Translations under genes and position numbers: made by a program
NCBI GenBank assembly: GCA_964016885.1
Contig: OZ024750.1
Location: 39,308,001-39,372,000, forward strand
DNA from: Eledone cirrhosa
Lineage: Eukaryota
Length of the DNA stretch: 64,000 nt
Direction: 5' to 3'
Shown: in pieces, positions 1 through 64,000 of the stretch
Numbering within the stretch: position 1 is the stretch's first letter
Layout: the number at the start of each line of letters is the position of its first letter
The notes under the pieces: generated by a model
What the model was told of the DNA's origin: nothing
The model's database searches: none
The model's input: the letters and a program-made list of their open reading frames with translations, nothing else

Positions 1-812
1 GGGTAGAATTAATTTAACGTAATATTTTTCAAACTATAAAACAGTTACCTCCCTTCTTTCATTAACGTGTCGTTTAAAAAACAACGTTGTGTAATAAAAT
101 TCCGCTTCACATTTCCCTTTTCATTCGGTTTATCAACATTAAAACACATCCAACGATAAAAGTTGATTAAATAAATACTACATTTATACTCAGTAGTCAT
201 TTAATTGACTCCATTTATGTATTAATTGCGAACTAAGTGAAAATAAATAATTTCTATATCATTTTACGTTGTTAAATGCCGGTAGGGTTCCATGACACTC
301 GGAGGTCAACAAGGATAAGCAAGCAAGCTTCTGCAGCAATATTCCATCTATTCTGGAACTAATTGTTTTGCATTGTACTCATGATTTATGTCCTTATAGT
401 GGCTGACACCGTCTACCCAGAGGTGCCACTGTGGAGGTTTCTTGTAAAACAAGCATGCCTTGCCTCTATACTTAGCTTTTGAGAGTTCTGCCAGCTTTCG
501 TCTAAATATTCAGCCTTATCTACAAATTATATAGTTTCAACCAATTACTTCTCAGACAACGTGTTAACGGCCTTTTAAAAGAATCATTATTAATTTAGTC
601 TAAAATTTATAGTGATAATTAGGAAAAGCAAGAAGGTGTATGGATAGTTCAGTAAAAACAAAAATCTCACTAGCCATTTCTGTGATGTAATGGCACCGGC
701 GTCTTCCTTACACACACACAGATATATATATAGGAAAAGAAATTGAAAATGGAACCTTTTAAGAATATTTATTTATTTTACCGATTTCACAGTTCTTATG
801 GTTTTCAAAAGT

Positions 813-1374
813 AAAATTGAGATGAAGGGTTTGTGTTTCTGTTATGGTTTGTTTCGTGTATCACTGACGAAGGACTATTTTTATCATATGTAACTCATGT
901 GCAACCACGCAGTACTCTTCTTTCTTCTCATTTATATATATATATATATAGAGAAAATTGAGGTTGGTAATGGCACATGGAATATATAAGAGACAGAATA
1001 CTTTTTTGTGAAAAAACATAATTTTATAAGGTAAGGAAATAATAAAGGGTATAAAAAATGACCGGTTTCGATGGGTCTGCAAAAGCCATCTTTTCAAATG
1101 TTGATTAATATTAAGAAAAATTAATAATACGAAGAGTTAAAATTTGAGACTTGAAAATTCAAGTATAAAATTCATTGTGGGATTTCATAGCAGTTTTCAT
1201 CTAGGTAGCAACAACAGGTTGACTGCTGTGTCCCTTTCTGGTAGTGAATGAGAAGTTATTTGGGGTGTGGGTTATTTTATAAAGGTCAGATTTAGCAATA
1301 GCCAGCTGCTGGTCAGTGAGGGGGTGGAAGCAATATACACACACATACCTTCATCCACACATACATACACATAC

Positions 1375-1415
<41 letters not shown>

Positions 1416-1478
1416 CACACATACATACACACACACATACATATACATACACACATACACACACATATATATACACAT

Positions 1479-1533
<55 letters not shown>

Positions 1534-1572
1534 TATATATACATACACATACATCCAGATACACACATACAT

Positions 1573-1654
<82 letters not shown>

Positions 1655-2188
1655 CCCCACACATACATACACACATATATATATATACATACACACATAC
1701 AAACATACACACACACACACACACACATATATATACACACATACACACACATATATATACACACACACACACACACACATATGCATATATATATATATAT
1801 ACACATACGCATACATCCAGATACCCACATACATACACACACACACACACACACAATACATACATCCACATGCACACACATACTCACACACACACACACA
1901 CACATACATACAATTTTTCTTAATATTAATCAACATTTGAAAAGATGGCTTTTGCAGACCCATCGAAACCGGTCATTTTTTATACCCTTTATTATTTCCT
2001 TACCTTATAAAATTATGTTTTTTCACAAAAAAGTATTCTGTCTCTTATATATTCCATGTGCCATTACCAACCTCAATTTTCTCTATAACCTTCGTTTTGT
2101 GTAGAAAATTACACTTTTCATATATATATATATATATATATATACGAAACAAACCACAACAGAAACACAAACCCTTCATCTCAATTTT
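813..2188. repeat. Inverted repeat (about 951-1122 / 1912-2084, plus 813-858 / 2144-2188) enclosing a compound (TA)n/(CA)n microsatellite at about 1334-1911
   Basis: Arms are direct reverse complements by eye; the microsatellite explains the HTYI/VCVY ORFs. Confidence 0.85.
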
Positions 2189-2284
2189 ATATATATAAAA
2201 GTTATTCTGGGTTGAGTCGGAGGTAACCACAATAAGTAAAGTACTCAATACATAGCAGAGTAAAACAGTTTTAATATAAAAACC

Positions 2285-2318
<34 letters not shown>

Positions 2319-2706
2319 TAAAAAAATAATGAATAAAACAATGAAACAGTTCCTTATATTAAACAAAAAAAGTTCATTATTTAACGATCGTTTCTAGGAT
2401 ATATATATATATATATTCGTTTACAGGTTTGGTATAAAATAAAATGGTATCCGAAAAAGCCAAGCACCAAAAGATCACAACCACCATAAAACGTGTGTAT
2501 GTATGTGCGTATGTTTATGAAGGAGTGTGTATGTGATGTGTTAAAAACATGAAATAAGGAACAATGACTGAATAAAAGATGCAATACGTGTAGAGTCTAA
2601 TACTTGTATTACAATTTTGTTGACAATAACTTCGAAGTTTTGCCAGTGGTAGCTTATTCAAACTAGCAGTCACTCAGTAACTAAATCTACACCATTTTAT
2701 TTTATA

Positions 2707-3147
2707 TCATCATCATCACCGTTTTACGTCCGTTCTTCCACGCTAGCATAGGTTAGACGGGTTGTCCTGTTGTGGGCAGTGTCCGGTCGGCTGACCTTGT
2801 CTTGTTCATACGGTAACTAATTCTGATTGATTTATACAGCCGGATGCCCTTCCTAACACCAACCTCATTTACAGTGAGTGCTTGGGTGCTTTCTTTCTGT
2901 GGCGCCTACACGTCCACTTTACAGTGAGTGCTGGGTCCTTTTTTGGCGTGGCACCCCCACGACCACTTTGCAGTGGAATGATATACACCCCAGTCCCTAT
3001 CATCTCATTTCTACAGCTGAGTAAACTGGAGCAATGTGAAATAAAGTGTCTTGCTCAAGAAAACAACACATCACCCGGTCCGAGAGTTGAATTCACAACC
3101 TTTCGATTGCAAGCCCAATGCTCTAACCACTAAGCCATGCGCCTTCA
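2707..3147 (-). mobile_element. tRNA-headed CORE-type SINE with (ATG)n tail (family B). Further copies about 15790-16122, 16670-17000, 17545-17880, 21251-21556, 33442-33750, 46938-47320, 56546-56720, 60162-60540, 63385-63708 (all -); partial + copies 3901-4017, 29235-29552, 60849-60972
   Basis: Head TGGCTTAGTGGTTAG...GAGTTCAATTC (A/B boxes), CORE-like CCTTGAGCAAGACACTTTATTTCAC, tail GGACGTAAAA(TGA)n; more than 10 near-identical copies in the window. Confidence 0.85.
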
Positions 3148-3744
3148 TAAATAAAGAATTGGAAGTTAAGGGCCGAAACACTGGCTTGAGAGGGAGGGGG
3201 AGTTCTCTGAAGTCATTTTACTGTCCAGCTCTCCTGAGAGTTTCTTAGATGGGCTCTCCCGTCGTATATCGACGTATGAGGGTTCAACAGTCTTCAATTT
3301 TTTTAATGGTGATACCTTAAATAGTTCTTTAGTCCAGCAAGTGATTTCCACAACAAGCCGTATACGTATGAATGTGTGCAGAAGTTGGGAATAAGCATTA
3401 AATAGCGAGGTTTAAAGAGCAACTTCGAAGTTACTTCAAGCCTGGTTTCTCTGAGAGAAACAAGTGTGTGTGTGGCTGCCAGCCATTGGTCACATCAAAG
3501 ATTATATATATATATATTACAGTATATATCAATACTTTAGATCAGACATTTACACATAATGTAGTGATGCGGCACACTGTGTCACATATGGTTTGCAGGT
3601 GTGCCGGTAGCTTTCCAGACAACCTGGAAAATGCAAGGATATTTATAAAACTCCAGTGGGTTTTTTTAAAGCACCGCACAGGTACATGGATTTTCCTTTT
3701 GCAGCGAAGTGCAATGTGTGCACAAGACTGTTTTAAATACCATG

Positions 3745-3780
<36 letters not shown>

Positions 3781-3829
3781 CACACACATGGTATTTAAAA
3801 CAGTCTTGTGCACACATTGCATTTAAATA

Positions 3830-3892
<63 letters not shown>

Positions 3893-6412
3893 CACACAGT
3901 GAAGGCGTGTGGCTGAGTGGTTAGAGAATTGTATTCGCAATCGTAAGGTTGTGTTCGATTCCTGGACCAGGCGATGCGTTATGTCCTTGAGCAAGATACT
4001 TTATTTCACGTTGCTCCTTCTACCTGGAGTTGCGACCGATAGATAGTATTAGCAATTGGAAAGACCAACGGAAACATTGTTCCCTCGGTCCGATTTGACA
4101 AAAAAGTCGATCGTTCCTTTATATATATACAAACGTATAGGCCTGAGTACAGTAGATTTCTTCTCGAGAAAGGAAGAATCGACCCTAGTACTAGACTGGT
4201 ACTTTTTTTATCGACCTCGAAAGGATGCAAGGCAAAGTTGACCTGACCTGGGCGGGATTTGAACTCAGAAAGCAGAGAGCCTGAAAGCTTGCTACTATAG
4301 ACACATACAGCGGGTGTCTGGTCATCCTCTGCAGTAATACCTTTGCCATTTTGTCCGCGAGGTGCGGCTGAGGAACCACTGAAACTGGGGTGTAGTGGCT
4401 GCCCCTCCCTCTCTTTCATTGTTTGATTCCTTTTTCTTCTATTCATTTCCCTTTAATAGTGTTGTATTTGTAGAAACAGCTTTGTAACAGGAGAAAATTA
4501 AAATTTGGCGACTAGACTTCGATTTCTGATCGAATGTCCAAACCAAACAAACCCTTATCCAGCACGTTATTAAAATAAAACCCGCCGAGGTTAACTTTGC
4601 CTTTCATCCTTACGGGGTCGATAAAATAAAGTACCAGTAATCTACTGGGTAAATTGCTGGCCTTGTGCCAAAAGTAGAAACAGTTATTAAAATAAAACCC
4701 GCCGAGGTTGACTTTGTCTTTCATCCTTACGGGGTCGATAAAATAAAGTACCAGTAATCTACTGGGTAAATTGCTGGCCTTGTGCCAAAAGTAGAAACAG
4801 TTATTAAAATAAAACCTTTATAAGGAGCATGTCAAACCCACCATTTCCCTATTTTGTCCCTACCTGTTAGAAATAAAAGGAAGTAAAGTGCTAGTGTTAA
4901 GAAATCCGACACAGAATGTGGGTTAAGATTTATAACAAGATAGCAACGTGTAAGATAGGTGGATAAAACTGGTGAGAAGAAGAGAGATGTCTCTAATATA
5001 TTGTTGTTGCGGTCTTATATCAAGTTTATTATTGAACATGTTGGTAGATAATGGTCCACCGATTAGTAAGATCATTACTACTACAGTGTCTGTCTTAGTA
5101 AATCTAGTCTTATTTTATGTACCTATAAGTAAACTGGTAGATATTGTATGGCAGATGTAACTACAAAGTGGAATGAAAACAATAGGGTATACAACATTGT
5201 TAGGTGAATGCTAAGAAGAAAAGAAGAAATTCAACATGCTAAAACATGAGTATTTAACAAATCAATAGATCGATTGAACTGTAGTAAGGAATGGATGAGA
5301 TCGATATAACCGGGTCGGGGGTGAGTGTGTGTGTGTTGGGGGGGGGGGGGGTGATAAATTGAATTAGAGAGAATTTAAATCTATTTACGATGCTTTATAG
5401 GAAGAATTTAGAAAGTAAAATTTCAAGACAAAAATATTTAAAAAATGAAACAGCAACATGATACAGAAACTAAATGCCGTATCTACTATTGTATAAGTCG
5501 CACCTCCATTACATTACGATTAGGTTTTGTAGGTCCAATAGATAAGTCGCATGCTGGTTATTCACATCTTATTTGCGTGTGAAAAGGTGCGACATATACA
5601 CGAGTATACACGGTCAAGTACACATCGCAGTTTGTGTTTACGTTTCAATTTTCAATTTTTCTGGCTTGGAATTTCACTTTCACTTTATTTGGACAATGCC
5701 GACCATAGAAGCCACCACCACCATACAGCCGTGGGGGGAGGGGTCATTATTACTAGACCAAGGGGTTACAGTGTATGGAAAGATATTTCAGTAATGCTGC
5801 AGTCATTAACTGTAAAGACTGTGTAATTAACTATTAAGCAATGTCTATCAAGTAATTACATTTGTTTTTGTCGCTTAAAATACTAAATGGTGGTGTGTTA
5901 CATGTCATTTCCAATCTTCCATGCTCCACCATCATGTTCTGCTCCAGTATGGCCTTAGACATCATAACCAACTAAATAACACCACTGTTCTTGTTGTTTA
6001 ACAGCCGGTCAACACCGATGTTGAAGAGTTAAGATCAACGATATTCCAGCCATGGCCACCCAGTCATTTTATTTCCCAGACATCTAGGACTGCATTATCT
6101 AATGTGTGGTTTACGTGTTAAGATGGTGAGGTTATGGTTTGGCGGCTATTTCTAACCGGTTAAGCAACCACCTACATGCTCCATCGTTAGCACCTATTGA
6201 ACACTAGTATATTATAGAAATGGAATATTTACAATAAATTTACTAGAACAATTAATAGGCTTAATTATCACTGTTATCAATATTATTAGTATTATTATTA
6301 TTATATCTACCGCATATGGACTTCTTTTATATTTTTTTAAGCATGCAATTAAAATATTTGGAAGAAGAGAGAAAATAAGATATTTGATTTAAATGAGTTA
6401 AAAGAAACCTAC

Positions 6413-6676
6413 CGTGGCTCCAACATAAGCTTCGTAGTTTTGTAGAAATGGGTCTAAGACATAGACGAGGTGGTTAGCCGTAGTTTTGCCAGTATTCTCA
6501 ACGGTGATCGAAGTGGAAATCTTAATCAGATGACTGGACACGTCTACACCACGTTCTACTTTGTTTAGTACAAGATCGCTGTTGACCGACTCCGGCTCGG
6601 CTTGAACCAGACACAGTCCACACCATAACACAACCAACAACAGCGACAACGCCGCATACAGATGCCGCATCAACAT
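6413..6676 (-). CDS. RPN1: Ribophorin I (oligosaccharyltransferase subunit 1), coding exon 1; rest of gene beyond window start
   Basis: ATG at 6676; signal peptide (MLMRHLYAALSLLLVVLWCGLCLVQA) then VNSDLVLNKVERGVDVSSHLIKISTSITVEN, matching the ribophorin I N-terminus as I recall it; 88 codons, then donor ACG|gtaggt at 6412, phase 0. No exon 2 recognised in 1-6412. Confidence 0.88.
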
Positions 6677-7810
6677 ATTGCCAATAGTTGTGTGTGTATA
6701 TTAACTTTAATGGAGTGTGTTATATGTTATATGCCGTAGAAAAAAAAAAGCCAGATATTTTCCACGAAACAAACAATAAGTGTAAAGTTTAACCCGTTGA
6801 TGTCGTTACTGTTGCGGTAATAGAACGACGACAGTGTGGTGGTCAGTAAGTGTAAGAGTGGAACAGACAAGGGGAGGAGACAGCGACAATATACAAATGT
6901 CGACAACTCAACTCTCCAAATGGACGACGTGTCTCGTTTAGAACGACAGCCTCGCTTTCGATATGATCAAAACTGTTATACCTTCCCCAGTAAAGGTTGG
7001 CACTTCCTCCTATGAAGGTGGTAGCTTAGTTGTTGTTAGGTACGCCACATGGCGGACAGTCGCAGTGAAATACAGTACAACGAGAGGAAGCCGCCTCTAC
7101 GTTGTTGTAATGGAAACTAAATCGCCTTCATAACTCACATGCATATAATATATATTAGAAAGGGTACGGTACTAACATTGCGTGGTTCATCACACCCCGT
7201 ATACGAAAGCATAATTGTTTCTACTTTTAGCACAAGGCCAGCAATTATCTCAGTGCATTACTGGTACTTTATTTTATCGACCCCGTAAGGATGAAAGGCA
7301 AAGTTAACCTCGGCGGGATTTGAACTTAGATCGTAAAGGCCCGTAACTCCATGCTGCAAAGCATCGCGCCCGACCCTCTACCGATACTGCCAATCCACTG
7401 CCTAATAAACATACGAAAGTCTCGCTATTTTTATAATACACAAAAATACTGTATATATTTCATATACTCTTCTATGTTATATCTGCTTAATAGAATCGAG
7501 ACGTATCTGAGGATCTTGCGATTTCAGAGTCAGGTTCGATCATTGCATCGATCGTGCCTCGAGCTGTTCGCCAGAGAAACGATTGTAATATGTCTAATAA
7601 ATTTTATTCGTTGCACCACTGATTCTCCGTTTCTTATGTGATATGTATATATATATATGAAAATAACAAACATATCCTGACGAAGTAACACGATACATGC
7701 AGCAGTCATGAAATATATATCAATGCCATCTGTATCTTGGTTGATGCTTGACAGACATATATACATATAATCCTTTAATAACTGCTAAAATAAAAACAAA
7801 TTACATTGAT

Positions 7811-7882
7811 TCCGTTGTCCGGGAAACGAACCCGAATCGCATGCTTTGAGGGCAACCATGCTAACCCTTACGCCACCGACAC
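7811..7882 (-). pseudogene. Degenerate tRNA-Gly copy, anticodon position mutated to TCA
   Basis: 72 nt, 13 substitutions versus the tRNA at 9814-9885; mismatches in acceptor, D and anticodon stems; B box altered (GGTTCGTTTCC); both flanks homologous to the intact copy. Confidence 0.85.
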
Positions 7883-7927
7883 CTCGATCAGAGCAGTTGT
7901 ATATTTTATCAATCACTTTATACATCA

Positions 7928-8797
7928 CTAGCAGTAAAGCCCGGCGTTGCTCGGGGTCGCTCAGTAGCTGTGTTAAAGTTACAATGTTAAGTTTCTTTCT
8001 TGGCTTAAAAACTGTAGTGTCTACTGTGCAGACTTGCATGTGGTGTTTTTGATTAATATTCCCTCAACCAACAATATGCCTTATGAAGTTAAGAAAACAT
8101 AACGATAATCCGAATGTTATAACAAAAGAGGATGCTGGGGATAGAAACTGCACTGGTTATTTATTAACAAAGATCGAAAATGTAAACACTGCAACGCAGA
8201 GAAAAACATTAGCGTAACCAAATTATCAGTTATGTCTGTCTGCACGCCTATATCACCTCTCTGCACGACTGTCTGTCTGCACGCCTATATCACCTCTCTG
8301 CACGACTGTCTGTCTGCACGCCTATATCACCTCTCTGCACGACTGTCTGTCTGCACGACTGTCTGTCTGCACGCCTAACGACGAAATATTTGCTTGTTTT
8401 ACGTAGTCTTTAAATAGACTTGTTTTCAAGTAAAAATATTGTTTTAAAATGCTTTTAAATGGAAATGAAGCAAAACGGAAGCTTAGTGTTCGAACTGATG
8501 AATTTTGCAGGTCAATATTTTGCTGGCTCGACGAAAGCCAGCGTAATTTTTTACGTAAGACGCTCAATGTAAACAGAACAAAGGGAAATAACTGATAACT
8601 TACGCTCAAAAATCGATACATTATATTCGATTTCGTCACATAGGGTGGGTCAATTTGAAATTTTTTTTTTCGATGTCTTCGCTAGGGCTCAATGTACAAG
8701 TATAGCAATTTCGGTGCAATTCTGTGAGAGATTCTAAGAGGAGATGTGTGCCAAAAATCGATAGACAGACAGACAACCACAGTTTTATATATATAGA
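7928..8797 (-). mobile_element. Non-autonomous Helitron-like element
   Basis: On - strand starts a|TCTATATATATAAAA followed by (GTCT)n and ends CCCGAGCAACGCCGGG hairpin + CTAG|t; internal 37-bp tandem repeat at 8234-8375. Confidence 0.7.
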
Positions 8798-8917
8798 TTT
8801 CCAGGTTAACTTTGCCTTTCATCCTGACGGGGTCGATAAAATAAAGTACCAGTAATGTACTGTTATTTGCTGGCCTGGTGCCAATAGTAGAAACAATTAT
8901 ATACATTCCCAGAGTAT

Positions 8918-8956
<39 letters not shown>

Positions 8957-9041
8957 CATATATAACGAAGGAGGTGTGTCCAGAAATAGCCGTCGAAACG
9001 GCTTGGGCTTTGCCGTCGGGGTCATACATTTTCCTATATAC

Positions 9042-9113
<72 letters not shown>

Positions 9114-9813
9114 TTAATCCTTATATATATATATATATATACTCTGGGAACGTATCTTACATGGCCTATTGAGTACGCTGAGATACAACCGGTCCTGGCA
9201 TTGATAAATATGCTGGGTCCGTCAACTCCTTATTATATATATATATATATATACACGCCCCTTTCTGATCTGAGTTCAAATCCTGCCGAGGTTAACTTTG
9301 CCTTTCATCCTTACAGAGTCGATAAAATAAAGTACCAGTAATGCACTGGATTAATTGCTGGCCTTGTGCTAAAAGTAGAAACAATTATATATATATAATC
9401 TCTGACGAAGGACTATTTTTATCATATGTAACCCATGTGCAACCACGCAGTATTCTTCTTTCTTCTCATGTTTATATATATATAATTACCGTTTTACATC
9501 GGTTTTCCACGTTTGCATGTGTTAGATATTTCTGAGCCTAGACAGATGAAGTGCCTACGTTTAGCTCATACGTTCCAGTTTTGACATGGATTCTACAGCT
9601 GGGAGCCTTTCCTGATACCAACAACTTCATGGCATCCACCGGGTACTTTTTATTGTGACATCACAACGACCACTTTTCAGAGGGGACCGGGTTTTTCTTT
9701 AGGGGGTGGGGATTATTCTAATACCGTGCTACCACTTTACAGAATGTATCGGGCGCTTTTTATCTTGAATGTGTATAAAGTAGTTAATAAAATAGAGCAA
9801 CGATTTCAGCGAG

Positions 9814-9885
9814 GCGTCGGTGGTGTAACGGTTAGCATGGTTGCCTTCCAAGCAGTCGATCCGGGTTCGACTCCCGGCCGACGCA
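9814..9885 (+). tRNA. tRNA-Gly (anticodon TCC)
   Basis: GCGTCGG/CCGACGC acceptor stem plus discriminator A; anticodon loop CT-TCC-AA; T arm CCGGG-TTCGACT-CCCGG; intact A and B boxes. Confidence 0.95.
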
Positions 9886-9894
9886 TCCATTGTA

Positions 9895-9902
9895 TTTTTT
9901 TT
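9895..9902 (+). terminator. RNA polymerase III oligo-T terminator of tRNA-Gly
   Basis: Run of 8 T beginning 10 nt after the tRNA 3' end. Confidence 0.75.
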
Positions 9903-10154
9903 ATTTTATAGTATTGCAAAATATGACTTTTTTTTTTAATCGCCATTATCATCATCATCATTAGGGTGGGGGATTAGCAGTATCGGTGGAGCGACGGACA
10001 CTATGCTTCCGTTCAGAGTTCAAATCCCGCCGAGGTTAGCTTTGCCTTTCATCCTTACGGTTAGATAAAGTAAAGTACCAGTAATGTACTGAGGTCGATT
10101 TAATCGACTTTCCCCCTCCCCTAAAATTGTTGGCCTTGTGCCTATATCAGAAAC

Positions 10155-10191
<37 letters not shown>

Positions 10192-11110
10192 GTCATCATC
10201 ATCTATATTGTGACAATTAGCTGTTCTGACCCTGTGTAAAGCTCGAGTGTAAACTGGATTATTCTCCACTACTAACTTGTCTCTTCCATGTTGGCATGGG
10301 TTGGACAAGGGCGGTGAATCACAGGCTTGGGCAGGTGGCTGGTAGTGTGATGCAGTTGTTTCAGGGCTGGCATGGATTGTGGGAGGAAGGGGGGAAGAGG
10401 ATGGAGAAGGTGGGTGTGTGAGGTGGAGGATGGAGAAGGTGGGGTGTATGGGGTGGAGGAAGGAGGCAGATGATGAAGAAGGTGGGGTGTGTGGGGTAGA
10501 GGAAGGGGGCAGAGGATGAAGAAGGTGGGGGTGTATGGGGTGGAGGAAGGGGGCAGAGGATGAAGAAGGTGGGGGTGTATGGGGTGGAGGAAGGGGGCAG
10601 AGGATGAAGAAGGCGGGGTGTGTGGGGTGGAGGAAGGGTGAAGGATATGAGTGGCAGGAAAGTAGGGAGGGGTCATAGTGCAGAGAGGGGATAGTTGGCG
10701 GATTAAGGGGGAGGGAGTAGGAAGAGTTGAGTGGGAATGGGATCTTAAAATGGTGAAGCTCATAGAAATGGTGAAAGAATGCCAAGTGTGGAAAGACTTG
10801 TCTAACCCATGCAAGAGTGAATGTAAAAAGATGATGATGATGGTGATGACGATGATGATGATGATGATGATATATGTATGTTCTTCTGGTTTTATTATTT
10901 TATTATTTTATCGGGAGATCCTTTAAAACATAGAGTTACGGCCATTTATGTTCTGAGTTCCAATCCTGCCCAGATTAGCTTTGCCTTTCATCATTATGGG
11001 GTGGATAAAATAAAGTACCAGTAACGTACTGAGGTCGATTTAATCGACTTTCCCTTATTCCAAAAAATGCTGGCCTTGTGTCTAAATCAGAAACTATTAT
11101 TTTATAAAGG

Positions 11111-11300
11111 GTGGTGGATTGGCAGTATCGGTAGAGGGTCGGACGCCATGTTTTGCAGCATAGAGTTACGGCCCTTTATGGTCTGAGTTCAAATCTTGAC
11201 GAAGTTAACTTTGCCTTTCATCCTTACGGTGTCGATAAAATAAAGTACCAGTAATGCACTGGCGTAATTGCTGGCCTTGTGCCAAAAGTAGAAACAATTA
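11111..11300 (+). mobile_element. tRNA-headed SINE (family A). Other copies or fragments about 4575-4815, 7213-7400 (-), 8803-8900, 9265-9385, 9965-10155, 10930-11100, 13215-13320, 26788-26975, 46028-46225, 49896-50080, 57690-57895 (-)
   Basis: Recurrent GGTGGATTGGCAGTATCGGTAG...GAGTTCAAATCCCGCCGAGGTTAACTTTGCCTTTCATCCTTACGGGGTCGATAAAATAAAGTACCAG...GTAGAAACAATTA; the central block resembles conserved metazoan SINE domains (Nin/Deu-like, from memory). Confidence 0.82.
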
Positions 11301-12014
11301 GTTAATAAATATTCATCAAAGTGACAACGCATACGATAGTAAGTGGGATATGTGAATTAGTACAAAATGTAGAAGGAGAAATTTTCCGTCGTTCTGTTGT
11401 GGGCCATAGAAAAGTAGTTTTAGACCTGTCAACTCTCCCCGTCCGATGGGGAAGTCTCCCACCCACTTTGGGGTGGGTAAGAGATGTCTTTTCGTGTGAA
11501 AATGGGTATAGCATTCATTATGTAAAATCTCATTTTGCCACATTTCTTCCCGTTTTGGGGCACTTTTTTTCATGATAGTCCCCGTTTGGGTTTTTAGTGG
11601 TTGACAGGTCTGTAGATTGCGAGTCTCAAGCGGTGTTTGAGGCCCTTGGGTTACATAATGGCTGAATCTTACTTTACCGGCTATGAAATATCATAGTCAG
11701 ATTTCTCCAGCTCCGATTGTAACTATCTTATTGTATTCCTAATTATGTCTGCTAGGATCAATATGGAGACTATATGTCTACTGCTGTCCATTTCACGTTA
11801 ATAAAGAATTCCTACATGGCTGCTGATAACATTTGTCTTCTGCTAAAAACACGCCACATGTTTTACCTTTGCATGTTACCAATATGTGGAGTGTTGGTTC
11901 TTTTACTGTTTCTAATATACGACGTAGTTTTTTAAAATCCTTATTTCGTTTCAAACTTAAATCATGTAGCAAAAATTAAAATAGAAATATACGAAAAATT
12001 AATAAATGTACTGC

Positions 12015-12115
12015 GATTGGATTTCTGCGGCTATAAATTGACGGAAGTGGTAAGATCCACGCGTGAAATTCGCGCCAAATTTCTCCCCTTCATATCGGCT
12101 GGTTTCCAAGATGGC
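12015..12115 (+). promoter_or_regulatory. Putative IPO9 proximal promoter / 5' UTR
   Basis: Local CpG-rich patch with ETS-like ACGGAAGTG (12041-12049), E2F-like TTCGCGCCAAA (12069-12079) and YY1-like CAAGATGGC overlapping the ATG. Motif resemblance only. Confidence 0.5.
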
Positions 12116-12243
12116 AGGTGATGGTGACTGTAACAAATCTCTGAAAGAAGCTTTAATCGACAGTCTTACAGCTATTCTGTCTCCTCTACACGACATACGA
12201 GTCAATGGAGAGGAACAGATCAAAGCTCTTGAGGTGACAGAAG
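12111..12243 (+). CDS. IPO9: Importin-9 exon 1
   Basis: [44 protein letters not shown]; donor G|gtgcat, phase 1. Confidence 0.93.
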
Positions 12244-15200
12244 GTGCATGTCAAATTTTTTTCTATTTCTCTCCCTTTCTTTTGTTTAACACACCACCAT
12301 ACAAATCACACGCATATGTACCCCATCTCTTACATTTCTCACCCTGTCTCTCTCTTTATACTTTCATTCTGAGAGAGAAAACTTCTGAATGTCACTTGCG
12401 TTTTATAACTAATTCTTATGTTCATAATTGTAAACTCTGTCCAAGCTTAACTTTAATTCACATAGGGTTTTATTGTGTATTGTTGTAAACATCCTCGTTG
12501 TTGTTGTCTTATCTAACAACGTAATAAATTATTATTGTCGTTTGTTATATATATCAGTTATATTTGAAAGGAAATTAGAAAAAGAAACTATCTTAAAATT
12601 AATGTTAGTCTAATTAAATTTCGTTATTGTTGTTTATTTTCACAAGTGTATTTCACCAATGTTAATGTTACATAGTTTTCCAGACATATCTTTCGTTAAT
12701 GTTTAAGTGACGACCAATTGCAGCTTTTTGTAAACTTTATTTCATATTACAATTTTGTTTCTATATCGATCAGCTCGGGTTCGATCATGCGATCGAATCC
12801 CGACTATTAATCGACATTTCTTCAGATATGAGGGTTTACATGGGTGGTCCTTAAGTTACCCACCTATTAACATGTGTATGTATATATATATATATGAAAA
12901 TGTTAGACCCCGACAGCTTGAGCTCTGCCGTCGGGGTCATACTTTTTCCTATTACCCACTCTACTACCCTAAGTATTGAGTACTCTGGTGTGTTATAGTC
13001 CATCTGGTTCCTTACCACACCTCCGTTATGTGTATATATGTATGTATAAAGTAAAAGAAATGAAACAAAATTTAGTGAGATTGCTATAAAAACACATTGA
13101 CATAGTGTGTGTATATATATACGCATGTAATGTGTGTATATTATCATATATTGAATATATTCTTTATTCTTATAACTAAGTCCTAACTTTTCAAGTTGAA
13201 ATATGTAGAACCTCCCGCCGAGGTTAACTTTGCCTTTCATCCTTACGGGGTCGATAAAATAAAGTACCAGTAATGTACTGAGTAATTGCTGGCCTTGTGC
13301 CAAAAGTAGAAACAATTATATATCAACCGGCATTGTTTTACCTTCTTTATTCACAGACGGATAAAACTTTCCGTTAAAAGGAACTGAAGCTCAAAGTTCA
13401 TGATTGTTCTTCAAAGATGAATATATTTTCATGTCTTCTTAATGTCGAAATAATTTCTCTCCGCTAGTTTATTTTTACGCGGTCTTTTTCGGTAAAATTA
13501 TCTCTAATTTGCTGTCGGCTGACTCCTTTTATTGACATGTGATGAAGGCTTTGCCACGCCCCCCCAGCTGTAGAGCACATGTTAAAATATAGGGCTCTAG
13601 ATATGGCTGTTGTTTAGCCCCAGGTCAGCTTTTTATTCAGCAGCCTTGATTAAAAATATTCCTGTTATTACCAATCTGTCTTTTATTTTTCTCCAGACAC
13701 AGTGTATCTAGGACTACATTATGCTATGTGATGTCTAATTTTTTTTTTAAACGGAAGGGTATCCTCTGAAGGATATTTGGCTACTATTTCTAGCATATGA
13801 AATAACTACGTATACCTCGTTGTTTATTCTATATTTGGATAGCTAAAACTGTAGAACAATGGATTAAACGAATGCTTTAGTTGATTCTCTTACTGTTCTG
13901 AGGTCAACATTTGTTGGTCACCCTTCTGGGACCGATAGGATAAATACCAGTAAAATACTAGGGTCGATTTAATCGAATGTCCCCTTCTTAAAATATGTGT
14001 CTGTTAGAGATCGTCATTATATATTGGCAGAATCGTTAGAGCACCAGACAAAATACCATGTGATATTTCGTTACGTTCGGAGTTCAAATTCCGTCCAAAT
14101 TTTGTCTTTCTTAAATTCTTTTTCTGAATTGCCCTCTGTCTAAAAAATAAGCTGTGAGCTTGTGTGTGTGTGTGTGTGGGGGGGGGGGGGGGGTTCTATG
14201 TGGTCTGTGAAGTTGCTAGAAATATCACCCAAATCTTGCTGAAATCACATCTCCCCAAATAATATACTCCTGGCCTACATATTCTTTAAGATGAGGTGGT
14301 CACCACTGGAATGTCTTTGACGATCAGGTTTGACCTGGGGCTAAACAACCATTTTATTTGTGGGTGGGTAGATTGGAGTGTTGGACAAAATGGAGTTGAT
14401 ATAGTACAAGTCATGTACTACCATTTAGCATTTAAACTGGCTGTATCTGGCCAGAATTCTCTCACCTCTTTCTGTTCAAACTGACCACTCATATTGATGT
14501 TAAGGTATTGTTCTTAAAATAAATATCAAAATCTCATAGATTCAATATTATGTGAGGTAAAGCCTTTACTATGAAAATACAATAGTAAATATAATGTAAA
14601 TGTTGTGAGATATTATGTGAGGTAAAGCCTTTACCATGAAAATATAACAGTATATATAGAGTAATGTAAATGTTATGTGAGGTAAAGCCTTTACCATGAA
14701 AATGTAATGGTATATATAGAGTAATGTAAATGTGAGGTAAAGCCTTTACTATGAAAATACAATAGTATATATTGAGTTATGTTATGTGATATATTATGTG
14801 AGGTAAAGCCTTTACCATGAAAATATAATGTAAATAGTAAAGAGTTAAACCTGATGGTGTTCATCCTTCTCTAGGTTTGAACATAGCTGATTTCATGCAG
14901 TGAATGAGGAATTGGCCCCCATTACTGCACTGGTATTTAATCAACTCGACTCTCAAACAAATGAAAGGCAATGTTGGTCTCGGCAGGATTTGAACACAGA
15001 GCGTAGAGTGCCAGTTTGAGTAATACAAGGTATTCCATTTGATGCCCTAACTGCTCTGCCAATTCTCCACTTACAATCAGGACTTTCATCCATGGACCCT
15101 TATCATTTGATGAAACCAGAGGGGAGCTGTTGTGACAAATGGAGTATCTTGGGCATTAAAACTGGCAAAGTGGCAAAGCTCACCTTTCTCCAAGTCGGAA

Positions 15201-15488
15201 CACAGCTGATTTCTTCCAGAAAACAAGGGTGAGAGAAAGAAATGTAAGAGAGATATAGAGGAAAGAGTGGGCTGGTATTTCATTTATTGACCTCAAAAGA
15301 ATGAAAGGTAAAGCTGTCCATGGCGGGATTTGAACTCAGAGCACAGAATACTGAAATAAATACCACCAGGCATTCTATCTGACGTCCTAATAACTGGGTC
15401 AATTCACCACTTGTGATCAGGACTTACCTCAGGTGAAACAACCATTTTCAGTTCTTTTTTTATTATTATTTTTTGTTGTTTTTTTCAG

Positions 15489-15637
15489 AGTTTGGAGTCT
15501 ATCTGGCTGAGTTGACTGTGGATCCAAATGGAGCTTTAGCTATCCGGCAATTGGCCTCTGTTTTACTAAAACAATATGTTGAAGCTCATTGGTCAAGTCA
15601 GTCCAGTAAATTCCGTGCCCCGGAAACCTCTGAGAAG
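15489..15637 (+). CDS. IPO9: Importin-9 exon 2 (IBN_N domain)
   Basis: tttcag|AG; [35 protein letters not shown]...PETSEK; donor gtaaat, phase 0. Confidence 0.95.
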
Positions 15638-16298
15638 GTAAATTTTAATTTTCTTATTTCCCATCTTTCTCTCTCTCTAAGATTCATCATTGCTCCCCCA
15701 TCACCACCATCCTAATCACTACCATTATCATCATCATCATCCTCATCACTATCATAATCATCACCACCACCACAATCATTCATCATCATCATCATTTCAT
15801 TTTACGTCCGCTTTTTCCCTGCTTGCAAGGGTGGGACGGGAACTGATTCTTGCTTGATTTCTACAGCTGGATGCCCTTCCTAACACCAACCTCATTTATA
15901 GTGAGTGCTGGGTGCTTTTTTTCCGTGGCACCTCCACGACCACTTTACAGTGGAATGATAGGGACCCCAGTCCCTATCATCTCATTTCTACAGCTGAGTA
16001 AACTGGAACAATGTGAAATAAAGTGTCTTGCTCAAGGAAACAACACATCAGCCGGTCTGAGAATTGAACTCACAACCTTTCGATTGCAAGGCCAATGCTC
16101 TAACCACTAAGCCATGTGCCTCCATCATTGTTTTACATAAAGTTGTTAGAACGTCAGATAGAATGTTTTATGGTATTCGTTCCGGCCCTCTACTCTGAGT
16201 TCAAATCCCGCTGAGGTCAACTTTGCCTTTCATCCTTTCAAGGTTGATAAAAAAAAGAACCATTCTAGTACTGGGGTCAATTCTTCCTCTATATCACC

Positions 16299-16330
<32 letters not shown>

Positions 16331-16429
16331 TTCTCTCTGCAAAGGGATATTTAATTTGTTGGTAATTCAACAAATATATTTATAACTGATTCGAAGCACT
16401 CAACAGATTTTCTGGAATATAATACCGAT

Positions 16430-16650
16430 GATATTAATAAATGGAAACTATATTTATAAAACCATATTTATTCTATTATATATATTTCAAGGGTACCAAA
16501 ACTTTGATATGCTCTCATCAGATAAAATACAATGTCAATATTTATTAAAAAAACTTTGTATTTTATCTGAGTGCATACCAAAGTTTTGGTACCCTTGAAA
16601 TATATATAATAGAATAAATATAGTTTCCATTTATTAATATCATTGATATA
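16430..16650. repeat. Fold-back element with hammerhead motif arms. Copies about 17310-17535 and 20790-21020; solo arm about 39726-39826
   Basis: Roughly 95-bp inverted arms around an AT-rich spacer; each intact arm contains CTGATGA...GAAA. Confidence 0.85.
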
Positions 16651-18121
16651 TATATTCATTCATTCATTTCATTTCATTTTACGTCCACTTTTCCCTGCTT
16701 GCAAGGGTGGGACGGGAACTGATTCTGGCTTGATTTCTACAGCTGGATGCCCTTCCTAACACAAACCTTATTTACAGTGAGTGCTGGGTGCTTTTTTGTC
16801 GTGGCACCACCACGACCACTTTGCAGTGGAATGATATGGACCCCAGTCCCTATCATCTCATTTCTACAGCTGAGTAAACTGGAGCAATGTGAAATAAAGT
16901 GTCTTGCTCAAGGAAACAACACATCACCCGGTCTGAGAATTGAACTCACAACCTTTCGATTGCAAGGTCAATGCTCTAACCACTAAGCCATGTGCCTCCA
17001 TCATTGTTTTACATAAAGTTGTTAGAACGTCAGATAGAATGTTTTAAGGTATTCGTTCCGGCCCTCTGCTCTGTGAGTTAAAATCCCGCTGAGGTCAACT
17101 TTGCTTTTCATCCTTTCAAGGTTGATAAAAAAAAAAAGAACCATTCTAGTACTGGGGTCAATTCTTCCTCTATATCACCTCCCCCCCCCTCTCTCTCTGT
17201 CTCTCTCTCTTTCTCTCTGCAAAGGGATATTTAATTTGTTGGTAATTCAACAAATATATTTATAACTGATTCGAAGCACTCAACAGATTTTCTGGAATAT
17301 AATACCGATGATATTAATAAATGGAAACTATATTTATAAAACCATATTTATTCTATTATATATATATATTTCAAGGGCACCAAAACTTTGATATGCTCTC
17401 ATCAGATAAAATACAATGTCAATATTTATAAAAAAAACTTTGTATTTTATCTGATGAGTGCATACTAAAGTTTTGGTACCCTTGAAATATATATAATAGA
17501 ATAAATATAGTTTCCATTTATTAATATCATTGATATATATATATCATCATTTCATTTTACGTCCGCTTTTTCCCTGCTTGCAAGGGTGGGACGGGAACTG
17601 ATTCTGGCTTGATTTCTACAGCTGGATGCCCTTCCTAACACCAACCTCATTTACAGTGAGTGCTGGGTGCTTTTTTGTCATGGCACCTCCACGACCACTT
17701 TGCAGTGGAATGATATGGACCCCAGTCCCTATCATCTCATTTCTACAGCTGAGTAAACTGGAGCAATGTGAAATAAAGTGTCTTGCTCAAGGAAACAACA
17801 CGTCACCCGATCTGAGAATTGAACTCACAACCTTTTAATTGCAAGGCCAATGCTCTAACCACTAAGCCATGTGCCTCCATATATATATATATATATAAAA
17901 AGTATCAGTCAACTACTGGGGTGGATTCTTCCTCTATATCTCTTTCTTATTTCCTTTATCTCCCTTTCTATCTTTTCTCTGGAAGAAATCTACTGTAGTC
18001 AGGTCTGGTGAGGGAGGGGCTCTGCCTGGTTTAAAATGTCCCAAGAAATGCTGTATGTCAATACGGTGCCCCGGAACCCTACATAGATACATAATATAAT
18101 TTATTTAACTTGATATTTCAG

Positions 18122-18323
18122 GCAAAGGCTGCCATTCGAGAGATCCTACCTGCAGGTCTGAAGGAATCCATTAGTAAAGTCCGAACCAGTGTTGCTTATG
18201 CTGTGTCTGCTATAACTCATTGGGATTGGCCGGAGACCTGGCCAGAACTATTTAATCTTTTAATGGAAGCTCTTACATGTGGGGATCCTAATGCACTCCA
18301 TGGCGCCATGCGTGTTCTTACAG
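18122..18323 (+). CDS. IPO9: Importin-9 exon 3
   Basis: [44 protein letters not shown]...GAMRVLT; ag/gtgagt boundaries, phase 0 to 1. Confidence 0.95.
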
Positions 18324-18689
18324 GTGAGTATACAACCATTCATTTGTTTACCTCTTTCATTTACAACTCTCTCTTGTATCACTTTCTAACTATCTCTCTC
18401 TCTCCCTCGCTCTCTCTTTCTCTAGTCCTCTCTCTCTCTTGCTTTTTCTCTCTTGCTCTCTCTCTCCTCTCCTCTTTCTTGCTACTAGTATGTCACTCGC
18501 TACTGTAATACTGTAATATATCTACCAGTATGTCACTACCTACCATAATACTCTCTCTTGCTACTAGTATGTCACTCGCTACTGTAATACTGTAATATAT
18601 CTACCAGTATGTCACTACCTACCATAATACTGTCCACATGACCGTATCTCACATCACAACTCTCCAATTACATTATTTTCAAATTTGTG

Positions 18690-19620
18690 GGTCTTTGGAG
18701 TAACGTTACTCGATAAAGTACGTAGTTCGTAGATCAGAGAGTTACTCCAGGTAGAGCTGCTACTTCTCCGACTTGAGAGATCACAGCTCCGATACTTTGG
18801 ATATGTGGTTAGAATGTCTCAGGAAAGAATCACTGGAGACTCACTCCAGGTAGAGCTGCTACTTCTCCGACTTGAGAGATCACAGCTCCGATACTTTGGA
18901 TATGTGGTTAGAATGTCTCAGGAAAGAATCACTGGAGACTCACTCCAGGTAGAGCTGCTACTTCTCCGACTTGAGAGATCACAGCTCCGATACTTTGGAT
19001 ATGTGGTTAGAATGTCTCAGGAAAGAATCACTGGAGACTCACTCCAGGTAGAGCTGCTACTTCTCCGACTTGAGAGATCACAGCTCCGATACTTTGGATA
19101 TGTGGTTAGAATGTCTCAGGAAAGAATCACTGGAGACTCACTCCAGGTAGAGCCGCTACTTCTCCGACTTGAGAGATCACAGCTTCGATACTTTGGACAT
19201 GTGGTTAGAATGTCTCAGGAAAGAATCACTGGAGACTCACTCCAGGTAGAGCCGCTACTTCTCCGACTTGAGAGATCACAGCTCCGATACTTTGGACATG
19301 TGGTTAGAATGTCTCAGGAAAGAATTACTGGAGACTCACTCCAGGTAGAGCCGCTACTTCTCCGACTTGAGAGATCACAGCTCCGATACTATGGACATGT
19401 GGTTAGAATGTCTCAGGAAAAAATTGCTGGACAGATTTTACTGGCAAAACCAACAGGTAGAAGACCCAGGGGTAGATCCCGAGCAAGATGGTTGGGTAAC
19501 ATCCATGAGCTTGGGGATCCAGTCGGATCAGTTGATGGTGGTTGTTTCTGACAGGACTCGCTGGAGGGTATGTTTGAGGACTCTGCCCCTACGACCCTCT
19601 CAGGAATAAGAGGTCAAAGA
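18690..19620 (+). mobile_element. 3' fragment of an RTE-clade LINE with an internal 99-bp unit amplified 7 times
   Basis: Translation ERSQLRYFGHVVRM...PTGRRPRGRSRARW is typical of the RTE ORF C-terminus; units start at 18745, 18844, 18943, 19042, 19141, 19240, 19339. Confidence 0.8.
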
Positions 19621-20524
19621 AATGGTGGTGAAAGTCACTCATCCCAGTTGTTATGGTACAATATATTAGGGCTCTATTTTATAATTAATTCAGTTTAACT
19701 TAAGGCTTTAATTTCAGACATGTTTGTGCAATAATCTAAATTTACTTTAAATTCAGAATAATTTTGTAATTATTTCTACGTACAGGATGATATTTTGACC
19801 CACAAATGTTGACCCACAAATCTATGAAATATTAGGGTTGACTTTTATATGAGGTCTATGGAAAATTCCAGATATTTTGGTAAAAAATAGGGAATAGATT
19901 TTTACAAGAGATTGACTATTACTCAAGTATATATGATATGAAGGGTATCCAACTAAAACCAGCCAGAAATACCCCTATATGATCGAGACACGGTCACCCA
20001 ATACAACTTGCCTCAAAATAGGACCTGTCTAACCCATGCTAGCGTGGAAGATGGACGTTAATTGATGATGATGATGATATAATGGAACTTAGACTGTCAA
20101 TTGCCTCAACTTGAATGTAAATACATCCAGAACAACTAAAACCATCTATAAACCCATGCAAACATGATCCATACATTCACATTTGACCTTACTGCTCAAG
20201 GAAGAGTTAAATCATGTACGTCCTATTAAACTGTCCCAACTTGCACCAATTTCTGGTATGGGGATGATGTAAGTCATCAGGCTATTGCTGTCATATAACA
20301 TAGTTTCTATATAATATTCTGCAGCGACTACAACCCCTATTATGTAATTCTCATAGACCTCACATATCAGTACAATGATTAGAAACTACTACTGACCCAA
20401 ACCCTTTACAAACCTGACCTGGTGTACAGACACACACCAACCCTAACTCAACTACCAGGAACCTAACTAACCCTACTCATGGTAATGTGAGTTTTAAATA
20501 ATTTATTTGTTGGATTTACTTCAG

Positions 20525-20613
20525 AGTTCACTCAAGATGTGACAGATGTCCAAATGATTAAAGTAGCTCCAGTTATTCTTCCAGAGATGTATAAGATCTT
20601 TGTACAGGCTGAT
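20525..20613 (+). CDS. IPO9: Importin-9 exon 4
   Basis: [30 protein letters not shown]; cag/gtaagt; frame continuous. Confidence 0.93.
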
Positions 20614-20653
20614 GTAAGTATAAAATCATAATTTATTAATAACAATGATATTT

Positions 20654-20684
<31 letters not shown>

Positions 20685-20912
20685 GCAGTTTATAACTGTT
20701 ATATATATATATATATATATATATATTAGTAGTTTATATGTTTATAACTGATTTAGAGCACTCTACAGTTTTTCTGGAGTATAATATACAATATTAAATA
20801 AATGGAAACTATATTTATAAAACCATATTTATTCTATTATATATATTTCAAGGGTACCAACATTTTGGTACGCTATCATAAAACATTATGTATTTATTTA
20901 TAAAACATTTTG

Positions 20913-20973
20913 TATTTTATCTGATGATAGCGTACCAAAATTTTGGTACCCTTGAAATATATATAATAGAATA
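20913..20973 (+). ncRNA. Putative minimal type-I hammerhead ribozyme (sense to IPO9 intron 4)
   Basis: TATTTTAT-CTGATGA-[stem II GTACCAA/TTGGTAC]-GAAA-TATATA-TA|ATAGAATA; 8-bp stem I; predicted cleavage after 20965; first stem II pair is a T-T mismatch. Confidence 0.5.
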
Positions 20974-22255
20974 AATATGGTTTTATAAATATAGTTTCCA
21001 TTTATTTAATATCATTGTATATATATATATTGGAAAATGTGTGGATCCTTGGTACAGTTAGGTATATTTGAAAAAAAGGAAAAGAATGACTTCACTTGCA
21101 GTGTTAAATAATTTGATTTAATTTTATAATATAATATTATGAGTTGGTAGATCTAGTAACTTACTAGATCTACCAACTCATAATATTATAAAATTAAATC
21201 AAATTATTTAACACTGCAAGTGAAGTCATTCTTTTCCTTTTTTTCGAATATCATCATCATCATTTTACGTCCGCTTTTCCCTGCTTGCAAGAGTGGGACG
21301 GGAACTGATTCTGGCTTGATTTCTACAGCTGGATGCCCTTCCTAACACCAACCTCATTTACAGTGAGTGCTGGGTGCTTTTTTTGCCGTGACACCTCCAC
21401 GACCACTTCGCAGTGGAATGATATAGACCCCAGTCCCTATCATCTCATTTCTACAACTGAGTAAACTGGAGCAATGTGAAATAAAGTGTCTTGCTCAAGG
21501 AAACAACACATCAGCCGGTCTGAGAATTGAACTCCCAACCTTTCGATTGCAACGCCAATATATATATATATATGTGTGTGTGTGATAGTTTTTTCTGAAG
21601 AATAAGCAAAGAAAAAAAGAGTGCTCTATGTATAGAACAGAGCTATTTAATTAGAAAGTGAACAACACAATATATAACTACTCCATTACCAAAGGTTTCA
21701 GGACCTAGATGACGTATATTAACATTGTCTAGGGTCCTGAAACCTTTAGTAATGGAATAGTTATATATTGGCTTGTTCACTTTCTAAATCAATATATATA
21801 AATATACGCACGCGCGCGCACACACACACACACACGCACACGCACATGCACACACAGAGAGACAGACAGACAGACAGACAGAGTAGTCCTCTGGTATTCG
21901 GGGGTTACCTTCTTGGAGCACCTGTGAGGAGTGAAAAACCGTGAATATTGGACATGGTCCATAAAAATACCTATGAATGTCAAAATATGACGGGAAATAT
22001 AATTTTAAAAAAAATAAAAAAAATAAGGCATCATCTTATGCGAAGGGACATAACTCAACAAAGGTTTTTACATAAAATTATGATGGAAGGTTTTTAGATA
22101 AATATAAACACTTTAAAACAGTTTGGTATGATAGAACCAGGGGTAATTTCAGGCAGCTTGGTATCGGAAGGATTAAAGTGTGATGGAAATTTTATGTGTA
22201 AATATTTGTGTTTTTCCATTTTAAAAGAAATACAACTTTGTTCTTCTCTTTGTAG

Positions 22256-22342
22256 TCTTACAACATCCGGACACGTACTCGAGCGGTCAACATCTTTAAT
22301 ACTTGTGTTGCTATGGTAGCTACTATGATGGACACACACAAA
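22256..22342 (+). CDS. IPO9: Importin-9 exon 5
   Basis: SYNIRTRTRAVNIFNTCVAMVATMMDTHK; tag/gtaagt; 87 nt, phase 0-0. Confidence 0.9.
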
Positions 22343-22345
22343 GTA

Positions 22346-23310
22346 AGTCTAGTCTCACTGATCTATATAGTATATTAGTGATATCACCATAGTCCAGTCT
22401 CACTGGTCTATAGTATATTAGTGCTATCACCATAGTCTAGTTTCACTGGTTTATATTATATTAGTGATATCATCATAGTCTAGTCTCACTGGTTTATATT
22501 ATATTAGTGATATCATCAGTCCAGTCTCACTGGTCTATATAGTATATTAGTGATATCACCATAGTCCAGTCTCACTGGTCTATAGTATATTAGTGATATC
22601 ATCATAGTCTAGTTTCACTGGTCTATAGTATATTAGTGATATCATCATAGTCCAGTCGCACTGGTTTATATTATATTAGTGATATCACCATAGTCCAGTC
22701 TCACTGGTCTATATAGTATATTAGTGATATCACCATAGTCCAGTCTCACTGGTCTATAGTATATTAGTGATATCATCATAGTCTAGTTTCACTGGTCTCT
22801 ATAGTATATTAGTGATATCACCATAGTCTAGTCTCAATGGTCTATAGTATATTAATGATATCATCATAGTCCAGTCTCAATGGTTTATAGTATATTAGTG
22901 ATATCATCATAGTCTAATCTCAGTGGTTTATAGTATATTAGTGATATCATCATAGTCCAATCTCAGTGGTTTATAGTATATTAGTGATATCATCATAGTC
23001 CAGTCTCAGTAGTCTATAGTATATTAGTGATATCATCATAGTCCAATCTCAGTGGTTTATAGTATATTAGTGATATCACCATAGTCCAGTCTCAATGGTC
23101 TCGATAGTATATTAGTGATATCACCATAGTCCAGTCTCAGTGGTCTATAGTATATTAGTGATATCACCATAGTTCAGTCTCAATAGTCTATAGTATATTA
23201 GTGATATCACCATAGTCTGGTCTCAATAGTCTATAGTATATTAGTGATATCATCTATAGTATATTAGTGATCTTATAGTTCAGTCACAATGGTCTGTAGT
23301 ATATTAGTAT
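22346..23310. repeat. About 42-44-bp minisatellite starting at +4 of IPO9 intron 5
   Basis: Unit approximately AGTCCAGTCTCACTGGTCTATAGTATATTAGTGATATCACCAT, about 22 copies. Confidence 0.9.
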
Positions 23311-23705
23311 CACTATCATCATCATTTAACCCAAGTTAGTATGGGTTAGACGGGTCGTCCCATTTGAGGCAATTTGGGTCAGGTGACTGTATCTTACTAC
23401 TCATATAAGACTTTCTGGTTAGGTTTCTACAGTTGGATGCCCTTCTTAATGCCAACCATATATATATATGTATATATCAGTGTTTTATGTCCCCTTTTTC
23501 TTTATTAAAAAAACCCCCCAAAACTCATCTATGCTCAGACCTGGAGAGAGGATGGGCTCTGCCTGGTTTAAAATGCCCAAGACATGGCTTATGTTACTAT
23601 GGTACCCCTATGACTTCATTAAGAGGTACTGATTTCATACATCGTCATCATCATCTTTAAAAAATTTAATGCAGCAGCAGGAAACCATTTTAGGGTCATT
23701 TGTTT

Positions 23706-24321
23706 CCTGCTGAAGCATAGGTTGCTTCCACAGACACCATGAAGGGCTTCATGCTCATAGTGAGGGCCTGCTGAAGCATGTGTTGCTCCCACAGACACCA
23801 TGAAGGGCTTCATGCTCATAGTGAGGGCCTGCTGAAGCATGGGTTGCTCCCACAGACACCATGAATGGCTTCATGCTCATAGTGAGGGCCTGCTGAAGCA
23901 TGGGTTGCTCCCACAGACACCATGAAGGGCTTCATGCTCATAGTGAGGGCCTGCTGAAGCATGGGTTGCTCCCACAGACACCATGAATGGCTTCATGCTC
24001 ATAGTGAGGGCCTGCTGAAGCATGGGTTGCTCCCACAGACACCATGAAGGGCTTCATGCTCATAGTGAGGGCCTGCTGAAGCATGGGTTGCTCCCACAGA
24101 CACCATGAAGGGCTTCATGCTCATAGTGAGGGCCTGTTGAAGCATGGGTTGCTCCCACAGACACCATGAAGGGCTTCATGCTCATAGTGAGGGCCTGCTG
24201 AAGCATGGGTTGCTCCCACAGACACCATGAATGGCTTCATGCTCATAGTGAGGGCCTGCTGAAGCATGTGTTGCTCCCACAGACACCATGAATGGCTTCA
24301 TGCTCATAGTGAGGGCCTGCT
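23706..24321. repeat. 61-bp tandem repeat, about 10 copies
   Basis: CCTGCTGAAGCATGGGTTGCTCCCACAGACACCATGAAGGGCTTCATGCTCATAGTGAGGG; starts at 23767, 23828, 23889... Confidence 0.92.
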
Positions 24322-24463
24322 ATGAAGTGATGTTTTATGGCTAAATGCCCTTCCTTTAGTTATCTTCTATGACACGAAGGGATAAGTAAATGTGAAAATA
24401 TTTTTATCCTCTTGGCTGGAAATATTTTTGATCATGTGAGGTTTTTCTATTTGATTTTTCCAG

Positions 24464-24583
24464 GGTATTGTTAAGGCTTTGCTGTTACCCGTCCTTCCTC
24501 AGTTTACTGAAGCCTTTATCAGTGCCCTTCAGGTCCCTGATGGGGAAACTTCAGATAGTGGCCTCAAGATGGAAGTCCTGCAG
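24464..24583 (+). CDS. IPO9: Importin-9 exon 6
   Basis: [40 protein letters not shown]; cag/gtattc; 120 nt. Confidence 0.93.
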
Positions 24584-24858
24584 GTATTCACCTTGTTTCT
24601 TTCTTCTAGAAATCTTATTTGTAGTGTGTTGTCTGCACTTTGTGTGTGGTGTTGCTTTCTGTAGTATGTGTGTTGTTGGCTGAGTGTATGTTGTTGTTTT
24701 CTGGGTGTGTTGTTGGCTGAGTGTATGTTGTTGTTGTTTTCTGGGTGTGTTGTTGTTGTAGTTTGCTGTGTGTGTGTGTGTGTGTGTGCAGTATGTGTGT
24801 TATGAAATTCAGATTCTTTGCTTACATCTGTAAATGCTTCTAATCTAATTCTATACAG

Positions 24859-24959
24859 GCTGTCACAGTTTTGGTGAAGAACCTGCCCAAAACAATGTCA
24901 TCTTGGTTACCTCAAATCCTTCCTCCAGTCTGGAATTTATTCACACATAGTGTACAATT
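24859..24959 (+). CDS. IPO9: Importin-9 exon 7
   Basis: AVTVLVKNLPKTMSSWLPQILPPVWNLFTHSVQ; ends phase 2 at U12-type donor GTATCCTTT. Confidence 0.92.
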
Positions 24960-27846
24960 GTATCCTTTTTTAACCAATTACTCTATATTTACTATTGTAT
25001 TTTCACAGTAAAGTCTTTACCTCACATATCTCACATAGCATTTACATTACTCTATATATACTATTGTATTTTCACAGTAAAGTCTTTACCTCACATATCT
25101 CACATAACATTTACATTACTCTATATATACTATTGTATTTTCACAGTAAAGGCTTTACCTCACATAATACCTCACACAACATTTACATTACTCTATATAT
25201 ACTATTGTATTTTCACAGTAAAGTCTTTACCTCACATAATATCTCGCATAACATTTACATTACTCTATATATACTATTGTATTTTCACAGTAAAGGCTTT
25301 ACCTCACATAATATCTCACATAACATTTACATTACTCTATATATACTATTGTATTTTCACAGTAAAGTCTTTACCTCACATAATATCTCACAACATTTAC
25401 ATTACTCTATATATACTATTGTATTTTCACAGTAAAGGCTTTACCTCACATAATACCTCACACAACATTTACATTACTCTATATATACTATTGTATTTTC
25501 ACAGTAAAGTCTTTACCTCACATAATATCTCGCATAACATTTACATTACTCTATATATACTATTGTATTTTCACAGTAAAGGCTTTACCTCACATAATAT
25601 CTCACATAACATTTACATTACTCTATATATACTATTGTATTTTCACAGTAAAGTCTTTACCTCACATAATATCTCGCACAACATTTACATTACTCTATAT
25701 ATACTATTGTATTTTCACAGTAAAGTCTTTACCTCACATAATATCTCACATAACATTTACATTACTCTATATATACTATTGTATTTTCACAGTAAAGGCT
25801 TTACCTCACATAATATCTCACATAACATTTACATTACTCTATATATACTATTGTATTTTCACAGTAAAGTCTTTACCTCACATAATATCTCACAACATTT
25901 ACATTACTCTATATATACTATTGTATTTTCACAGTAAAGGCTTTACCTCACATAATACCTCACACAACATTTACATTACTCTATATATACTATTGTATTT
26001 TCACAGTAAAGTCTTTACCTCACATAATATATCGCACAACATTTACATTACTCTATATATACTATTGTATTTTCACAGTAAAGGCTTTACCTCACATAAT
26101 ACCTCACACAACATTTACATTACTCTATATATACTATTGTATTTTCACAGTAAAGTCTTTACCTCACATAATATCTCGCATAACATTTACATTACTCTAT
26201 ATATACTATTGTATTTTCACAGTAAAGGCTTTACCTCACATAATATCTCACATAACATTTACATTACTCTATATATACTATTGTATTTTCACAGTAAAGT
26301 CTTTACCTCACATAATATCTCACAACATTTACATTACTCTATATATACTATTGTATTTTCACAGTAAAGGCTTTACCTCACATAATACCTCACACAACAT
26401 TTACATTACTCTATATATACTATTGTATTTTCGCAGTAAAGGCTTTACCTCACATAATACCTCACACAACATTTACATTACTCTATATATACTATTGTAT
26501 TTTCACAGTAAAGGCTTTACCTCACATAATACCTCACACAACATTTACATTACTCTATATATACTATTGTATTGTCACAGTAAAGGCTTTACCTCACATA
26601 ATACCTCACACAACATTTACATTACTCTATATATACTATTGTATTTTCACAGTAAAGGCTTTATCTCACATAATATCTCGCATAACATTTACATTACTCT
26701 ATATATATATACTATTGTATTTTCACAGTAAAGGCTTTATCTCACATAACATTTACATTACTCTATATATACCATTATATTTTCACAGGTGGATTGGCAG
26801 TATCGGTAGAGGGTCTGACGCTATGCTTTGCAGCAAAGAGTTACGCCCCTTTATGGTTTGAGTTCAAATCCCGCCGAGGTTAACTTTGCCTTTCATCCTT
26901 ACGGGGTCGATAAAATAAAGTACCAGTAATGCACTGGATAATTGCTGGCCTTGTGCCAAAAGTAGAAACAATTATATTTTCACAGTAATGGCTTTATCTC
27001 TCATAACATTTACATTACTCTATATATACTATTATATTTTCACAGTAATGGCTTTATCTCACATATTATTGAATCTATAAGATTTTGATATTATTTATTT
27101 TGAGAACAATACCTTAACATCAGTATGAGCAGCTGGTTTGAATAGAAAGAGGTAAGAGAATTCTAGCCGGATATGGCCAGTTTAAATGCCAAAGGGTTAA
27201 TCTATATAACAGTACTGTTTGTCACACTTCAATATGGTCTGTCAAAAACGTTCCAATTTTTTTTAGAATTCATAGAACACGAATGGATGAGGTGGGAGTG
27301 AGGGGTGTATGTGTGTGTCAAACATTTTAAAACATGGTTGCATCCCTTTATCATGTTGGAAATCATCAGGATTTGGGCTCATGAAAGTCTGTTGATTTCC
27401 AGAAGACAACTAATGATAAAAGAGTGTCTGTGTTTTCTACTATTTGTCCATGACTCGTGTGCTCAAATCTTGAGTTATATATATATTAGTCTTTTAGTGG
27501 TTAGGGTTCCTTTTCTGGACTGGGTGGGGCAAGGCATGTAGTTTGTCATTGCTTTTCAGGATAGGACAAATGGGCCCAGTCATTAAAACACCCAAGAAAC
27601 CTCTTGTGAGATATAACTTGGTAGGAGTCTAGCTGAAACTGCATAGATGTGAGCTGTAACAACAGCAACAGCATGATAGAACTGCGACATCCTGTCATTA
27701 AAACACCCAAGAACCCTCTTGTGAGATGTAACCCCAGAAGAAGCCAGCTAATCTTACATGTGTTACCTGTCACAACAGGTATATGCTGTGGCCACCCCAT
27801 TAGGTTATTTTGTTTGTGTCAAAATATTGTCCTTAACTCATTTCAG
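24960..27846 (+). other. U12-type (minor spliceosome) GT-AG intron of IPO9
   Basis: 5' site GTATCCTTT (24960-24968); branch site TCCTTAAC (27830-27837) 9 nt before the exon; splicing restores the frame (TT|T TAT GTA CGT = F-Y-V-R). Confidence 0.92.
24977..26788. repeat. 60-bp MITE-derived satellite, about 30 copies. Same family at 14545-14830, 29925-30125, 40637-41410, 51995-53205, 54200-54540
   Basis: Unit ACATTTACATTACTCTATATATACTATTGTATTTTCACAGTAAAGGCTTTACCTCACATAATATCTCACATA; source of the YFHSKGFTSHNISH ORFs. Confidence 0.92.
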
Positions 27847-27905
27847 TTATGTACGTACTGTTGTAAATAATACAGAAGATGCAGACAATCCGGTTGATTC
27901 AGATG
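27847..27905 (+). CDS. IPO9: Importin-9 exon 8
   Basis: YVRTVVNNTEDADNPVDSD; donor G|gtaagt, phase 1. Confidence 0.93.
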
Positions 27906-28079
27906 GTAAGTGTGGTTGTATTGGTAGAACATCGGACAGAATGGTGTGATTGTATTGGTATAGCAGAATTGGTAGAGCATCAGATAGAATGGTGTGATTG
28001 TATTGGTTTAGCAGAATTGGTATTTCTTCACTGATCATGTGACCAAGTCGTCCTACTTGTCCTCTCTGTTTTGGCTAGG

Positions 28080-28675
28080 TTTCTAAGGCCGAATAGCTTT
28101 CCTGATGCCAACCACTTCACAGTATATACTGGGAACATGGCTTCTACAGCTGGTTACTCTTCCTAATGCCAACCACTTCATAGTGTGTACTGGAAACATG
28201 GCTTCTACAACTGGTTACTCTTCCTAATGCCAACCACTTCAGTGTGTACTGGGAACATGGCTTCTACAGCTGGTTACTCTTCCTAATGCCAACCATTTCA
28301 GTGTGTACTGGGAACATGGCTTCTACAGCTGGTTACTCTTCCTAATGCCAACCACTTCAGTGTGTACTGGGAACATGGCTTCTACAACTGGTTACTCTTC
28401 CTAATGCCAACCACTTCATAGTGTGTACTGAGAACATGGCTTCTACAGCTGGTTACTCTTCCTAATGCCAACCACTTCACAGTATATATTGGGAACATGG
28501 CTTCTACAGCTGGTTACTCTTCCTAATGCCAACCACTTCACAGTATATACTGGGAACATGGCTTCTACAGCTGGTTACTCTTCCTAATGCCAACCACTTC
28601 ACAGTATATACTGGGAACATGGCTTCTACAGCTGGTTACTCTTCCTAATGCCAACCACTTCACAGTATATACTGG
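28080..28675. repeat. 59-61-bp tandem repeat derived from SINE B internal sequence, about 9-10 copies
   Basis: CTTCTACAGCTGGTTACTCTTCCTAATGCCAACCACTTCACAGTATATACTGGGAACATGG. Confidence 0.88.
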
Positions 28676-29677
28676 GGGCATTTTATTGTGACTCCAGCAC
28701 TACCTCTTTACATGGTTTACATGGTGGACTTGGTGCTTTTCAAGGTCTATCACAACCTAATTACAACACTAGAGTGTTGGGATATATCTGACCATAGCTG
28801 CTTGATACAAGTTGACCTGAGGCTAAACAAGTCCTGCATTGTAAATCCATTTTTTTCTTGCTTTGTAGGTCTTGTACTTGCCTTCATCCTCATCATGAGC
28901 ACCTTTCTGGGACGTTGTTTTATAGCTGAATGCCTTCCTTAACCTCTTTGTTTCCAAATTTCTAATGAAAAGTACTACCTATGATTTTTATTAATTTTGA
29001 AAATAATGAAGAATTTGGTGAGGTTTAGTAATATAACTTTCTCATTATTAACTTTGACATCCTGTAACACATGAAACGGCATTAGCAAGTCTTTGAAAGG
29101 TACATAACAGCACTATTACTGTATAACATTGAACCATTTGTCTTTACTTTAGTTTACTGTAAACTTTTACAATCTGTCTACTACTAAAAATACTATGAAC
29201 ATTTGAAGCATATAGACAATATGCCCCCACACCCTCCCACTGTAAAGTGGTCGTGGAGGTGCCATGGCAAAAAAGCACCCAGCCCACACTGTAAAGTGGA
29301 CGTGTAGGCGCCACGGCAAAAAAAGCACCCAGGACTCACTGTAAAGTGGACGTGTAAGCGCAACGGAAAAAAAGCACCCAAGCACTCACTGTAAATGAGG
29401 TTGGTGTCAGGAAGGGCATCCAGCTGTAGAAATCAAGCCAGAATCAGTTCCCGTATGAGCAAGACAAGGTCAGCCGACCGGACACTGCCCACAACAGGAC
29501 AACCCGTCTAACCCATGCTAGCGTGGAAGAACGGGCGTAAAACTGATGATGATTTTAAAACAAACATTTTGTATTGTAGAACCAGGAGCAGCTTCAGGTG
29601 GTTTGACATCAACAGGATTAATGACTTTTCTTTATTTTATGAAGTCTATATGTCTGTTTTTTGTTTGTATTTCTCAG

Positions 29678-29829
29678 GTGAAGTCCTTGGATTTGAAAAT
29701 CTAGTCTATAGTGTCTTTGAATTTGTACTGGGTCTATTGGAGACGGTACGCTTTCGAGCTACTGTGAGAAAATCATGTGACCAAATATTATACTACATGA
29801 TTCTCTACATGCAAATCACAGAAGATCAA
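29678..29829 (+). CDS. IPO9: Importin-9 exon 9
   Basis: [22 protein letters not shown]...[10 protein letters not shown]; cag/gtatgt. Confidence 0.95.
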
Positions 29830-30569
29830 GTATGTGACCTTTTTCTTTTCTTTTAAAATTTATTTGTTGCATCATCACTACCATTTTACATCTATTTTTC
29901 ACACTTACATGAGTGAGACCCTTTAACATTTACATTACTCTATGTATACTATTGTATTTTCATGGTAAAGGCTTTACCTTGCATAATATCTCACATAACA
30001 TTTACATTACTCTATATATACTATTGTATTTTCATGGTAAAGGCTTTACCTCACATAATATCTCGCATAACATTTACATTACTCTATATATACTATTGTA
30101 TTTTCATGGTAAAGGCTTTACCTTGCTTAATTATCTCACAATATTGAATCTATGAGATTTTGACATTATTTATTTTGAGAACAATACCTTAACATCAGTA
30201 TGAACAGCCAGTTATGACCGGTTTAAACAGAAAGAGGTGAGAGAATTCTGGCTGGATACAGCCGGTTTAAATGGTTAGACAGTTCAGATGACTGTCTTGG
30301 TCTTCTCTTCCATTTTGATATGGTTTCTGTGGCTAGATGCCCTTTCTAATGCTAACTTCTTCATGGTATGTACCTGGTTGATTTTATTGTGGCACCATCA
30401 CTACCACATTTCAACACTAGGGTCACTTGCATCTTTGGCCAGGCTGGGAGGACTGTGATAGGAAGTGAGGAAGAGGGAGAGGGGTTTAGGCTGTCTATTA
30501 CTAACCAGTGGAGGGAGGCATAGCTTTAAAGGAAGTGACCGATGCCTAAAGGTATTGGGGACTGTTGCT

Positions 30570-31335
30570 CTTTCCATGCTGGTATGGTTGGACAAAGAGG
30601 TGGGGAATTAAAGGATCTTTCCATTTTGATATAGTTGGACAAGACGGGGAATTAAAGGATCTTTCTATGTTGGTATAGTTGGACAAGAAGGGGAATTAAA
30701 GGATCTTTCCATGTTGGTATAGTTGGACAAGAAGGGGAATTAAAGGATCTTTCCATGTTGGTATAGTTGGACAAGAAGGGGAATTAAAGGATCTTTCCAT
30801 GTTGGTATAGTTGGACAAGGGGAATTAAAGGATCTTTCCATGTTGGTATAGTTGGACAAGAAGGGGAATTAAAGGATCTTTCCATGTTGGTATAGTTGGA
30901 CAAGGGGAATTAAAGGATCTTTCCATGTTGGTATAGTTGGACAAGAAGGGGAATTAAAGGATCTTTCCATGTTGGTATAGTTGGACAAGAAGGGGAATTA
31001 AAGGATCTTTCCATGTTGGTATAGTTGGACAAGGTGGGGAATTAAAGGATTTTCCATGTTGGTATAGTTGGACAAGGGGAATTAAAGGATCTTTCCTTGT
31101 TGGTATAGTTGGACAAGGAAGGAATTAAAGGATCTTTCCATGTTGGTATAGTTGGAAAGAAGGGGAATTAAAGGATCTTTCCATGCTGGCATAGTTGGAC
31201 AAGGAGGGGAATTAAAGGATCTTTCCATGCTGGCATAGTTGAACAAGGAGGGAATTAAAGGATCTTTACATGCTGGTTTGGTTGGACAAGGAGGGGGAAT
31301 TAAAGGATCTTTCCTTGCTGGCTTGGTTAGACAAA
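30570..31335. repeat. 41-44-bp tandem repeat, about 17 copies
   Basis: GGGGAATTAAAGGATCTTTCCATGTTGGTATAGTTGGACAAGAA. Confidence 0.9.
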
Positions 31336-31498
31336 AAGGTAGGGAATTCAGGATAAGATGGATTTTTAAATTTCAATGTTAGTAACAAATTTGTTTTTTT
31401 TTCCAATTCTTTTTAAAATTAATGTAGGTAGGGTAACATAGAGAGGTTAACTATTTATAAAGCTTCTTATGTGTGTACATGCCAATAAGCAAGAGAAG

Positions 31499-31994
31499 TT
31501 TAACCCTTTAGCATTTAAACTGGTCAGAATTCTCTCACTTCTTTCTGTTCAAACCGACCATAACTGGCTGATCATACTGATGTTAAGGTATTATCAAAAT
31601 AAATATCAAAATCTCATAGATTCAATATTATGTGAGATAATTATGTGAAATAAAGCCTTTACCATGAATATCAGCATCACCGTTTTACGTCCATTCTTCC
31701 ACGCTGGCATGAGTTATGTGGGATGTCCTGTTGTGGGCAATACCAGGTCAAGTGACCTTGTCTTGCTCATACAGAACTGATTTTGGCTTGATTTCCAAGC
31801 TCGATGCCCTTCCTAACACCAACCTCATTTACAGTGATTTCTGGGAGCTTTTTTGCCGTGGCGCCTACACGACCCTGAAAATACAATAGTATATATAGAG
31901 TAATGTAAATGTTATGTGAGATATTATGTGAGGTAAAGACTTTACCCTGAAAATACAATAGTATATATAGAGTAATGTAAATGGTAAAGGGTTA
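31499..31994. mobile_element. TTAA-flanked piggyBac-like MITE. Other copies about 14420-14848, 24970-27200, 29915-30278, 35885-36134, 40619-41532, 45937-46418, 49357-49579, 49869-50282
   Basis: Termini TTAACCCTTTAGCATTT ... AAAGGGTTAA (TTAA-CCC...GGG-TTAA); shared internal body and 60-bp module; no transposase. Confidence 0.72.
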
Positions 31995-32074
31995 AAGAAA
32001 ATCCTTAGATTTATTGTTTTTTTTTTTTTTTCATCCACTTTCTCTTACACACTGCTGCTTTGTTTACCATTTAG

Positions 32075-32173
32075 GTTCGTCTTTGGAGTGGTGACCCTGA
32101 CCAGTTTGTAGCAGATGAAGATGATGATACATTTTCATATTCTGTTAGAATATCTGCCCAAGACCTTCTATTG
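32075..32173 (+). CDS. IPO9: Importin-9 exon 10
   Basis: [33 protein letters not shown]; tag/gtttgt; 99 nt. Confidence 0.94.
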
Positions 32174-32294
32174 GTTTGTTTTCCTACCTCATATCTCCAA
32201 ATATTTCTCTGACATCTTATATTCTTTCTTAGAAACTAACATATTTTCTTCATTCCATTTTCTCTTGTAAATTGTTGAGTATATCTCTCATTCT

Positions 32295-32700
32295 TTTTAT
32301 CTACCTTTCCTTTCTTTCGTCTAGCCATTCCTCTCTTTTCATCTACCTTTCCTTCCTTCCTTTTGTCTATCTTTCCTTCCTTTTGTCTATCTTTCCTTCC
32401 TTTTGTCTATCTTTCCTTCTTCTTGTCTATCTTTCCTTCCTTTCGTCTCTTTCCTTCCTTTCGTTTATCTTTCCTTCTTTTCGTCTATCTTTCCTTCCTT
32501 TCGTCTATCTTTCCTTCCTTTCGTCTATCTTTCCTTCCTTTCGTTTATCTTTCCTTCCTTTCGTTTATCTTTCCTTCCTTTCGTTTATCTTTCCTTCCTT
32601 TCGTCTATTTTTCCTTTCTTGCGTCTACCTATTCCTCTCCTTTCATCTACCTTTCCTCTTGTTCCATCTACCTTTTCCTTCCTTTCGTCTACCCTTTAGT
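32295..32700. repeat. 20-bp pyrimidine-rich repeat upstream of exon 11
   Basis: TCGTCTATCTTTCCTTCCTT units. Confidence 0.85.
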
Positions 32701-32788
32701 TTCCCTCCTCTCCCATATCCCCTCCCCTCTCCCTCCTTCTTTCTTCTCTCCTCTATTCTATTTTATATTCTTTCCCTTTGCTTTGCAG

Positions 32789-32895
32789 TCCCTTGCGGCT
32801 GAGTTTCCCAATGAAAGTGCCCCAGCCCTCTGTCAAGCCTTCACCCAACATATACAACAGGCAGAGCTTGACAAAAATGCTGGAAATCCAAATTG
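32789..32895 (+). CDS. IPO9: Importin-9 exon 11
   Basis: SLAAEFPNESAPALCQAFTQHIQQAELDKNAGNPN(W); cag/gtagga, ends phase 2. Confidence 0.9.
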
Positions 32896-34303
32896 GTAGG
32901 AATTCTTTGAGTTTGATTTAATTTTTGCTGCGTTTTTCCCCCTTTTTTTTTTTAAATATATTTTTAACCATTTTACCATTATGACAATAATTGACCTGGT
33001 GACCTCCCCAAATAATGATTTAAGATTCTACTATATAACTATACTGTGTATAGTGTATGGTGTCCATTATCATCATTGCCCTTTTATGTCCAGTTTTCCA
33101 CACGAGCATGGGTTAGACGAGTTGTCCTGTTGTGAGTCAAGTCAGATCAGGTGACCATGTCTTGCTCATACAGAACTGTTTCTGGCTTGGTGTCTACAGT
33201 TGGATACCCTTCTTAACATCAACCATATTTACAGTGTGGACTGGGTCATTTTGGTGCCATGATAAAAAAAACACCAACTGACAGGGTGGACTAGGTACTC
33301 ATGACACCAATACGACCACTTTAGAGTGGAGTGGGGGAGGTGTATGGGCCTCTTAGCTGTCCATGTCTTTATATATCTGGTAGGTTACACCATTTGACTG
33401 TTATCAAACACCCAGATGCTCAACAGGTTACAAATCATCATCATCATCACCGTTTTACGTCTGTTCTTCCTCGCTAGCATGCGATAGACGGGTTGTCCTG
33501 TTGTGGGCAGTGTCCGGTCGGCTGACCTTGTCTTCCTTATACGGGAACTGATTCTGGCTTGATTTCTACAGCTGGATGCCCTTCCTAACACCAACCTCAT
33601 TTACAGTGAGTGCTGGGTGCTTTTTTTCCGTGGTGCCTACACGTCCACTTTACAGTGGAATGATAGGACCCCAGTCCCTATTATCTCATTTCTACAGCTG
33701 AGTAAACTGGAGCAATGTGAAATAAAGTGTCTTTCTCAAGGACACAACTTTATATATCTGGTAGGTTACACCATTTGACTGTTAGCAAACACCCAGATGC
33801 TCGACAGGTTACAATTGTGACTCACCTTAATGTGTAGCTTGCATTAGAATGTGGCTCTCATCTATGGCACACCATGGCCATACACCACTGCCATACCTTA
33901 GACACACATCTGCACTATTTCTTCTCACTGGTTCTCTACTACAACCCCCCCCCCCCCCCCCCTGTTCTGTACCTCCTCCATTGAGGAACTCTCAACAATT
34001 ATTCCTCTCACACTCCTCCTTACTAACTAAAATACCATATCCTCTTCTACTAGACCACATATCTTCACTAATGCTGCCTGGACCAAGAATGAAACCCTTG
34101 ACCTAATGTAAGCCCAACACCCTAACCACTGGACCACATATTTTCACTAATGCTGCCTGGTCCAAGAATCAAACCCTTGACCTAATGTAAGCCCAACACC
34201 CTAACCACTGGACCACATGTCTTCACCAGTGCTGTTATAGAGCTGGAAATGTTGAACTATATTTATTATAGCTGAATTGTCTGTATTCATGATTTTGTTA
34301 CAG

Positions 34304-34446
34304 GTGGAAAGTTCATGAGTCATGTCTGTTGGCTTTGGGCAGTGTAAGGAATCTATTTGTTGATTATTTGAAAAAGGGTAAACTACAATTTGACATCAAA
34401 CATTTTATTGAATCTGTGATCCTTGCTGACATGGCAGCTGAATCAG
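34304..34446 (+). CDS. IPO9: Importin-9 exon 12
   Basis: WKVHESCLLALGSVRNLFVDYLKKGKLQFDIKHFIESVILADMAAES; cag/gtatgt. Confidence 0.93.
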
Positions 34447-34489
34447 GTATGTTTATGGTTTTAACAACATTCTTTACTCCATCTTTACA

Positions 34490-35240
34490 GTACACCTGTC
34501 TTGTCTTACACCTCACTCATGTACACACACGCACACACACACCTGTCTTCTGTCTTACACCTCACTCACGTACACACACACACACACACCTGTCTTCTGT
34601 CTTACACCTCACTCACGTACACACACACACACACCTGTCTTCTGTCTTACACCTCACTCATACACATACATGGACACACTCTCTCTCTCTTCACATGGAC
34701 ACACACTCTCTCTCTTCACATGGACACACACTCTCTCTCTTCACATGGACACACGCTCTCTCTCTCTTCACATGGACACACACTCTCTCTCTCTCTTCAC
34801 ATGGACACACACTCTCTCTCTCTTCACATGGACACACTCTCTCTCTTCACATGGACACACTCTCTCTCTTCACATGGACACACACTCTCTCTCTCTTCAC
34901 ATGGACACACACTCTCTCTCTCTCTCCACATGGACACACACTCTCTCTCTCTCTCCACATGGACACACACACTCTCTCTCTCTCTCTCCACATGGACACA
35001 CTCTCTCTCTCTCTCTCCACATGGACACACACTCTCTCTCTCTCCACATGGACACACACTCTCTCTCTCTCTCTCCACATGGACACACACTCTCTCTCTC
35101 TCTCTCCACATGGACACACACTCTCTCTCTCTCTCTCCACATGGACACACACTCTCTCTCTCTCTCTCCACATGGACACACACTCTCTCTCTCTCTCTCC
35201 ACATGGACACACTCTCTCTCTCTCTTCACATGGACACAGC
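34490..35240. repeat. Compound repeat: CACATGGACACACA(CT)n units preceded by CCTGTCTTCTGTCTTACACCTCACTCA units
   Basis: Directly visible; source of the ERERVC/HTLSLS ORFs. Confidence 0.88.
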
Positions 35241-35569
35241 ATCCCTCTTTATCCCCTCACACATGGGCACACAGCTCTCATCTATCTCTCTTATCACTTG
35301 TCTTACACCCTCTCTCTCTCTCTCTTCACATGCACCCTCACTCTCCTTACATCCATCTTTCCTCTATTTCAAGTAGTTATAGGTGGTAAACTGTTGTCTG
35401 GTTTAACACCACCACCTCCCCCAGTCTCCATTTCTCAGTATACAGCACTTTCAATATGAAATTTTGTATTAATAAAAGTTTTGAAATCTTCAAATTATAA
35501 TTCTCTTCAATTCTCTTCTAAAGATTTAACATTCTGCTTATTTCTGCCTCTCTCTCTCTCTCTCTCTAG

Positions 35570-35648
35570 TGTCACCGTTCTTAATTGGCCGTTGTCTTTG
35601 GACTGGCAGCAGGTTTGCTGCCGTCATGGATAACGAAATAATGGACAA
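35570..35648 (+). CDS. IPO9: Importin-9 exon 13
   Basis: (V)SPFLIGRCLWTGSRFAAVMDNEIMD(K); tag/gtaagt, phase 1 to 2. Confidence 0.92.
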
Positions 35649-36503
35649 GTAAGTATTCTTTAATCTTGGCATTACCATCATCATCATCATCATCATCAAC
35701 GACTATCTTCCACGCTAGCATGGGTTAGATGGGTTTGTCGCATTTAAAGGCAAGTTGGGTCGGGTGATGGTGTCTCACTCATATAGGAGTGTCATTACCA
35801 TATTTGGGATATATTTCATTGCCTATAATATCCAGTTGACACTTCATGTCCTGTACCACATGAATCCGCATTAACAAAACAGGCTTAACCCTTTAGCATT
35901 TAAACCGGCTGTATCTGGCCAGAATTCCCTCACCTCTTTCTGTTCAAACCGGCTGTAATTGGCCACTCATACTGATGTTAAGGTATTGTTCCCAAAATAA
36001 ATATCAAAATCTCATAGATTCAATATTGTGTAAGATAAAACCTTTACTGTGAAAATACAATAGTATATATAGTGTAGTAACAATAGTATATATAGTGTAG
36101 TATATATAGTGTAATGTAAATACTAAGGGGTTAAAATGTAGAAAACAACACTTTGATTTCATCATATTAAAAATTAAAGCCATTACCATAATATTTCAAA
36201 TTTCCACAACACTCTATCCACAAGTAAAAATACTACAAACAATTGAATTGAGTAACGCCACATCGTCTACAAATTGCAGCCGACTGATTTTACATAACAT
36301 CTTGACTATAAATATCTTCCTTTTCTATAACTTGACTATAAACCTCTTTCTTTTCTATAACAACTTTACTATAAACCTCTTTCTTTTGTATAACAACTTT
36401 ACTATAAACCTCTTTCTTTCCTATAACAACTTGACTATAGACTGCTCTTTTCTATAACAACTTGACTATAACCATCTTTTCTCTCTTTCTCTTCTAATTC
36501 TAG

Positions 36504-36732
36504 ATTTCTTCAGGCTACCATGACTGGTTTACATCCCAATCAACCAGCCAGTGTTAGAATTTCTGCTGTGAGAGCAGTTTTTGGTTTTTGTGAACATCTA
36601 AAGAATACTGGTAACACACAGCTTTTGTTCAACTTCCTCCCAAACATGACGGAGGGTCTTCTCACAATTACAACACAGTTTTCATCGAATGTTTTAGCAC
36701 TTACTTTGGAAACTCTGATACTTGTGTTGGCA
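36504..36732 (+). CDS. IPO9: Importin-9 exon 14
   Basis: FLQATMTGLHPNQPASVRISAVRAVFGFCEHLK...TLETLILVLA; tag/gtgagt. Confidence 0.93.
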
Positions 36733-38086
36733 GTGAGTACTTTGATACTTATTATCTTCCTCGGTGGAGTTTTTTTTAAATATTTATTTATTTTTTAAAA
36801 AGATTGTATATTCAACTTATCTGAACTTTATAAATACTAGTTTTTTTTTTTCAACATGCTGACGTGTGTGTGTGCGTGTGCGTGTGTGCGCGTATGTACA
36901 TATGCACACATTCATATGTATGAGTATATAAATATAAATGCGCAAACAGACACACTTACAAAAATACACACTCACAAGCATACATTCACTCAAATACACA
37001 CACATACATGCTCACACACAGCGTAGCAAATGGAACGCCAGCTGCTGTTTTGCTATAGTTTTTTCAGTCCCCTTCCATCCTTTTTACACATACATGCATT
37101 CACACAAACACACACAAACACATTGTGTGACGGATGGAAGTTGCTCAAATTTATATATATGTATGAATCTATGTGTGTGTGTATACTCTTTTACCTGTTC
37201 CAGCCATCCGGCTGAGGTCATGCTAGGCCACCACCCTTAGATATGTGTGTGTGTGTGTGTGTATATATGTATGTATATGTATATATGTATGTGTATGTAT
37301 GTATATATATGTGTATGTATACAACCTGTCCCATGGTTGGGTCGTTGGCGACTAAACTGGCAACCCCACCAAGGTTTCTTGGTGAGGAGGGTGACTTTGG
37401 ACATCCTGCAGGACTAAAAACAAAACCTGTCAAAGGGCAAAGGAGCTCTTAAGAGTCAATGGCCATCCAAAATCACTGGGAGAGATGACCCCTTAGCCTT
37501 TGTCAAGGCAGAATTCTAGGAGAAGGAAAACTCTGATATAACACCTGCAACCCTGATGGTATCCAATGATGTTGACTTGTTCTTCTTTTTGGTAAATATC
37601 ATCTTGGTTAAGAGAGTGGGACTGGCTTTGTGCAGTGCCTTTGCTCACTATAAAAGCTTCACGGCACAGGCATTGCTTTATATCTGGAGATCTCTCTGCA
37701 CTTGTCGTCACATGGTACCATGGGCCTAGCACTATGTGTCAATAATTGTCACAAGTGTAGTGTTTGTACCAGAATTTTCAAGTCGCTGGCTGGACTAAAA
37801 AGTCACACTCGTTTAGCGCATCAATAGGGGTCCTCCTACATGGATATAAAGTAGTGGCCGTACTCGAAAACGAGTTGGCAGCCACCATGTATATGTATAT
37901 AAAATTAATTGTTTATAGTAACTACACTTATCTGAAAATGTCACTTCAATTATATTTCTTTGGCAATCTTTATTGCCAAAGAAATATAATTCTGAAAGTT
38001 CACAAATTAAGTTTTTCGTATCGCAATACAAGAACCATATTCTCTCATTCTCTCCATTAAACCATAATTCTGTCATTCTGTTTCAG

Positions 38087-38165
38087 ATTGATGACAATTT
38101 TACAGCTAGTGTAGAGTGTAAAGTCACTCCATTAACCATTGCAGTTTTCCTCAAATATAGCAGTG
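38087..38165 (+). CDS. IPO9: Importin-9 exon 15
   Basis: IDDNFTASVECKVTPLTIAVFLKYSS; cag/gtaggt, ends phase 1. Confidence 0.92.
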
Positions 38166-38224
38166 GTAGGTATTGGGTTTCCTTTTCACCTCAACTGAGG
38201 AAAACAAAATATGGCAGAGGATTA

Positions 38225-39065
38225 TGAGGAGAGAGCCGGTGATGGGTGTTGTGAAGGGGATGTCTGGGTCATGTGTTGAGGACTGGGGGAGAGGAGAGAG
38301 CCGGTGATGGGTGTTGTGAAGGGGATGTCTGGGTCATGTGTTGAGGAATGATGGAGGTGACTGGGTGAGAGGATAGTCAGTGATGGGTGTTGTGAAGGGG
38401 ATGTGGAATGAGATGTCTGGGTCATGTGTTGAGGTCTGGGTCATGTGTTGAGGACTGGGTGAGAGGAGAGAGCTAGTGATGGGTGTTGTGAAGGGGATGT
38501 GGAATGGATGTCTGGGTCATGTGTTGAGGACTGGGTGAGAGGATAGAGCTGGTGATGGGTGTTGTGAAGGGGATGTCTGGGTCATGTGTTGAGGACTGGG
38601 GGAGAGGATAGAGCTGGTGATGGGTGTTGTGAAGGGGATGTGGAATGAGATGTCTGGGTCATGTGTTGAGGACTGGGGGAGAGGATAGAGCTGGTGATGG
38701 GTGTTGTGAAGGGGATGTGGAATGAGATGTCTGGGTCATGTGTTGAGGACTGGGGGAGAGGATAGAGCTGGTGATGGGTGTTGTGAAGGGGATGTGGAAT
38801 GAGATGTCTGGGTCATGTGTTGAGGACTGGGGGAGAGGATAGAGCTGGTGATGGGTGTTGTGAAGGGGATGTGGAATGAGATGTCTGGGTCGTGTGTTGA
38901 GGACTGGGTGAGAGGATAGAGCTGGTGATGGGTGTTGTGAAGGGGATGTGGAATGAGATGTCTGGGTCGTGTGTTGAGGAAAGTAGGAAGTAATTGTGTG
39001 GAGAGTAGCCAGTAATGGATGTTGTGAAGAGAAATGGAATCAGATGATTCGGTCATGTGTTGAGG
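38225..39065. repeat. About 77-bp G-rich tandem repeat
   Basis: GTCATGTGTTGAGGACTGGGGGAGAGGATAGAGCTGGTGATGGGTGTTGTGAAGGGGATGTGGAATGAGATGTCTGG; period 77 (38581, 38658). Confidence 0.88.
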
Positions 39066-39651
39066 AAGAAAGAAATTGAGTGGGTGAGAGAAATAGAGCC
39101 AGTGGTGAATGTTGTGAAAAGAAATGAAATGGCTGTGTCATATATATCTCTCTCCTAATTATATCTCCTAATCTTTTTCACTATATATATGTAAGGGCGG
39201 TGCCCCAGCATGGCCTCAGCCGGATGGCTGGTACGAGTAAAAGAGTAATATATATATATATACAAATAAAATTATCGAGAATCGGAACTTCGGCCCACAA
39301 AATAACGAAAAACAATCTTCGAAATGTGCGGCAAAGTGCTCAATGGTTCGGATGAACCAGAGCTATAACTAACGTTTAATACCAACACACTGAGACGATG
39401 CTTAAACAATCATTCGCACAGCCAAAAATACAATCAAGTAATTCGGGTCAAACAAATAAAAATATACATGATTGAAAAATTTACCCGGAGCTCCTGAAAA
39501 GATGGTAAAATCCAGCATTTAGGTTTCTGCGGCTCCTAAATCAGGTACCGTCCGCCTACATAAAAAATGTCCGGCTTCTGGTAAGATGATGAACAAGGTA
39601 GTCGCTTTTTCAACAGGCCTTTAGTTCAATAATACAGGGGAAGACCCTTAC

Positions 39652-39682
<31 letters not shown>

Positions 39683-39763
39683 TCTTTTACCTGTTTCAGC
39701 CATCCGGCTGAGGCCAATTCAATTTTATTAAATAAATGGAAACTATATTTATAAAACCATATT

Positions 39764-39825
39764 TATTCTATTATATATATTTCAAGGGTACCAAAAGCTT
39801 TGGTACGCTTTCATCAGATAAAATA
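39764..39825 (-). ncRNA. Putative minimal type-I hammerhead ribozyme (best-formed copy)
   Basis: - strand TATTTTAT-CTGATGA-AAGCGTACCAAA-gct-TTTGGTACCCTT-GAAA-TATATA-TA|ATAGAATA; complete core, stem II 11 of 12 paired, palindromic stem III. Confidence 0.6.
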
Positions 39826-39888
39826 TAAAATATATATTTATTTATGTATAGATGTGTATGTATTTATTTCATTGCTTTCTCCATTTAG

Positions 39889-40037
39889 ATCTGTTAATTG
39901 TCAGTTTGGTGGAGGATATGGTGAAAGTATTGGCTGAAAATACCCACTGTACTGCCCCTTTACAGCAGCGTCTCTTACCAACCTTGATTAGTATATTTCA
40001 CGCTTTGCCCGACAAAGTTCCTCCCGGTTTGCCTGCA
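39889..40037 (+). CDS. IPO9: Importin-9 exon 16
   Basis: DLLIVSLVEDMVKVLAENTHCTAPLQQRLLPTLISIFHALPDKVPPGLPA; tag/gtaagt. Confidence 0.93.
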
Positions 40038-41826
40038 GTAAGTACTTTTACCATTCACACAGCTTCACATAGATTTCTAATGTTTCTCAAGTTCTATTAT
40101 TTCTTACGTTACCTGGTCACTAATGATACACCTGTAGCTCTCAGACAGATGTATGGTTCTGTAACTCCCGAGGGAGTCATAGGGGTGCTGTATTATATGA
40201 AGTCTCTAGGGTATTTTGTAACCCAGGCAGAGCCCATGTTATCTCCAGGCCTGAATACAGCAGATTTTTTCCAGAGTAGGATAGAGAGTCTGAGAGAATG
40301 GAAGTGAGAAAGAGTTATAGATGAAGGATTGAGCCCAGTACTTGACTGGTATTTTTTTATCGACTTTGAATGGATCAAAGGCAAAGTTAACTTCAGCAGG
40401 ATTTGAACTCGGAGAGCAGGGAACCAAAATAAGTATGATAAAGCATTCTATCCAACATTCTAATGACTCTGCCAATTCGCAGCCGCTCTCAGACAAATAT
40501 AGAATGTAATAGTTTGGAGTTCTTTGATGGATAAATTGACTTCCAAATTAGATTTAGACATGTCTTTTCTCATACTATTTCAATTTTATTCTTTGACTTT
40601 AGTCATGCTGATCTGTGCTTAATCCTTTAACATCTTCATTACTCTATATATACTATTGTATTTTCACAGTAAAGGCTTTACCTCACATAATATCTCACAT
40701 AACATTTACATTACTCTATATATACTATTGTATTTTCACAGCAAAGGCTTTACCTCACATAATATCTCGCATAACATTTACATTACTCTATATATACTAT
40801 TGTATTTTCACAGTAAAGGCTTTACCTCACATAATATCTCACATAACATTTACATTACTCTATATATACTATTGTATTTTCACAGTAAAGGCTTTACCTC
40901 ACATAATATCTCACATAACATTTACATTACTCTATATATACTATTGTATTTTCACAGCAAAGGCTTTACCTCACATAATATCTCGCATAACATTTACATT
41001 ACTCTATATATACTATTGTATTTTCACAGTAAAGGCTTTACCTCACATAATATCTCACATAACATTTACATTACTCTATATATACTATTGTATTTTCACA
41101 GTAAAGGCTTTACCTCACATAATATCTCACATAACATTTACATTACTCTATATATACTATTGTATTTTCACTGTAAAGGCTTTACCTCACATAATATTTC
41201 ACATAACATTTACATTACTCTATATATACTATTGTATTTTCACAGTAAAGGCTTTACCTCACATAATATCTCCCATAACATTTACATTACTCTATATATA
41301 CTATTGCATTTTCACAGTAAAGGCTTTCCCTCACATAACATTTACATTACTCTATATATACTATTGTATTTTCATGGTAATGGCTTTACTTCACATAATA
41401 TCTCACATGATATCGAATTTATAAGATTTTGATATTATTTATTTTGACAACAATACCTTAACATCAGTATGAGCAGCTGGTTACAGCCAGTTTGAACAGA
41501 AAGAGGTGAGAGAATTCTGACTGGATACGGCCTGATACATTTTTATTTTCTGTTTTTCAGGTCTGGTATTTATTTTATTGATCTCTCTTGATCAAATTGC
41601 TAGGCTATTGGATATACTCATAGACACATTTATAACAACATACATTGATGGACACACACACACACACACACACCCACATCATCATCATCGTTTAATGTCT
41701 ATCTTCCATGCTAGCATGGGTCAGACGGTTTTGTTGCATTTGATGCGGCAATGGTCGTGAGACCGTGTCTCGCTCGCACGGAAGGTCTTTTTACAGCTGG
41801 ATGCCCTTCCTAACACCAACCACATT

Positions 41827-44800
41827 TACAGTGTGGACTGGGGGCTTTTTAACTGTCTCCTACACGGTCACCTTATAGTGTGGACTGGGGGCCTTTTAAC
41901 CGTGTCTCCTACAAGGCCACCTTATAGTGTGGACTGGGGGCCTTTTAACCGTGTCTCCTACATGGCCACCTTATAGTGTGGACTGGGGGCCTTTTAACCG
42001 TGCCTCCTACACAGTCACCGTATAGTGTGGACTGGGGGCCTTTTAACCGTGTCTCCTACACGGCCACCTTATAGTGTGGACTGGGGGCCTTTTAACCGTG
42101 TCTCCTACACGGCCACCTTATAGTGTGTACTGGGGGCCTTTTAACCGTGTCTCCTACAAGGCCACCTTATAGTGTGGACTGGGGGCCTTTTAACCGTGTC
42201 TCCTACATGGCCACCTTATAGTGTGGACTGGGGGCCTTTTAACCGTGCCTCCTACACGGTCACCGTATAGTGTGGACTGGGGGCCTTTTAACCGTGTCTC
42301 CTACACGGCCACCTTATAGTGTGGACTGGGGGCCTTTTAACCGTGTCTCCTATATGGCCACCTTACAGTGTGGACTGGGGGCCTTTTAACTGTGTCTCCT
42401 ACACGGTCACCTTATAGTGTGGACTGGGAGCCTTTTAACCGTGTCTCCTACATGGTCACCTTACAGTGTGGACTGGGGGCCTTTTAACTGTGTCTCCTAC
42501 ACGGTCACCTTATAGTGTGAACTGGGGGCCTTTTAACTGTCCCCTACACGGCCACCTTACAGTGTGGACTGGGGGCCTTTTAACTGTGTCTCCTACACGG
42601 TCACCTTATAGTGTGGACTGGGGGCCTTTTAACCGTGTCTCCTACACGGCCACCTTACAGTGTGGACTGGGGGCCTTTTAACTGTGTCTCCAACACGGCC
42701 ACCTTATAGTGTGGACTGGGAGCCTTCTTACTGTGTCTCCTACACGGCCACCTTACAGTGTGGACTGGGGGCCTTTTAACTGTGTCTCCTACATGGCCAC
42801 CTTATGGTGTGGACTGGGGGCCTTTTAACTGTGTCTCCTACACGGCCACCTTATAGTGTGGACTGGGAGCCTTCTTACTGTGTCTCCTACATGGCCACCT
42901 TACAGTGTGGACTGGGGGCCTTTTAACTGTGTCTCCTACATGGCCACCTTATGGTGTGAACTGGGGGCCTTTTAACTGTGTCTCCTACACGGCCACCTTA
43001 CAGTGTGGACTGGGGGCCTTTTAACTGTGTCTCCTACACGGCCACCTTATAGTGTGGACTGGGGGCCTTTTAACTGTGTCTCCTACATGGCCACCTTATG
43101 GTGTGGACTGGGGGCCTTTTAACTGTGTCTCCATCACGGCCACTTTATAGTGTGGACTGGGGGCCTTTTAACTGTGTCTCCTACACGGTCACCTTATAGT
43201 GTGGACTGGGGGCCTTTTAACTGTGTCTCCTACACGGCCACCTTATGGTGTGGACTGGGGGCCTTTTAACTGTGTCTCCTACACGGTCATCTTATAGTGT
43301 GGACTGGGGGCCTTTTAACTGTGTCTCCTACACGGTCATCTTATGGTGTGGACTGGGGGCCTTTTAACTGTGTCTCCTACATGGTCATCTTATAGTGTGG
43401 ACTGGGGGCCTTTTAACTGTGTCTCCTACACGGTCACCTTATAGTGTGGACTGGGGGCCTTTTAACTGTGTCTCCTACACGGTCATCTTATAGTGTGGAC
43501 TGGGGGCCTTTTAACTGTGTCTCCTACACGGTCATCTTATGGTGTGGACTGGGGGCCTTTTAACTGTGTCTCCTACACGGTCATCTTATGGTGTGGACTG
43601 GGGGCCTTTTAACCGTGTCTCCTACACGGTCACCTTATAGTGTGAACTGGGGGCCTTTTAACTGTGTCTCCTACACGGCCACCTTACAGTGTGGACTGGG
43701 GGCCTTTTAACTGTGTCTCCTACACGGCCACTTTATAGTGTGGACTGGGGGCCTTTTAACTGTGTCTCCTACACGGTCACCTTATAGTGTGGACTGGGGG
43801 CCTTTTAACTGTGTCTCCTACACGGCCACCTTATGGTGTGGACTGGGGGCCTTTTAACTGTGTCTCCTACACGGTCATCTTATAGTGTGGACTGGGGGCC
43901 TTTTAACTGTGTCTCCTACACGGTCATCTTATGGTGTGGACTGGGGGCCTTTTAACTGTGTCTCCTACATGGTCATCTTATAGTGTGGACTGGGGGCCTT
44001 TTAACTGTGTCTCCTACACGGTCACCTTATAGTGTGGACTGGGGGCCTTTTAACTGTGTCTCCTACACGGTCATCTTATAGTGTGGACTGCGGGCCTTTT
44101 AACTGTGTCTCCTACACGGTCATCTTATGGTGTGGACTGGGGGCCTTTTAACTGTGTCTCCTACACGGTCATCTTATAGTGTGGACTGGGGGCCTTTTAA
44201 CTGTGTCTCCTACATGGTCACCTTATAGTGTGGACTGGGGGCCTTTTAACTGTGTCTCCTACATGGTCACCTTATAGTGTGGACTGGGGGCCTTTTAACT
44301 GTGTCTCCTACACGGTCATCTTATGGTGTGGACTGGGGGCCTTTTAACTGTGTCTCCTACATGGTCACCTTATAGTGTGGACTGGGGGCCTTTTAACTGT
44401 GTCTCCTACATGGTCACCTTATAGTGTGGACTGGGGGCCTTTTAACTGTGTCTCCTACATGGTCACCTTATAGTGTGGACTGGGGGCCTTTTAACTGTGT
44501 CTCCTACACGGTCATCTTATGGTGTGGACTGGGGGCCTTTTAACTGTGTCTCCTACATGGTCACCTTATAGTGTGGACTGGGGGCCTTTTAACTGTGTCT
44601 CCTACATGGTCACCTTATAGTGTGGACTGGGGGCCTTTTAACTGTGTCTCCTACATGGTCACCTTATAGTGTGGACTGGGGGCCTTTTAACTGTGTCTCC
44701 TACACGGTCATCTTATGGTGTGGACTGGGGGCCTTTTAACTGTGTCTCCTACATGGTCACCTTATAGTGTGGACTGGGGGCCTTTTAACTGTGTCTCCTA

Positions 44801-45020
44801 CATGGTCACCTTATAGTGTGGACTGGGGGCCTTTTAACTGTGTCTCCTACACGGTCATCTTATGGTGTGGACTGGGGGCCTTTTAACTGTGTCTCCTACA
44901 CGGTCATCTTATGGTGTGGACTGGGGGCCTTTTAACTGTGTCTCCTACATGGTCACCTTATAGTGTGGACTGGGGGCCTTTTAACTGTGTCTCCTACACG
45001 GCCACCTTATAGTGTGGACT
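41827..45020. repeat. 49-bp satellite, about 65 copies, grown from a SINE B module. Sister arrays at 50540-51300 and 60990-61560
   Basis: TAGTGTGGACTGGGGGCCTTTTAACTGTGTCTCCTACACGGTCACCTTA; continuous with SINE sequence at 41680-41830. Confidence 0.93.
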
Positions 45021-47384
45021 GTTGTGTCATCGACACAGTGGATGGAACGGGAGAGGGAGCATGATGTGGAGGGTGGGGTGTACATTGGATTAAGAGGTGC
45101 CTACTGACTGTAGGTTTGTATGCAATGGTAGTTGGGTCTTCTGTACAATTGCATGACACCAATCCAGTGTCTCAATCCAGTGTCATTTTCTTAGAGAGGT
45201 GTGAGCAAGGTCAGTTTTTATCACCTCGTCCCAGGTTTTTCTTGCTCTACCCACTCCGTAGCTTCCATCAATTTTCATTGCCCTGCACTTTTTTATACAG
45301 CTGTCTGCCTTTATATATATATATATAGATATATATAGACACACACACAAATGGTGATTTACACATATACACCCAGTACACTCTGTAAAAGTATTAGTGA
45401 TAGGAAGGGTATCCTGCCACAGAAAACCTGCCAAACAAAGTCAGGAGAACCCTTCAACTGTGTGAAAGACATAACAACTGTCATGGTGTTAATCTACTTT
45501 AAGTATGGTAGATATAGAGCTAAGTTACTGAACTGTTACAGGAGCTATTGTTTCTGGAGAACATAAACAAATATCACCTCTCTTATATAAACAGTATTGA
45601 TATTATGTTTAGGTAAAAATTTAATGTCAAAATTTATGTAAATGTATTAGTTTTTTTAAAAACTAGTCCAGGAACTTAATACCGGGAACTTAATTCCAGA
45701 TTGATAGTTGCTAAGTTATAACATATGTCAACAGCTACAGGTTATTTAAATGTATTAGTAAATGTAATAGTAAATGTATTAGTTTTTTTAAAACTAAACT
45801 AGTCCGTGAACTTAATACTACCTCGTATGTTCCAGATTGATAGTTGCTAAGTTATAACATATGTCAACACCTACAGGTTATTTAAATGTATTAGTAAATA
45901 TATTAGTGTATTTAAAACTGAACTAGTCCGTGAACTTAACCCTTAAGTATTCACATTCGATATTATGTGAAATAATTATGTGAGATAAAGCCTTTACCAT
46001 GAAAATATAATAGTATATATAGAGTAATTGTTTCTACTTTAGGCACAAGGCCAGCAATTACCCAGTGCATTACTGGTACTTTATTTTATCGACCCCGTAA
46101 GGATGAAAGGCAAAGTCAATCCCGCCGAGGTTGACTTTGCCTTTCATCCTTACGGGGTCGATAAAATAAAGTACCAGTAATGCACTGGGTAATTGCTGGC
46201 CTTGTGCCTAAAGTAGAAACAATTACTCTATATATACTATTATATTTTCATGGTAAAGGCTTTATCTCACATAATTATTTCACATAATATCGAATCTGAG
46301 ATTTTGAAAGTATTTATTTTGAGAACAATACCTTAACATCAGTTTGAGCGACCAGTTACAGCCAGTTTCAACAGTAATAGGTAGAGAATTCTGGCCGGTT
46401 TGAACATTAAAGGGTTAATACTACCTCATATGTCCAGATTGATAGCTTAATAACTATGTCAACACCTACAGGTTATTTCTAAAGAAATAGCTACTATATA
46501 CTTCCAAAGCTAATCTAGTTAATATAATTTATTACAAAGGTTCTTAAACTTTTGGTGTCACTGCCTCGCCCGCCACATAATACCCTCAACACCCCACCCC
46601 TATTTCCAGAGAGACCTACCTACACACAAATTGTAAATAATATATAATAAATATAATATATACTATATAAAATATATATTATATATTTTATTTTACTATA
46701 TTTGTATATAATATGTATGATTTGATATTTAATATAATGTTATATCATCTCTACCTGAGGTCCCATCACCCCCACCCCCCTCGACTTTTGAGAAACTCTT
46801 GATATACTATTATATCATCTCTACCACTGCCTGAGGCCTTTGAGAACCTCTTGATATACTATAATGTTGATTAAATCTTCCGAATCAGACTCTCACGACA
46901 CATTAAATATGAAACATTATCGTATTTATAGCCAAATATCATCATCATCATTTTACGTCCGCTTTTCCCTGCTTGCAAGGGTGGGACTGGAACTGATTCT
47001 GGCTTGATTTCTACAGCTGGATGCCCTTCCTAACACCAACCTCATTTACAGTGAGTGCTGGGTGCTTTTTTTCCGTTGGCACCTCCAAGTCCACTTCAGT
47101 GTGGGCTGGGTGCTTTTTTTGCTGTGGCACCTCCACGACCACTTTGCAGTGGAATGATAGGGACCCCAGTCCTATCATCTCATTTCTACAGCTGAGTAAA
47201 CTGGAGCAATGTGAAATAAAGTGTCTTGCTCAAGGAAACAACACATCACCCGGTCTGAGAATTGAATTCAGTCTTTCAATTGCAAGCCCAATGCTCTAAC
47301 CACTAAGCCATGTGCCTCCAAATATAATTTTTATATTTAAGAGTTTGATAACAAATAAACTGTTTTTATGAAGGGGAGGACATG

Positions 47385-48935
47385 TCAACCTACCTAGTAC
47401 TGGTGACATGTTAGTGTAGGAACATAGGTTAACCTCTCTAGTGGTGGTGACATGTTAGTGTAGGAACATAGGTTAACCTCTCTAGTGGTGGTGACATGAT
47501 ATTGTAGGAACATAGGTTAACCTCTCTAGTACTGGTGACATGAGAGCGTAGGAACATATCTTAACCTCTCTAGTACTGGTGACATGAGAGTGTAGGAACA
47601 TATCTTAACCTCTCTAGTACTGGTGACATGAGAGTGTAGGAACATATCTTAACCTCTCTAGTACTGGTGACATGATATTGTAGGAACATAGGTTAACCTC
47701 TCTAGTGGTGGTGACATGTTAATGTAGGAACATAGGTTAACCTCCCTAGTACTGGTGACATGAGAGCGTAGGAACATATCTTAACCTCTCTAGTACTGGT
47801 GACATGAGAGTGTAGGAACATATCTTAACCTCTCTAGTACTGGTGACATGAGAGTGTAGGAACATATCTTAACCTCTCTAGTACTGGTGACATGAGAGTG
47901 TAGGAACATATCTTAACCTCTCTAGTACTGGTGACATGATATTGTAGGAACATAGGTTAACCTCTCTAGTGGTGGTGACATGTTAGTGTAGGAACATAGG
48001 TTAACCTCTCTAGTACTGGTGACATGAGAGCGTAGGAACATATCTTAACCTCTCTAGTACTGGTGACATGAGAGTGTAGGAACATATCTTAACCTCTCTA
48101 GTACTGGTGACATGATATTGTAGGAACATAGGTTAACCTCTCTAGTGGTGGTGACATGTTAGTGTAGGAACATAGGTTAACCTCCCTAGTACTGGTGACA
48201 TGATAGAGCATGGGTACCTATGTTAATCTCCCTAGTACTGGTGACATGATAGAGCATGGGTACCTATGTTAATCTCCCTAGTACTGGTGACATGATAGAG
48301 CCTGGGTACCTATGTTAACCTCTCTAGTACTGGTGACATGATAGAGCCTGGGTACCTATGTGAACCTCTCTAGTACTGGTGACATGATAGAGCCTGGGTA
48401 CCTATGTTAACCTCTCTAGTACTGGTGAAATGATAGAGCCTGGGTACCTATGTTAACCTCTCTAGTACTGGTGACATGATAGAGCCTGGGTACCTATGTT
48501 AACCTCCCTAGTACTGGTGACATGTTAGAGCCTGGGTACCTATGTTAACCTCCCTAGTACTGGTGACATGATTGAGCCTGGGTACCTATGTTAACCTCCC
48601 TAGTACTGGTGACATGATAGAGCATGGGTACCTATGTTAACCTCCCTAGTACTGGTGAAATGATAGAGCCTGGGTACCTATGTTAACCTCCCTAGTACTG
48701 GTGAAATGATAGAGCCTGGGTACCTATGTTAACCTCCCTAGTACTGGTGACATGATAGAGCATGGGTACCTATGTTAACCTCCCTAGTACTGGTGACATG
48801 ATAGAGCATGGGTACCTATGTTAACCTCCTAGTACTGGTGGCATGATAGAGCCTGGGTACCTAGGTGAACCTCCCTAGTACTGGTGACATGATAGAGCCT
48901 GGGTACCTATGTTAACCTCCTAGTACTGGTGGCAT
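47385..48935. repeat. 44/46-bp tandem array with two sub-domains
   Basis: TAGGAACATA(GG/TC)TTAACCTCTCTAGTACTGGTGACATG units to about 48200, then CTGGGTACCTATGTTAACCTCCCTAGTACTGGTGACATGATAGAGC units. Confidence 0.9.
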
Positions 48936-51900
48936 GTGTAAGCGAGACGTTGGCCCCCAGCTTATCTGAAAGATCAGTAGCTCTGCTTGGCCCCTGACCT
49001 GGTCTGTAAAAATCCATCCAACCCTTGCAAGACATGTTAAATGATGATGATGGTGATTATCATCATTCTCCTATCCACTTGGTTGGATCAGATGTTTATA
49101 GACAGGTCTTCTACAGCTAAATGTCCTTCCTGATGCCAACATAAACCTTATTTTAAGAATGGTACATAACAGAGCTGACATTTGTTGAACTGTTACATTA
49201 CAGGAAGTATTGTTTGTGGAGAAACATAAACAAATATCACCACTGGTGTTTCATCAAGTCAGAATACAGATCTGTATGAGCAGGATGTGGTCACTGTGTC
49301 TGACTTGTCTTTTAACGTGACAACTTGTATAACCTATGTAAGCTTGGAAAATGGACGTTAACCCTTTAGCATTTACATCACTCTATATTTACTATTGTAT
49401 TTTCACAGTAAACACTTTATTTCACATAATTATCTCACATAATATTGAATTTTTTATAAGATTTTGATATTATTTATTTTGAGAACAATACCTTAACATC
49501 AGTATGAGTGGTTGGTTTCAACAGGAAGAGGTGAGAGAATTCTGGCCGGATATGGCTGGTTTAAATGCTAAAGCATTAAACGATGATAGCGTGTTCATGT
49601 CACGCGTGCAAGTGCATGCATGCATGCATGCACGCGTGCCTACAGGGATTTCTAAAGAAATAACTACTATATACTTCCGAAGCTAATCTAGTTAATATAA
49701 ACTACAATGTTGATGATTAAATCTTTTGAATCAGACATTTTCTTACTACACATTAAATACGAAACATTGTGGTATTTATAGGGAAATGTAATTTTTATAT
49801 TTAAGATTTCAATAACAAATAAACTGCAGTCCAGTTTTTCCTAGTTTGCATGGGTTGGACAGGACTTTTTAACCCTTTAGCATTCACATTACTCTGTGGA
49901 TTGGCAGTATCAGTAGAGAGTCGGACGCCATGCTTTCCAGCATAGTTACGTCCCTTTACGGTCTGAGTTCAAATCCCGCCGAGGTTAACTTTGCCTTTCA
50001 TCCTTACGGGGTCGATAAAATAAAGTACCAGTAATGTACTGAGTAATTGCTGGCCTTGTGCCAAAAGTAGAAACAATTACTCTATATATACTATTATATT
50101 TTCATGGTAAATGCTTTATCTTACATAATTATCTCACATAATATCGAATCTGAGATTTTGTAAGTATTTATTTTGAGAACAATACCTTAACATAAGTATG
50201 AGTGACCAGTTACACCCAGTTTCAACAGAAAGAGGTAGAGAATTCTGGCTGGTTTTGGCCGGTTTGAACATTAAAGGGTTAAGGCAAGTTTTCTAGGGCT
50301 GGATGTCCTTCCTGGCATCAATTTGTTGAATAACTCTGCTATAGTATGTATTGTTTATGGAGTGTCATAAATAAATGTTGGTACTCACCATCATCATCAT
50401 CGTTTAATGTCCACATTCCATGTTAGCATGGGTTAGACAGGTTGTGCCATTTGAGGCAAGTGACCATATCCTGCACATACAGAACTGGGTCTCGCTAGAT
50501 TTCTATAGCTGGATGCCCTTCCTAACACCAACCACATTTACAGCATGGACTGGGTGCTTTTTGTCATGACATCTACAGGACCACTTTACAGTGTGGACTG
50601 GGTGCTTTTTGTCGTGACATCTACAGGACCACTTTACAGTGTGGACTGGGTGCTTTTTGTCGTGACACCTACAGGACCCCTTTACAGTGTGGACTGGGTA
50701 CTTTTTGTCATGACACCTACATGACCCCTTTACAGTGTGGACTGGGTGCTTTTTGTTGTGACACCTACAGGACCACTTTACAGTGTGTACTGGGTACTTT
50801 TTGTCATGACACCTACACAACCCCTTTACAGTGTGTACTGGGTACTTTTTGTTGTGACACCTACAGGACCACTTTACAGTGTATACTGGGTGCTTTTTGT
50901 CATGACACCTACACAACCACTTTACAGTGTGGACTGGGTACTTTTTGTTGTGACACCTACAGGACCACTTTACAGTGTATACTGGGTACTTTTTGTCATG
51001 ACACCTACACAACCACTTTACAGTGTGTACAGGGTACTTTTTGTTGTGACACCTACAGGACCACTTTACAGTGTATACTGGGTACTTTTTGTCATGACAC
51101 CTACACAACCACTTTACAGTGTGTACAGAGTACTTTTTGTCATGACACCTACATGACCACTTTACAGTGTGTACAGGGTACTTTTTGTCATGACACCTAC
51201 ACAACCACTTTACAGTGTGGACTGGGTACTTTTTGTCGTGACACCTACAGGACCCCTTTACTGTGTGGACTGGGTACTTTTTACCTACACAACCACTTTA
51301 CAGTACTGGCTTTTATAAATCATGTTATGACATTCACAGTGACTGATATAGATATTGGTCAACTTAGACATTAGGGGTAATCTACACTGAATTCTGTCTC
51401 ACGCCCAGAGGCTCATCAGGTTGGTGCTTATTCTAGTTTTTGTGAGTACAAGACTTACCCCTGGACAGGGTACCAGTCCACCACAGAGTTAAACCCCCAG
51501 CTATTGCTGGTACTTGTTTTCAACTGAGTATACTGGAGCAACGTGAAATGAAGTGTTTTGCTCAAGAACACACAACACAGAACCCAATCCAGGAATCAAA
51601 CCCACAACATTATGATTGTAAGTCCAACACCTTTACTATTAGGCCATAGATAACCTACACATACCTATATGTACATATATACATACACATTTTATTAAAG
51701 ATGTGTGCATGTATATATATATATATATCTGTGTGTGTGTGTATTATGCTGGTACCACGAAACATCCGGCCGACACTGTAAAGTGGTCGTATAGGTGTCA
51801 CAACAAAAAGCACCCTGCACGCACTATCAATGTGGTTGGTGTTAGGAAGGACATCCAGCCATAGAAAACCAGCCAATAACACTCCTATATGAGCAAGACA

Positions 51901-53207
51901 CGGTCACCAAACCTAACTTGCCTCTAACTGGGACAAACCGATCTAACCCATGCTAGTGTGGAAGATAGACATTAATCAGTGATGCTGCTGCTGATGGTAT
52001 ATATAGAGTAATGTAAATGTTATGTGGTAAAGACTTTACTGTGAAAATACAATAGTATATATAGAGTAATGTAAATGTTATGTGAGATATTATGTGAGGT
52101 AAAGACTTTACTGTGAAAATACAATATTATATATAGAGTAATGTCAATGTTGTGCGAGATATTATGTGAGGTTTAAAGCCTTTACTGTGAAAATACAATA
52201 TTATATATAGAGTAATGTAAATGTTATGTGAGATATTATGTAAGGTAAAGCCTTTACTGTGAAAATACAATAGTATATATATAGAGTAATGTAAATGGTA
52301 TGAGATATTATGTAAGGTAAAGCCTTTACTGTGAAAATACAATAGTATATATAGAGTAATGTAAATGTTATGTGAGATATTATGTAAGGTAAAGCATTTA
52401 CTGTGAAAATACAATAGTATATATAGAGAGTAATGTAAATGGTATGAGATATTATGTGAGGTAAAGCATTTACTGTGAAAATACAATAGTATATATAGAG
52501 TAATGTAGATGTTATGTGAGATATTATGTAAGGTAAAGCATTTACTGTGAAAATACAATAGTATATATATAGAGTAAAGTAAATGGTATGAGATATTATG
52601 TGAGGTAAAGCATTTACTGTGAAAATACAATAGTATATATAGAGTAATGTAGATGTTATGTGAGATATTATGTGAAGTAAAGCCTTTACTGTGAAAATAC
52701 AATAGTATATATAGAGTAATGTAAATGTTATGTGAGATATTATGTGAAGTAAAGCCTTTACTGTGAAAATACAATAGTATATATAGAGTAATGTAAATGC
52801 TATGTGAGGTAAAGCCTTTACTGTGAAAATACAATATTATATATAGAGTAATGTAAATGTTGTGTGAGATATTATGTGAGGTTTAAAGCCTTTACTGTGA
52901 AAATACAATATTATATATAGAGTAATGTAAATGGTATGAGATATTATGTAAGGTAAAGCCTTTACTGTGAAAATACAATAGTATATATATAGAGTAATGT
53001 AAATGGTATGAGATATTATGTAAGGTAAAGCCTTTACTGTGAAAATAAAATAGTATATATAGAGTAATGTAGATGTTATGTGAGATATTATGTGAGGTTT
53101 AAAGCCTTTACTGTGAAAATACAATATTATATATAGAGTAATGTAAATGGTATGAGATATTATGTGGGTTAGTATATATAATGTAAATGTTATGTGAGAT
53201 ATTATTA

Positions 53208-54199
53208 TCTATAAAAGGCAGATTGTTGTGTGTGTGTGTGTGCATGTTCCATGTTTATACATTTGCACAATTTCAAACCGATTCGACTCAGTCTGTAAGT
53301 ATGTTGGAAATGGTCTAACTTAGGTCAACGACTATTTATTTCATTCAAACTCACCCACAATTACAGAAATAATCGATAAAACTAAATACATTACGCTTTA
53401 CCCCTCTAATACAATCTGATTTACTCTCTACTTCCCTTAAAATTCGATAAAACTACATACATGCTGCAACTTTCTATGATATACGATTAAACTTACAAAC
53501 TTTGAGAGAGAGAGAACGTTTGTTTTTGAGTGTGGAACGGTCAAACATTTATTTACTTCAATGACAAAGAGAACTTATTACATTTCATACGAAACAACAA
53601 TTATTCAAAAGCAACAGATAAATTTATTCAACAACAAAAAAAATAGTGATAAATCTTTTTTAAAACATTTATCAACGAACGTGGAAGAAAGAAGTATCAG
53701 TTCATCTACTATACACAATAATATCCTCTATGAGATCACTAAACCTGCTAGAAACAGCAGCTAACTCTCCCCCATATCACACCCCTCCCTACTGTCTTAA
53801 ATTTAGAAAACATATCCTCTATGAGGTCACTAAACCTGCTAGAAACAGCAGCTAACTCTCCCCCATATCACACCCCTCCCTACTGTCTTAAATTTAGAAA
53901 ACACATTAGACAACCATGCAGAACAACTCCATCGCAGCTCTGTTGTTCAGCTGGCATCGTCTACGCGCGTGTTGCGCAAGTACTGTGAAACAATAAATTT
54001 CAACACTTCTTTGCACAGAGATAATATCCATAGTCGAAACTACAATTGTCACTGCTGACGCAGCTCCTCCTTCAGCAGTCCAGGTCTCCAATTCATTCAC
54101 CCAGTGCCTGGCAGACAAAAAAGTGCTGCAATAAAATGGGTGGTGCAACCTAACTTTGGTAACTTAGTGACCCCGAGCAACGCCGGGCTTTAATGCTAG
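53208..54199 (+). mobile_element. Non-autonomous Helitron-like element inserted in the 60-bp satellite
   Basis: a|TCTATAAAAG start; CCCGAGCAACGCCGGG-N8-CTAG|t end; host satellite resumes in register with no clear target duplication. Confidence 0.72.
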
Positions 54200-54660
54200 T
54201 GTAAGATAAATCCTTTACCGTGAAAATACAATAGTATATATAGAGTAATGTAAATGTTATGTGAGATATGTGAGGTAAAGCCTTTACTGTGAAAATACAA
54301 CAGTATAATAGAGTAATGTAAATGTTATGTGAGATATTATGTGAGGTAAAGCCTTTACTGTGAAAATACAACAGTATAGATAGAGTAATGTAAATGTTAT
54401 GTGAGATATTATGTGAGGTAAAGCCTTTACTGTGAAAATACAATAGTATATATAGAGTAATGTAAATGTTATGCAAGATATTATGTGAAGTAAAGCCTTT
54501 ACTGTGAAAATACAATAGTATATATAGAGTAATGTGAATATTAAAGGGTTAAAGAAAATATTGTGGATAGTGTGTAAAAGATGGGAAATAATTGTTTGTT
54601 GTTTTTTTAAAGCCACATTTTCTATTTGATAATAACTTGTCTTAATTCTGTTTTATGCAG

Positions 54661-54789
54661 GCTGCATTAGATGTCCTGCAAATGGTAGTACGAGGAAGTA
54701 AATCACCATTGAGTGATGCCTTAGTCCAGGAAGCCTTCCCTGCTTCAGTAAAATGTATATTACACACAGATGATAATTCTACTATGCAA
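54661..54789 (+). CDS. IPO9: Importin-9 exon 17 (after a 14.6-kb intron)
   Basis: AALDVLQMVVRGSKSPLSDALVQEAFPASVKCILHTDDNSTMQ; cag/gtaaga; phase 0-0. Confidence 0.93.
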
Positions 54790-55064
54790 GTAAGAAAACT
54801 GTTGCAGCTTTTTTTCTTCATTGCTTTTCTTATATACACTGACCTCATATAGACCAGCTGGAGTCATATCTTATATACACTGACCTCATATAGACCAGCT
54901 GGAGTCATATCTTATATACACTGTCCTCATATAGACCAGCTGGGGGTCACATCTTATATACACTGTCCTCATATAGACCAGCTGGGGTCATATCTTATAT
55001 ATACTGTCCTCTTCGGGAGACCAGCTGGGGTCACATCTTATATACACTGTCCTCAGAGATATCA

Positions 55065-55400
55065 CCATTTTACATCTTTACCATGTTTGCATGGGTTGGC
55101 CAGGTCTTCTCCAACACAGCTCCGTTGCATTCCTTCTGAGGTTCAGCATATTTCTAGATCAGTTCTCATCAGCTCCTCCTAGATTTTCCTCTGTCTTCTA
55201 CTGGGAGCTACCAATTTTTCACCTAATAATTATCCATGTGCATCACATGTCTATACCAGTGCAGCCCTCTCTCCTATACCCTACATCTAATTCCTCTTTT
55301 GTCAAGATATTCTCTCAGCTCTTCCATGCTACATCGTTCACTTCGCATATTATATATATCCATTGGAGTATACTTGCTTCATTTCTTTGCAACCTTCACA
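55065..55400 (-). mobile_element. Decayed RTE-like LINE 3' end (similar remnant about 45120-45305)
   Basis: 3' tail similar to SINE family B (ACCCATGCAAACATGG...GATGTAAAATG) attached to degenerate LINE-like sequence. Confidence 0.5.
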
Positions 55401-56345
55401 TGTCCCCTCCACCCACTACCCATGTCCCCTCCACCCACTACCCATGTCCCCTCCACCCACTACCCATGTGCCCTCCACCCACTACCCATGTCCTCTCCAC
55501 CCACTACCCATGTCCCCTCCACCCACTACCCATGTGCCCTCCACCCCACTACCCATGTCCCCTCCACCCACTACCCATGTGCCCTCCACCCACTACCCAT
55601 GTCCCCTCCACCCACTACCCATGTGCCCTCCACCCACTACCCATGTCCTCACCACCCACTACCCAGGTCCCCCCTCCACCCACTACCCATGTCCCCCTCC
55701 ACCCACTACCCAGGTCCCCTCCACCCACAACCATGTCCCCCTCCACCCACTACCCATGTTCCCTCCACCCACTACCCAGGTCCCCTCCACCCACAACCCA
55801 TGTCCCCTCCACCCACTACCCATGTGCCCTCCACCCACTACCCATGTCCCCTCCGACCCACTACCCATGTGCCCTCCACCCACTACCCATGTCCTCACCA
55901 CCCACTACCCAGGTCCCCTCCACCCACAACCCATGTCCCCTCCACCCACTACCCATGTGCCCTCCACCCACTACCCATGTCCCCTCCACCCACTACCCAT
56001 GTGCCCTCCACCCCCACTACCCATGTCCTCACCACCCACTACCAGGTCCCCTCCACCCACAACCCATGTCCTCTCCACCCACTACCCATGTGCCCTCCAC
56101 CCACTACCCATGTGCCCTCCACCCACTACCCATGTCCTCACCACCCACTACCCATGTGCCCTCCACCCACTACCCATGTGCCCTCCACCCACTACCCATG
56201 TCCTCTCCACCCACTACCCATGTCCTCTCCACCCACTACCCATGTCCTCTCCACCCACTACCCATGTCCTCTCCCACTACCCATGTCCTCTCCACCCACT
56301 ACCCATGTCCTCACCACCCACTACCCAGGTCCCCTCCACCCACAA
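55398..56345. repeat. About 23-bp C-rich minisatellite running into the assembly gap
   Basis: CCATGTCCCCTCCACCCACTAC-type units. Confidence 0.9.
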
Positions 56346-56545
56346 NNNNNNNNNNNNNNNNNNNNNNNNNNNNNNNNNNNNNNNNNNNNNNNNNNNNNNN
56401 NNNNNNNNNNNNNNNNNNNNNNNNNNNNNNNNNNNNNNNNNNNNNNNNNNNNNNNNNNNNNNNNNNNNNNNNNNNNNNNNNNNNNNNNNNNNNNNNNNNN
56501 NNNNNNNNNNNNNNNNNNNNNNNNNNNNNNNNNNNNNNNNNNNNN
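56346..56545. other. Assembly gap (200 N)
   Basis: Run of N. Confidence 0.99.
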
Positions 56546-58031
56546 CATTTTGCAGTGGAATGATAGGACCCCAGTCCTGTCATCTCATTTCTATAGCTGA
56601 GTAAACTGGAGCAATGTGAAATAAAGTGTCTTGCTCAAGGAAACAACACATCACCCGGTCTGAGAGTTGAACTCACAACCTTTCGATTGCAAGGCCAATG
56701 CTCTAACCATTAAGCCATGTAATAATACAATGTTTACAAACATTACCAGTTATACAGGTAGATAGATCTGAACCAATTTTTTGTTATATCTTAACTCTTA
56801 CCTATTACTCATCTTTTAAGAAATTCTCTAAAATAACCCCCAAACTTGATATACATCATGATATTTACACATGTGTGTTAGAAGGGCATCCATCTGTAGA
56901 CACCAACTAAGCTATGTGCCTCCATGTTTATATTGAGAATAACAGTTAGAGAAAATGTTTATACTTTAAACTTTACCATTAAACCGGCCATATCCGGCCA
57001 GAATTCTCTCACCTTCTTTCTGTTCAAACCAGCTGTACTGGCTGCTCATACTGATGTTAAGGTATTTTTCTCAAATAAATATCAAAATCTCATAGATTCA
57101 ATATTATGTGTGCTAATTATGTGAGGTAAATACTTTACCATGAAAATCATCATCATCATCATCATCAACGTTTAACGTCCGTGTTCCACGCTTGCATGGG
57201 TTTGGACGGGGGTAGTCCCACTTGAGGCAAGAGTGATTGTCTTGCTCGCATAGGACTGTCTGGCAGGTTTTCTACAGTTGGATGCCCTTCCTAACACCAA
57301 CCACATTTACAGTATAATTGTAAATATAAAGTAATGTAATTGTAAATATAATTGTAAATATAAAGTAATGTAAATGTTATAGGGTTAAATTTAAATTGTT
57401 TTATTTTATGAGTATATATGGTAGTTACATTGTATTTAAATTATACCTGGGTAAACTTGCCCTTCAACCAGACAAGGTCATTAATATATGTACCAGTCAT
57501 TTATTGGGACAATAATAAAAAAGACAGTCTATTATTTTCAAATAATTCTGAAAATAATCAAGAATTTGAAGTGATTTAGTAAATAACTTTCTTGTTATTA
57601 AGGTGGTATTTGGAACATAACTTAACAAAGTTTCTCATAAATGAGGGAAGGTTTTTTAAACACTTTAAAACAAAAATTACATATAACAGTTTCTGATTTA
57701 GGTACAAGGCCAACAGTTTGGTGGAGGGGAAGTTGATTAAATCGACCCCAGTGTATTACTGGTGTTTTATTTTACCGACCTCCCCCATAAGGATGAAAGG
57801 TAAAGTTACCCTTGGTGGGATTTGAACTAAGAACTAAAGGGACATAACTCTGCTGCATAGCATTGCATCTGACCCTCTACCAATACTGCCAATCTAAAGA
57901 CTTTTATAACAGAAATTAGGGTGATTTGTCATCAAAAGGGTTAATTAGACTGTCCCTTCCTTTAAAATTTGTTTCTTTGTTAAAAATCACTAGAAATTAA
58001 ATTTTTGTTTTTTGTTTCATTCCTAATTCAG

Positions 58032-58234
58032 GTAAAAATGGTTTGTTCTACATCGTCCAGGTGATAGCCAAATTACTTGACCCTAAGACTCCCGAATTTA
58101 CAGCTACATTTGTGGGCAAACTAGTATCAGTGGTTATCAGCAAAGTTGGTGGTCAGCTTGGAGAAGATCTCGACTTGATGCTTAGGTCTGTCTTGAGCAA
58201 AATGCAACGTTCAGAAACATTATCAGTTATACAG
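58032..58234 (+). CDS. IPO9: Importin-9 exon 19 (exon 18 not seen)
   Basis: (G)[39 protein letters not shown]...[14 protein letters not shown]; begins phase 1; first donor CAG|gtaata at 58235. Confidence 0.9.
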
Positions 58235-60577
58235 GTAATAATGCAATGTTTACAAACATTATCAGTTATACAGGTAATAATGCAATGTTTACAAACATTA
58301 TCAGTTATACAGGTAATAATGCAATGTTTACATACATTATCAGTTATACAGGTAATAATGCAATGTTTACAAACATTATCAGTTATACAGGTAATAATGC
58401 AATGTTTACAAACATTATCAGTTATACAGGTAATAATGCAATGTTTACAAACATTATCAGTTATACAGGTAATGCAATGTTTACAAACATTATCAGTTAT
58501 ACAGGTAATGCAATGTTTACAAACATTATCAGTTATACAGGTAATGCAATGTTTACAAACATTATCAGTTATACAGGTAATGCAATGTTTACAAACATTA
58601 TCAGTTATACAGGTAATGCAATGTTTACAAACATTATCAGTTATACAGGTAATGCAATGTTTACAAACATTATCAGTTATACAGGTAATGCAATGTTTAC
58701 AAACATTATCAGTTATACAGGTAATGCAATGTTTACAAACATTATCAGTTATACAGGTAATAATGCAATGTTTACAAACATTATCAGTTATACAGGTAAT
58801 GCAATGTTTACAAACATTATCAGTTATACAGGTAATGCAATGTTTACAAACATTATCAGTTATACAGGTAATAATGCAATGTTTACAAACATTATCAGTT
58901 ATACAGGTAATAATGCAATGTTTACAAACATTATCAGTTATACAGGTAATAATGCAATGTTTACAAACATTATCAGTTATACAGGTAATAATGCAATGTT
59001 TACAAACATTATGCAATGTTTACAAACATTATCAGTTATACAGGTAATGCAATGTTTACAAACATTATCAGTTATACAGGTAATGCAATGTTTACAAACA
59101 TTATCAGTTATACAGGTAATGCAATGTTTACAAACATTATCAGTTATACAGGTAATGCAATGTTTACAAACATTATCAGTTATACAGGTAATAATGCAAT
59201 GTTTACAAACATTATGCAATGTTTACAAACATTATCAGTTATACAGGTAATGCAATGTTTACAAACATTATCAGTTATACAGGTAATGCAATGTTTACAA
59301 ACATTATCAGTTATACAGGTAATGCAATGTTTACAAACATTATCAGTTATACAGGTAATGCAACATTTTCAAACATTATCAGTTATACAAGTAATAATGC
59401 AATGTTTACAAACATTATCAGTTATACAGGTAATAATGCAATGTTTACAAACATTATCAGTTATACAGATAATGCAATGTTTACAAACATTATCAGTTAT
59501 ACAGGTAATAATGCAATGTTTACAAACATTATCAGTTATACAGGTAATGCAATGTTTACAAACATCAGTTATACAGCTAATGCAATGTTTACAAACATTA
59601 TCAGTTATACAGGTAATAATGCAATGTTTACAAACATTATCAGTTATACAGGTAATAATGCAATGTTTACAAACATTATCAGTTATACAGGTAATGCAAT
59701 GTTTACAAACATTATCAGTTATACAGGTAATAATGCAATGTTTACAAACATTATCAGTTATACAGGTAATAATGCAATGTTTACAAACATTATCAGTTAT
59801 ACAGGTAATGCAATGTTTACAAACATTATCAGTTATACAGGTAATGCAATGTTTACAAACATCAGTTATACAGGTAATAATGCAATGTTTACAAACATTA
59901 TCAGTTATACAGGTAATGCAATGTTTACAAACATCAGTTATACAGGTAATGCAATGTTTACAAACATTATCAGTTATACAGGTAATAATGCAATGTTTAC
60001 AAACATTATCAGTTATACAGGTAATGCAATGTTTACAAACATCAGTTATACAGGTAATGCAATGTTTACAAACATTATCAGTTATACAGGTAATAATGCA
60101 ATGTTTACAAACATTATCAGTTATACAGGTAATAATGCAATATTTACAAACATTACCAGTTATCATCATCATCATTTTACGTCTGCTTTTCCCTGCTTGC
60201 AAGGGTGGGACGGGAACTGATTCTGGCTTGATTTCTACAGCTGGATGCCCTTCCTCACACCAACCGCATTTACAGTGTGTGTTGAGTGCTTTTTTTTTTG
60301 TGGCTCCTCCACGTCCACTTTACAGTGTGGGCTGGGTGCTTTTTTGCCATGGCACCTCCACGACCATTTTACAGTAGAATGATATGGACCCCAATCCTAT
60401 CATCTCATTTCTACAGCTGAGTAAACTGGAGCAATGTGAAATAAAGTGTCTTGCTCAAGGAAACAACACATCACCTGGTCTGAGAGTTGAACTCACAACC
60501 TTTCGATTGCAAGGCCAATGCTCTAACCATTAAGCCATGTAATAATGCAATGTTTACAAACATTATCAGTTATACAG
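58202..60577 (+). repeat. 36/39-bp exon-derived tandem array, about 50 copies, interrupted by a SINE at 60162-60540
   Basis: Unit ATGCAATGTTTACAAACATTATCAGTTATACAG-GTA(ATA); the first copy is the 3' end of IPO9 exon 19. Confidence 0.93.
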
Positions 60578-61608
60578 GTAGATAGATCTGAACCAATTTT
60601 TTGTTATATCTTAACTCTTACCTATTACTCATCTTTTAAGAAATTCTCTAAAATAACCCCCAAACTTGATATACATCATGATATTTACACGTGTGTTAGA
60701 AGGGCATCCATCTGTAGACACCAAGACAAAAGACAGATATGTATGAGCATGACATGGTCTCCAGACCATGTCATGCTCATAACGACTGCCTGTCTAACCC
60801 ATGCAAGTGTGGAAAAATAAACATTAAATGATGATCAGATACATATATGGAGGCACATGGCTTAGTGGTTAGAACATTGGCCTTGCAATCGAAAGGTTGT
60901 GAGTTCAATTCTCAGACCGGGTGATGTGTTGTTTCCTTGAGCAAGACACTTTATTTCACATTGCTCCAGTTTTTTCACATTGCTCCACATTTACAGTGTA
61001 GACTGGGTACTATTTGTTGCGTCACCAACACAACCACTTTACAGTGTAGACTGGGTACTTTTTGTCGTGTCACCAACACAACCACTTTACAGTGTAGACT
61101 GGGTACTTTTTGTTGTCACCAACACAACCACTTTACAGTGTAGACTGGGTACTATTTGTTGTCACCAACACAACCACTTTACAGTGTAGACTGGGTACTT
61201 TTTGTCATGTCACCAACACAACCACATTTACAGTGAAGACTGGGTACTTTTTCTCGTGTCACCAACACAACCACTTTACATTGTAGACTGGGTACTTTTT
61301 GTCGTGTCACCAACACAACCACTTTACAGTGTAGACTGGGTACTATTTGTTGCGTCACCAACACAACCACTTTACAGTGTAGACTGGGTACTTTTTGTCC
61401 TGTCACCAACACAACCACTTTACAGTGTAGACTGGGTACTTTTTGTCGTGTCACCAACACAACCACTTTACAGTGTAGACTGGGTACTTTTTGTCATGTC
61501 ACCGACACAACCACTTTACATTGTAGACTGGGTACTTTTTGTCGTGTCACCGACACAACCATTTCTGTCATCTAGTATCTTATTGTATCTTATTTTATGT
61601 TATTTCAG

Positions 61609-61775
61609 AGTTTGGTGATGATCTTTGCACATCTCACCCACACCCAAATGGAGGCCTTATTGGCATTTCTTTCCAACGTACCTGGTCCAACAGGTAAACC
61701 AGCATTACATTTTGTTCTTACTGAATGGTGTTCACGTCAGCATCTGTTCTATGGTGCCTATGAGAACAAAGTCAG
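61609..61775 (+). CDS. IPO9: Importin-9 exon 20; gene continues beyond window
   Basis: [55 protein letters not shown]; cag/gtgagt. Confidence 0.95.
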
Positions 61776-62444
61776 GTGAGTTGATTACAACAGTAGTATT
61801 AGTTGTTATTGTCGTTGTCGTATATATATATAATTCAGCCCACATAATAATATCGATTGCCTGCTTCAACTGCCTGACCCTGCAAATAACATTCTGACGC
61901 ACTCTAATCCTGTATAAATAAGACATGCGTGCATGCTACACGTGAGATTGTTTCATACACCGACTACTCTAAACTTTCCTCTTGCTTTATCTTCATAGAC
62001 TGCCAGCGCTTCATTTTTATTTTCATTTTTATTTTTATTTTTATCCTGTAACCTTTATATGTAAATTGCCATGCTATATCATTTTGATGGATGTCATCCC
62101 ACTGTGGATCAATATATACATATGTTTTATATGTCTCTTGTGTTGAAAAGGAGGTCAAGTATGTTATAGATCACTAAATAGTTGCTCCGAAGAATCCAAA
62201 CCTCGGTTTGGAGGAAACAATTGTAAGCAAATAAATGATTTAAACTGAACTTTGATTATTGTAATCTCTATATAACTGCTCTGTAAAACAACCGATGTTA
62301 TTATATTGAGCTATTTATCTTACTGGTAATAAGATAGTAATTAATGACTATCTTTCACTATTTAAGGTTTGTATAAAAAAAAAAAAAAAAATATATTACC
62401 ATAAAAGGTTTTATTACATACATAACCATAAATAGTATCCTTAA

Positions 62445-62488
<44 letters not shown>

Positions 62489-62736
62489 ATGCATGTGTAC
62501 ATACACCTGCACACTCATGGAATGCACCCCACACGCACACACACACATAACAGCAACAATAATTGGCCTGGGCTCTCTACCTTGGCCCTCTCTCCTGCCC
62601 ACCTCACACATCCTAATAAAACCTTTTTTCTCTCTCATCTTCCTCTCCAACCTTCTAAACTCTTTCTACAAAATTTTCTTAGCCCTGATGAAGGGCTAAC
62701 ATCCAAAACGTTTCCCTTTTTTTATCAAAAAAATGA

Positions 62737-63322
62737 GGCATTGCTGACGGCACCCAGAACCATGACAGTGACGGGAAATATGGTGGACATGACCGTTGGA
62801 ACCTCATTTGGGTCTCTTCATAACCATCTATCGTCCTTCAGTTTACCTTTTGTCCTGATCAAAGTTTTTCTCACCAGAAAAGACCCAAAGTATTCCAGCT
62901 TGTTGATGTTTTATCTTATTCAGTAAACATTTTGTATGGACCAAATGATTTTGTCACATCTGACATAAATGGCCTCTCCACATCTCATAAGACTTATATC
63001 GCATGTCTTCATGGACAATTCTTCTGATGGTGCATTCTGAAACCTTAATATTCTCTGTATTGGCTCTGATTGACTTTCCTGGGGTTTGATCGATTAATTT
63101 TTAAACTTTATTTTACAAACTTCAGTGTTCTGATTATATTAGGAATTTGCGCTTGGCTGCTGATGTTGGATCCCATCAGCAGCTTCCAGATCTTTTCTAA
63201 CTTTGACAATAAAGGATCAGACAACTTCCAAGAAGGAAGTTATCTCTGTATCACTATGCTGTGTTTCTATGGCAACAATTCCAGTGTGTCTTTTCATTTG
63301 CTGTCAATTTAATGTCTGGCAT
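62737..63322 (-). pseudogene. Decayed Tc1/mariner-superfamily transposase fragment
   Basis: Interrupted translation includes VSECTIRRIVHEDMRYKSY (HTH), LWVFSGEKNFDQD (first catalytic FSDEK motif, mutated), DRWL and PTVMSTIFPVTVMVLGAVSN; several frameshifts and stops. Confidence 0.72.
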
Positions 63323-63746
63323 TATTTATCTGAAAAAACAAATTAGTAATAAGAAAGTTAGATGTGTCCTCGAAAACCTCCATATCATCATCGTCATCAT
63401 CTTCATTTTACGTCCGCTTTTCCCTGCTTGCAAGGGTGGGACAGGAAGTGATTCTAGCTTGATTTCTACAGCCGGATGCCCTTCCTAACACCAACCTAAT
63501 TTACAGTGAGTGCTGGGTGCTTTTTTGCCGTGGCACCTCCACGACCACTTTGCAGTGGAATGATAGGGACCCCAGTCCCTATCATCTCATTTCTACAGCT
63601 GAGTAAACTGGAGCAATGTGAAATAAAGTGTCTTGCTCAAGGAAACAGCACATCACCCGGTCTGAGAATTGACCTCACAACCTTTCGATTGCAAGCCACT
63701 AAGCCATGTATATATATATAATGTATGTATATATATATATATATAT

Positions 63747-64000
63747 ATGTTAGTCGAGGGGAGTATAATAAGTAAGGCAATCAAGGATATGAAGACGGGT
63801 AAGGCGGCTGGGCCTTCGGAAATAGTTGCTGAGATGCTGAAGGCATCTGGCACGGTGGGACACACCATGGTCACCCGCATAGTTAACCAAGTCGTACAGA
63901 ATGGGGTTGTTCCGAAGGACTGGCATAGCAGCATCATCGTTAACTGTTATAAGGGTAAAGGAGACGCCCTAGATAGGAGTAACTATAGAGGCATTAAATT
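63747..64000 (+). mobile_element. RTE-clade LINE reverse transcriptase region, 5'-truncated, running off the window
   Basis: Open frame KAIKDMKTGKAAGPSEIVAEMLKASG...VPKDWHSSIIVNCYKGKGDALDRSNYRGIK, the segment at the start of non-LTR RT domains. Confidence 0.88.

Follow-up and report, generated by a model that had tools for sequence, protein, structure and literature searches.

Minisatellites that reach across an exon-intron boundary have been described before. In the passages cited here of Borensztajn et al. (2006, PMC1557585), the first monomer of the 37-bp IVS7 VNTR of human F7 spans the exon-intron boundary, and its pseudo-donors are competent and identical to the true donor, yet only the most upstream donor is used. 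The same passages give 10–25 reiterated donors behind the true one in IFI6 (6-16) intron 2, CBS intron 13, LMNB2 and PDGF intron 4; for LMNB2 and PDGF only the first donor is reported to be used, for 6-16 and CBS the first three, i.e. two extra. For ATP2A1, the cited part of Hellsten et al. (2011, PMC3265369) describes how an intron can arise when AGGT is duplicated in tandem, and the length of a VNTR in ABCA7 intron 18 is reported, in the part of PMC5954066 cited here, to affect splicing.

We analyzed a stretch of 64,000 nt from the octopod Eledone cirrhosa (the window), in which the importin-9 gene (IPO9) offers a large and clean invertebrate example of this known oddity: 49 near-identical donors, 21 of them in frame, of which apparently only the first is used. 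The 36-nt stretch formed by the end of exon 19 and its donor was amplified to an intronic minisatellite, most likely a tolerated by-product that is spliced out whole from donor 1. Since the extra donors are in frame and free of stops, decay cannot hide their use, which makes the locus a fair natural test of first-donor preference outside mammals. Its importance would grow only if leakage proved to scale with repeat length.

The gene and its amplified exon end

The gene was identified as IPO9 by an exon 94% identical to the named Octopus vulgaris importin-9, and the closest solved structure to its protein is human Importin-9. By tblastn, exons 1–17, 19 and 20 were mapped to the window; as exon 18 is missing from it, “exon 19” is a number by homology only. 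Exon 19 (58032..58234, plus strand; 203 nt, phase 1 to phase 0, aa 727–794) is placed by tblastn and by the spliced contig of run X4, with 0 differences over 58031–58234, and terminates at 58234 as ...ATG CAA CGT TCA GAA ACA TTA TCA GTT ATA CAG|GTA. Exon 20 (61609..61775, plus strand; SLVMIF...) carries the acceptor of the array-bearing intron. Elsewhere in the gene, over window positions 12111–40040, a few IPO9 substitutions at otherwise shared positions may be real or assembly errors (exon 1 DGDC for DGDR, exon 10 FVADED for FVEDED, exon 16 DLLIV for DPLIV), and a 43-nt minisatellite at 22346–23260 begins at +4 of the exon 5 donor, the donor itself not being copied.

The repeat seed (58202..58237, plus strand) consists of the last 33 exon bases plus GTA and holds donor 1 (58234|58235, CAG|GTAATAAT). 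It is followed, on the same strand, by an in-frame part (58238..59010) of 20 further 36/39-nt units with donors 2–21, which closes with a 20-nt truncated unit, and by an out-of-frame part (59011..60162) that comprises donors 22–48; here one unit (at 59194) is truncated to 20 nt, four have lost 3 nt and three lack CAG|GT. A detached last unit with donor 49 (60541..60590, plus strand; CAG|GTAGATAG) then precedes the probable ancestral intron start. Counted from 58202, 55 units start with ATGCAA and 49 CAG|GT sites are present (22 GTAATAAT, 26 GTAATGCA, 1 GTAGATAG), and a comparison of the 36-nt unit with the exon end and its GTA gives 33 identical bases out of 36, for which the chance is ~4e-16. 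This confirms the original prediction of an exon end and donor amplified about 50-fold. The three substitutions specific to the units, which it described as fixed across the array, indeed recur throughout the 54 intronic units (in 53, 54 and 54 of them), and the IPO9 frame stays open without a stop from donor 1 to donor 21 (58235–58985), as predicted; the stop at 59045 was seen as well, and its cause is the 20-nt truncated unit after donor 21, which shifts the frame to a TAA. Its account of the array needed amendment: the second 20-nt truncation and the three units without CAG|GT are newly seen, and the single array proposed for 58202..60590 is real but continuous only to ~60162, where a 378-nt repeat detaches the last unit.

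The exact unit has 44 matches in the 3.0-Gb genome (G000), all 44 of them within the IPO9 array, and thus arose locally. The predicted origin by tandem duplication of exon end and donor is likewise supported. In the mechanism that we propose, a single duplication of the seed would have been followed by three substitutions in the second copy and by amplification through slippage or unequal exchange; a TAA slip would have given rise to the 39-nt unit type, a dispersed repeat would have inserted near the 3' end of the array, and at least the tail would later have been duplicated. No selection is needed to account for the open frame, as the seed derives from coding sequence and has a length divisible by three. 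In favor of a by-product, units that break the frame or the donor are tolerated within the array. Against it, one may hold that donors 1–21 without exception keep the frame and that damage is confined to the 3' part, a pattern which selection could also produce.

The array tail, the upstream gap and the age of the intron

The 378-nt dispersed repeat lies inside the penultimate unit (60163..60540, minus strand) and aligns with copies at ~63393–63698 and 60854–60972. We take it to be SINE-like; a search with ARAGORN found no tRNA in it. Upstream of exon 19, the end of this repeat recurs together with the last unit and the intron start (56546..56906, plus strand), directly after an assembly gap of 200 N (56346..56545). 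This stretch is a near copy of 60390–60724, in which the repeat end is followed by the last unit, by gtagatagatctg and by another ~150 nt; its 186 nt outside the repeat differ by 2 substitutions plus an indel of 2 nt. Over 56725–56830 the copy is uncovered by all four sequencing runs compared (see below), run X1 included. The join 56906|56907 enters a remnant of the head of the 378-nt repeat via 4–5 nt of microhomology, as in tandem duplication.

Exon 18 (aa 703–726), which is needed for the frame, was not found on either strand of the window, nor in G000 by a strict whole-protein search and a search with a 30-aa piece, queries that do not imply its absence. It is probably hidden in the 200-N gap, and a tandem duplication of ~3.8 kb whose first copy is likewise hidden there would explain both the duplicated tail and the missing exon. 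No second variant of exon 19 was seen in the contigs of X1.

The intron itself is old. Among read-through short proteins from other animals, 40 of 40 continue Q|V at the exon 19 junction, which implies that no intron was gained, and the same donor is found in four IPO9 loci from metagenomes (L152–L155). The closest read-through relative, P0059, continues VDNLRPI, and the window tail after donor 49 reads VDRSEPI. This similarity, along with a contig of run X5 whose fit ends after GTA, is suggestive of gtagat... being the ancestral intron start. Hence, of the unique sequence and probable intron start originally proposed behind the last unit, the uniqueness is lost to the near copy at 56546–56906, while the intron start is retained, if weakly.

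Donor use and alternative readings

For scoring the splice signals, matrices were built on 18 donors and 18 acceptors taken from the IPO9 gene, whose boundaries were set by eye and may be wrong in one or two cases. Donors of the 39-nt type, donor 1 included, score 6.0, those of the 36-nt type 3.9 and the last donor 8.2, with real donors at 0.8–11.1; out of 11 possible matches to U1, these types reach 9, 7 and 8, respectively. Judged by their sequence, all array donors are plausible donors. Behind donor 1 there are 48 further CAG|GT sites, 21 of which share its 11-nt context, and in donors 2–6 this context is identical. As demonstrated for human F7, preference for the most upstream donor would follow from polarity in the 5'-to-3' direction and from exon definition over the 203 nt of exon 19; donor 1 also belongs to the better-pairing 39-nt type (9/11 versus 7/11 U1 matches).

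Four of the 23 listed runs were compared as assembled contigs over 56725–58285. Run X4 bears the same species label; its library type is not on record, and since its contig matches the exon alone, we regard the run as RNA. This single contig of 3,539 nt (depth 28.3) follows the genome over 58031–58234 and departs from it at donor 1. The depth of 13.9 in the bin 58209–58261 is the share of this contig alone, and the depth is 0 in 58262–58285; no base beyond 58234 is covered and no X4 contig enters the array, where it should be kept in mind that contigs drop rare forms. Provided that the record counts its positions in its own direction, the contig extends 2,229 nt upstream of the exon match and 1,106 nt downstream of it, arms that suit a whole transcript (2,178 and 714 nt coding); from this length we infer that the contig continues into exon 20. 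Use of an array donor would show at exon 19–20 junctions as TGTTTACAAACA...CAG joined to exon 20. The contig's departure at 58234 and the lack of cover beyond indicate that donor 1 is the main donor, as seen in assembled contigs of one run. Splicing at 58235 only, in every tissue, had been named beforehand as the mark of an inert array, and the one spliced contig, from this one run of assembled contigs, agrees with it. In run X5 (organism B), a DNA-like contig fits 58003–58237 and ceases right after GTA, leaving the array uncovered; in X9 the exon is not covered.

Altogether, these data fit best with what had originally been listed as a fallback, a tolerated accident, considering the X4 contig at donor 1 and the named precedents for the layout. 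A leaky choice of donor, in which donor 1 dominates and low constitutive use of donors 2–3 lengthens a minority of molecules by 13 or 26 residues, with no regulatory role, seems rather unlikely to us. The identical context of donors 2–6 and the blindness of contigs to rare forms would allow for it, and some leakage is plausible given that, in the cited passages of PMC1557585, IFI6 and CBS use two extra donors; on the other hand, the X4 contigs cover no base beyond the exon, and no longer IPO9 turned up when proteins were searched with the repeat peptide, a result that is weak by the tool's own caveat. It is very improbable, in our view, that donors 2–21 produce graded IPO9 isoforms and later donors lead to nonsense-mediated decay, with array length setting form or dose. 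Such a length-tunable ladder, an idea of the original prediction, would profit from 21 consecutive in-frame donors without a stop and from an insert that would sit at the turn between two helices: in a predicted O. vulgaris model (pLDDT 81–89), the seed covers the end of helix 771–786, a 3-residue turn and the start of helix 790–817. Yet the only spliced contig uses donor 1, no indel occurs over aa 770–803 in 20 aligned orthologues and no insertion at the junction in any of 34 fetched proteins spanning exons 19–20; moreover, in organism B, where a contig does fit the exon, the array is not seen, and the open frame is already explained by the origin and length of the seed. This idea was thus not borne out by the contigs and proteins compared, which would show common forms and miss rare ones.

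Recursive splicing or incipient intron gain would have the AG|GT units act as acceptor and then as donor, for stepwise removal of the intron or as the source of new introns. CAG|GT is present in every intact unit, AGGT tandem duplication can create an intron (PMC3265369, in the part cited), and stepwise removal would give the same mRNA and stay invisible in contigs. As an acceptor, however, the unit scores −5.6 as compared to 0.9–13.9 for the 18 real acceptors (a small matrix with boundaries set by eye) and has 9 pyrimidines in 18 nt as compared to 11–18, which argues against recursive splicing; the AG|GT signature invoked for it thus comes without a strong acceptor. Nor could the suggested intron gain be upheld, since the position is ancient and shared by all 40 read-through relatives, and there is neither a new exon nor an intron at a new position. 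We regard this entire scenario as extremely improbable. Hardly any credence is due, finally, to an assembly artefact that would make the array or its length wrong near a contig end. The gap and the duplicated tail sit 1.3–1.9 kb upstream of the array and exon 18 is missing, but the DNA-like run X1 reaches a depth of ~128 on the first units versus 5.2 on the exon, indicating that the repeat is present in reads, even if X1 may be the assembly's own source, and the array units carry distinct variants plus an insertion.

Junction-spanning repeats at other loci and in known systems

Tandem arrays with a period of at least 15 cover 32% of the window. A rough estimate, based on 25 arrays, a non-array gene span of 29.8 kb and an assumed seed of 45 nt, yields a boundary-spanning array in 3.8% of cases per junction and in 77% for at least one of 38 junctions. 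With arrays making up about a third of the window, the capture of one splice junction is thus expected by chance. Boundary-spanning arrays were found at none of 110 kinase loci in G000 (110 of 138 matches, with an array cover of 7–12% and some single large exons) and at none of 23 other IPO9 loci in G000, which is fewer than the repeat density of the IPO9 gene itself predicts; several arrays at these loci start or end within 30 nt of a boundary. Such an array is therefore uncommon, not improbable. At two of the G000 loci, minisatellites end just before kinase-exon acceptors (L137:188–676 and L093:4–696), the L137 unit being pyrimidine-rich and ending in AG. A 72-nt (also 60-nt) minisatellite family recurs on both strands in several IPO9 introns of the window (14544–14836, 24977–26749, 29924–30140, 40628–41408, 52026–53166 and 54200–54543), so that some arrays stem from a dispersed seed.

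Three further independent junction duplications were observed among the four IPO9 loci from metagenomes, in L152, L153 and L154, which are bivalve-like by protein similarity, and none in L155. L152, a query picked because a repeat had already been seen there, carries a minisatellite at the same IPO9 donor (1721–2477), whose 30/31-nt units number at least 25 and include 11 exon bases; 12 CAG|GT and 12 GCA|GTAAGT sites occur in it, and its read-through repeat varies among 9 related proteins. L154 has a 63-nt repeat at the other end of the same intron (1964–2216): the acceptor, together with the opening 14 codons of the exon behind it, stands there in four in-frame copies, and splicing to the first of them would lengthen the protein by 63 residues. 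The end and donor of a later IPO9 exon form two 111-nt in-frame copies in L153 (1938–2159), possibly an assembly duplicate. The idea of a repeat hotspot at this IPO9 donor, which L152 had raised, is not supported, as none of 40 further read-through relatives has a repeat, a count in which many relatives stop within a few codons and short or out-of-frame repeats would be missed.

We hold it to be quite unlikely that splicing draws on the 20 additional in-frame donors at a low frequency which rises with array length, whereby polymorphism would tune the share of importin-9 with 12–13-residue insertions at the helix-helix turn, or of decay-bound transcripts, and that, more broadly, repeat-rich mollusc genomes keep making donor or acceptor ladders in IPO9 (the octopus donor, the L152 donor, the L154 acceptor). 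If true, these ladders would be natural tests of splice-site polarity.

The locus was not found in literature on octopus combined with minisatellite or tandem repeat and intron, a search whose coverage mostly leaves out subscription journals. In its layout, the IPO9 array belongs to the junction-spanning minisatellites with pseudo-donors of the F7, IFI6, CBS, LMNB2 and PDGF type; the following comparisons refer to the cited parts of the respective papers. With ABCA7 it shares the intronic VNTR; the reported effect of length on splicing concerns ABCA7. ATP2A1 is similar as regards the tandem duplication of a segment with AG|GT, which in that gene falls within coding sequence and gives rise to a new intron, whereas in IPO9 it affects an old donor, only lengthens the intron and provides poor acceptors. 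Compared to IFI6, CBS, LMNB2 and PDGF, IPO9 has about twice as many donors, and no use of extra donors was seen in the X4 contigs. The closest parallel is F7, for which copy-number polymorphism and pseudo-donor competence have been shown, whereas the IPO9 array is known from the sequence of one assembly. In both genes the first monomer crosses the boundary (in IPO9 with 33 exon bases plus GTA), the donor is reiterated and the most upstream one is used, in IPO9 according to X4; but while F7 has 5–9 copies and 4 exon bases, the array described here unites 55 units, 33 exon bases and 49 donors, 21 of them in frame, in an invertebrate.
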